Below, piece after piece: positions 1-64,000 of a stretch of 64,000 nucleotides of DNA; positions within the stretch are counted from its first letter, which is position 1; each line of letters starts with the position of its first letter. This DNA is from Antedon mediterranea (lineage: Eukaryota; Animalia; Echinodermata): assembly GCF_964355755.1 (NCBI RefSeq), contig NC_092679.1, positions 10,275,432 through 10,339,431 on the forward strand. Reading direction: 5' to 3'. The translations under genes were made by a program, and so were the position numbers. The notes under the pieces are model-generated. The model saw only the letters and a program-made list of their open reading frames with translations, did no database searches and was not told where the DNA came from.

Positions 1-1636
1 AACTGTGTTATTCTTTTACAATTAATTAATTAATGTTCATCTTCACTTTTGGGAAAAATAGCCTACATCTTTTAGGTTTAAAACGTCATTTATAAGTATT
101 TGAATAAGCCAACAAATTAAACTACTGTGTTCTCCCAAGCTTTTTAAATTTTCTAAATGCATTAAAATGCGTCGGACTCGGCGGATAACAATATTTGAAA
201 TAAATGCATATAAAACTTTTTTTCTGGACTTTACTTTTTTGTCCCAAGTGAGAACTTTCAGGCCGTGGAGGTGAACCGATCGTTTATGACATACTTTTGT
301 GTATAAAATGTCCAATAATAATTGTAGGACTACTCTCAACCAAAACACTTTATATTAGAATGTATTTAATATACGTCACGTCTTAAAAAATTGGGAGAAT
401 TGGGTAATACAGTATGTCGTTTTTCGCGAATCTTACATCACACTCCAACATTCTCACTTTCTTTTATTTAGTGAAATGTGAACGGTGGAAAAACGGGAAA
501 ATACTTTAAATTTAGAATGCTTTGAATTCTGGAAGACGACTTCGAACTTAAAGAATCGTCATGAATGACGTTTATTGGCTCAAACTTCACACATCGGTAC
601 GATGTGAAGGCCAGACGGATTCAGAGAGGATCAAACCGGCTCCTCCTCCCCATTGGCAGTGGGGGCATCGGCGGGTGAAAAGGAAAAATGATAAATGTTG
701 ATTCAGACGAATGCCAACCAGCCCCTTTGATACGCTCTTAATAATTGTTGGAAAGTGAAAGTAGGGCTACTTGAGGTAGGGGGCCTAGTATCTTTCGTAT
801 AGGCCTACACGAAATGGATTATCCTTAAATGATTGGTTCTTACTCTAATTAAGATCATAATCGCGAATGATAGTTCAAAATATGCAATGCATTGTGATAT
901 CCACGCAAGTAATGCTGTGAAAAAAAAAGAATGTCTAAAAATAAAACCAGCAAAACTAGTAGTAGTAGATCATTACGCTTCAGCAGATATACAAATATAC
1001 ACTTAATCCATCATGATGGTATACTGGAGGTTGTAATGTGTTTAAATATATACAATTCTTTTTTTCCATGATAAAAATTAGAAATATATTTGTGAAAATA
1101 TAATATTCTGCCTCTTGCAGAGGCAATAACTAACAAACCGCATCGTGTTTCATAATTAATGCCTTTTTTAACCATCCATACAAGTCCGATAAAAGTATGA
1201 CGAGTGAGGGCGCACTTTATTTTATGGAAGGCCATTTTGATTTGTACATTTTTAAACACATATCTGTAAATATTTGAGATTATACTTGGGTTTTCTTTAT
1301 ATGTTATGTATTTTATTATACAATTTATTGTAAACGATATTTAAATTATTGTATAAACTATTAATTTTGTAGGTTTTTAGCTTTGTTAATGCATTTTTCA
1401 ACGGGCGCTAACGGCGTCTCGTAATTTTAGTCACGCTTCGTCGAATTCGCTGTACACAATAATACGACATGAGGCGGTTATAAATTGGGTATAAAAGTCT
1501 AATTTTCTCGTAAAATCCCAAGTTTTGCAAGACGCAACATCAAGAAATGTTATTACCTATATACATAGAACCTACGGATGAAATTTGATTAGGGTACGTT
1601 CTTATACCATGGTGAGGGTGATTTTTGACTGGACTA

Positions 1637-2099
1637 TAAGTAGCTCGCGGCGATCGACCTCTCGTGGACGGTCTTAGTTTTGTAGGCCTAGCTGGTAAAC
1701 ATCGATAACGTACGAACATCGTACGCTAGCTATATACCTAGCCTGACGTTGTATAGTTGCTGCATTAATTGTCTTTCTATTTTTGCCAGACTCCGTTGAT
1801 ACAAATTGGGGAAAACCCGGTATTTTCGCTGAAAAGTTAGGAGTCTTCCATTTGTTTTGGCTTCACGATCGATCGAAAAGTGGGCGAATTACAGGTGAAA
1901 AACAAAAATATCAATCCGCGCGCAATGCATTTTGGGATTTATAGCGGGCCTCTATAATTATTAGAATCGATTTATTTTTCACATTTTTAACCGTTTAAAG
2001 ACGAAAAAAGTTATCGCAATAGGACCATATAGTATTATTTTTACATTAAATATAGTTTGTGATCTTAAAATAGATCTAAAAAACGTAGGGAATGGGGCT
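1637..2099. mobile_element. Partial copy of the TTAA-flanked (Kolobok-like) non-autonomous element
   Basis: Near-identical to ~23508-23991 and ends in the same gggaatggggct|ttaa terminus. Confidence 0.75.
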
Positions 2100-2469
2100 T
2101 TAATATTTAGGTACAGTATATGTCCTTAAAATTTTAAAATATTGACATTGAATGTCCTTGAAATGTCCTGGAATTTTACTAGCTCACAGGTGTACGAACC
2201 CTGATTAAAAAATAATATATTTACGCAACATTTGTAAATAAAATCAACAGTTATGTATTAAATTCACTGTAATATATATGTGTCAAACCAAAAATGACAA
2301 TACATAAATAAGTCGATGATTCCGAACCAAATGCCCAAATAATTCTACAGTGAATATAAAACATAAGTTTAGAAAATAAATAACATCCTTACCATGCCAT
2401 TCCATCAAAAGGCTAGTTTTGACGATTGCTTTTTAAGATGATCATCTCTCAGTTCTCCCATGCTTTAAC

Positions 2470-2745
2470 ATACCTCTCGCGCGCTGTGTTTGTTTACCAT
2501 TGTATACCCACTAAAAGGTCAAACTGACGGTGACCTCGCGAGCGCGAAACGTGTCTATTGGTTGGCTGATGCTGCTCTTGCATGCTGTTGTTTGTGTGAC
2601 GAGACTGGTGTATGAAAAGTTCTATCGGGCCTAGCTCGAGATATACTACAGTTTTAAGCCTGAAACAGTATTCCTAGCTTACGCTGTTATTCTACAAAGT
2701 CGTTTAGCTATAAATATTTAAAACTAAGTATCATTAAAGAATAAA
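2470..2745. promoter_or_regulatory. CpG-enriched ERH promoter/5'UTR, possibly bidirectional
   Basis: Local CG-rich motifs (ctcgcgcgc, ctcgcgagcgcg) and a reverse CCAAT (attgg ~2557). Flanked by a + donor at 2749 and a - strand donor-like site at 2392. Confidence 0.5.
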
Positions 2746-5700
2746 ATGGTAAGCAATTTATTGGCTTAGCCTCCTAGCTAGCTTTTAGGTAGGAGGCTAG
2801 CTTACTACTACTACTAGCTAGGCCTAGCCTAGACCTACGGCCTACACTGGCTACTACTAGGATAGATATATTAGGCCAAGTTGAACGGTAGCGGGACGGT
2901 TCGGCGCTGAGAAAAATGGCTTCGATTGAACTGTGGCCATTTTAGAATCAGGAAAATTGCCAGAAATCAATGTAGGCCTAGGCTACCTACCTATGTTTTA
3001 TTTTTATTTATACCTGCAGAGAATGGTTTTATAAAGAACCAGCTGTACATATATTATGACTGAGTTCGTACATATAACATTTTATTTTTTTTTAAACAAT
3101 TTACAGTTTTAAAAATCATAAAAATTAAACCATATTTCAATTTCACTATGTAAGACATATCTAAAATTGTCTATCAAGAGCAAATATTGCTATCTCACTG
3201 TATTAAAAAATAGAAAATGATTTGTTTTTGTTTTAGACTTGAATGTATTGATTAGTGACCAAGATAATTTTCTTTGATAGGCCCTATTAAAATGAATAAT
3301 AATAGGGATAACGATGCAAAATTAAAAGTTCTTATTTTTCAACCAATTTAAACACTATATGTTAGTATTTTGTTTCAATATTCCAATAAAGAAAGAATTA
3401 CGAAAATCTGACTTGTAGTTTTCGAAATATAAGGTCTAAAACATCTCCGAAAATGATCGTTTTTGGCCACGAACGTTGTAAACAAATTGCGCCCTCAGTC
3501 GACAATTGTATGAACCACACCAATTTTCGCTAAAATAATTACAAATAATTACGTTTTATAGTAATTTATTTTATATATCAACATTGGAAATATCAATAAA
3601 ATATGTTATTAAATGTTTACAAAATATATAAAATTGTTTATTTAACGGAATTCGTACAAATTCATTGCTCTAAATTTGTGTAGTAACATCAGTACAGACA
3701 GACCATGTGACTTCGCGGTACACGCGAGAGAAAACATTCCGCTGTGGGTGATTCGCGTCCACCAATCAAATAGCCAGGATCCAAAAGCATTCAACCGTGA
3801 GCTCTGCCGATCGCGGGAAATCTCAGCTTTGATTGGCTTACGATGACATCATATCACAAAATGGTGGTTTTGTAGTTGAGCCTCACGTAATTTTCACAAT
3901 TTTATTTTAAAAATGAAATAAATGGACCTTCTTTATGGTATGTGTGATTTTTCTCTAAAAGATTTAAATAATAAAGGCTTCATATAGAGAAAAAACCGTT
4001 TTTTTGGCACTTATAATAAATATTTCTCAGAGAAAAAAGCACATGGCATGTAGAACTATATTATCTTGGCGTAGGAAGACAAACAAATCCCAGGTCATGA
4101 GAGGCTCAACTACAAAAACAAGGTTGAATAGGGTTAGGTCACTGGACCGTTCGAAGGTTTTTGAGTAAACAATCTACCGCGTATGGTCGTACGCGCTAGA
4201 CAGTACGATATTTTAACCACATTTTGTACATGTTTGGTTGAATGTAATGACGATAAAAAATAGTTGATCTTATGGAATGATATGTAAATAAATAAATACT
4301 CAAAAGAATTATGTTTACAGTTCAATTATTTTCAGAATAATATTACATAAAAATGTGTTTACCAATGGACAGATAATCGCGTCAATGACATAGCGCGCAT
4401 GGTAACGTACGCGTAGTTGAATCGTGGCAATAACAATGGAGTCAACTCTCGGTAACCCTAATAATAATAATGAAATATTAATTTATCCTCTATACGCCAG
4501 GTGAAAACATTTCTTGCCTCTCAAAACCAGTGGCGTATCCAGGATTTTGAAGTTGGCGGGGCCGGGAATTGCCAATTTGCCGACAAAATTGGTGTCATTA
4601 TCTGTACATACACGACGTCTCTGATCAATATATGTTCTAGGATTACATAGTCATATTGTCTTATATGGGATAACGATGCAAAATTAAAACCAAACCAACA
4701 TTATCTATTAGTATGTTGTATTCATATTACAATAAAGAAAGAATTAGGAAAATCTGACTTGTAGTTTTCGAAATATAGGGTCTAAAACATCGCCGAAAAT
4801 GATCGTTTTTAGCCACGAAAGAAGTAAAACAATTTGCGGCCTCAGTCGACAATTCTATTAACTACGCCATTTTTGGTTAAAATAATTACATATAATTACG
4901 TTTTTTAGTAATTTATTTTATATATCACCATTGGAAATATCAATAAAACATGTTATTAAATGCTTTTAAAATATATAAAGTTGTTTACTTAACGGAATTC
5001 GGACAAATTCATTGCTCTAACTTTGTGTAGTAACGATCAAAGAGATTCATGGTACACGCGCGAGAGAAAACATTCCGCTGCGGGTGATTCGCATCCACCA
5101 ATCAAATCAGCTAGAATCCTAATCATTCAACCGTGAGCAATGCCAATCGCGAGAAAGCTCAGCTTTGATTGGCTTACGATGACATCATATCACAAAATGG
5201 TGGTTTTGTAGTTGAGCCTCACGGAATATTCTGTTCCAAAAATGAAATACCGGTACATGGATATTTTTTATGGTATATGTGCTTTTTCTTTAAAAAATTT
5301 GAATAATAAAGGCCTCATATCGAGAAAAAAAAACGGGTTTTTGGCACTTATAATAAATATATCTTAGACAAAAAAGCACATGGCATGTGGAAATATATAA
5401 TCTCTTAGCGTAGGAAGACATACAAATCTCAGGTCATGAGAGGCTCAACTGCATGCAAAAACAAGGTTTTAGGGTAAGGTCAAAGACTTTTGAGTAAACA
5501 ATCTACCGCGTACGGCCGTACGTACGTGCTACACATTTTTAACGTGTTTCGTTAGATGTAATGAAAATAAAAAATAGTTGGATCTGAAGGGATCAATGAT
5601 GATATGATATGTAAATAAACAAACACTCAAAAGAATTATGTTTACAGTTCAATTATTGTCAGAATAAATAGTTTATTTTTTTCCCCGGCACCTTTGTTTG

Positions 5701-8700
5701 CCGACGGCCGCGATGATGTGCCGACGAAAACGAAATTAGGGGGGCCCGGCCATTTTTGTGTCAAAGAATTCGCACGCTGAGGACACACGCGTCTCTTTTG
5801 TATAGCGTTTTCCTGCAGTTCATGCATTATTTTTAGATTTTTTTGTCTATGAAATAACGCTTATATTCCGTTTTTATATTAGTAATTAATTTTATTAATG
5901 GTATTAATTTGGTAACATATATATATTGTGTCTATAATAACAAAAGAATAAATGTTAGGGCCTACATGCAAGTCAGGATACATCAAAGCATGAACCAATA
6001 CAAAAAACACACAAATTCACCCCTCTTTTTATACAGTATATGGCTCTCTGTGTGTTTTTGAACAAATTGCGCCGCCAACGTTATTAAAATTCAGAGACTC
6101 GTTCATCATTTCATTTGTAATAATTTGCCATTATTATTTTAATATTGTTCATACCCCTTTCAGTATATTAACAAATATATCCACGAAACTTTATTATTTT
6201 ATTTAGTCATCAAAGTATGCATAAAAAATTGAAAATATTACATAATTGTTATTAATATGACGTAGTTATAGGATGTTTCGTTCCAAAATCAATCAATCGA
6301 ACTTTATAATGTACTATTATTTATTCTTTATATCAAACCAACAGTGTAAAACACCAATAACAGGTTGAAAATAAAAACTAAACTATAAAATATAAAATAT
6401 TCTTTGCCGCAAGTACTTCTGTACGCTGTGCACATCGATATTTCATCGTAAAATGTGCAATTACATTTTTTTAAATATAAGAAAAAGTTGAAAGTATTTT
6501 GTTGCTCCTATACTTTACATGCATTAATGCAGACAAGTTTGACACATTTTGATCTGCATATCACGTGACTATAATACAATGTCGTAACTCTTTATATATA
6601 TGGCTCTGTATATTTTAATTCGTTACTTTGACGAATTACTATTCATTATTGTAAACAAAAGTAAAATATTGAACATAAATATAGCCTGGTGGTATAAACT
6701 GAAGATTGTCACACATGATCATAGGATAGTCGAACGTATTATATAGTACTCCATGTATTTACTGTAAAGACTGGGTTCGCTAATAATAATAATAATTTTT
6801 GCGTCAGGACAATGCTTCGATAACCACTGGTCTTAAAAGAATTAATTTTTGTCTCAAATTTGTCATATATTTATTTTTGTACACTTGAAGAATAATATCA
6901 CTTTTGATATTTGACCTCAATGTTCACTCACCGAATAAACGTCGATCTTTAAATAAATTCCCCTCAAATAAACGGTGACCATGTCACTCCCATGAAACAT
7001 CATATGGAATAATCGGCGTCTATTTCCATTAGATTATACCCCCTCCCATTGAATAAACAACTTTCTTCCAATAAATGTCCACCTAAAAACCACCTAAACA
7101 ATAAACAGCCCAGGCCGTTTTTTCAATAAATACGGTACTTTAAATCTAGCACATCTAGGGTCTAGCGTGCTGTTAAACAGAATAATCGGTTAAAAACGGG
7201 TGTTTCGAAACTAGAGACCCGAGACCAGAGACCCGAGACCCAATACGAAAAGGGAGACCTAAATATACGAAAAGGGAGACCCACGTACGAAAAGGGAGAC
7301 CCCACTATACGAAAAGGGAGACCCCACTATACGAAAAGGGAGACCCCAATATACGAAAAGGGAGACCCTAATATACGAAAAGGGAGACCTAAATATACGA
7401 AAAGGGAGACCAAATATACGAAAAGGGAGACCCAAATATACGAAATGGGAGACCTAAATATTTCGAAAAGGGAGACCCACTATACGAAAAGAGAGACCAC
7501 ACTATACGAAAAGGGAGACCCTAATATAGATCTCCCTTTTCGTATTGGGTCTCGTGTCAGGTCTCGGGTCTCTAGTTTCGAAACACCCGTTAAAAACAGA
7601 TGATTTCATTTTTACAGAAACCGGTCCTATATATTTGTCTACTTTTGGATTGGGGGTGGGGGTAGTTGACCAGGGGGTAGTTGACCAGGGGGTAGTTGAC
7701 CGGGGGTAGTTGACCGGGGGGTAGTTGACCGGGGGTAGTTGACCGGGGGTAGTTGACCGGGGGGTAGTTGACCGGGGGGTAGTTGACCGGGGGGTAGTTG
7801 ACCGGGGGGTAGTTGACCGGGGGGTAGTTGACCGGGGGGTAGTTGACCGGGGGGTAGTTGACCGGGGGGTAGTTGACCGGGGGGTAGTTGACCGGGGGGT
7901 AGTTGACCGGGGGGTGGTTGACCGGGGGGTGGTTGTCCTAAGGGGGTGGTTGTCCTAAGGGGGTGGTTGTCCGGGGGGTTGTTATCCTAAGGGGGTTGTT
8001 GTCCTAAGGGGGTTGTTGTCCTAAGGGGGTTGTTGTCCTAAGGGGGTAGTTGTCCTAAGGGGGTAGTTGTCCTAAGGGGGTAGTTGTCCGGGGGTAGTTG
8101 TCCGGGGGATAGTTGTCCGGGGGATAGTTGTCCTAAGGGGATAGTTGTCCTAAGGGGATAGTTGTCCTAAGGGGATAGTTGTCCGGAGGGTAGTTGTCCG
8201 GAGGGTAGTTGTCCGGAGGGTAGTTGTCCTAAGGGGGTAGTTGTCCGGGTGGTAAACATCCGGGGGTAACTGTCTAGGGGGTAGGTGTCCTAGAACCGGG
8301 AAAATAGGGGTGTCTCATTTATTAATTTAGTGTGCTAATGTGTTAAAATACAGCTGCTTTTGTTTAGTGCATTATGTTTCAGAAAAAAGGGGAAAACAAC
8401 TAGCGCCCTACACGCTGCAGAAATAATTGCAGTATTCAAGTTAATACAGTATATTATGGCTCTTTATTTCTATATACTCTCTTCGGTATCCTTCACTAAT
8501 ATGGATATTAGGTGGATTCCCTAAGGTGGATATTGAATAATTTTTAACAGATTTATAAAGAAAGTATTATAAAGAAATTAGTTTTTATTCCAGTTACAAA
8601 TAAAAAATATAATATACCTGTATCTAACGATAACAGTAGCACATTTAATAAGATCTATCACATACTGATTGTTAGGTAATCAGTTAATTCAAATAAACAT

Positions 8701-11700
8701 TATAATTATGTCAATGAATCTGTACCATTTTGTTACCAGCAAACACAGAACGTTTGTTAAATGTTTGAAAATGCATGTTTTTAGGTTTATTTTTTCTAAA
8801 ACGTTTTAAATGTTTCTGTGATAATGTCACCGTGACGAGGATGATTGGTGTCTTCCAATATAGCATGGAATATATCGGCAAGCAGTTCGCTGTAGAACGA
8901 GTCAAGCATTTGCATGGACAAACCAATTTCTTTCCCCACTCTACCTAGCACCTTCTCAATTCGGTCTTTATCCCCCTTACATGCCCTATTCTTTTTCAAA
9001 TTCACCCATTTGTTTTTGGCGTTGCTGTTCTATTGTTAGTCAACAGAATCTATTGTTAGTTGAAAGGCTGGTTACATAACCATTAAACACAAAATTCACA
9101 TACACATGCTTATAGTGAAATTAGCCTAAATCACACACAGCATTAAGACACACACAAATATATATATTTTCGAGAAATCTTTTGTAGGAGAATTTTACAG
9201 TATGTGGAGGTATGCACTCTCGGAGTGGCTTTCTTGTTAATATAATTAATCTAATCAGATAACTGACAAAATGACTCTAGCTTTGACTTTCCTCATTGAC
9301 TTGCACTTTGTTATTACCCCTATGTGTCACCGATAGAACAGTCCGAGTTGATTCACTACTGATTGCCTCGACCTAATTAAGTTTTTTTGAGTTTGTATGA
9401 ATTGTATGTTTTGAATCACACTGCTTGTATTTATTATTAATAATAAACATTTTACCAAAACCTTTTAAAAATACAATTATTATATAAATCATTAAAAATA
9501 AAATACTGTATATTTATATAAACATTTCAAAGTATGAAAATTAGATTTCTTAAAAATACCATTCTTATATACTGTAAATCATTAAAAATACTATATTTAT
9601 ACTGTTTGAAAATCAAAAAACATTATAAAAATAAATACAACATCAAAAAATGTGAACCTGAACCTTCTTTAATGTCTTGATTGTTGAATTAGGAAGTCCA
9701 TATATTAAAGAATTACAATAGTCAATGCACAATAACACTAATGACAGTATTAATGACTTAGTGGCATCAACTGTAAGATAGCGATGAATATTCAATCTGT
9801 GTAGGTGTTGAACTATTGACTGCTTAGGGTCCGTAAAGTGTCTGGGCTAATGAATTTCCTCAGTTTCTAGTTTAAAGCTTTTTAATAAACACATTTATCC
9901 ATAACCAAGGTGTATTTGTTTTCAGTCACATACAATATTGTTGATCCAGCCAGGAAAGAGAGCAGAAACAAGGACATATTCAGATTATGAAACACTTGAC
10001 GAATGTATGGAGGGTAAGTTATTATTTTATTATTACAAAATATTATCAGCTGGAATTTTTTGTGGTTGATATTTGATTACGGTATACTAGATCGTATTGT
10101 TTCTAAATAACGCTCTGCCCCTAATTATGTGACATATGATTATGCTTTTTAGGTCCCGAAAAGTAAATTAAACTTAGGAGTCAATGGGTTGAAGCGCCTT
10201 ACAATTAATATTCTACCTTTTATTATTGTATACTTTAAAATCTGATATTCTACCACAAATTACACCAAAAACAAATTAAATTTACCTTGTGTATGTATTA
10301 TGGTGGTAATGGTTCATTAATATCAGCAATAAACATGTGCGATAATATCAGAGAATTGATTTCAATGGTATTTTATTAACAATCCGATCTTTATATTATA
10401 GTCCTGTCCAGTAAAGCATAAATTCAAAATGGATGCCATTTTGAAGCCCTAGCGATAAATGGACTATTATCTACTTAATCCTTCTATACATGGCCTGAAT
10501 AACACTTTGACAGTCGCCTTAGATTAATTGAAACTAAACAAATCTAATGCGATAATCGTGGTTGACAATATACGGTGTACTCCCTTTGTTTATTCCAAAT
10601 GATGTTGTATAGGAAAAGTTTATTTAAAAGAGGTGCATTTATTTAAAGTGGTGCGTTTATTTAAATAAATGCGGTATTTAAAATGCCCATTCTAGGCTAC
10701 TGTAACAATTTTTCATTTATGAAAATTTTGTTTCTATCTTTCATCTTTTACTTTTAGGTGTGTGTAAAATATTTGAAGAACATTTGAAAAAAATGAATCC
10801 AACTAGTCCTTCTATAACCTATGATATTAGCCAGCTGTTTGACTTTATTGATAAACTTTCAGACCTGTGCTGTTTAGTGTAAGTATTGTTTCCTGTTGTC
10901 CTGAATATGCATTATGATTTTCAAAGATGCTATCTGCACATGTTTTTATTTACAATTTTTTGTAAAGCCTATACACAATAAAAACATGGCATCAATTACG
11001 GAACTCGTGTTTCTCTATGAGGAAGTGTTTAGGAACCACATTAAACATTACGGATGTTAGATTTAATAAAGTTGTTGCTTGTACCAGACTATGAATGGTA
11101 CTATCTGCAAAAATATATAGACAAAATTACGCGACTAAACTACAAGATATATAATAGAGAAGGGGAATTAAATGGTGCTAGTATCGGACTTGCGGTTTAG
11201 TGATATTATAATATAGCTGTCGTTGTAGTCTAAAATACGCCACTGTATGGGTGTGCCTAATTTTAACAAAATAATATAACTCAACCAATCCTTAAAATTT
11301 ATTTCACTCTTCCCTGGTATTACACAATACAGTACCTAGACGCAACGATAGCGATGCAAATTAAATTGTTTTTCTTAAATCTATTGCCACTAACATGCTT
11401 GTTGTCTAGGAAATGTGCAATTGGTATTCATCGCTACATATTCTTTAATTTACACATAAAAATAAAAGTTATGCCGGTTGGGAGCCTGTTTGTGGCGGTC
11501 GGGAATTCTAATCAGAGCTTTTTTAAAAGAATTACCGTAGTTCCCCGGGTATAATCCCACCCCCCCTTTGTACGTGAAATTTGCCCGAATTTGGGAGGTG
11601 GGACTATACCCGGGGATTTCCCACTACATGAATTGAAAATGACGATATTTCTTCTACCTACGATCTAAAGCTATATTCCGATGTAGGCTAGGCCTAACAA

Positions 11701-12449
11701 TTAGACGGCCAGGCCATCTAGACCTAGGCGGTCTAATTGGTCTTACCTGTGCTTACCGTATAGATTTCCCCCAGATTTCTACTTAAAAAATAACCTAAAA
11801 TGTGATCTAGGCCTAGCTTCCTAAATCTACATGAACTCGATCATACGAGTTCGGTTCACCCACGCTCGAGCTCTCTGTGTAAATCGCATGTTGTTGCATG
11901 TGACACAAACTACTGCACAAGCCGGTCGGTATAGAGGGCGGTGTTTTTTTTACGGTAATCAAGCATGCAGTAGGCTAGTATAAACAACAAGAAATAATGT
12001 ACACGGCGAAAGGATGTACAGAACGTGACGATCGGGGCATGCTAGCCTTAAGGTTGTATTCAACTTAATGTTTGATGAGTTTTAAGTCAGCCAAATTCAG
12101 AGAAATTACTCTATTTTTTGGTGAGAATTTTGACGTCGGCCTAGCTAGCTACAGGAGGCCTAGGCCCACCTCTGGCCTAATATTAAATTATACACTGGGA
12201 CTTTGCCCGGGGATATGCTTGCGTGCGAAGGTAATCGTAAAGTCGGGGTGGGATTATACCCGAGGAACTACGGTATTAAATAATATGACCTGAAATCATC
12301 CAATCTAAATAGCAAAATGTATTATCCATTTCTCTTTTTTTTTTCCTCATAGGTTTCAACCAAATATGAATACTTATGCACCATATAATAAAGACTGGAT
12401 CAAAGAAGCTATATATGTTATGCTTCGAAAACAAGCTGGAAAGCAATAA
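2746..12449 (+). CDS. ERH: Enhancer of rudimentary homolog, 102 aa; exons 2746-2748, 9926-10013, 10758-10878, 12353-12449
   Basis: Manual splicing with GT-AG junctions gives 309 nt: [102 protein letters not shown], clearly ERH. The ATG-only first coding exon (ATG|gtaagc) is the least certain part. Confidence 0.95.
3303..5667. repeat. Two diverged tandem copies of a ~1 kb interspersed repeat (3303-4340, 4666-5667) in ERH intron 1
   Basis: Collinear shared blocks, e.g. gggataacgatgcaaaattaaaa, aaatctgacttgtagttttcgaaatata, gctttgattggcttacgatgacatcatatcac, gaattatgtttacagttcaattatt. Confidence 0.85.
7198..7588. mobile_element. MULE/foldback-like MITE with internal ~22-bp tandem array
   Basis: TIR GGGTGTTTCGAAACTAGAGACCCGAGACC at both ends, 9-bp TSD GTTAAAAAC (7189-7197, 7589-7597), ~13 internal copies of (TA)TACGAAAAGGGAGACC. 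Confidence 0.85.
7652..8297 (+). repeat. G-rich minisatellite (GGGGGGTAGTTGACC grading into GGGGGTAGTTGTCC/TAA)
   Basis: About 40 units of 14-17 bp, visible directly. Confidence 0.95.
8700..9005 (-). pseudogene. Decayed LINE ORF2 C-terminal fragment
   Basis: Translation ...[14 protein letters not shown]...[10 protein letters not shown] resembles the post-RT 'I..D.SHPLH' segment of CR1/L2-group LINEs. Confidence 0.45.
9926..10013 (+). CDS. ERH: ERH coding exon 2
   Basis: ttcag|TCACATACA...GAGG|gtaagt; [30 protein letters not shown]. Confidence 0.96.
10758..10878 (+). CDS. ERH: ERH coding exon 3
   Basis: ttttag|GTGTGTGT...TTAGT|gtaagt; [40 protein letters not shown]. Confidence 0.96.
11535..12273. 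mobile_element. Tc1/mariner(pogo)-like MITE in ERH intron 3
   Basis: TIR CCGTAGTTCC(C/T)CGGGTATAATCCCACCCC at both ends, flanked by TA. Confidence 0.8.
12353..12449 (+). CDS. ERH: ERH coding exon 4
   Basis: Polypyrimidine tract + catag|GTTTCAA; [34 protein letters not shown]. Confidence 0.96.
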
Positions 12450-12779
12450 TGAAGTACTGTAGAACTTAAAATTATGTTTATTTTGCTGGATTTGCTCATC
12501 AAAATTTACAGCAAATTATAGCAAAGCATAGTCATTTTTTAGTTAGAGTTAATTGTAAAATTACAGTTTGATGTTAAGAAGAGTAAAGTCTTTTTGTTAG
12601 ATCAGCAAATTATTTTTACAACTATGTCTGTTCTACATACTGTAGGTTTAATACATACAGTAATGTAATAATATTTATTTCTGATCAATCTTTAACATAA
12701 TTTTTAGATAGGTTTTGGACATGATTCTGACTTTATTTATTGTGAATCTGGTCACACATCTGTGAAAATCTGCAACATT

Positions 12780-12796
12780 AATAAACCTTAAATAAA
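12780..12796 (+). terminator. Candidate ERH polyadenylation signals (two AATAAA)
   Basis: AATAAA at 12780 and 12791, ~330 nt after the stop, followed by GT/T-rich sequence. Confidence 0.5.
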
Positions 12797-14689
12797 TAGT
12801 GGTGTTAATTAATTCAATGGATTGATGTTTTCTACTTTTATTACACACAGTAAAGACACTGTATGGATTTATTTTTAGTTTTAAATATTGTTTTTGTAAA
12901 TGTTTTTCGCCTTCATGTCCAAGAGTTTAATATTAAACAAACTAGTATTTTGTATCATGGCTCCATTTTTAAGTTTGTATAAGTGTTTCAATATACTGCT
13001 TTAATATTTGTGCTGTGGTAAGCAGAAAACGTTGAGCTTTCTGTCTAGTATCTGTACTCGTGTTCCTAGCCGTTTTAAGGCCAATTTACACAGACGAGTG
13101 GTAACAGTAAGTGGAAAACAAAAATATAGAATCTTTGTTAAATGTTATTTCTTATGACCATTTACACTGAATGTGGAGCGGATGTGCAGTTGAGCAGAAA
13201 TCCACTCAATAGAAACGGATTATATTTTGTCAAAATATTGCACAGTCATTTTCACGCTGCTGCTCTAGCCCGCTACGTCCCATTAGGACTACTCAATCAG
13301 AAGCTAAAGCAAGCAGCAGTTATAGTTCTAAGGACAGACAGTTTTGTGAAAATGGAAACTCCACTATGATTTATTGATTCCAGCTGCTACAGTAGACCCA
13401 AAAAACGTCTGGGAAAGAGTCTATTAGGACATGTCATGCTAAAATTACAAATCCCTAAGCATTTCTGGTATATTCACTGTCAGATATTCATTGAATTATT
13501 ATCGAAACAGGCCATTAAAGTTTGTGTTTGTAATAGGATACTTCACAATTGAAATATCTAGGGTGATGAAGTGACCCCCAGATTTGACCTTAGCAATAAA
13601 ATTAACTAAAGTGACAGAAATTGAGTATTCACTTCTGTAACAAAAAAATAATATTTATTCACATATAAAAAAAGAAAAGAAACCCAAAAACCATTGTCTG
13701 ACAGACAATTTCAGTATTTGTTGCTTTAAATTACATTTTTTTCAGGTAAAATAACTATTATGTGACAATAAAATGACACATTCAAAACCAGTTGAAATAA
13801 AAAATATTTTTCAATAAGCGAGCAGCGTTTTTTGTAAGAAATATTTCTTGTTTATTCTGGCCAATCAACCTGATTATTGGGACGTCATCTATCAACAATT
13901 TGTTTGTGTGCGCCTGTTAAGTCCTAGATTTCAATGGTATCTAACCAGTTTTCAACCCAGTTTCCTGACTCCCAGTTTGCTGATAAAGAAAAATAAATGC
14001 ACTATGTAATTGTAAATTATAATCACAATTAGCAAATAAGACATATTCCCATTCATAGGATTTGTTTCAAGGCCACCAATTTTACTGAGACATCAACATT
14101 TTAAAGTCAAAAAATTATCCGGCAGTTGTTTTTAAATCCTTACGCCAAATTTATTCAGCTGAATCGTAATTTTCTTTTGAAAGGAAAGGCATAGTACTAC
14201 TTAATATAGTTCAGTAGCCCCTGTCCAGGTGCGGACGCAGGGTGTTACCCCAGTGAGGGCCTTAAAAATGGTTTTTTTTCTGCCACTAAATTAATATTTA
14301 GATCCCATTTCATTTTATTACATAGCCTATGTAAATACGTAAACGTGATTGGTTGAAACTGCATCACATGACTACCGCTTCGAGGATCGTAAATCGTATA
14401 TATGCTCGAGTACGATGATATTGACCCGAGTCATTTTCGTGTCCCTGTCATTAAACATATAATTTGTGTGTAATTTTCGTGTGGCGTTTGGCGATGACTT
14501 GACTTGAACTCACGATGATTTGCCACACCATCACAAGAAGACAACGTTTCATCCGTTGCGCCACGTAACTTGCTTGAAGAAATTAATCAACTAAACCATA
14601 TAGTCCGGGAGCCCATGAAGATTTGTTTAGCATTGCGAGTACAAAAGGTCTGAGGCATAGAATATGTCAAGTAGGGTCCAGGGACCATC

Positions 14690-15310
14690 AAACGGCCGTT
14701 CTTAAGTTCCCGCCCCTGTACCAACTCTAGGGAGGGGCGCTCAAAATACCCCAACATTTGATTTAATTAGCATAATCAAGTACATAAATGAAACCAATGT
14801 TAAAATGTTTATTTTTAGGGTCTAATTGAAGATCCGTCATTCTTAAGTGGGAGCTCCTGTACCTAGTCCACTTAAAAAAGCCACTAATTAGCGCTAATTA
14901 GCATGGTCGAGTACATCGATGAAACCTTGGGCAATACAATAAGTACATTTACCCAACTGAGAAAACGTAATTCTTAAGTGCCAAATCCTGTACCATGACC
15001 CCTTAAGGAAGGGTCAAAGGTCAATATATGTCTCACCTAGACTTAATTAACATAATGAGTACACCTGTAAAACCAATGCAAAAATGTTTATTTTTAGAGT
15101 CTAATTGAAGATCCGTCATTCTTAAGTGTCAACTCCTGTACCTAGTCCACTTAAGAAAGCCATTAATTAGCGCTAATTAACATTTTAATTAGCACAATCG
15201 AGTACATCAATAGAACCTTCGGCAATACAATAAGTACGTTTGCCCAACCAAGAAAACGTAATTCTTAAGTGCCAAATCCTGTACCATGACCCCTTAAGAA
15301 AGGGTCAAAA
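14690..15310. repeat. Internally duplicated repeat (~290-bp units), probable DNA-transposon subterminal region; inverted relative at 32030-32372
   Basis: Repeated blocks ttcttaagtgccaaatcctgtaccatgaccccttaag and gtctaattgaagatccgtcattcttaagtg. Confidence 0.65.
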
Positions 15311-16160
15311 AGTTTGTTTTCTGTTTAAAAAAAAACTTGATTATGCATACTGAAGAAAATTATAAAATATTTATTTTTAGTATCTTCCTTAAATGGCAAC
15401 TTCTGTCAACTAATTTCAGAAAGCTGGTAATTAGCATATTAATTAGCATGACTATATATGCTATAAACTTATATATACTTATAGACTTATTTAGCATTAA
15501 CGATAAAGATTCTAAGTTATGCTTTTAAAAGACGTAGATAGAGACCTTTGCCTTTTGAAAACGTTTATTAAAATTAGTAGTATTCTGTTAAGATTTAAGT
15601 AAACATAAAATAAATAAAAAATATTAAATTCCGGTACGTATCAATTCTGGCAAAAGAAATGACAATATGATAATTATGTCCAAATAGTTTCAAATTATGG
15701 ATTGTAGTAAAAGTTTAATACTACAAATCACATGCAAACTAATCAGAAGAGACTGCATTGTCAACGTCGTTATCATTCATCACATTTTCTTCTGGTCTGG
15801 CATCTGGGTTCCTTCATGTCATATCCACTTTCCAGATCCCAGCCGTTTGATATATGGGTGTTCACAAACATCAGCATTTTCACACATTTGTGTAACAAAA
15901 ATAGCTCGATTCTGCTTCACACAGTGGAATGGAACTGCTATTTACTGTTTTCAGCTTTTCCAATGGATTGTTTGATGATGATTTTGGTCTGTAAGATTTT
16001 TTAAAGATCTTCTATCTATGTTTGTTTAGTGTCAACTTGGTGTTTTACTTCTTGGATCTTTATAATGATAGCGATATTTTATGGATCTTGTGATTATTTT
16101 AACTTTGTACATATTTTTAGTTAGCTCTTCAAAAACTTGTTGGGTCTGGCCTTTCCTTTA

Positions 16161-16339
16161 AGCTTGGTTCCCACTAGAACGTAACGCAAGGACGTAAACG
16201 CAACGCAAGCGTTTTAACCAATGACAAGCAAAGTTATAGACAGTTAGCAATTACAAGCGAATAAGCCATCGCTTATGATTGGTCAATTCACTTGCGTTGC
16301 GTTACGTCCTTGTGTTGCCTCGCTAGTGGGAACCACGCT
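16161..16339. mobile_element. PIF/Harbinger-like MITE
   Basis: TIR AGC(T/G)TGGTTCCCACTAG, TTA on both flanks. Confidence 0.75.
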
Positions 16340-16479
16340 TTACGAAGACATGAACTGGGATAGTCACACCCGTAAAAGGCATGGAATCATGGTAGCGCGA
16401 CACACACATCTGATGTCAAAGTAACTCGTACATTGGTGTTGCTGATGTATCTACGGTTTTTTCCAACATCTAACCACGC

Positions 16480-17130
16480 TGATACATCAGGATGACTGCA
16501 ATATCAGTACCTGATGCCTCGTTTCACTCTTTACATCGCTGAGATGTTCACCGGACCGCGCTCCTCAAAATTAATTTTTCGTTACGCGGATGATATAGGC
16601 CTACCACTGTATGAAAACTCTTTTGACACCTTTAACACTAATTATACTGTAATAATGTTATCTCCTTGTCCCACTACTTTGCTCCTAATAAACTCTCCCT
16701 CAACCCAATCATAACATCTTATTTGGAGTTATAATAATGATGTGTCTATACTTAAAACTTTATTGAAAACCATGAAATCCCATCAGTTAAATCTATTTAA
16801 TTTCATTGGGTTATCATTAATAACAGCCTCTCATCATAGAAATTTTCTAAGAAAATAAGAAAAAAGTGTGTCTTGGAATCCCATCAAAGTTATCTTCCTT
16901 CCTCCACTCTAGTATTCTAAAAACCTATTATCCTTAACTCATCCTTCCTTATTTGAGCTATCGTAATATTGTCTTGGCCAACCCAACAAACATCCGTAAT
17001 TTCATATTCTGCAAAAATGCCCTATTATATATCTGGCGCCCATCCACTGTCGCATTACTCCCATTTATTTTTGATGGATGGATCTTCAGTTGTCTCTAAA
17101 TATAAACATTTTAGAATTGGTTTCACATTG
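16480..17130 (+). pseudogene. Highly decayed LINE reverse transcriptase fragment
   Basis: FTLYI...FRYADD motif at ~16580; multiple stops and frameshifts. Confidence 0.55.
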
Positions 17131-17727
17131 TGTTCTCACGGTCTAGCCATTTTGCCACCCGGCAAATTGCCACCAGGCCCTTTGCCGCCCAGCATTTACT
17201 TGGCCTTTAGCCACCCAGTCCTTTGCTACCCGGCCGCATGTGGCATATTGCCACCTTAGGCCTTTTGACACATGGGCCCTGCCATCCGGCCAATTGTCAC
17301 TACCGGCCATTTGACACCAGGCCTGTTGCCACTCGGCCATTTTCCACCCAGTCTGTGGCCATCGCTTAGTTTCCAACTGGCCTGTTGCCACCCGGCCTGC
17401 TCCAAACTGGTGTGCTTGCTACAAAGGCGCGTAGCGTCTGGGCGAATATATAATAGGTTTATACTTTTCCCCGCTCTCAGTACAATTATTTATGACTGGG
17501 GGAGCCAATTCATTAAACCATCTGAGATCCATCTGTGACATGACCAATGATGGTATACAAGATCGTGGGATTTAAATAAAATCTAATATCACGATATAGA
17601 GATAATTAGGCCCTATATTCTCATGCAGTGGATATGCTACTGATCAATGTTAATTAAACAGTTGTTTTTACGAATTGTTTTGTGACAGTCAATTGAAGAT
17701 TCTGTATATCATAGGCTTTTGTCCTCA

Positions 17728-18045
17728 TGAGTGAGTGGCCGAGCGGTTAAGACAGTGGAACCGTAATTCCGTAGCCATAACATCGGCAGGGGTTCGAGGC
17801 TCACTCACTCCATGGTTCTGGTGGTAGAACGAGTCTTCTCGGATAAGGACTATAAACCGTAGGTCCAGTGTACACATCTAGCTCGTGTGCACTTTAAAGA
17901 ACCTAGTACATCTTTCGAGACGAGTAGGGGTTACCCCGGTGTATTAGTACATCCCAGCCACTGATCACCAACTGGGCCCTCTGGGAGACCAGTCTTTGAC
18001 TGAAGAGGTTACCCAGTATAAATATATATTTCAATCAATTCAATC
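17728..18045 (+). mobile_element. tRNA-derived SINE with Deu/Nin-like central domain
   Basis: A box TGGCCGAGCGG and B box GGTTCGAGGC, then GGATAAGGACTATAAACCGTAGGTCC...TTAAAGAACC...GAGTAGGGGTTACCCCGGTG; (CAAT)n tail; truncated relative at 59830-59995. Confidence 0.75.
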
Positions 18046-18662
18046 AAAAAATCAGTAACGAAATTGTATACATTTATTTGGATAAAATACAAATTATGTG
18101 GTAAACAAGGTGGTCTACTTTATTTTTTGACACATGTGAGCCCGATAAACAAATACAAGAAAACAAGTATTGGTTATTAAATAATTTAAAGTCATCGTTG
18201 CAGCATGCACATAAAAGGAAAACATAAAAAAGGGACATTGGGATGCTCTGAAAAGGCCAAATTACATGTCTTAAAATCGTAATTGAAAACAAAATAGAGA
18301 GGGAGTGGAGGGAGGGAAGTGAAAATTATTTTACTTAGCCAAAAACTGGCGTGTTAATCTGTTGACAGCGTGAGGTGAGGAGGATGAGATGCTCACGCTG
18401 TCAAAAGATGATTGCGAGGGCGCCCCGCAATCACGTGATTTTGACACATGTGAGCCCGATAAACAAATACAAGGAAACAAGTATTGGTTGTAAAGTTATT
18501 TAATATGAATGGCAAGTCATCGTTGCAGCATGCACATAAAAGGAAAACATAAAAAAGGAACATTGGGATGCTCTGAAAGGGCCAACACAGTTGGCAACGA
18601 AGGGCCAACGAAGCAGCCCAAATTAAGTGCAGGTAGAACCGATGACAAGCCATTCAGATGAT

Positions 18663-19107
18663 GGTGCAACATATGTTGACACCCAGAACGTATAGAAATT
18701 ATCTACATAGTCTACCTGGAGCAACATGTGTTGACTCCAGTACCCGGTTGACCATTAGCGTCTGATAGGTGGAACAACCAAATATTGACATCGAAAAACG
18801 TATAGAAACACCTACATTAGTCTACCTGGAGCAACATGTGTTGACTCCAGTACATATTTAAACATTTTAATTAGGTAGGCAGTGTAACCAAATGTTGACA
18901 CCGAAAAACGTATAGAAACAATCTCCATTAGTCTGCCTGGGGCAACATGTGTTGACTCCAGTACGCGTTTGAGAATTGAGTTTAATAAACGGTGCAACCA
19001 TGTTGGCACCGAAAACATATAAATAACTTATTAGTCTACCTGGAGCAACGTGTTGACTCCGATTGAACATATGATTATAATTGGCGGTGCAACCTATGCT
19101 GTCACCG
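18663..19107. repeat. ~110-bp period tandem array of alternating bulged hairpins
   Basis: CTGGAGCAACATGTGTTGACTCCAG-type hairpins at 18716, 18826, 18937, 19040; GGTGCAAC-N-GTTGACACC-type at 18663, 18771, 18881, 18991, 19086. Confidence 0.9.
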
Positions 19108-19315
19108 AAAGAAAACAAAAATGAAATAAGTAAAAACGATATACAGAAAAAATAATTATCAAACTTTGTTTAAGCTTGACGCTTAATACCCAGTCATGCT
19201 TAGGAAATATGCCAACCAGCCAGCACCCATGTTTACAACGCTGTATTTGACAAAGTTATGTAGTTCGACCATCGTCCAAAAGTCATAATGTCTTGGTGAG
19301 AGTGTCCAAGTGATT

Positions 19316-20068
19316 TTATGAAGGTGTTAACTGTGTATGTTCCAGACTAGCATGGCGAGCTAATTGTTTAAGCGACAAGGAAAACATTTTCCTATTTACT
19401 GGTGTTCCATTTTCAAGCAGGAAGAACGGGCCTGCCTTCAGTGGTCGCATCTTGACGTAGCGTTGCAATGCTCTCACTGGGCATATATTGGGCTTCCGGA
19501 TTTTTTGGTGCAAGACGAAAGGAGGTGAGGAACGCTTAGAGTGTTTGAAAGATTTGAAGTTTATTTGCACTTTAGTGGCATGTACTGTGATATCAGTTAG
19601 CATTAGTGTGTGTTCTGCGGCCTTGTAGACTACTGCTTCACTGGCTCTGAGGCATGCGAAGTAACATATTATGAACAAGGCTCTGTAGAGGATGAATTCG
19701 TATTTGGATTTCATGCTACCTCGCATATGTCCAATTAGCGTTACAAGAATGTCGGAGGTGACCGGCGGTCTGATCGGTTTGGATGGAGAGTTCGTTTTTT
19801 GTTTCGCTACTCCTCTGCATAAAATGCTGACTGCTGGATTTGCGGTAGGGTCTTCCATAAATGATACCCTGTGCACGAATGACACTGCGCTAAGGTAGTT
19901 TCGAATCGTGGAAATCGCCAGTGCATTTTTAGTCAGCTTACTTACATAGAGAACAATTGTCTGTGGAGTCGCTGGTAGCGGAAGGGTTAGTGATTTCCTG
20001 AATTGGTTAAAATGGTGCCATTTGCTTTTATAGTTACTAGCGGTTCCTTTGCTTAATGAGTTCCACAT
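19316..20068 (-). pseudogene. Tyrosine recombinase (SAM-like N-domain + phage-integrase catalytic domain) of the DIRS/Ngaro element, 3' end disrupted
   Basis: STIRNYLSAVSFVH, FACLRASE (catalytic R), CPVRAL, GPFF. The HxxR box is lost; GRW and FVKY continue in other frames at ~19240-19310. Confidence 0.88.
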
Positions 20069-21560
20069 TAGCTCTCGTGTGAGGATCTTGAGTTGTTTAG
20101 TGGTTCGAAGTAGATTGGTTGTAAGTGCTTTGGTATCTTTAGCGGTGTGCGGTTCCTACTGTGCTCCTCTAGCATGGCCTCCGTTTCCTGAAAATGAGAA
20201 AGAGCGTCACATATCCTGTTTTGCTTACCAGGGATGTGCCTGGCTGTAAACTGAATGTTGTTTAGTAGTAACAAAAGAACGATAGCGCGAACCACTCTCA
20301 TGACCTTTTCGTTTGATGACGATTTTTTGTTAAGCACATATACATCAGCTAGGTTATCACAGTGGAAAACTACATGGGTGTTGGCTAGCTGTTTTGCAAA
20401 AATCGAATACATGACATAGATGGGCTAAATTTCGAGAACCATGATGTCGAACATTTTCCAAGATTCCGGCCAGCGGCCTTGAATCCAGAACTTTTGGAAG
20501 GTCGCACCAAGTGCGGTTTTTGAGGCATCAGAGGAGAAATGTAAACGCTGCGAGTCAAATTGTTATGGGGGTGAAAAATGGTAACGCCATTGTGTTTGCT
20601 AAGAAAGTCGGCCCAAATTTAGAGATCCTCCTTTGCTGAGTCAGAAAGGTGAATAGTTGAAAAGGGGTTAGTTAGACCGGCCGTTAGGGCATAAAGCCTT
20701 CTTAGAAACGCTAGTCCAGAGGGTATAACGCAGGTGGCAAATTGTAGCTTTTCAAAGAGATTGGAGGGCTCTCAATGTAGTTGAGTGAAGTGTGTGAGGA
20801 AGTTTTGAACTTCAAAGGGAGTAACGTAATTTTATTATCTCAGATGGAAGCCTGTCTTACATTTTCTGTAAATCAAGTTCAATACCTAGGAAAGAAATGG
20901 TGGTGGTGGGTGAAATTGTTTTGTGCGGTGCTAGAGGTATGCCAACGCGGTCAGCAAGCGCCTTGGATATCTTCAAGAAGTTTGCACACAGTTGGTGTGT
21001 GTCTTCAATGACGAGGATGTCGTCTAATATTTTCACGTTATTGGGCTGTTGTAACTTTTTTGTAAGGATATATTTCACTCCGTCAGAAAACTTATTGAAT
21101 ATTTGACACGAAGATCCGCCGCCTTGGGGAAGCGTTTTATCGTAGTAATACTGGCCTAACCACGTGAAACCTGTGAGGTGATATTGAGTGGGATGTAAAT
21201 GTATTAGTCTGTATGCGTCACTGGTGTCCGTCTTAGCCACGAATGCCGGGTGATTGTGTATGTCAATTATGCCTATTGCGTTGGCAATTGTTTCGTAATG
21301 AACTGTTATGCAAAACCCAGGGATGTTGTGATTGACAGCGTTTGAGTCGTAGGGATAGGAGAGGTTGTGGAGGATACGAAATTTTTCAGGTACGGAATTT
21401 CCGGAAGGTTGTTGATGATAGCTTGGGAGTTATTTGCTGTAAAAGCAGCCCCATGTAAGGTAGAAGCCATGAGCGAAACATTGGGTAAGCGTAAGCGTGG
21501 TGTTTGTAACCAGATAGAAGTGCGCTTATTCTAGTGGGAATTATGGGATCTCGAGCACTG
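20068..21560 (-). pseudogene. RT-RNase H (pol) of the DIRS/Ngaro element, fragmented
   Basis: KFRILHNLSYP, AKTDTSDAYRL, YYYDKTLPQG, KILDD, FLGIELD (RT); SSDAS, FHCDN, RHIPGKQNRICDALSH (RNase H); in-frame stops and frameshifts. Confidence 0.9.
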
Positions 21561-22152
21561 AAAAACGAGTGGCGATACTGACAGTTTGTCTGGACACATC
21601 TATTGAATCTCTTATGGTAGGAGATACAGAAGCCGAGTGGACGCTCCACGGTTGGATGGGTTCGAGGTTTATGGTTAGCTTGTTGCGTCTATTTTATGGA
21701 GGAGGTCGGTTCGAACCGATGACCAAGAGCAAAGTGTGTAGGCCTACTCCCTAGCCATTCGAAATTATCAGTCGTAAAAGTACCATTAATTTGGATGACT
21801 GCGCATGAGGTATTTAATATACTTAAAATAATTTAAGATGTCCTGTGTGTATTTACTTAAATAAAATTGTGGCAAAGTCGTGAAAGGCCGTGTGCCAGTT
21901 GTGTGCCAGTTGTGTTCGTTTAAGATGCGGCATTTGGGCTTAGGGCCTGTTTCTGCTGCAACTGCTCAAAATACGGTATAAAAATACGGTATAAAATACG
22001 GTATTTTTTATACCGTATTTTTTAGTACCCCGTTTCTGCTAACAATACTTCTTGGGTGGTCGTGTTAAATTTCATCTTTTTTACCCAAATTGCCATTCAT
22101 TTATTTGATCGATAATTAAAAGTCGCAATAAAGGAAGTTTTACGTCTCACTT

Positions 22153-22449
22153 TCAACAGCCTAGCCCTAGTGATAGAGATGTTGTGAGAGCACAGAAAAC
22201 ATCGTAATGGGGACAATTAATTCGTTCCCTCCCCGAGTTATTGTATTTTGCAATGTTGTACTGCTTTCGCAGGCTCTTCAGCTTTGAGTTTACTTGCTTT
22301 GGAGACAAGTCTATTCCATACTCCTGCTTTATTTTTTTAGAAATGTCTTTATAAATGTGGTTGTCCCTTTTATTACCTTTTAGTTGGCCAGACATTTTAG
22401 CTTCCCCACACAATTTATTTAGTAAAACTGTGACGTCTTCGCTCCACAT
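22153..22449 (-). pseudogene. Myb/SANT-like (trihelix) DNA-binding domain, Harbinger accessory-protein type
   Basis: WSEDVTVLL...IYKDISKKI...SPKQVNSKLKSLRKQY...CPHYD. Confidence 0.7.
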
Positions 22450-23031
22450 TTTCGCCGAATATATATATACACGTGTGTAAAACAGCTGACAGCGACAGAA
22501 AATAAAAATACGAATGTTGACCTTTTGTCATGTAACAAAAAAATACGGTATTTTTTATTGGCAGCAGAAACGGGTACAAAAAATACGGTATAAATTTGTA
22601 AATACCGTATTTTATCCACAAATTTTGTGGGGAAAATACGGTATACAAAATACGGTATATTTTTTATGAGCGCAGTTTCTGCTGCCAAAAATATACCGTA
22701 TATATACGGTATTCAAAAAATACCGTATAATATACGGTATTTAGTTGGCAGCAGAAACAGGGCCTTAGACACAAGTTCAAAGGTACCAGTGAACGTTAGC
22801 GTCAAAGCTTCCGCTGCGCTGTTGAAGTCGAGCAGATTGTGCAGCTCGATAAATTTGTGGATAAAATACGGTATTTACAAATTTATACCGTATTTTTTGT
22901 ACCCGTTTCTGCTGCCAATAAAAAATACCGTATTTTTTGTTTACATGACAAAAGGTCAACATTCGTATTTTTATTTTCTGTCGCTGTTGTCAGCTGCTTT
23001 ACACACGTGTATAAAGATATATTCGGCGAAA

Positions 23032-23329
23032 ATGTGGAGCGAAGACGTCACAGTTTTACTAAATAAATGTGTGTGGGGAAGCTAAAATGTCTGGCCAACT
23101 AAAAGGTAATAAAAGGGACAACCACATTTATAAAGACATTTCTAAAAAAATAAAGCAGGAGTATGGAATAAACTGGTCTCCAAAGCAAGTAAACTCAAAG
23201 CTGAAGAGCCTGCGAAAGCAGTACAACATTGCAAAATACAATAACTCGGGGAGGGAACGAATTAATTGTCCCCATTACGATGTTTTCTGTGCTCTCACAA
23301 CATCTCTATCACTAGGGCTAGGCTGTTGA
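23032..23329 (+). pseudogene. Inverted second copy of the Myb/SANT-like ORF (frameshifted near its 5' end)
   Basis: Reverse complement of 22153-22449 with few substitutions. Confidence 0.7.
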
Positions 23330-23365
23330 AAGTGAGACGTAAAACTTCTTTATTGCGACTTTTAA

Positions 23366-23991
23366 AGACCCCTTCCCTGCAATTTTGGACGTTTTTTGGA
23401 AAATAATACATATATATCACTTTAAAAACATTAAACCATGTCATTCCTTGTCTTAAATGTACGTTTTATGGTAAATTATGATAAAAAGTGAGAAACAATG
23501 CACTACCTAAGTAGCTCGCGGCGATCGACCTCTCGTGGACGGTCTCAGGCCTAGCCTAGCTAGGCTTAGTTTTGTAGGCCTAGCTGGTAAACATCGGTAA
23601 CGTACGAACATCGTACGCTAGCTATATACCTAGCCTGACGTTGTATAGTTGCTGCATTAATTGTCTTTCTATTTTTGCCAGACTCCGTTGATACAAATTG
23701 GGGAAAACCCGGTATTTTCGCTGAAAAGTTAGGAGTCTTCCATTTGTTTTGGCTTCACGATCGATCGAAAAGTGGGCGAATTACAGGTGAAAAACAACAA
23801 TATCAATCCGCGCGCAATGCATTTTGGGATTTATAGCGGGCCGCTATAATTATTAAAATCGATTTATTTTTCACATTTTTAACCGTTTAAAGACGAAAAA
23901 AGTTATCGCAATAGGACCATATAGTATTATTTTTACATTAAATATAGTTTGTGATCTTAAATTAGATCTAAAAAACGTAGGGAATGGGGCT
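23366..23991. mobile_element. TTAA-target non-autonomous DNA transposon (Kolobok-like AG..CT ends)
   Basis: TTAA|AGACCCCTTCCCT ... AGGGAATGGGGCT|TTAA. The mirrored arm at ~22115 shows the empty single-TTAA site. Confidence 0.85.
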
Positions 23992-24810
23992 TTAATTATC
24001 GATCAAATAAATGAATGGCAATTTGGGTAAAAAAAGATGAAATTTAACACGACCACCCAAGAAGTATTGTTAGCAGAAACGGGGTACTAAAAAATACGGT
24101 ATAAAAAATATCGTATTTTATACCGTATTTTTATACCGTATTTTAAGCAGTTGCAGCAGAAACAGGCCCTTAGTTGGCCGGACATTTTAGCTTCCCCATC
24201 CCCTCCTTCCCCACCCCCTCCTTCCCCATCCTCTTCTTCCCCATCCCCTCCCCCTCCTTCCCCACACAGATTTATATAGTAAATACTGTGACGTCTTCGC
24301 TCCACATTTTCGCCGAATATCTATACACGTGTGTAAAACAGCTGACAGCGACAGAAAATAAAAACACGATGTTGACCTCATGTCACCTCAAAAGTAAAAA
24401 AAAAATACGGTATTTTTTATTGGCAGCAGAAAAGGGTACAAAAAATACGGTATAAATTTGTAAATACCGTATTTTATCCACAAATTTTGTGGGGAAAATA
24501 CGGTATACAAAATACGGTAAATTAGGACACAACCAGACAACATAGTTACAGTAAAGTACGAAAAATCGAACAAAATGGGGGTAAGATAAGGTGTTAGATA
24601 AATTCCAGTCAAAGTATATTGTGTGAGTACACACAGCCTATAAGTGTATGAGGATAAAATGAACTGGTAAATGTAAAAGTGAAAATTATTTTACTTAGCC
24701 AAAAACTGGCGTGGTAATCTGTTGACAGCGTGAGGTGAAGAGGATGAGATGCTACCGAGATGCTCACGCTGTCAAAAGATGATTGCGAGGGCGCCCCGCA
24801 ATCACGTGAT

Positions 24811-25942
24811 ATTATTATTATTATTATTTTATTTATATAGCGCTTTTCCAAATTAGTATAAAATGATCAAAGCGCTTTACATCAGCAAACCCAACAATGA
24901 GTCACTTCTTAGGAAATAGATGTGTTTTGAGGGCTTTTTTAAATTTTAAAACCGTGGTTTGTTCCCGGATCAGAGACGGGAGTTCGTTCCACATCACCGG
25001 TCCAAATTTTGAGAAAGTATTATTTCCAGAGGTCCGCTTTTCGAGACAGTGATCTAATCTAGTGTGATCTATCTCGGACCTCAGGCCTCTCTTAGCACAT
25101 CTATACACCCGTAAGAGATTGCTCAGATAACAGGGCGCATTATTATTTATACAATTGTAGACATGAAGTAACACTTTAAAAGTGATTCTACTTTCAACAG
25201 GTAGCCAATGCAATTCATAAAGCAGAGGTCTAGAACTAACAAACATAGGTACTTGGTAAATTAATCTGGCAGCCCGATTCTGAAGCTTTTGTAATCTCGA
25301 AATGTTATGTTTGGACATTCCAACAAATAGTGAGTTACAATAATCTAACCTGGATAGAATTAGTGACCTCAAAGCCTCGTTACACGTTCTTATTCTACGC
25401 AATGCCCTTAAGAAAAAAATTACAGTACGGCAGACATTATCAATGTGGGGTGTCATACAAAGAAAAACATCAAACACCACACCAAGATTTCTAACTATGT
25501 TGGAGGGTTTAACAATAATTTCACCAATATTCAGTTGAATATTTCTATTACTAATGTCGACTTTTGGTGGAGTTAAAACTAATAACTCTGTTTTTGATAC
25601 ATTCAGTTTAAGTTGATTTTTGTACATCCAAATACTAAGATCATTACTACATTTAGAAATTCTGTAAATGGCAACTTCGAGATCCCCTGGCACTTTAGGG
25701 TTAGCTGGTATACAATTGAGTGTCGTCTGCGTATAGATGAAAAAGTATCCCATGAGACTTAATAATGTTAGCAATAGGTTTAATGTAAGTGGTAAAAAGT
25801 GTGGGACTAATTGTGGACCCTTGTGGGACACCGGAGCTAAGATAAAATTTACTTGATTCAGATCCATTTAAAGTGACTTTACAATATCTGTCTTCGACGT
25901 ATGTTTTAATCCAGTTACTAGCATTTCCTATTACCCCATAGT
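24811..25942 (-). mobile_element. L2/CR1-group LINE, 3' part (RT C-terminal half, 3' tail)
   Basis: NQLKLNVSKTE, VRNLGVVFD, SRLDYCNSL, LHWLPVESRITFK, FKKALKTHLF. 3' end AAGCGCTTTG..AAAAGCGCTATATAAAT followed by (AAT)n. Confidence 0.92.
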
Positions 25943-27222
25943 TAGGTGATCATTTAGAATAACCTATTGTTATTGTACAAAATCTTCATTGTTATTGTCA
26001 GTATTATTGGTTATCCGCAACGAAGTTGCAGGATAACCTCTTGTGATTGTACGAAATCATCATCTTTTTAATCATCTTCTTTCTTTCTGTATGATTTTTG
26101 TGTAACGCTTTTCTCTAAAACTTGCAAACATAACATTTTGTTAACTATCATAACATATTGACATTTACGTAACGTCGTCAAGCGAAGCTTTTCATGACGT
26201 TTATAATTGCGCAACGTGACTTACGCGCGATTTAATGATTTTCTCGTATTTAACATAGGTCAAAAACAAAATGACATTTCAAATTGAAACTTTGCAAAAG
26301 TTTAACATATTTTTTTTGTGTCATATTTCAATTAAAAAATAGCTTAAAATAATAACACTTTTTTATTAATAGTAATACACTACAATATACATTTCTCTTA
26401 AGAACAAAATATAAATAATTTCATAATGTAATAAATATAAATCTACTTTTTATTTTCTCTTAAAAACAAAGTCTATAAATAATTTGTTGTCAATTTTTTC
26501 TTTTTTTAGCATATTTTCACTAAAAAATAATTTAATTAAACATAAAACTTTCTTATTCAAATAAATAGTTATTACTTACTAAATAAACAGATGATAAACG
26601 TTCTATAAATAATTCAAGATTAAAAAAACATTATATAAAAAACAGTGCTTTTATTGAACACTTTCATATTTCAATTTAAAAAATAGCTTAAAATAACTTT
26701 TTAAATAATGATATTATTATAATATACATTTCTCTTAAGAACAAACTATAAATAATTTCATGATGTAATAAATATAAATCTACTTTTTCTTTTTTCTTAA
26801 AAACAAAGTCTATAAATAATTTATTATTTAAGGATTAAAAAACATTATATAAAAAACAGTACTAAGTCCTTTTTTTTAAATGCAAAGTTACCAGTCAATA
26901 AGTTTAATTTATAACTTTCTGTAGGAAAAAAATTGCAAAATTCAAAATGCGCAAAATTAATTTCTAATCAACTTTCTACGCGTTTCATGTCGTTTTAAGC
27001 ACGTAAACAATTCACACGCGTGCGCAAATTTTTACGTGTGCGGTGCGCACGTAGCATTAAAAACATATTTTTTCGCGTGATTTATGTTTTTCCAGCCTTT
27101 TCTAGTAATTTTAACAACTTTTAAACAATTTCGACTTAAGGTAACGTCATACGAGCACGTCGAATTGGCCAATTTGCGCACGTTTTTTATGAAAAAGTTC
27201 AAAAATTCGCCAAAATTATGCA

Positions 27223-27924
27223 TTTTTAGTCGCGTGGAAGCGACTCTATAGTTCACTATGTCGGTCTGTCGGTCTGTCTGTCGGTCCGGTATCACTATGC
27301 GTTTTATCGCTTTCTGACCTTATCTTGATATCAGTTTAATCTAGCTAAGTCAATTTTTCACAGTATATTCCTTATGGCCAGGAATCGATGTGGTTATGTT
27401 TTCACGGTGCGCAATAAAAAATTACGCGGTCTACGCACGATTTAACGAAATCATCATGAATCACAATTAAATAAAATTTGGTACTCATAAATTTCAGGGC
27501 ATAAATCATCATATGGCAATACAATTACGTGCGTAGCGCATGTAACGCATGCGTACGCGCGCTTAAAATTTTCAACATTTATTTTCGATGAAATAAGAGT
27601 ACGTTTCAGGCAATTTTAAGCGTTTACAAAATTGCCATGAGTGCGCAGATTTTTGCGCGCGCACTGCGCGTTAAATGTTATTGCGCACTATTTTTGCCCG
27701 ATTTCTATTTTCTTGACTTACTTTTCAACTCGAAATTACGTTATACGAGCACGTCAAAAGTGACAGGCTACGCACGTGTAAATTAAAAAAATTGTTACCG
27801 GTAACTGTTTTTAAACATTTCAACATTTTTAAACATGTTCAGTAATTTCGGTCAGTTGGTAGGTTGGTCGGTCGGTCGGTAAACACTAAGCACGCGACTG
27901 CAGCCATCTATATGGCCTTGTTTT
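27223..27924 (+). mobile_element. DINE-1/HINE-like element
   Basis: TTTTT-AGTCGCGTG ... (GTCT/GTCG)n ... CACGCGACT, hairpin GCCAT..ATGGC, CTTGTTTT. Confidence 0.75.
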
Positions 27925-28624
27925 AAACAGTCGTAATTTCTAAACTGCACGGTCAACATTTTTGTGGATGACATTTTCTGGGAGTTGATGAGTTGTAGAT
28001 ATCGAATCATGTATTAGTATGGCTAACCGGACATTGTGACGTCATCGTATGGCCACGCAATATAAAATTTAAGATTTTTGTATCTTTCGTCATAGCTCAT
28101 CACATTTAATAGAACGCATCTCCACTTATCCGTTTTCCATTTTCACCCCGATTGTGATATTCTCTAGGTCAATCAACTATCTTTTGCATGAGTTAAAAAT
28201 AATTTAATTTTATGACGTCATCATGCCTAAAAATTAAAATTACATTAAATTTAAATCTGTTATAGCTCGTAAGAATAAAATGTGATAATCACGATTAAAA
28301 CATTTTCTGGAAGCTATTGGATTGTAGATACGAAATAATATAAAAATGTTGCCAATCGGATGTTGTGACGTCATCATATGGCCAGTTAACTAAAAAAAGT
28401 CGTATATTTATTTTTTGCGTAATAGTTCATTACATTTAAAAGAGCGCGCATCAATATTTCACGTTTTTAAATTTCTTCTACACGTTAATATGTTGTTGCT
28501 GAGATAATTTCCTTCCGAAATTGCTATCTTTGTATTTCATTTTAAAACTGTCGCCATGTTAAAATTGGAATAAATAGCGGGTCCTCGCGTCCTGTAATAT
28601 CACCTATTATACACTGTATGTAAT

Positions 28625-29575
28625 TAGTCTGTGTTCCAGATGGAGTTTTGTCTTAATATTAGTAAAAAGATAAATATTTTGGCACATATGGCGTTTCATA
28701 CGTATACTACTTGATTTTGGATACTCCGTCTGGGGAAACACGCACAAGTCACGTGGTTTGACACCAAGAATTCTTGGTGCATACGATTATCCGGTTGACT
28801 AGTTTCAGCTGCATGCGATTGGCTACTCACTCGTACACCGTTTTAATATTCATATTTTAGAATTTCAAAGACTCAACAACTAAGATGATGCGCATGCGCT
28901 ATGTTACGTTTAGACAACGTGTACTTGGGTACATTTATGAAAGTTTCTGAAGGCTAGAAATTATTTTATATGCCTAGTAGTCTGGTAAACATTTGATGGG
29001 ATTTTTCCCAAGAACACGAAAACTCGTCTTGATATGATAAGCTAGCTTCTTCGCAAATCAAACATTGAATGGATCATTTATTACGCGGAGATAATTTTGA
29101 TTTAATTCCGACCCAGACCCTGTCCTGTTCTGTGTGGTGGTGTAGCCCTGTCGTGTGCCGGTGGTATGTAGGCCTACTTTATTGGCGTTTTATTTGGCAG
29201 GTCATACGTGCGAGTTGAGTAGGACCTACGAAAGAGGCCTAGGCCAAGGACTAAACAATTAATAAACAAAACAACTTGGCATTACGATTTTATATTTCAA
29301 CAGTCTCGATCGTACATTCAGCACTGTACGTACTCGATCTTTTTCATTTTGAAACAAAATGATCATTGGTTGATTCGAAATCCATGTTTACATACCGCCC
29401 GCCCCATATAGCCAAATACGGTATGATAACCTACGTCATTCTTATCGGATGTTTGCGGTCTGCAAATCGATTTCTATACGTGTTTCACAAGTCTGTATTT
29501 TCAGACAAAAATCGCGGTCGAAATAAAAACAAATAAATTTTAAAAAAAAGATAATACAGACTTGGGGCAAGTCTA
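28625..29575. mobile_element. Non-autonomous DNA element with TAG..CTA ends and 10-bp TSD (AcademH-like)
   Basis: TGTATGTAAT at 28615-28624 and 29576-29585; ends TAGTCT / AGTCTA; empty site in the paralog near 57810. Confidence 0.65.
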
Positions 29576-31403
29576 TGTATGTAATATGTAAACATATTTT
29601 ACTGTTTATACCGACTGTAATGGAATGGTATAGCCCAAATCGTTTATTTCCTACCTATTTCTATAATGTAGCAGGCCAAATAAGACTAAGTTATTTTTAC
29701 AGGATAGAGGGAGGCAAACAATATTTTTCTCGTATCAGAGCCGTTCATCGTTGTTAGGAGATATGTGATTTCTATTACATTTTCCAGTTTGTTTGTCAGT
29801 TGCTCGTCCGGCCTGTAGGTCATAATGACAACGTGAACACTTCCTTTTAATGTTAAAAGATACGTCGTTAAACGTCCATGTTTCACCACTTGCGCGGCGG
29901 ATAACCAAACTCGTCAAAGTGACGAGTTTCATGTCTAGTTCTTCTTTCTGTACACTTTTTGTGTAACAATTATCTCAAAAAGTTGAATAGCAATGATCAC
30001 AAAAATTTTACAATGTCTTTCAAATACTTTAACTTAATCATAATAAGCTTTTCAATGTGATCACTCAACCGTGACGTCAATAATACGCGATTTTGTGAAA
30101 TCACACTATCAATCATATCTCCATAATTCATTATCACATATTAATGAAATTCACTACACGTAAACTTCAGGTCAAGGGTAAAAATATTAGCAAATAAAAA
30201 GTTGCGCGTTTCAAGGCCATGCACGTGAAATCGCGCGTTATAAATTTAAAACGCTAAAAATTAAGTTTTGATCAATTTAGAGCATGAATTAGGCCATTTG
30301 CGCCTTTCAAAAAATTACTGCGCAAAAACACGTTTTTGCGCACGCGATTCTTGGAAAGCGTAAAGGATAAAATTTGATGTATAAATCACAATCTACTCAC
30401 ATTTCTTAGTACATTCACCGATTATGAGTTCATTTCGACTCAAGGTAACGCTATACGAGCACGTTAAAAATGACAAAATGCGCACATTAATTTCACAAAA
30501 GTTCTGAAAATGGTGAAAAATAGGTCTTTTTTAAAATGAAAATAACTCTTCAGAATGCAAGATGACCCCCAATTTTTTTAACTTATTCGGGAAGCCATTG
30601 AGTTGTAGATATGAATTTATGTACACATTTGACGTACAAATTGTTGTGACATCATCAAATGGCCACTTGAATTTAAATTTAAGTATTTTTCTCTTTCGTC
30701 ATATAATTATCACATTCAATAGAACGCATCTCTGTTATTTTGTGCCCGATTTTCGCTAAAATTTGAGTATGTGATTTCTCAATTAATTGGCTTTCTCATG
30801 ACTTGCCACTATTTTCATTTTGATGACTTAATCACGCGTAAAACCTTGAATAACGTAGGTCGTGTAATTTCAACTTCGCCGTAAATTTAAATATCTTACA
30901 GCTCTTCAGAATTGAAGGTTACCTTGATTATTATAATTTATTATGAAAGCTGATGAAATGTAGATATGAATTCATATAAAAATCAAGCCTATCTGATGTG
31001 ACGTTAACATATGGCCAGATGAAGTTAAAAATGTATTTTTATTGCATTGTGCTTCTACGTGCCAAATTCTATTCCATTTCTTATATTTATTTGCTCAATT
31101 CATTATCTTTCGAAATTGTCATATTCGAGTTTATTTTGATAACTCCATCAAAAAATTAGAACATGATGTGTGGCCTGTAATTTCACCTATGCTACACTGT
31201 ATATAGATATACATTATATACTGTACATATTGTATTTGGCATATAATAGGCTCAACTCAACACTATAAGCGTATAATAGGATGGCATACATCAACATTTT
31301 CTGATCGTATGTTAACGTACGTGCATGTAAAAAAATAATAATTTCAGTAAAATGATAAAAATGATCACCTATAATTCGTCAAAGTGACGAATTAAATTCT
31401 AGT

Positions 31404-31690
31404 TATCTTTAAGTCTGTTTACAAGTATATTGTGATCTACCGTGTCGAAGGCTGCGGATAAATCTAGAAGTACCAGTATCAACACACGACCCTTCCTGCA
31501 GGATATCAGTTTTAAGCTTTAACAGTGCTGTCTCTGTACTAAATTTGGGTTTGTAAGCAGATTGTAACGGCTTCATGAGGTCGTTTTCAATACAATAATT
31601 ATTAAAAGCACTCAAGATTGGCCTTTCAATTAGTTTTCCAAGAGTTGGAAAATTTGAGACAGGTCGGAAATTTGCCAAAACATTCTTAGA
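31404..31690 (-). mobile_element. Same LINE, upstream RT part (5'-truncated)
   Basis: NFRPVSN, QSAYK..STETAL, LDLSAAFDTVDH. Rejoins 25942 in frame (RLKDN|YGV). Confidence 0.9.
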
Positions 31691-32575
31691 CTTTGTGGAA
31701 AAACACCCGATATGTATGAACTATTTACTTTAACACTTATCGGAAAACTTTAAACATCTGGGTCTATACCATAGAAAAGCAATTTAGTAATTAAAATGAT
31801 TTACACATTTTAATCTTGCGTTTATTTTAATTTAATTGCAGGCCTAATATAAGGGCAAATAAAACTCTCAGATCAGGAGGCAAAAGGCCGGGTGGAAAAA
31901 GGCCTGGTGGCAAAAGGCCGGGTGCCAAAAACCAGAGTGGCAAAATGGACTGGGTGGAAATGGGCCGTTGTCGAAATACCGGGCGAAAGGCTGGCAAAAG
32001 GCCAGGTGGCAACCGGCCGGAACCTATGTACTACTCACTATGCTAATTAAAGTTCAGGTGGGACATACACTGACCTATGACCCTTTCTTAAGGGGTCATG
32101 GTACAGGATTTGGCACTTTACGTTTTCTCAGTTGGTTAAACTTACTTATTGTACTTTCCAAGGTTTCATCGATGTACGTGATCATGCTACTTTTAATGAC
32201 CACTAATTAATTACTTTCTTAAGCAGATTGGATACAGGGGAGTTGATACTTAAGAATGATAGATCTTCAATTAAACTCTAAAAATAAACATTTTAGCATT
32301 GGTTTTACATGTGTACTCATTATTTTAATTAAGTCCGGGTGGGACTTAATTAAGGGGTCATGGTACAGGATTTGTATATGAAAAGTATATTATTATATGT
32401 CAACCAGAGCTATGCTCACTGAACCGTAAGAATGAGTTAGTCTCTACTTGTAGACATAGGAAAAAATTCTTACTAAATTGCAGATCCAAATAGTTTATCT
32501 AAAACAATAGGCTATTGTATACGACTTCCTGATGACTCACTTCTATTAAGTACTGTGTCACTTATGTTTTATATT

Positions 32576-32631
32576 TCACCTGAAGAGTGCGGCCAGCTAC
32601 ATGCTGGCCGTACAAAACAAATTTGTAGTGA
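32576..32631 (+). ncRNA. Type I hammerhead ribozyme relic (G12A)
   Basis: TCAC-CTGAAGA-[GTGCGGCCAGC tacat GCTGGCCGTAC]-aAAAC-aaattt-GTA-GTGA. Confidence 0.7.
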
Positions 32632-33054
32632 TTAAAACAATGAAGTAACCAAGTTTTCTGCTGTTATTTTATTTATACATAAATATATATATATTTATAG
32701 ATCACCGGGCGGTTTCGAATTAATGTTCATTGCCTAATGTGTTTATATATATAAAAGTATCTCTTCGGAGATCCCGCCTCGTGAATAAAAATACTGAAAG
32801 ATGAGGGCGTATCAATTTGATCTCTGGTGCGCGTGCGTACAACTGAGGACTAGTGCTGTTCCGCCGTACCACGGTTAGGACATCTGCATATCAAGCAGGC
32901 GGTCCGAGTTCGAGCCTCGGTTGGGGCGACTTTTTCTCATTCTCACAGATTTCCTCATCTTTATCGTTTCAAATTAATTAATAAAATTTCAGTATATCAC
33001 CGAGCGGTTTGGAATTAATGTTCATTGCTTAATGTGTTTATATATATATAAAAT

Positions 33055-33498
33055 ATATGCCAAAATTTGGGCAGTCACCTTTGCGGCAAATCTTGCAAAA
33101 CTTGTTCATTGGTTGATTCTACTGAAAAATTTTAGAGTAACCAAACTGGCCGCATTTTTCGGATAAGACAATCAATTAATTGTCTAACCAAAAACGTCAT
33201 TTATCTCATATACTGTAATATTTGTGGCAAACAGTACGTCGGAGAAACAAAAAACACTCTCCGTATGAGAATGACACAACATAGATCAGCTATCAAAACA
33301 TTAAAGCTTGATCAACCTGTAGCCGAACATTTTAATTCAGCTGGTCACTCGATTGCAAATTTCAGAGTTATTGCAATAGATCACGATGTCAAATGGAGCG
33401 ACAAAACTCGCAAAGACAAAGAAAACCACTGGGAATTACTACTTAAAACCACAAAACCTTTTGGACTTAACATTAGGAACATACTCCCAGATCGGTAA
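33055..33498 (+). pseudogene. Penelope-like element GIY-YIG endonuclease end (5'-truncated)
   Basis: CGKSCKTC...NVIYLIYCNICGKQYVGET...RMTQH...VAEHFN..H...E..W...L.T..PFGLN; one internal stop. Confidence 0.9.
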
Positions 33499-33727
33499 AA
33501 TTATTCCATTGACTACCAAAATTTAAGTTTCAATATTAACCACCATTTTAGCTTTTTTAGTTCCATTCCAAATTTTTTTTTTTTTCTACCAAGCTACCTT
33601 CATTGTTTTCTACTCTTATTCAGTCTCCACCCACTATTCAACACGCTGTTTCTATTGTTATATTTCTTTCCACCCAGGCAGTACTTGCCAACTCATATGC
33701 TATGACTTTATCCAAATTCCCTCACTT

Positions 33728-33764
33728 GCACTGATGAAGGGCTAGTGTTGCCCGAAAGCTCTGC
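33728..33764 (+). ncRNA. Minimal hammerhead ribozyme in Penelope pseudo-LTR
   Basis: GCA-CTGATGA-A-GGGC tagtgtt GCCC-GAAA-GC-TC-TGC; predicted cut after C33761. Confidence 0.8.
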
Positions 33765-33949
33765 TAACTTTCTGGCTGTTTACTTTATCGTTTTGATTTA
33801 GCTTTTCGCTTTTTTTTTTTGTATCTCCATTGAGATCCAGCCACTGATGCCCACAGCATTGTCATTTTTTTCAGTAATTTGCCTTCGGATTTATATATAT
33901 ATATATATGACGTTATACTATGACTTTATCCAAATTCCCTCACTTGCAC

Positions 33950-35559
33950 CAAAGATAGTGTAGTAGGAAGATGTTACACTTCCTATTCGTTCAATGCAAA
34001 TAAAAGCGAGACAACATGGAGCTAAATTTAAAGGGCGCCTCGCACGTCGAGTAGGGATACGGAAGGTTATTGTATAGGAAATAGGCTATATAACAGAAGA
34101 ATAATATGACTGTAAAATTAAGATTTAATACGAATTAATATATAAAATGTACTGTTATCTTTATAGAAAGTGCAAATGAATCATATTTTTATGTTTTGGA
34201 ATACAAATTTGTGTTTCAATTACCTGGAATTGTTTAGGTACCTGGAATATCTACCATATTTTATTTCTTTTATTTTAATGTTTTTATTTGCAAATCAACT
34301 TACCTTTTAAAAAATTATTATTTACATTTAATTGTTAACATTGGACAGAGATAAAGAATGTATACCTAGCTTTAGAAACACTTTTTTATCAGAGTGAATA
34401 AATATATTAGGGGCCTATTAGTGGTAATAATAATAGGCCTACAATGTGTATGCCTATATAATAATCGATTACGTATGGTTTATTTCTAAATGGGTAATAA
34501 AAGAGAATAGGTAGTATGGCATGTGTAATCAATCAATCAATCTCTATTGTAATCAATAATATTAATTATTATACAAATAGTCGTCTATAAGGGGAAACAT
34601 ATACAATGAATACGGTACCAGTAGGCCGCAACATTCAATAGGAATTTAGGACTACGGGTATGTTTTTTTTACTTAATTATTGTTAATTATCTATTAATTT
34701 AAATAATTTAATAATAACTAATTATTATATTATGCTTGTAACACTCCGAACTTTCGTGCATTCATCGTAAAGTTGCCATGATTATGTAATGCCTAACATT
34801 ATCGATAATAATATAAGCCGATGAGTTCATCATTAATATTGGTAAGGTATATCAAAGAAAAAAATATCCGTGGGGAGGCCTACTTTAGCCCCTTTTATTA
34901 TACTACCCTTACAAAAAATGTTCTGTAGAATCTATATATAGAAGTTTTAGAATTCTATATTAATCTATAGAAACAAATAATTTCTACCTACCCCTAGAGT
35001 TTTTAGAAATTGCTGTATAGAAAATATTGAAATTGCAGAAGAATTGCTATCATTTATTCATAAATCATATATTGTTTGCCAACAACAATACTGTAAAATT
35101 TGCATTATGACTTCAGACTTGACTGGGGTTTACCAAGATGAGTAAGAGTTTTTATGGGTACGGGTTGGTTTGGGTACGAGATGACCAGCATCCATTCATG
35201 ATTGCGTCTACACAGAGGCGCGCGTGAGCCTCCTCCTGATCCTAGCTCAGTGTTTACAGTCATGTCATTCCAAAACTCACTCCAAATAAATGTATTAACA
35301 ATTAAAAAGATCCAAAAACAGTATGAAAACATCATATTAATTTTTAACTTTGTATAATAAAAAAAAAAAAAGAAGTTTTATGTTTTTTGTGGCTTATTTT
35401 TACAATTTATTGCCGAAAACACCATTTTCGTTGGGATTTGCCATTGCGCTCCTCATCTTTCAGATTCGTCTATCCCTACTCGTCGTGAGAGGCGCCCTAT
35501 CTCGAGCGGTTCTCTAATTTTTGAGCGAAGTGTAACATCTTCCTACTACACTATCTTTG
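33950..35559. mobile_element. Non-autonomous P-element-like transposon
   Basis: Perfect 33-bp TIR CAAAGATAGTGTAGTAGGAAGATGTTACACTTC, 7-bp TSD CTTGCAC, subterminal inverted motif. Confidence 0.85.
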
Positions 35560-35613
35560 CTTGCACTGATGAAGGGCTAGTGTTGCCCGAAAAGTAAACA
35601 GCCAGAAAAGTTA

Positions 35614-35650
35614 GCAGAGCTTTCGGGCAACACTAGCCCTTCATCAGTGC
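35614..35650 (-). ncRNA. Minimal hammerhead ribozyme, inverted pseudo-LTR copy
   Basis: Reverse complement of 33728-33764; faces a truncated + copy at 35564-35593. Confidence 0.75.
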
Positions 35651-36604
35651 ATATATATAAATCCAAAGGCAAATGACTGGAAAAAAAATGATAATTAATT
35701 AATTAATTAATTAATAATTAATATTAATAATCATAGGGAATGGGGATAGTAATTTAAGAGGGTAATTCGAGATTTATATGATGAAATGAATTGAATAATA
35801 TTGTAAAGTGTAACGATGATGCAAGTATACGTATAGGGGAATTAGGGTAGAGTGTATTTGGAATAGAAGTAATTATTTATTTATTGTTGTAATCATTTAT
35901 TTGTTTATTGTATTTAATCGGGTTTTGAGTATTAGGAAAGGGGTAAAGGCCATCTCTAGAGATAATTGAGGGAGTAAAGGGAAGATATTTATGTGTTTAT
36001 TGTTAACGGGTATTTATTTATTAGATGTTATTGAATGGTTAAATGTGAAACTTCATATGAATGCTCGTTTGAGCCTGAGGTATAAATGTTTAAAAGAAAA
36101 GGGAAAAAAAATAATTAAAATAACGATAGAAGCTCTTGAAGTAATTGGTAATTGTTTTCTGTATAACTAAATTGGCAAGGTTTCGTGACACTGAGGACTC
36201 TTGGGCAGTATCATAGGAATATTTGGTAATACAATGTCACACGTTGTTCACATGATATCTCAATATCATATACCATAACCGAACCCTTAACCTAACCGTA
36301 GCCTATTTAAAAGTATATCATCTTTATCTAGTCCACCCACACGCCCTTAAAATACGAAAAGATATTAACATTCAGTGAATTATTTCTATTTTATATCACT
36401 GTGCTCCACTGGCGCCAAATTGGGTCCACTTGAGCACAGTGTATTAGTATACGAAAATATATTAAAATGGTTGGGTTTGTGATGTCATTTTTGCTTAGGC
36501 TCGGGGTTTTAGGCTATCGAATTGTAAAATTATACTACAAATGTTTTACAGTATTTCCATTATCCTCAGGAAGGCATTTGGGGATATATAGATATGGATA
36601 CACA

Positions 36605-36922
36605 TACGTGATGGTGTAATGGTAATATCGGACTAGCATGTGATAGGCATGGGTTCGAGGTTATCTGTACCATACTAATTGCATCCTTAGGCAAGATGCT
36701 TTACTCTCATTGCCTCGTCCTTCGGATGGAATGTAAAGCCGTTGAACCCGTGTACTTAACAGTGCACGTTAAAGAACTTGGTACACTATTCGAAAAAAGA
36801 GTAGGGGATCGTCTCCCGGTGTGCTGCACTGTTGGCTACCGTGGGTCCGTGAAGGGCCTAATCCGAATTTCCTCAGTTTCCAGTTAAGCTTGAGGACAAA
36901 AAATATAAATACCTTTACCTTT
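36605..36922 (+). mobile_element. tRNA-derived SINE with Deu/Nin-like domain (second family)
   Basis: TGGTGTAATGG A box, GGTTCGAG B box, GCACGTTAAAGAAC...GAGTAGGGG core, (ACCTTT) tail. Confidence 0.65.
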
Positions 36923-39459
36923 TATGAAAATTATAATTAACACCCAGAATAAAGCGTGCCATCTTATTCTGATTAACTTGCAATTTACGTTTAAGACATT
37001 TATTTAGATTGGAATACCAAGAACAGGCACCATATTTAAAAAAAAATTTACAATTAAAATTAAAGTTTATTTTTTTATTCTGACTTGTTTAGCCACCACT
37101 GATTGTGAGGGCGTTTGTTGTATGAGAGAATGTATCTGGTGGGTGAAAATCTGTGAAAATACCATATATGACTCTGTGGTCTAGTGGTATGATACTCGCC
37201 CTGTAAGGTTGTCCCGAATCCCGCCAGAAACATTTTTTCATACGACTAAAAAGTACGGAACTTTCGACAATGAACTATGCTCCACGCGATTATGAGATCA
37301 TGTTCCGAATATGAGCACTGTTTCTATCATTTACAGTATGATTTTTATATGTTTATATATATTATGTCCGCACCAGGCTCTGAGTCGATCACAGTCATAT
37401 GACACTATTTGAAATAATGAAAAATGTTTGTAGGGAGAATGAATGTAATAAGCGGGAAATAATAGTTATGCCTATACTGATGACATACATGCATTATCAT
37501 CATGTTATACCTTATAAATTAAAGAAATAATTCAAATTATTAAGGAAAAAACATCTATATTATTCTATAATATATAATATTATTTCCTTTATTGTTATTT
37601 TTACTATTAAGAATACTATTTGATTTGTGTATTTTGGCAAAGCATAGCGCCATCAATTTGCGTATTTTGGCAAAATTCTTGCGTATTTTGGCATGATGCT
37701 CACCAACCCCACTCGTTATTTCTGGGTATTTCAATTTGGCGCGCCATACCTGGAGCCGAAATGATCATGCTATATTTTGTCCTTTTTGGAGTTTCATGAA
37801 TTTGGTCGTTCAATAACCGGCGGCCGAAATGATTGGCGGCCGAAATGCACTCTGACGGTTTCTATCATCCCTACTCTCGTCGGGGGCGGGCGCGCTCTAA
37901 ATTTTTTAATAGAAAAAGGGTGACATCATCGGGATATTCCCAGTGAGCTGTAAGCCGAAAGCTAGAGGGCGCACTCCAGACTAAAAAGTCCAACACAGAG
38001 AGGTATATTCAGAGCGTCAATTCGACGATCGAGCATTCTCTACTTCTACGGAGCGCCATTTATGCCTTTATTTACTTCCGAAATAGTACTGCGGTAAATG
38101 GTCCAGTGGACCAAATTTAGCATGGTGGAGCACAGTGATATAAAATAGAAATAAGTCACTAATTTTAATATCTTTTCGTATGTTAATACACTGTGCTCAA
38201 GTGGACACAATTTGGCGCCAGAGAGGAGCACAGTAATATGAAATAGAAAAAGTCACTGCATTTTAATATATTTTCGTATTTTAATACATTCGGAAAGGCT
38301 ACGCTAGTGCGTTTTACGCTGTACTACGGACGCTAAAATAATGATATCGATCTTCACAAAGATGGCCTAGAAATTGGACGAGCAAAACTAATATTTTCGG
38401 GATAGGTACGACCCAATTGACTAGCTTTTAGAAAACTGTATCGGCTGCCAAGGGTCGCTGTCATTGATAAAAATAAATAAATGTTGATTTGATTTAAGTT
38501 TAGAGCGAATGATTTTCGTATGTATTTCCGACTGTTGTGCTCTTTCTCTATTTCAAGTAATAAAAACAATAGTAGCCAGAATGCGCCCTCTCTTGTTGGG
38601 AGTGAAAATACGGAGATAAAATGTTCTAGCGCCGCCATCGCTAAGAGAAAAAAGCTAATACGCATGCGTAAGCAAGAATTTTTCGTCTTAAGACATAATT
38701 TGCTGTCCTCTAGAGTTTAATTTTGCGCATGTGCAAAGTAAAATTTACCTAAGACAATTTTTCTGCTAAGACATTGCTAAGACGGTTTGATAAATAAGAT
38801 TAAGTTATTTGCTTAAGCACTTCTTAAATATTTCAGCTTAAGCAAAAATATAAGCAAATATTGATAAATGCCAACCCTGGTATATAAGTTCAATATCGGT
38901 TACTTTATCCGTAATGCAAAAGAAAAATTAGTTTTAAAAATATTTCAAACTTGGTATACAGTATAAGACCACATAAATTACAACACATATTCTTGTAAAA
39001 GCACACAATGTTTTTATAAAATAAAATATAATTTATTGTTAATCGCAATAGAATGACAACTTTCTTGGTTATCTAGCAATTTTTTGTATACGAGGATCAT
39101 ATAGAATGCGTTCGCGTTTATACGCTTAAACGCGCTGCGTTGCGTATCGTTCTCAAAAAGATAGGCTCAACACAGGCGTAGTAGTGCGTACTGCGTAGGG
39201 CATATCTGATTGGTGGTGAATCTGCGATAACATTAAAAGATTGCCATCCAGCCTTCGGCTATTACAGATCACTGGGTTATCCACATCATCCTGGCCTTTT
39301 AAATATAATATGTTATAAATAAGTTCTTTGCCTAGGCTATACACCACCCTTAGTTAGCCAACACTCTATTTTTGTTGCCGCCGTAGTCCATCATTTGTTG
39401 TGTTTTGTGTTGTTGTTGTTGGTTGTTGTGTAGGCCTACTATTACTAGGCATAATAATA

Positions 39460-39555
39460 ATGGATGAAACAACAGGACTAACTCTTTTAGCATTCGTGAT
39501 GTTTGTAGGCTGCTATGTGGCCGGATCTATTCCTTTGGCGTGTACACTCTCAGAG
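39460..39555 (+). CDS. SLC39A9: SLC39A9 exon 1
   Basis: ATG GAT GAA...TCA GAG|gtaggt. Confidence 0.93.
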
Positions 39556-42500
39556 GTAGGTAGCCTACTAGTCTTTTAGCTAGGCCTAGCCTAGGCTAGG
39601 CTAGGTCAGCCTAGGCCCTAGAGGCTAGGCCTAGGCTATATAATATGCTAACTAGCGTCTCTCTATCTAGGCCCTAGGCCCTAGCCTAGAAGCTAGGCTG
39701 GGGAACGGTTCCAGGACGATTCGGCCCGCTTTTTAGTGGTCCCAAACGTCTCACTTTTAGACCAAATTCAATCATAATCATTTTTTGGGGTATTTATCAA
39801 GTTTTTAAATAAAGGTGTTTAACAATCTGTATTTTATTGATATTGACAATGTTGATATAATATATTATATATATAATAAATTACTAAAATAACCTAATTT
39901 TATATTCAATTTATTACCTCGAAAACCTTGTTTATTTCGTGCATTCGCCAAGCGGCCAACAGAGGGCGTTCGCATGACTAAAAAATGATCATTTTCGACA
40001 ATGTTTTCAAAGTGTTTGCTGTATTGCATCTTTATCCCTAGTAGTACTACCCATAGTCTCTCTGAAAATAAATTTTGGGGAAAAAAGCTTATTTTATGCT
40101 TATAAAATGCATATCAAAGCCGATAAATTTAAGTGTGCCAGGGCGGAATAGTCCCGGGCTGAATCGTTCCAGGGCTGAATTGTCCCAGGCCGAATCGTTC
40201 GAGGGCTGAATCGTCTCAGGGCCGAATCGTCTCATTACCCTGGGGACCGCGGACGATCGGTCGAGCCCAACAAGGTATTAACCGATTGACCCCTAAATGT
40301 CATCACATGAAACTGTTTCACTGTTGGAACTGTTCAAATTTTGTGCAATGAAACCGACAGCGGGATTAATATATCTTTACAAATACCTAATTTCCAGAGT
40401 CGGAGGACGTGCGTACAATGTTTCACGTTTCTTATTCATCTCTCTCTTGATCTTACCGCAAACCTTTTTTTAATAAAATCTACATTAGAGATAAATGTTT
40501 CGTTTGTAATTTATTATAAAATGACCTACAGGTTATTTGCTGTTTTTGGCCCAACTGTGTGGACGTTCGGGCCCATCTATGTGGACGAACGGGCCCATTC
40601 TAAAAATAAAGGGAAATTGATTGGTCCATGAAAATAAATTGGATTTATAATTGTCCACTGTAAAATAAACCTGTTTCTGCTAAACTGTATATTTTTGGTA
40701 GCAAAAAAAAACATAGAAATAAAATAAAAGCACATCAACCATGACATGCTTCAGAGTACAATCAACGATTAAGATGATCGGGCCCATAATGAAGAAATGG
40801 GCCCAATCGTCTCTATGATGAGCCCAATTGTCCGTGGGCTCAATCGTCCATGTGCCTCTCTCTCTCTCATTCACCTGCTGCGCAACGGTTATGGTGAGGT
40901 AACCATATTAATTAGGTGCAAAACTGCAATAGACAGACCTGAGAGACAAAGTGACTTCATGGCACACGTGAGAAAATTCTTCTGCTTGTGTGTTGATTCT
41001 TGCGTCAACCAATCAAATGACCTATGCCCTCCCGCCTGAGGACATAGGTCATACCATTTGTGAAGAGGGGTGTTCAATGAAAATTTCTACTTTTCGAGTT
41101 ATATCTAGCTCTTCGAGGAGAAAGGGCTATTGTCAGTGTATCCAGGTCTGTAAGCTAGCACTCATACTGTACACTACCACTGTTGGTTTGTGTAATTTAT
41201 GTTTTTAGTGCTGTACCCTTGGCAAAAAACCCATATACGATTTACATATTATGTTTTGTTTATGTTTCGTATACTGACGTTCACTACGTACACGAAACGT
41301 ATTCGGAAGTTCTTGCCCACATAATCAGCATACGAACCGTATACGGCATTTATAAACAAGTTCCTCCATATACGCTTTGTATACGACTCGTATACGACCC
41401 GAACTGCTGCATCATGATATTTTAATATTTGATATTTTGCCAGTAGACATTGTTTATTAATCTAAATCAATTTCTTGTCTACATACTAATTGATATGCTA
41501 TATGTGAATGTTATATTGAATATAAGCCTATTTTTAGTTAAAATGTTTAATTTAATTTTTGTAGTACGGTCATTGCATGGGAATTTTCTGATTAATACTA
41601 TACATATAATTTTATTTTATTTAAGCTATAATTATTGGTTTATAGCGCCAATTTATAAATAGGATATAGTTCATTTACTGTTCCGTATACGGCATTTTTA
41701 TCATGAATAAACAACTTATACGTCCGTATGATAAACGTATACGACTCCAACTCTTTGTAAAGCAACAGAGTGGAAATAAGGTAAACAGTGAAATCGTATA
41801 TGATCCGTATACGTTTTTAATGTATACGGATCGTATACTGCTTTTTTGCAAAGCGTATGCTAGCATAAACATAGTGATAAATTATATTTTTTCTTTGTAT
41901 TTTAACAGAGTAAAATGCGCTTTATTACAATTGTTGGTGCTGGACTTCTTGTAGGAACATCACTTGCTGTAATTATTCCAGAAGGTATACATACTATGTA
42001 TGCAGATCTTGAAAGTAAGTAAGTTAATATTAAGATTGGCAGATGTAAAAAAAATGGATTTCTCCCTAAAGAAAATAGCAATTAAAAACTTCTCAAAGCC
42101 TCGCCGGCGGCCAGTACTAGTGTAAAGTGTTGCTCAACAAGAACAAAATTCATTGATGACGAATGGTTATGACCACACCTTCCATTATTAGTAGGCCTTA
42201 AATTACAAGTTAATTTATAATTAATTAATACAGTACGTCTATGTTGGATTTAAACAAAAATTATTCAGACTTGAAACTGTCGTAACTGTACATCAAACTC
42301 CATTATTAGCTATTGTAACAACAACCTGCAGCAGAGGATCGGTGGAGGGTCAAGTTGTCTCAGGTCGTTTTGGAACATCGTCATCAGCATGAGAGAGGAG
42401 GATCGGAGGACACATACTGTAACATGTGCATGCCTGATCTTGTTGTTTTGTTTTTTAGTCATGCGCGATAATAAACTAGAAAGTATTTAAATAAATGCTA

Positions 42501-45500
42501 TTTTAGTTATAAATAAAAATAAATTATAATTAACATTTTAGGGTAATATAAGGAGATAATGTATGCAAGACTTTATTTAAAAGTTCATCTTCACTAAATT
42601 AAAGGTTAAACAAAACATAAAAAAGTACAGTTCAGCGAGAGTATCCATCCCCTGATCATACACACATGGATATAAACACACTGAGCAAATGAATTACGAA
42701 TAAAGTGATCCATCTCAATTTCCGTTGGAACAAAATTAATCGTACTTGTATTCTATTACTTCGACATTTACAGTATTTTAATTTTAACCAGTCCTTATTA
42801 TCCCATAATAAGTATAATATTTCATTCAAACGCATTTTTAAAACGAAACATTGTTCATTATATAGCGTAGTAAACAAACTTAGTGGAGTAGTACTGCGCG
42901 GTACACACACGTGGGTAAAAACAGCACCTACACAGCAAAAATTGTTGTATCGAGGAAATATCCTGCTGTCACCTATAATACCACAACATGTTAGTGAAAT
43001 TTAAAAAAGTGACATGTCTTTGAAGTTAAAAATATACCATTTTTTATATACCTAAGTGAATAAAAATTATAATATGTCTGGAAAGATCTTTTTTAATGGT
43101 TTATTTATACAGTATATGTTTATTAAATATTTTAATAGAAAACGCGAGTTAAAAAGGAGGTACAAAAGCCGGAGAGCAGAAATCCGCACGCTAAAAAGAA
43201 CTTTGGAAAACACCTACCCATTTTCAAAACATGATCGCACAGCGGCCATAATAGGTGGTGAAGTAATTTTGTATGTTATCATGTATTATTAAATACTCTT
43301 CATTTTGATATGTAAATCGGTTATTATTATTATGTACATCCGCCTCAAATGTCAATTTTTCGGATAACAATTTTGTAGTCTTTCTCATTATTAAAATCAG
43401 GCTAATTTAGTATTGAATTGAAGCTAATTTATATCTGTTTGATTAACCACATTGTTTTATTTGACTTTGCGTGGCCGTCGTGCGAAGAGGCCAACAAGAC
43501 CAAACAATGAAAAAAATAATCCCTACTACAGGGGGTTCAGTTCTCAGCTTATTACTAAATTACCATCGCCCAGGCAATGTGCATGGTATGCATGTATTAC
43601 CGCGTTAAATTATGATTGAATACCTCCGCAGTGGACTGTTCCATTAATTAATTAACTAATCTTCCCTGCACACGAGGCATGGCGAAGAATGTTGATCCTC
43701 ATGGAATATTTGCTTTTAAACCTTAATTTTACCAATTTATTAAATTATTATTTAATAAAGTGGAGTATTTATCAAGCTACTATTAAAGCAAATATTTGTC
43801 AGAAGATTGACCTCTAACTGTAAATGTGCAAGAAACTGTTATATGATGCAGCGTAAGTTACGCATACAAATTTTGTCTATCTGATGTCATGACGTCATCA
43901 TATGGCCAGTTGAAATCAAAAAGTCATATTTTCATCTCTTTCGTAAAAGAGAGCGCATTTAAAAGAGAGCGCAACTCACTTTACGTGCCCAAAATTTATC
44001 AAATTTTTATTAATGTAATTATTTAGATAATTATCTTCTAAAATACTTGTTATGTCTTTATAATACTGTATGTCAATTTGACGATGTCATCGTGTTAATA
44101 ATTGGATTTAAAAGATGGGTCTCATAATTTCATCTATGCTACACTGTATATTATAACAACAATGTATTCTGTAAATACTGTAATTTTGTGCACTTTGATG
44201 TTTTTGTGTAATATACTGTATGCTTTATGACACGAAATAGGTACAATTCAGCACACTGTAAACATATTTAATTCATATCATAGGCATAATAATTCATAAA
44301 ATCGCGCGTAAGTCAAGTTGTGCAACTCTGATGTTTTTAAAATTAAGAGGTGCACAACTTCACGTAAATGTCAATATGTTGACAAAGTTACGAAACTAGA
44401 TTTGAACTCTTCACCTTGATGAAAATTATTGTGCCATCCTGTGACCTGAAGTAAATGTTTGCAGTACTGAATTGTGCCATACAGCATACAGTATCAACCG
44501 TATACACTGTACAGAATACAATGTTATAAATACAATAGATAAAATTACGAGACCCATCTTTTATTCCAATTTTTAACACGATTACGTCATCAAAATGCAA
44601 CATGAAGATAGAGATTTCAAATGATGATTGTCTGTCTGAGCCAAATCATATTTAACTCAGAAGATAATTGTGTACGTAGAAATGATACAGCACGCTCTTT
44701 TAAACGTGATAAAAATTTACAAAAAAAATATCAAAATCTGACTTTTTGAATTTAACTGGCCATATGACGACATTCGATAGACAATATTTTTATATGAAAT
44801 CATATCTACAATTTAATTATTATGGAAGGTGTTGAATTCATACAGTATTAAAATGTTGTCTATTGGTTAAATTATTGGAACTTTATACTGTACCAGATTT
44901 TGTAACATTAGAAAGCTATAAAAAGTTTTAAGCAATCGAAATATTCTGACCAGGTGTGCACATTTGTACATACGCACAGCGCAGGGAACGTGTATGTATT
45001 TTAATTGCACGATTTGTGTTTTTCAAACTTCGTTTAACAACTTTATACATTGTTCAACTTGTCAACTTGAAATTGTGTTCTACAAGCATGTTCAACATGA
45101 CGGTTGTGCGCCTTAAAGTGTAAAAAAAATGTGAAAATGTTACAAAATATCTTTAAAAAATGATAAATTTCATCAGAATGCATGTTTACCCCCAATTTTA
45201 TTTTATTTTTGTTACACTTACAGTGCATGAATTTAATGTGCACATTTACATTTTGTTTGCGGGCAAATTACCACTAATTAGTATGGAATCACTGTATTAT
45301 TGTAATTACTATCTTGCAGAAGATACTGAAAAACATCATGTTGAAGAGGCAGAGAATGCAAAAGAACATGAGGCAGCAATTCCTGACCATACCCACTCAA
45401 GGCATGAACATTTGCACAGTACAGTGGGTATCTCACTTGTTCTTGGATTTGTTTTCATGTTAATTATAGATCAGTGCGCCGGTGGACATGGTGCTTCACC

Positions 45501-48500
45501 AGGTATTAAATTTGATTTTGTTAGAAATTCAATTCACAACCAACTGAATAAAAATAAAATCAAAGAAACTTTTACAATTTTAGATCTAAAAACAGACTAG
45601 ATTTGAACTCGTCACTGTGATGAGTTTTGGTTATTTGCGCAAAGGGCAACATGTATCCCATCCTATTCTTCTTGAAAATTTAATTTTGCGCATTTTAACA
45701 TTTGGAACTCCCGGTACGACGCCTGCGACAACAACACACTCGTAAGGTATCAGTTTGTTTTGTTTCTATTGTTTAGGCCTACCATCATATTTATGTAATC
45801 TGAACCCGCCCGTTACTGTATGTAAATTGTAAAAAAGTTTATTTTTTCTCTATTGTTAATAGGCAAACAATAAATAAGAAAGTTTATAGAATTCATGTAA
45901 ATTGTTTTTCCTTGGGGTTTTGTACATGTGTTTAGAGTTCGCATCATATTATTTTATATAATGTGAGGCGTGCAGCGAGAAGTGTACAGTACAGGGAGGC
46001 TAGAATAGAGAGCTACCCACAAAAAAAAAACATATCATGTTTTGTGAATTTCAAGTGTTTGCGAAAGATATTGTTGGGTCTTTTCTACCTTGTTTTTTTT
46101 AATGAGTTTTCTCAATACTTAATAAATGACTTAAAAATATATATAAACAAACCCTGAAATAAAACAAGGCCTATCATATGAGCACAAACAAGTAAACTAG
46201 GCCTAGTAGTAGTAGTAGTAGTAGTATTTTCAATCACAGACATACTTTAATTGCACTATGATAAATAAATCGATTTTTTATTTCAAATAGGCCTATATTG
46301 TGTTATATAAAATGATGTTATCCTGTACTGTAATTCCAGTTATTGTCTGTTTGATAACAATAATATATATGAACAAAACATCAACAAATTATAAATACAG
46401 TTCGCTGCAGTTGAATTACTCAATGCAGTAATGCCCGAGTGAATATGGACAGTATTGGTACCTATGTATATTATACGCGAGTCACGTAATTTTCAGACCT
46501 GTGTAAAATGTTTAGGCTTGGTATGATATGTAGTCAGTACTTTAGGAAACATGGTGTACGATACACAAATGCCCTCCTGGCACGACGGTGGAAGCACTCA
46601 TTCAAGTCTAGGCCTAGGGCCTAGTCGTCTGTGACAGCCGGAGAATTGTTTATCTACTACTAGGCCTAGTACAGTATATAAATATTGTGAATTACAAAAT
46701 ATATTTAATTACAGTTAGGGGCCTAGTACACAAGGCCTAACTGTGTGGTACTGTATATTAGAAATAAAAACATTTTGAACTCAACCAAGTGACCCGCTCA
46801 ATCATATCATATTCATAGCCCCCATAGGCTATACTGATGAGTTGAGTATGACATAAATACGAAGCTTGCATTGATTAGGCCTAGCTAGGCCAACTGTAGG
46901 CTTCCATAGGCTTGGAACAATATTATAAGGTGGTCAACGTTTATTTATTTTTCATTTTTTAAACCACTATTTTTTAAACATTTAAATAACCCGTAACATT
47001 CATCACTTTAAATACTAATAATGATATTAACAATTGATTTTGATATTCATGTGTTTTAAGTTACAGTAATTGCGCATGCATGATATGTATGTTAACGAAC
47101 AAATAAAAAATATTTTTTTTTTTTTTTTCAACGACAGGTGACGATAAGGATGTGTTTATACAACACGCTTCTTATTTACACGCATGTTCGTAGGATGCGT
47201 GTTATCATCAAGGTCAATCCCCTAACCTGCATCGTTCATACATAAAAAATGAACTACCGTGTTAAACGTTCGTGTGTGCTTTGTGAACAGGAAGTTTCGT
47301 CAGATACAATAGTATTAGGCCAAAAAAAAAATGATTGTGACCGACCCTAAAGTGACGAAAATGAAGGCCAGCTTTTTTTTATTTGTGAGCCAAACTGCAA
47401 TCGCGAAACCAAACAGGCTAGTGAAAATATATTGTCTTATTCGCCAAATTGGCGATCTTATTCGCCAAATTGGCGAATATATTTCACCTCTGCCAGACGT
47501 GTCAAAAAGAAGTGTGCAACCAACCGTGACTCAATCATGTGATAACCGGAATACTCGATTATCAATTTTGGGGGGGATCAAAGTTTTAACTAAATAAACG
47601 CTTTGATTACACAGTGGTTTGACAGGTTTTTAATAGTTATCACATTTTTAAACACCCTCATAATTAATTGATTCTACCAATGTTGATCTGCAAAGAACAA
47701 CAGATCGTACATCGCACGAGGTTGTTAAGGCGGTGTTTTTTGGTTTTACCAAAGAATATATATATTCTTTGATTTTACTGATACTGAGTACTACGATCTG
47801 ATTACGAACTTGTTAAATGATGAGTCGCCAAGCAAGTAGGCCTATACATTTAATAAAAATTTACCTAAGATTGTCGTAAGCTCTTTTGTTTAAACTTGTT
47901 ATTTATATAGCGATATAATCCACCCGTTCCGGAATGCACGTTAAGCCTCTAGCCTTACTCCTCGCGATCGATCGATGTCTCTCCTGGTGGGGAATTACTT
48001 TAAAAACGATAAAAGATAATACACAAGCGGCATCTTTTGAATACTTATTTTGGTATCAGTCCTTCTTGAATACTGTAGGCATAGGCTAGGCTGTTGATTA
48101 TTACCATGGAGATGATATAATATCCGACGAAAGCTGGTTAGTAATAATTTATTACATTGGAGGAACAACCCGAGGCTACTTAAAAAGGCTCCTTCAGCTA
48201 CTCCAACCGGCCAAATTTGGCCGGTCGTCAAGTAGCCTTTTCAAGTAGCCTTTCCAGATGGTATAGTCATTACACGGAATCCATTTCTGTAAATACAACA
48301 CGCCAACGTCGATGCGTGTAAATTTAGCGTGTTGTATAAACGGGCCCTAAGTACGGATTTCAACCCAGAAAACATTGTATTAGATTATATATTAATTATT
48401 TCTATTATCATGTTAATTAATTAATTGGATTATGTGAACAAATACTGTAATAAAATATTAAATCAATTTTAAAAATCTCATCTTTCTAAGTGAAAACCTT

Positions 48501-51500
48501 TTTCAAAATTGCAAAGTTTGCGCGATTTATTATTGTTTGTAGCTCCATGGTTATAGTATAAGGCGGTGGCCTTATGTGACCTAGTGCAATATATTGAATG
48601 TTATTGAAAGATCATAATGCACAATTACGGAAGAACAGACGAAAATCAATTAATAGATCCTGTTTAAGCAAAAAATTGATTTGGTAATCTCGGTGGGAAA
48701 GGGGGTTTGGAAGATACGGTGACGGTTGACAAATCACAGTGCATGATACGATATTATTCAATCCAATGGAATTGTATGAAATGTACTTTAGGCCTAATGA
48801 TTGCAATGCAAGGATCCGATTGAAAAACTGAATTTGTATTTTTATAATGGTTACAAAATCGCCATCTGATGTTGAAATATTTATTTGAAATAACAATTAC
48901 AGAAAAGATTATAGATTGGTATACAATATTCTTTTAATAATTGAATCAAAAATTTGAAATTCTACGTCAAATGACAATATGACAAACCCTTTATTCTTTA
49001 TCGCACATTTGCATTTTTCGCTTTTTGTGTCGGCTAATGGCATCGATAGATTGCAGGCATCTTTTCCAAGCATTCCCCTGCAACCCATGAGGAATCGGCG
49101 ATCTTAAAGGCACAGTACACTGCTTAACTTTGGCCATTATTGCCGGATCGAGTTTATTAGCCCACTGTTTACCTGATGTATTACAGCGCTCACGTTCTTC
49201 TTCAGTGCTTGTGGTGGTAGTTGTGCTGTTGAACTTATCCCCTCTTTGCATTTGACGATATGCTTCCGTCACCTATCTAAACGACGGAGCTCTGGTACTC
49301 GGACATTAGGGAGGTTTCGCAACCTTACCAATACGATAACGAATACGATAACGAAAACGGATACGTCATACATTTGTGAAACTTTTGAGATGATCCCCAT
49401 TTCATATTCGTAATGCGTATTCGTGCTGACGAATATCACCAGTCATATTCGTAACTACAAAACGAGTATAGTTTTTGATCTATTTTGCACATTTTGCATT
49501 TGAATCAGGAATGATGCATGATTATGATTTAATTATAGATTTATTGAAAGTAATTTACTAAAGTAATTTACTAAAATGCCAAGTCAATTTTGATAAATAG
49601 GAGTTTTTAAAGTCCTCACTCGCTTTGATGTTACGCTAGGCCTAGGCAGCCAAGCACCAAGCAACACGTACCTGTGCTTCGCTCAAATTTACCGCAGTCA
49701 TTTTGGACGCGCCTCAATATTTCGTTGTCATGCGAAACAGATTTTGTTATGGCTTACGAAAACGAATACGTGTGGGTGACGTATCCGTTTTCGTTATTGT
49801 ATTCGTAAGATTGCGAAACCTCTCTACTGTCCTTATTTAACCAACACGTTGACCCATAGCCTATCCATTGTACAAGTCTACGGTTGCTTCACCTTAGCCC
49901 GCAGCCACACCCCACATGTACAGTATCAATTGCCTGAACTACAGCACCATGGTATTGGTAATGATAATGTAATATTTCTAATCTGCTATTAACTAATTTC
50001 AAGGATGCAAGTGACGGCCGAAGGATCGGTTGATACGTACTCTCATCCCTCCCCCTGAAAAAAAATTTAGATTTAAGTTTTCAACATGATTCATTAGTCG
50101 TCTTCATCTTCTTCTTCATTCTTTGGTTTGTCTGTTTGGTCTTTCTTCCATCTCTTAGCCAGTGCCAATAGTTTGAGACTTGGTTGGTTAGCTTCATCAG
50201 TTAGGAAAATATAATCATAATCCACTAAATCCCTCCTCTCAAACCCAATTCTGTTTTCGCTTTTCATTATTCTTGTAAGAAATTGGTAAGTCGAAATCCT
50301 CAAATATTCATAAAATGATGGAATATTGTTTTCCACAAACAAATTCCTCGCAATAACAAATCTGGGTTGTCCCAACAACCTCCGGAAAGCATCATTATAA
50401 CAAACCTTAAGTCGGTCGATATCTTTTTAAAAACGATTAGACCATAAAGGAGAACAGTACGTTAATACAATGATCTGAACAAAAAACATTTGATTGATTT
50501 GGAGCAGTATGAAAATTACATTACATAAAACATTACCTCTAATACATAGAGATCTATATTGGCGTTTTATATCTGCCTCATCTCTTAGATTCGAAGTTAA
50601 AATATGGCCTAAGTACGTAAAATGATTAACATACTCCAGCGCCTTATCACCCAATACTGTTTTAGGAGTCCCATAGATTCTAGGAATAGTGGGACAAAAC
50701 AGCATACAGTTAGACTTTTTATTATTATAAATAATATCATGCTCAGATGTAAAACCTACACACGTGTTAATCAGTTTTTGAAGGCCTGGGGCAGAGGGAG
50801 CTAACACAACCAAATCATCAGCATAGCATAAATGAAAAGTGAGCGTACCATCTAGATAAATATAATTATTAATATAAAATGTTATTATTATATATTAATA
50901 TAAAAAAACAATAAATTTCGTGGGGTCGCGATCAAAACACAAACATTGTAGGTTCGCAATAAAAAAACAATGCCCCATACGTAGGCTAGGCTACGTGTGG
51001 GAACAAAGCAGTAATTAATAGCTGTAACTGTACATCAACGAAAGATGAATACATTTTAACACATAAAAATAAAAAATGTGTAGTCGGAAAGCAGCTGAAA
51101 ATCCTCGCCACTGGTCTGATCCACATTTGCAATAGCGGGGAGTAAAGAAATGTACTAAAATAACAGGATTATGCTTTTTTACAGGAGATGGAGATAAAAT
51201 TAGAAGAGACAATATGACGGCAACATTGGGATTAGTAGTCCATGCAGCAGCAGATGGTATAGCAATGGGAGCTGCTGCATCTACATCAAGAGTAGATGTG
51301 GAAACCATAGTATTTATTGCTATTATGCTTCATAAGGTATGTTTTTTTAATCTATATATAAAAAGCAAACATGCACGCCGCCGTGCAACATATCCTATCT
51401 TGTCTGAATTTGCACCCAACATCCATCTTGCTACGGAGATGGTCATGGTCTATATGAAAAGTTTGTAAATATTTTTTTTTTGTCACTTTTATTTCAGTTT

Positions 51501-54500
51501 ACTGTACAAATTATTGAAATATATACAAGTTCTCTACTGTATATGTGACCCGATCTGGCAAAACCCTCTCTTTGTCGGCAATTCAAAATTCACCTAATCA
51601 GTCAAAATACGTCCAAATCGACTACCCTGGCAGATTACATGTTTTTGCATTTTCGAAATATTTCACTATCTAAGAATACGTCTACCTGATTTAAACTCCC
51701 GAAATTTAACTAAAATTATGAAAAAAGAGAGTTTTAAAAACATGTTTTTTCCTCAAGCCTAACAATTTATTCACGATCTACGCTAAAATTTTGCGTAAAT
51801 TCAGTTGAAAGTTGCTGAGTTTTACGACATTTTGATCGCCAGTTCGCTGCACAATGTTGAAAGGTCACCCATCAAAATAAAGCTCATCCATTTGACATTC
51901 CAAATATGGAAGTTTTAGGGCGGAGTTTAAAGAAGGAACCAATGAAAACTTTGATTTACTATGACATCATTTCAGAAAATTCGGTTCTTCGAAGTTTCTG
52001 GAACAGCGAACTGCGTGTGTTGCTATGGCGCATCATCGCAATAACAAACGTTATTGGTCAACGCGCTAGATGTTATACGCTCTACGCGCGGAAATAAAAA
52101 GTTGTTTACATTTTTGTGAGGTTATTTTTATTTTACACACAGCATGTCGTAAATTGGAATAAAAACGATTTTAATATTCAAAGTAAAGTGTTCTGCAATA
52201 GCTGTAGTGTGTATTTGTTTATTCCATAGTAAAATAGACAAGTCAAAAACAATTCACGTCATAAATTCAATTGTATTTTCTATATTTTTTTGGGCTAGTA
52301 GGCCCTAGGCCTAATTTTATTATGGTTGTAGGCCTACTACTCACTGGGCCTAGCTTTATATTATTGTCAATAGTTTTATTTATACATTTTATATATCCAA
52401 TCGGCTCTTAATTATTTATTTAATTTATTGTCCATTCCTTTCATATTAAATGTTTTTTTAAATCATTGGATTCAAGCCCAAACATCACAGCGAATCTTCC
52501 ACGTTATAAAAAAAAACAAATGTAATCGTCAATACAGTGTAATGTTAGCTTGCAATTAGCTGTGACTCTGCAAGGCGCCTAACTTGTCTAGACTAACGCT
52601 AGCCCCCGTGTCGATGCACCGCTGCCATACACGGCCTGATGAACACCCATCATCAGTAGGTCTTAATACAGGCGATGACGGCGAAAATCTGAATAGGGGC
52701 GGCTAGGCCTAGGCCTGCTTGGTTTTTTGCCGTTGATATCGTAAACACTTCCGAAACCAGTTAACATTAACTTGGTAGTTATAATGCTGCTTTTCAATAG
52801 TGCAAAATAGTTAATTCGAGTGACTAAATAGGTTAAAACGGCGTCTGAAATCAGTCAAATTGAACATAGTGTCCACGCTGCTGCTATATCGCACACACTT
52901 CCTGGAATGACGTCATTGCGCCTTAGACCAAAATAGCGCGTTGCTACGGAGTGAGTTTTCAGCGCGTATCAAAAAGAATTTCATTGCAAACTTCAAACGC
53001 GATTTTCTCGTAAACTAATTGAATGATTTGTAAGTTTTTAAAATATAATAACTTTTTAAATATTTACTCAATTTTTATGAAATAAACACCATTGCAAAGC
53101 TTATGATTCAAATAATCCAAATATATAAAAAAATACAAAATGAATATTTCCGACAAAAGTAGGGTTTTGCCAGATCGGGTCACATATAATTATAAGGCAT
53201 GTAATATGTATATTGTCTTGTATTTTTAAAATAAAACACAAGGTTATGTTCTCCATCTTTTCTCGTCACATGCAAGGTGCATTGTGATTATTGTTAAAAC
53301 GTTTGTTTTTTTAGTGACATAGGCCTAGTATATTTAAAAAATAAATAAATAAAATTTACAATTAATAAAAACATTTGCTTATGACCTACATATAGTATAT
53401 ATACAGACATGCTGAATATTGCAGATTTCATATATTATTACAATTGTCTAAAAACATAATCAAGGGTTACATTTAAAATCTCTTGAAATAAAAAAGGGCT
53501 ACATATTTATATTAAAACTTATACAGCATATTTCATGTTAATATAAAATACAATTGTAAATCGTAGGGAAGAGAGATCTCTAGCACATATATATTTTAAT
53601 TATTCAATTGGTCAAATATCTTGTCTTTACTGTTTTTCCATTTTTGATCAGTATAAAAGGTATACGAATACTCATTATTTATGAGGTTTATAATTTCATT
53701 TCAGACCCCAAATATTTGCAGATTCTTTTTTTTCTGTCGTTTCTAGTTCTTTATATAGAGGATTTATGCCAGTTCTTATACTATGACGTTATCCAAATTC
53801 CTTCACTTGCACTGATGAAGGGCTAGTGTTGCCCGAAAGCTCTGCTAACTTTTCTGGCAGAATTTAACAAGGTGTTGAAATATAGAGATTTTCCCTCAAT
53901 TAGTAATTTGTAAATTTGTTTTCCTATAAGTGTTGAGACTTGTATTTCCTCTTTTTGCAGCTTTGATGCAACGTCCTGTAGAATGTAAAATTAAATAATT
54001 GTTGGAAAACTGGGTGATATCTGGATTTGTATTTAGCCCTCCAACACTGCGTTGTTTAGAAAAATACTGTTGAAACGGATCCTGGTTGAACTTACGGCTC
54101 AAATAAATTCTACTCCTGGTACTTCAAGCAACAACTTAGTGAGCTCAACAGAATTAAAATGAAAATTAATTTAAATATTTTTATTTGCACACATAAAAAG
54201 ATATTGCTATTGTGATGACCCAATTCAAGCTGTTAACGGGTCACAAACTTAATTATAATTGTTTATACCTTTTATCCGTAAGCCAGTAAGTGTTTGTTCG
54301 CTTAAACAGCATTTTGCGTTTCCCGTTCCCACTGTAGACTGATTTTCCCAGTCGTCGATGTATTTCAAAAACACGTCTGTCAGCCACTGAGAATGTAAAA
54401 TTATCAAATAAATGTCTGAATGTAGGTAGGCTGGCTTATCATGCATAATCACATATGAAAAGCCATTTCCTTTATAACATGAAATAAATTTACTGTACCT

Positions 54501-56791
54501 ACAGTACTATACTACAATAAGGAGCAAATATAACTGCATTTTGTTTAATTTGAATAAAGAACTAGAAATTATGACGAGGAGCTACCGTAATAAAACGTTC
54601 GGTATTGGAGCTGCGGTATGGGTTAAGGTCTGGATTTCTTTTATTCCTACCCTCGTAAGAATTCTTAACGTTCAAGCAATCGAAAAATTGAACGTCCTAA
54701 CAAATTGTACCGTTGAGGAAAGCTGTCATCACCAAGTAGCTCTAAAGCGTTAGCAACAGTGCTACTAAGTACCTGTGAGAAAATGTGTTAAATAATATAA
54801 AAAATGTCAAATCAGGAAAGTAGGGTCGGTTGTGACATTATAGGTTCGTTAACATAGCTTTTGATCTTAATACCTATGCTGCAAGGTACACTCGCATCCG
54901 CAATGATGGTGTCAAGTAGATATGCTCGTTCTTTAGTTTATGTAAAATTCTTAGTCCAGGAGATTTCTGTTCAAGACCTATATCATGTTCGTAGATTTTT
55001 ACCAGATGCGACCATTTGATTGGTTTTCCTTTGTTCTGTGGACAAGATTTGTGTTATTGGTTCTACAAAAAATAATGTATTTAACCGATTAAGATTTATC
55101 GGTTTGGATAACGTATAACTTCCATTAGCTTTCTTGAAGTTCTGCTGGACCAAGACTTCTCCCAATTGTTGTGTTGTCTTTATAAGGTGCGGGACATCTG
55201 AGAAGAAATATACGTCTCTATCGCGTGCATACAGGTTAACAGTCTTGTATTGCAGTCGGTAGTCGTCCGTGCTATGCATTAAAAAAAAAAATTCTGTTTG
55301 TGGATGCTCCGTCTGCAATAATCTGCACAGACGTTTAAGCTTAAGAATTCTAGAGCTACAACAATATTCCAGATAATTGGAAATAGTTGGTCCCCTGTCA
55401 TCACTCGACATGGATAATATTATACAATGGGTAAACGGTGACTCGTAAAGATGGCCATCACCATGATTACTAGGACATGCGTTGCGCATTCACTTTGATT
55501 TCCTCCTACTGACATTCGGAACGCTTTGAGTTCTTCATTCAGTGCTCCCAGTTCTGTCATACCGTCGATTTTTCAGGTTTTGTAATATTATAAACCATCC
55601 TGCTCTTGATGTTCATCTATCGATAGGAACAACAACATTCTTTTCATAATCTTTTTGAGAATGAATCTTTATTTTTTTACTAAGTTGTAGATGTTTTATT
55701 CAATTGTATGGCTCAATGTGCAGTGATTAAATCAATGCATGTAAAATAATAATTCGTCATAGTGACAAATTAAATCTGGTTGTTTGTTATTATTGCTCTC
55801 ATTTTCTTTTTTTTATAGGCGCCTGCAGCTTTTGGTTTAGTTTCATTTTTAATGCATGAAAAGGTTGATCGAAGCAGAATACGAAAACATTTATTTGTTT
55901 TTGCTATTGCAGCTCCATTTACAACAATTGTGACATACTTTGGATTAAGTCAAGTAAGATTGTTGTATTCTCTTTCAGTACATACTTTGAAAATGGTTTA
56001 TTTCTGTAGTGTTTAGGAAATAGCTAAGGTAATTTTAGATGGAATTGCCACTTCGAGTTACTTATTAATAAAATTAAACTTTTTTTTAAAATTGATGGTA
56101 GAACAAATGATTTATTTGAACTGAATAATTGTTACATTACACTATTTATTTGCATATTATACTGTACTTCCTTGTGGTCCCATCACCTGTAATGTTTTAT
56201 TAATTGAAATTTCCCAAATAAAGTCTACTGAATAATTTCTTCTCATTATTATTATATCACTATTCTTATTTTGAATAGTCAAGTAAGAAGGTTTTATTCT
56301 CTTTCCGTACATAAATTGAAAATGTTTTCTGTAGTGTTTGGATGGAAATAGCTATATAATCATTGAACTGAATAATTGCTACATTTACACTATTTATTTA
56401 CATATTATACTGTACCATTTTCCCTCTGGTCTCATCTGTGATGTTATACAGTATAAATTAAAATTGTCTAAAAATAGTGCACTGAATAATTTTATTTTCA
56501 TTTTATTCTCTCCTGTTCTTTTATTTGCAGACAAGTAAAGAGGCATTATCATCAATAAATGCAACAGGGATAGCTATGTTGTTTTCTGCTGGAACATTCC
56601 TGTATGTTGCTACTGTACATGTTTTACCAGAGATAGCTAATCTTGGTCACTCACATTCCCATGGTTTAACTGTCCCAGATGCTGAAAGCTTTACAGAGAA
56701 TAGAAGCTCAGGATTTTCAAAACTAGAGGTTATTGCTGTAGTTGTTGGATGTATATCACCACTATTTTTATCACTAGGACATCACCATTGA
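39460..56791 (+). CDS. SLC39A9: Zinc transporter ZIP9, 310 aa; exons 39460-39555, 41909-42014, 45320-45502, 51185-51336, 55819-55953, 56531-56791
   Basis: Six GT-AG exons join in frame (933 nt): [26 protein letters not shown]..., [58 protein letters not shown]-terminal GHHH. Confidence 0.96.
41909..42014 (+). CDS. SLC39A9: SLC39A9 exon 2
   Basis: aacag|AGTAAAATG...GAA A|gtaagt. Confidence 0.94.
45320..45502 (+). CDS. SLC39A9: SLC39A9 exon 3 (His-rich loop, TM3)
   Basis: ttgcag|AAGAT...CCA G|gtatta; a NAGNAG alternative acceptor is possible. Confidence 0.93.
47148..48347. mobile_element. Possible Harbinger-like non-autonomous element
   Basis: Imperfect TIR GTTTATACAACACGCT / AGCGTGTTGTATAAAC with TAA flanks. 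Confidence 0.45.
48991..49272 (-). pseudogene. BEN-domain-like fragment, probably transposon-borne
   Basis: [11 protein letters not shown]...KLDP...VK...WKRCLQSID...R pattern typical of BEN domain C-terminal helices. Confidence 0.5.
49308..49825. mobile_element. MITE
   Basis: TIR (T)AGGGAGGTTTCGCAACCTTAC / GTAAGATTGCGAAACCTCTCT(A) with extended inverted subrepeats. Confidence 0.75.
50255..50855 (-). pseudogene. LINE RT fragment in ZIP9 intron 3
   Basis: [21 protein letters not shown]...FTYLGH...YCSPLW. Confidence 0.85.
51185..51336 (+). CDS. SLC39A9: SLC39A9 exon 4
   Basis: ttacag|GAGAT...CATAAG|gtatgt; [14 protein letters not shown]...IMLHK. Confidence 0.95.
51544..53184. mobile_element. 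Non-autonomous TIR DNA transposon (unclassified), TATA flanks
   Basis: TIR TGTGACCCGATCTGGCAAAACCCT...TTTGTCGG at both ends. Confidence 0.85.
53809..53845 (+). ncRNA. Minimal hammerhead ribozyme in a solo Penelope pseudo-LTR fragment (53777-53858)
   Basis: Core identical to 33728-33764. Confidence 0.75.
53880..55700 (-). pseudogene. P-element/THAP9-like transposase relic
   Basis: [11 protein letters not shown] (DxxH motif), [47 protein letters not shown]; fragmented. Confidence 0.82.
55819..55953 (+). CDS. SLC39A9: SLC39A9 exon 5
   Basis: ttatag|GCGCCT...AGTCAA|gtaaga; [13 protein letters not shown]. Confidence 0.95.
56531..56791 (+). CDS. SLC39A9: SLC39A9 exon 6
   Basis: ttgcag|ACAAGT...CACCATTGA. 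Confidence 0.95.
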
Positions 56792-57603
56792 GGTTAACTA
56801 TACATTTTGCAATTTGGGGCACTATACTTAGTCAAAACTTTCTGTATCCTGTATCCCAGTGATTTGAGGCCAAGACATTTTAGTTGTATTGCAATATTGA
56901 GAAATGGGGTCAAGGATCAAATGTGACATTAGAGCAAATATAAATATGTACATTTTGAATAAGTCTTGAAATATCAACTCTCTAGCATAAGTGGTTTTTG
57001 AGATATGAGAAGACTGTAACGTGACCCCCTATATTTGCATATTTAATTTAACTTGTACTATACTAATTTGCATACTTTTGAGGTGTGTGACAAAGGTATG
57101 ATTTTGTAAATTACAAAACTGTCCTATGCTGGTTAATAGAAACCTGTATCCAAGTCTCTACAGACATTTTAGTTACAATATGCAAATATTGATAAATTTT
57201 GTCAAGGGTCAAATGTCGTACTTCCAGTAATTTTTTCGCAAAATATTTCATGAGAGCAAATATAAATATATACATTTTGAATAAATTCAGTGAAAAACTC
57301 TTTCTGACAAGTAGTTTTTGAGATACGGTAACCCTGTAATTTCACACTAACTTGCATAAAGCTAATTTGCATATCATCAGGATGAGGTGAGATGCTCAAA
57401 TGTTGATCTCATCATATCTGTCCATTTCAACAACAAAAATCTCTGTTTGCAATTTGTTAAACTCAAAATGCTAGATTGCCTAGCTTATATATACTGTAAA
57501 GAACAACATTTCCGTGCACCCTTTAACGATCCCAAAAATAAAGAGTGTGCAAAAATTGTGAAATCTTGAAAAATAGTTAGTGTTTGTTCAGGTGTAATTA
57601 AAC

Positions 57604-59205
57604 ACTAGACATGAAACTCGTCACTTTGACGAGTTAGTTATCCGCACCACGACAAACGCCACGTGCACGTCATACGTTGGAATATTGCACACAGATAAAG
57701 ATTATGGCATTATGACAAGAACTGAAGAATATGATATGCTGTTAGTGCTGAATTCTGTCAATTTTGTGTCATATAGTATATACATGCAAACAGTATAATC
57801 TGTATACATATTACATACAGTGTAGAATAGGTGAAATTACGGGACCCGCCATTTATTCCAATTTTTAACATGGCGACGGTATCAAAATGAAACACTTAGA
57901 TAGCAATTTCAGAAGGAAATTATCTTAGGAACAACATATTAACGTGTAGAAGAAATTTGAATACGTAAAATATAGATGCGCACCCTTTTAAATGTGATGA
58001 ACTATTACGCAAAATATAAAAATACAACTTTTTTTATTCAACTGGCCATATGATGACGTCACAACATCCGATTGGCAAAATGTTTACATGAATTCGTATC
58101 TACAATCCAATTGCTTCCAGAAAACGTTTTAATCGTGATTATCACATTTTATTCTTACGAGCTATTACAGAATAAAATTTACTGTAAAGATGAAATTAAT
58201 GACCCACGTAATTAAAATTTTTAGGCATGATGACGTCATAAAAATTAAAATATTTTTATCTCATGCTAAAGAAAGTTGATTGACCTACACAATGTATAAA
58301 TGTAGGAGAAAAAGGAAAACAGATAAGCGTGATGCGCTCCATTGAATGTGATGAGCAATAACGAAAGAGACAAAAATCCTATATTTTACATTCGTGTGGC
58401 CATACGATGACGTCACAATGTTTTTTTAGCCTTATCGATGCATGATCCGATATCTACAACTCATCAACTTCTAGATTTTGTAATAAAAATAAACGGTTCA
58501 CGGTTTACTTTAGAAACTATGACTGTTTAAAAAAAGACAAAATTTTGACGATTTTTTAAGCTTTTTCATAAAAAACGCGCATGAAATGTTTAATTCAACG
58601 TGTTCGTGTGGCGTTATTTAAATTGGAAAAGGTCTAAATTGTTTTCAAAATTACTAGGAAAGACTTGAAAAATATAATTCAAGAAAAAAAAAATGTTTTT
58701 AACGCTACGTGCGCACCGCGTGCGTAAAAAATTGCGCGCCCGTGGGAATTTTTGACATGCTCAAAATGACAAGAAACGCATAAAAAGTTGATTAGAAATT
58801 AATTTTGCGCATTTTGAAATTTTAAATGCGCGTGCGTGCGTAACTTCTTGTGAAACATGCCATTTCTAATCCGTAGAAAGTTTGCCCCTGATATTACTTA
58901 AATTTTGTCAAAGTGTCAATACTAAATGACTTTTGGTTTTTAATCTATGATCAATCATTGAAATTCATAAAATTGCGCGTAAGTCACGTTGCGCAACTAT
59001 GACGTCATTCAAAAATAGGAGGTGCACAACTTCACGTAAATGCCCATATGTTGTCAAAGTTATGAAATGTTATGTTTACACATTTTAGAGAAACGCGATC
59101 CACAAAAAGGAAGGATGGAAAGAAGAATAATACAGAAAAAAAATGTTGATCTCATACAATAACAAGGAGTTATCCGCTTGGTATACCAAGCGGATAACTA
59201 ATTAA
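57604..59205 (-). mobile_element. HINE-like element, same family as 26005-29939
   Basis: CTAG + AACTCGTCA-CTT-TGACGAGTT hairpin + AGTTATCCGC at left; palindromic AGTTATCCGC..GCGGATAACT at right; collinear internal homology. Confidence 0.75.
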
Positions 59206-59829
59206 AATAAATTGCAACCGACCGAAAATGCTAGGCCCTCCACACAGACTGCCTACACAGCCTGCGCTGCCTCGCTCAAACCAATGATGAAATTCCTCCG
59301 GGGAGCCATCGTCATGCTTGGCGCCGTGGGAGGATTGATCGCTCAAATAATGTTTGAATTGGAATTTTAAAAAAGCTTACAACCTTTCTTGACTTGACGA
59401 ATCCTAAATCATATCAAATCAAGTTGTAATGTGTCCATAAAGTAATTATTCTACATGTGTAGGCCTAGCTTGTGTTGTAGCAAACGGCAAAAGTACCATC
59501 GCCATGCTCTCCAGAAATCCATCCGTCTGTTCGTTGTAGAAACAACAATAATTTGGTACATTAATTATGGGGGTGGTCCCTATCTAAGAGCCTATTAAAC
59601 ATGTGCATCACCCACTGTGTAGCCAAAACATTTATTTATTTACATCCCTATATTTACAATCGCGTATTCTGTAATTTTACTAACGTTTTGAAGTTTATCG
59701 CGGAGGTAAAATACATTCACCAATTTGGTTCAACAAGTTGCACAAGAAACTGAAATCGCGAAAATAAGGTTGCGAAATAGTTAAATGTAAAATCACGAAT
59801 ATTTCGGGCTTTACAGTAGTCCTGTTTAT

Positions 59830-59995
59830 TAGCGAGTGAGTGGCCAAGCGGTTAAGATGATGGAACTGTAATAGTGGTGGTAGAATTAGTCTTCTCAGAT
59901 AAGAACTATAAACCGTATGTCCAGTGTACACATCTGGCTCATGTGCACTTTAAAGAGCCTAGTACATCTTTCAAGATGAATAGGGGGTTACCACT
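59830..59995 (+). mobile_element. Truncated Deu/Nin-like SINE
   Basis: Aligns to 17728-17935 with a deletion. Confidence 0.7.
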
Positions 59996-61559
59996 GTCAC
60001 ACACAGACACTCAAATACCTTGGGAGCCATACTGATTTTTTCCACAAATCAAATATCAAAATCCAAAATGGATGCAAACAGAAACCTCTACCTACAGAAC
60101 ACACTTGAGAAATATAATGGCGTCTTTGTTTTCAAGAAATCTTGATAAGACTATAATATTCAGTAGTTCTATTGTTGAAATATGTTCAAAATATATTAGA
60201 AAATGCTATATCCAAAATCTATCTGCCCAGTATAAGTGACCTAATTTGCATAAAATCTTCCATCCTAATTATCTCTTAAAAAACATAAATTTTTTAAGAA
60301 TTTTGTATAAGAATGTAATAAACATGATCCTAAAGATTCAGAAAAATGTATTTGATTTGTCTTTAAGGTCAAAGGTCATTCATTCCAGTATGCCATCTAA
60401 AATATGCTAATATTTCTTAATCTAATAGGTATTTTAGATAAAAATGTAAATACAAATATAAACCCTTAATATTCAGAATAGCACATTTGATTTGTCATAT
60501 TACCCTGGGGTCAATAGTCACAATATAAAAACATTCAAATTAATCTTTAAATCAACGCGATCAACAAATTGACTGCATCTACGCCTAGTGGTAGATACAA
60601 TCTCCAGACTATCTAAGCCTACAGTATATAGCGCCCCATATGGCTTTTGATAAAATACTAATGTATGGCTGAAGAGGTAGTGCCTGGGTCTCGCAACGCC
60701 ATGCTGTAGCCCACAGCTGGGGTTCGAAACTGGTATTTTTATTTTTTTTTTTTTGCTCACTATCTTCTTTGTTGACCATCTTTTCTTACTAAGAGGATGT
60801 TTTTCTTTAGGTTACGAGAAAGAGGGCATTCACACGAGTAGGCCTATTTATACAACTATAATGCTAACCCTAGCTCTAGCCTACTCTTCTTAATTAAAAG
60901 AGTCCGGTGCGTCGAATCCACGTCTAGCAACGGTCGCGGGTTGGTTGAATCTTTTTTTTTTTTTAGAATTAAAAAATTAAATAAAATTAATTCAACCCCC
61001 CCCCCCCCCCCTAGTTGATATCGTTAAATATTAATTATTACCTATTTTAGACACATTTGACCTCTAATATATATGTTTCACTAAACCGATTTTGAAAATA
61101 AAATATTTTAGTAAATACAGTGTAGGCCTATTTATACACGATATTATGTCTTAATGGATAGAGATTGAGTATAGTGTCCCATACCCTTGGTCTTGCCTCA
61201 TTTTGATGAAACTTTGCCAAAACTGCTATAAACTGTAATATCAATATTAAGTCATTTAATATTGAAGTATTTATTATACACACTTTTCAAATAATTGACG
61301 TTAAAATGTATGGTAACTTTTTGGTTTCTATTTTTGTGAACAGGACACATAGCCAGTCTTGTTTTCATGTTGATGCTGAATTGTGTTTTAAAAATTGTTA
61401 AAGATTAAGAATAAAACGATAAACTATGATTACTCTATACTTGTGTACCTCTGTTTAACTTTCGTTTGTTGCATTGTTGGTGCACACAACTGTGAAGTAA
61501 TACAAATCATGCACTCCACCCGAGCTTTACAAATTTCGATCTTTCAAATTCACAAGTTA

Positions 61560-61740
61560 TTTTTCAAAGCTTCTTTTGCCTGTATGTATGTCGTACCTTT
61601 ATTTGGTAGCATTTCAAGTTATCTGGGCCAATGAAGTGTAGTGCTCTCTTCCTTACATCAGCAGTAACGTTCGCTGCCACTAGGTAGCCTGTCAAACCAA
61701 ACCATTCTTGTATTGTTGGATCAAAATATTTAGACATTGT
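61560..61740 (-). pseudogene. Possible LTR-retrotransposon gag N-terminal relic
   Basis: FDPTIQEW...YLVAANV...RKRALHFIG resembles Gypsy-type gag starts; short and degraded. Confidence 0.3.
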
Positions 61741-64000
61741 TGCTTACATTATAATGTTAACAGAGTTCAATTATCTACAATTCCAGTCAAAGCCTGGCTA
61801 ACCGTTAGCTTTAAGGTTTTGTGCTTAAGGCAGAACCTTGTTTGTTTTTAATTATCTTATCCTTGGGGTACGTCGTAAAATATTTAAGATTGACAACTGA
61901 GGCGGGTCTTGGTTGGGAATAATGTAGCAGTACATCCAATCGTAAACATGCTAGTCGGTGACTTGGTTCTTTCGACTTTAAAATGAAGTGCATACTATTT
62001 AACTATTGATTGGTGTTAAAAAAGTATTTCAGAAAAATTAGGCTTAGGCCTATACATTTTTTATTACAAATATCGCATTGAAACTAATTTAATCTAACAC
62101 TTGTTGTTTAAGTGTAGGCCTGTACGGTATCCATACACTTTATTAACATGGGTGTTCGAAAACTCCTTGAATTTAAACAGTATGTTATTTTGTTTTTTTA
62201 CGCTTTGCTGGTCACGACATTTGTCACCTCTGCAAAATCCTGTAAAAGTATAAATGCTTGTACTATTAATAAAACAAATTTTCGTATGCCTATAGCATAG
62301 TAGTTTACGATACAATGTTGTTTTAATTGTTAATTTTGAAACATATTTAATGCGGTTTTCATACCCTTTATAATTTGCTAAAACACGCGCAGTACATGTG
62401 ATGACGGCTATTAATTCGCATGTTTATACATTTAGGAGCTTTTCTCTCTAATAATTTCTAATGTATTAATGTTACAACACTCGGCACCACTGCTTTGATT
62501 ACATAATCAACTGATAACGCTGTTGATGTAGATTACAGACCCTTCCTGTAAACAAAGGGGTATTATGCGCAGCAATATTAAGTCCAGTCGATACTTCATT
62601 CATTGTAATACTCTTACCGCTTTCACTAAGCGCCGTATTAATTTAGTTTTTGACTATTATTTAAGAATATTTTCAATAAATGTTTATGGTGCGTTTCGTG
62701 TTAATATGTATATATAGGACTATACATTATAAACAAAAATATTACAATAGACACAGTACTAATAATAACAATATTTAATTTGTAAAGTTGCACCATAGGT
62801 TGTTCAACCATAAGCCAATGGTTAAAAAACATAAAATACAGTAATAAAACTTCTTCCAACCATGAATAATGTGACTAGTTTACCTTTGAAATGAACTAAT
62901 CTACAGAAAGTTTATTCTTGAATTAAAAATAATAAATAGGTTGTTATTATGTTTATATTATATCACGATGCTTAAAAAGTGATAATTCCAACGATACCAT
63001 GTAAAAAATTTTTATCTTCATATGTCATACCGGTACTTAATAATAATTGTTTGTAAATGAAGTTATTATGTTTGGTAGTAAGTAATCAAAACTAAAATGG
63101 ACAGTAGTCTGGATAGTTAAGAGTGCTTGTTGAGTTACAATGGCGAATACGTTATATAAGTAACTAGGTCTAAACAACAGAGAGAAACAAATATACAGCA
63201 CCAAGAATGCAAATAATCTTAAATGTTAGCTAACAAAACAGTAATAAAAGTTATTTTAATATGCAAATAAAACACATTTTTTTTCATTCCAAATGTATAA
63301 TCATTACAACTCCCTGATATCACAAATTTCAATTGGAAGGCACACGTCATTCCAAACGGATAGCACACTACTTCAATTGGATAGCACATCATTCCAAATG
63401 GATAGCACACTATTTCAATTGGGTATAAAAAATACTTTCCGAATTTAAAAACATTTGAAACTTCTTTTATATGTTCAATATAGGTTGCTCTATTCACAGA
63501 AACAAAATTTCATTCATGAACGTATTTTGTTGGTTGTTTTTTTCAAAATCGTTATTATGTTTAAAAAATGCATTGGAATTGTATGGTCTTTCATAAGTGT
63601 ACATTTTGTAAAAACGTAAATTTAAAAAATCAGTAATATGGCTCGATAGTTATTTTTTTTTTGCAATATGGATGGAGCAACCTATATTGAACATTTATAC
63701 CAAGTATCAAATGTTTTTGAATACGAAAAATATTTTTATCGATGTTTTTTGTATTTGTTTTAAGCAAAATTCTATCCATAACCCTAATTTTTAATGTTCA
63801 ATGTGATATTTATTGAAGTGCTTTGAATACGTTGATGAAATTTGGAGGTATGAAACTTGGTTTGGAGTAGAATCAGCTTCCAGCATGAAATGTTAAAAAT
63901 ATGTTTATATTACTCATTAATTAATAATAATTATTAATAAATTAATTGAAAACTAGAGAGGGCGCTTTTCGACAAGAAAATGAATGTTTTTTTATTTGTG

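Follow-up and report, generated by a model that had tools for sequence, protein, structure and literature searches.

We analysed a 64-kb window (64,000 nt, GC content 35%) of the Antedon mediterranea genome that carries, on the minus strand, a Ngaro-type retrotransposon with an array of bulged hairpins in its 3′ non-coding tail. Judging from its sequence, this host of the array is a decayed (dead) copy and otherwise ordinary. The element comprises the following features:

24677–24810, minus strand: split direct repeat A1, the left end of the element (blastn against A2)
21939–24520, strand not assigned: nested insertions with long inverted repeats, interrupting the 5′ part of the element
21569–21628, minus strand: CCCH-type zinc-finger motif, part of a gag remnant
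20068–21429, minus strand: reverse transcriptase and RNase H, split into several broken frames
19233–20188, minus strand: tyrosine recombinase gene, 94% identical to an A. mediterranea recombinase, its nearest named protein
18663–19107, minus strand: nine homologous bulged-hairpin units in the non-coding tail at the 3′ end, with a basic unit of 55 nt and a two-unit period of 110 nt
18439–18585, minus strand: split direct repeat B1, which begins at a TTGG motif
18317–18438, minus strand: split direct repeat A2 (blastn against A1)
18125–18260, minus strand: split direct repeat B2, which forms the right end of the element and lies 56 nt beyond A2

Ngaro elements are defined by split direct repeats in the order A1-[ORFs]-B1 A2 B2, by overlapping gag, RT/RNase H and recombinase genes and by their methyltransferase-free status (PMC8547959, PMC9210276, PMC6681497, PMC3783388), the latter separating them from DIRS-like and PAT-like elements (PMC8547959, PMC9210276, PMC3783388). 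The copy in the window carries the split repeats, with blastn identities of 90% between A1 and A2 and 88% between B1 and B2; its B1/A2 junction agrees with joined element ends, and the crossover is A/T-rich. The tblastn order of the genes is gag, RT/RNase H and overlapping tyrosine recombinase. Gag is represented by the CCCH remnant only, the spacing of which recurs 5′ of the RT in six related loci, and the recombinase frame is disrupted in the last third of the gene, near 19480 and at 19310–19330. Pfam, run on the ORFs of the window and on P0001 and P0151, returned RVT_1, RVT_3 (weak) and Phage_integrase. A DNA methyltransferase is absent: none was listed by Pfam on P0151, and there is no room for one because RNase H overlaps the recombinase ORF. 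In repeat layout, in gene order with overlap and in being methyltransferase-free, the element conforms to the Ngaro superfamily (order DIRS). It differs from described Ngaro elements by the ~450-nt hairpin array of its tail, the 56-nt gap between A2 and B2 and the absence of the hydrolase ORF.

Several further repeats are found in the window. The A repeat (18317–18438) holds a 12-bp hairpin and has, in sequencing runs X2 and X7, a contig depth several-fold above that of the element body together with many unlike flanks, which suggests solo or non-autonomous derivatives. The nested foldback elements (21939–24173) consist of 151-nt terminal inverted repeats flanking a 1.2-kb near-perfect palindrome (22131–23351) with a short ORF remnant. 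Two copies of a tRNA-derived SINE look-alike, noticed by eye, lie at 17725–17990 and 59875–59992, where ARAGORN detected no tRNA gene. Repeats of a 279/140-nt family, which contain TTCTTAAG cores as well as small bulged palindromes, are present at 14684–15309 and 32050–32348, in inverted orientation 17 kb apart.

The array is located between the recombinase and B1, as the first-pass annotation of this DNA had placed it. The tail of the element is 650 nt long; the array begins ~125 nt past the recombinase stop, and 78 nt separate its end from B1. On the sense strand, each unit is laid out as outer stem, bulged U, CAAC, loop, GUUG and outer stem; since the element is encoded on the minus strand, the bulge appears in its RNA as a U in the 5′ arm. 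The odd-numbered units among H1–H9 are of the GGTG type and the even-numbered ones of the CTGGAG type:

18663–18683, minus strand: H1, GGTG type, perfect, U bulge on the sense strand, fold z −2.3
18716–18740, minus strand: H2, CTGGAG type, perfect, fold z −3.5
18768–18793, minus strand: H3, degenerate, with a broken outer stem, looking like a hybrid of both types, z +0.7
18826–18850, minus strand: H4, CTGGAG type, perfect, identical to H2
18880–18903, minus strand: H5, GGTG type, with non-canonical pairs, z −1.9
18937–18961, minus strand: H6, CTGGAG type, with one mispair, z −1.1
18990–19011, minus strand: H7, GGTG type, perfect stems, C bulge on the sense strand (U in other copies in the runs)
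19040–19061, minus strand: H8, CTGGAG type, loop shorter by two bases
19085–19107, minus strand: H9, GGTG type, with a sense-strand G·U pair and an A bulge, z −3.1, matched by a short-tailed relative

Tandem Repeats Finder reports positions 18663–19060 with a period of 110, 3.7 copies and 76% matches, and this value, together with the odd/even succession of GGTG and CTGGAG units, bears out the period of ~110 bp with two alternating forms that had first been noticed. The bulge-to-bulge spacing along the array is 55, 54, 56, 54, 57, 51, 50 and 46 nt. The first-pass annotation had described nine hairpins of the same architecture, each with one extrahelical base. The nine units are indeed homologous, but the perfect 4+1+4 form is restricted to H1, H2, H4 and H7: H3 does not fold, H8 has lost two loop bases and H5, H6 and H9 carry mispairs. 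Likewise, the single bulge is retained as a feature of the unit, but its letter on the plus strand is A in 7/9 units, G in H7 and T in H9. A hidden ORF in the array region was rejected, the longest stop-to-stop frame having only 100 codons, and so was a CRISPR-like array, given the mutual homology of the linkers.

The GGTG and CTGGAG hairpins had been regarded as two different structures. Their outer stems, however, are separated by only two compensatory pairs, U-A/A-U and C-G/U-A, and they thus represent one unit. The probability that four changes form two complementary pairs by chance is 0.001–0.012. Over the 72 cells of the unit alignment, 90% are paired, a level reached in 8/500 shuffles, with slid controls at 25–51%. 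The array could have been built in two steps: one hairpin would have been duplicated to a 55-nt pair, the members of which diverged by compensatory changes, and the resulting 110-nt pair would then have been amplified about four times.

Comparison of the four 110-nt periods bears out the earlier statement that the linker following the CTGGAG hairpin is much more diverged than the hairpin, with 54% identity vs 94% (Fisher p 8e-5) and 19/29 variable columns vs 3/25. The other linker, by contrast, shows 77% identity vs 78% for the GGTG hairpin (p = 1). Because this second linker is as well kept as its hairpin, conservation is not confined to paired bases. RNAalifold, applied to the four 110-nt units, recovered both hairpins; it assigned no fold to the conserved linker and revealed no two-sided change within one type.

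As minus-strand RNA, the array region folds better than 100/100 shuffles (z −3.5), and as DNA it also beats 100/100 shuffles on both the minus (z −3.1) and the plus strand (z −2.7). Taken singly, perfect hairpins of this shape are not uncommon, with 42 matches in the 64 kb, four of them within the array; it is the clustering that exceeds chance, since two or more hairpins with a 5′ U bulge occur in only 1/182 tiles of 700 nt. An Rfam search of the window yielded three chance matches at E about 1, none of them inside the array. Double-stranded palindromic binding sites were also considered and rejected, as pair swaps offset by a bulge would make sense only in a folded strand.

Which strand would fold bears on a reading that we consider decidedly unlikely, namely that the hairpins form on single-stranded cDNA, with an A bulge on the 3′ arm, and constitute an uncut accessory site for the recombinase or RT that protects or routes the cDNA. 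The cDNA of DIRS-1 is single-stranded and mostly linear, according to the available text of PMC7192593, and the hairpins of the array do fold as DNA on the cDNA strand. These DNA folds are weaker than the RNA folds, with −2 to −8 kcal/mol vs −7 to −15 kcal/mol for the folding units, a gap that is expected of any hairpin. The wobble pairs of 23 hairpins, counted on the sense strand, comprise 11 G·U vs 5 A·C (8 vs 3 for the relatives alone), a tally compatible with a cDNA fold and leaning, not significantly (p 0.21), toward the sense strand. In addition, the outer stems of two distant relatives described below, L027 and L003, carry several sense-strand G·U pairs. We lean toward RNA rather than cDNA as the folded strand.

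Other copies of the element were surveyed in the contig tables of six runs, which are unphased and in which some contigs are probably one unit off register. The array is covered over 30/30 bins in runs X2, X7 and X9, from two organisms; coverage in X12 is limited to 4/30 bins (flank only), and X10 and X14 cover it in part. The nature of X9 as RNA is a guess, and its coverage of the array is not counted as evidence of expression. Joints in these contigs indicate that the number of units varies, from one to more than nine. A low-depth relative in X2 and X7 skips 444–449 nt (joint 18635–19080); this short-tailed relative matches only H9 and a 20–30 nt patch beside B1, with unlike flanks. Another relative, in X7, steps back by 193 nt (joint 19049 to 18857) and so has extra units. 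The 29 variant sites between copies are distributed as 5/154 in stems, 2/35 in loops, 18/247 in linkers and 4/9 in bulges. Stems do not vary significantly less than linkers (p 0.12). A majority repair of H3, H5 or H6 was not found in the runs, nor did they list a variant restoring the outer stem of H3.

Among the copies, no site class varies more than the bulged base (18844, 18898, 19006 and 19056), and the change is always from U to C on the sense strand. Four of the nine sites vary, perhaps three of them independently (p 0.001–0.015). This variability may reflect a free choice of pyrimidine, a mutation hot spot or conversion between units.

Such copies give some weight to the view that a single hairpin, or none, matters and that the nine-fold array is a neutral minisatellite from a slippage-prone tail, as in Retand/Tat elements. 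Both a one-unit and an extra-unit relative exist, one unit is dead and three are mispaired, the GGTG hairpin and its linker are equally diverged, and stems and linkers do not differ significantly among the copies. Family-specific 3′ tandem repeats are moreover common in Retand elements, their function being unknown in the available text of PMC11963269. Against this stands the contrast within one 110-nt unit between the well-kept CTGGAG hairpin and its diverged linker. Self-correction of a palindrome would also be expected to remove the bulge, not to retain it. A further argument comes from the tails of four distant relatives (L002, L003, L010 and L027), where the hairpin is repeated between unrelated linkers and the outer stems covary; plain tandem duplication is disfavoured since it does not give covarying stems between unrelated linkers. 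Taken together, we judge a neutral origin unlikely.

These distant relatives were retrieved from metagenomes with a profile built from 40 of the 150 listed recombinases, which gave 28 loci with recombinase identities of 26–55%. Relatives were not found in the viral contig or genome contig collections searched, and a DNA pattern scan of viral contigs gave three matches, none with a hairpin array. Tails were tested in 23/28 loci, leaving out L004, L005, L007, L009 and L012 (tails <60 nt); L001, with a 92-nt tail, was also excluded from the repeated-stem test, and the tail start of L027 was set by hand on account of its broken frame. At least three copies of one hairpin stem are present in 4/22 tails (L002, L010, L023 and L027; p 0.005 each) and in 0/16 coding controls. 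Among these, L023 is suspect, its tail being a long inverted repeat that is possibly an insertion.

A shape-only descriptor taken from the window was then applied to the relatives' tails under three settings. On the sense strand of the 23 tails it detected eight hairpins with a 5′ bulge vs 0.7 in shuffles. The U-bulged subset amounts to six hairpins in 3/23 tails (one in L001, three in L002 and two in L003) vs 0.2 in shuffles; 0/300 shuffles were as high under all three settings, and the U-bulged shape is absent from 13,745 nt of recombinase coding sequence. The mirror-image shape gave 0, 4 and 1 U-bulged matches under the three settings, and without the GC filter it is also enriched (four matches, 1/300 shuffles as high).

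The shape common to the window and these relatives is a single sense-strand U bulge on the 5′ arm, 4–5 bp below a small loop, in hairpins with unrelated letters. The inner stems differ between families by pair swaps (CAAC/GUUG, CCAG/CUGG and CAAGG/CCUUG), and the outer stems of the shape-bearing families covary between copies. These cross-family hairpins were anchored on the bulge by script, as MAFFT did not align them. L001 and L002 share 67% identity over 1077 nt of coding DNA, yet are identical at 22/23 positions across the hairpin; since they form one lineage, the strict support comes from two lineages besides that of the window. The earlier suggestion that the fold appears selected gains credit from the compensatory pairs between the two unit types combined with this recurrence of the same shape, in other letters, in distant families.

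The strict U-bulge shape occurs in only 1/13 tails of at least 500 nt (L003), with L010 and L027 added under relaxed settings. As most long tails are without it, Ngaro elements do not generally require the U-bulge shape. When the nine units were made into a covariance model, it matched only its training units and had no match at the sequence level in any of the 28 loci. The shape-bearing families lie scattered across a quick tree of the recombinases of unnamed relatives, with four changes (103/500 shuffles as low); the tree was built without L022–L028 (matches <150 aa) and P0017 onward. Convergence is possible because the covariance model has no outside matches and the shape-bearing families do not cluster. 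The shape could be either an old feature often lost or remodelled, or the product of repeated convergence on a common protein-binding shape.

Other motifs were observed in the tails. L010 has GAG-NNN-CTC hairpins in four copies behind the recombinase and in three behind a downstream ORF (1700–1970 and 3470–3750), which by eye shows SGNH-like motifs. L027 carries, at 270–540, hairpins with an A·G mismatch and freely covarying outer stems, and L016 has four motifs of 19–21 nt at 2012–2168.

A second element of the tails is a branched fold that contains a TTG(G/C)C motif and is conserved in relatives, 15–110 nt past the recombinase stop. It was located at:

L003, 4308–4354
L006, 4964–5010
L008, 2251–2298
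L017, 1764–1808
L018, 543–587
L022, 596–642
and, more weakly, in L015, L019 and L011

The motif, which was chosen by eye, is present as TTG[GC]C within the first 130 nt in 18/23 tails vs 26/88 background windows (shuffle mean 5.4). In the branched fold, 85% of the cells are paired, with two two-sided changes, and its covariance model found no counterpart in the window. In all three loci that have two B copies, the start of the B repeat lies at or within a TTGG/TTTGCC motif; the positions of this B-start motif are 18580–18585 in the window, 4866 in L011, 1785 in L017 and 2641 in L019. An end-overlap of the L019 contig likewise begins at the TTGG/TTTGCC motif. If the B boundary marks the start of reverse transcription, one may speculate that the TTGG motif, the complement of CCA, points to a primer site. 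In DIRS-1, the sole element tested, the primer was not determined, as far as the available text of PMC7192593 goes.

With moderate confidence, and on the strength of a predicted fold, we interpret the array as a set of multivalent putative protein-docking hairpins on the RNA of the element, whose partner would most plausibly be Gag. The hairpins would fold on the element RNA in its non-coding tail, each with an outer stem of 4–6 bp that is free in sequence, a single pyrimidine bulging from the 5′ arm, a C-G pair lying above this bulge and, at the apex, an inner stem of 4–5 bp closed by a 3–5 nt loop. A protein encoded by the element, with Gag as the first candidate, would dock on them, and this docking would mark the RNA for packaging and reverse transcription. 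An element-encoded partner is suggested by the CCCH finger that the elements carry and by loops and inner stems that are specific to each family. CCCH-type fingers bind RNA. One hairpin would suffice and extra copies would add avidity; such redundancy would explain both the decay of single units and the variable unit number. A role of the Gag zinc finger in RNA packaging has been stated for other YR elements (PMC6681497). A more specific version, which is possible although we hold it to be doubtful, is that Ngaro RNA is tagged by a bulged-pyrimidine shape code that is read by the element's own Gag CCCH finger, family-specific and multiplied to win packaging.

The reader of the folded RNA might instead be a host protein of the Egalitarian kind acting in nuclear export, germ-line transport or stability. 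Retroviral export elements also lie in the 3′ tail, and a shape that is kept while its letters change fits shape-reading host proteins. Drosophila Egl, for instance, binds stem-loops that are bent by bulges and diverse in sequence, two of which it needs on each transcript (PMC13186709). Its signals, however, need 3′-strand bulges and span two helices (PMC13186709), unlike the array stems of 8–10 bp with their 5′-arm bulge, and families from one metagenome series have different tails. A host reader is rather unlikely in our opinion.

The first-pass annotation had also offered attC-like recombination sites as a reading of the array. The integron attC sites are 57–141 bp long, with R and L boxes around an unpaired central spacer, RYYYAAC/GTTRRRY cores and two or three extrahelical bases, the first and last of which are 6 bp apart (PMC5027507). 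The units share with them an imperfect palindrome, an extrahelical base, a tyrosine recombinase nearby and, in this family, AAC and GTT triplets, and their number varies, as might be expected if the element's recombinase cut them and thereby shuffled or captured the linkers. They nevertheless depart from the definition in length, triplet position, 7-mer cores, bulge count and spacer (PMC5027507, in its available text): at 21–26 nt and 8–10 bp, they are under half the minimal length and lack R/L boxes and spacer; their GAGCAAC/GTGCAAC and GTTGACT/GTTGACA stretches adjoin the loop, leaving AAC/GTT apical; and each has one bulge. The triplets are not kept in the relatives, AAC/GTT being absent from L001–L003, which have the same shape. 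The linkers, 54–77% alike, are homologous to each other and are not cassettes, and the crossover junctions of the element are at its A/B termini. NCBIfam gave for the recombinase only weak matches to XerD, a generic tyrosine recombinase and the archaeal XerA, far below cut-offs, and listed no integron-integrase family beyond that weak XerA match. With size, core position, bulge number, spacer and cassettes all failing, the attC-like reading is very improbable and has been abandoned in favour of putative protein-docking hairpins.

The array bears on RNA recognition and the start of reverse transcription in recombinase retrotransposons. If the shape-code version were true, split-direct-repeat recombinase retrotransposons would have their first RNA-selection signal, and MS2-like tag–protein pairs would be available as a natural library. 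The 25-nt hairpin, with its natural compensatory variants, dead units and family-specific versions, offers ready binding substrates and controls. If the array were neutral, it would document how animal retrotransposon tails seed minisatellites.

In the Ngaro literature searched, the available texts describe terminal repeats and ORFs only, with no tail hairpins or tandem repeats, and a search conducted without the Goodwin and Poulter originals, Repbase reports and supplements found no selected bulged-hairpin array in Ngaro tails. Among known systems, bulged stem-loops read by one protein are found in the MS2 and PP7 operators and in the iron-responsive element. The array resembles these and the Egl-BicD signals in its short stem, single bulge, small loop, outer stem of free sequence and several copies, and differs from known bulged stem-loop signals in matching no Rfam family. 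The Egl-BicD signals, which include the ILS of the I-factor, are longer and reliant on 3′-strand bulges (PMC13186709), unlike the array. With the repeats found between pol and the 3′ LTR of plant Retand/Tat/Ogre elements, the array shares a family-specific, length-variable nature and a position past the last ORF and ahead of the 3′ terminal repeat (PMC11963269). It differs from the Retand repeats, for which the available text of PMC11963269 mentions no hairpins or structure, in its predicted fold, its compensatory pairs and its recurrence across families. Tandem repeats behind the last ORF are thus known from LTR elements, and what is new here is one shape common to sequence-unrelated families.
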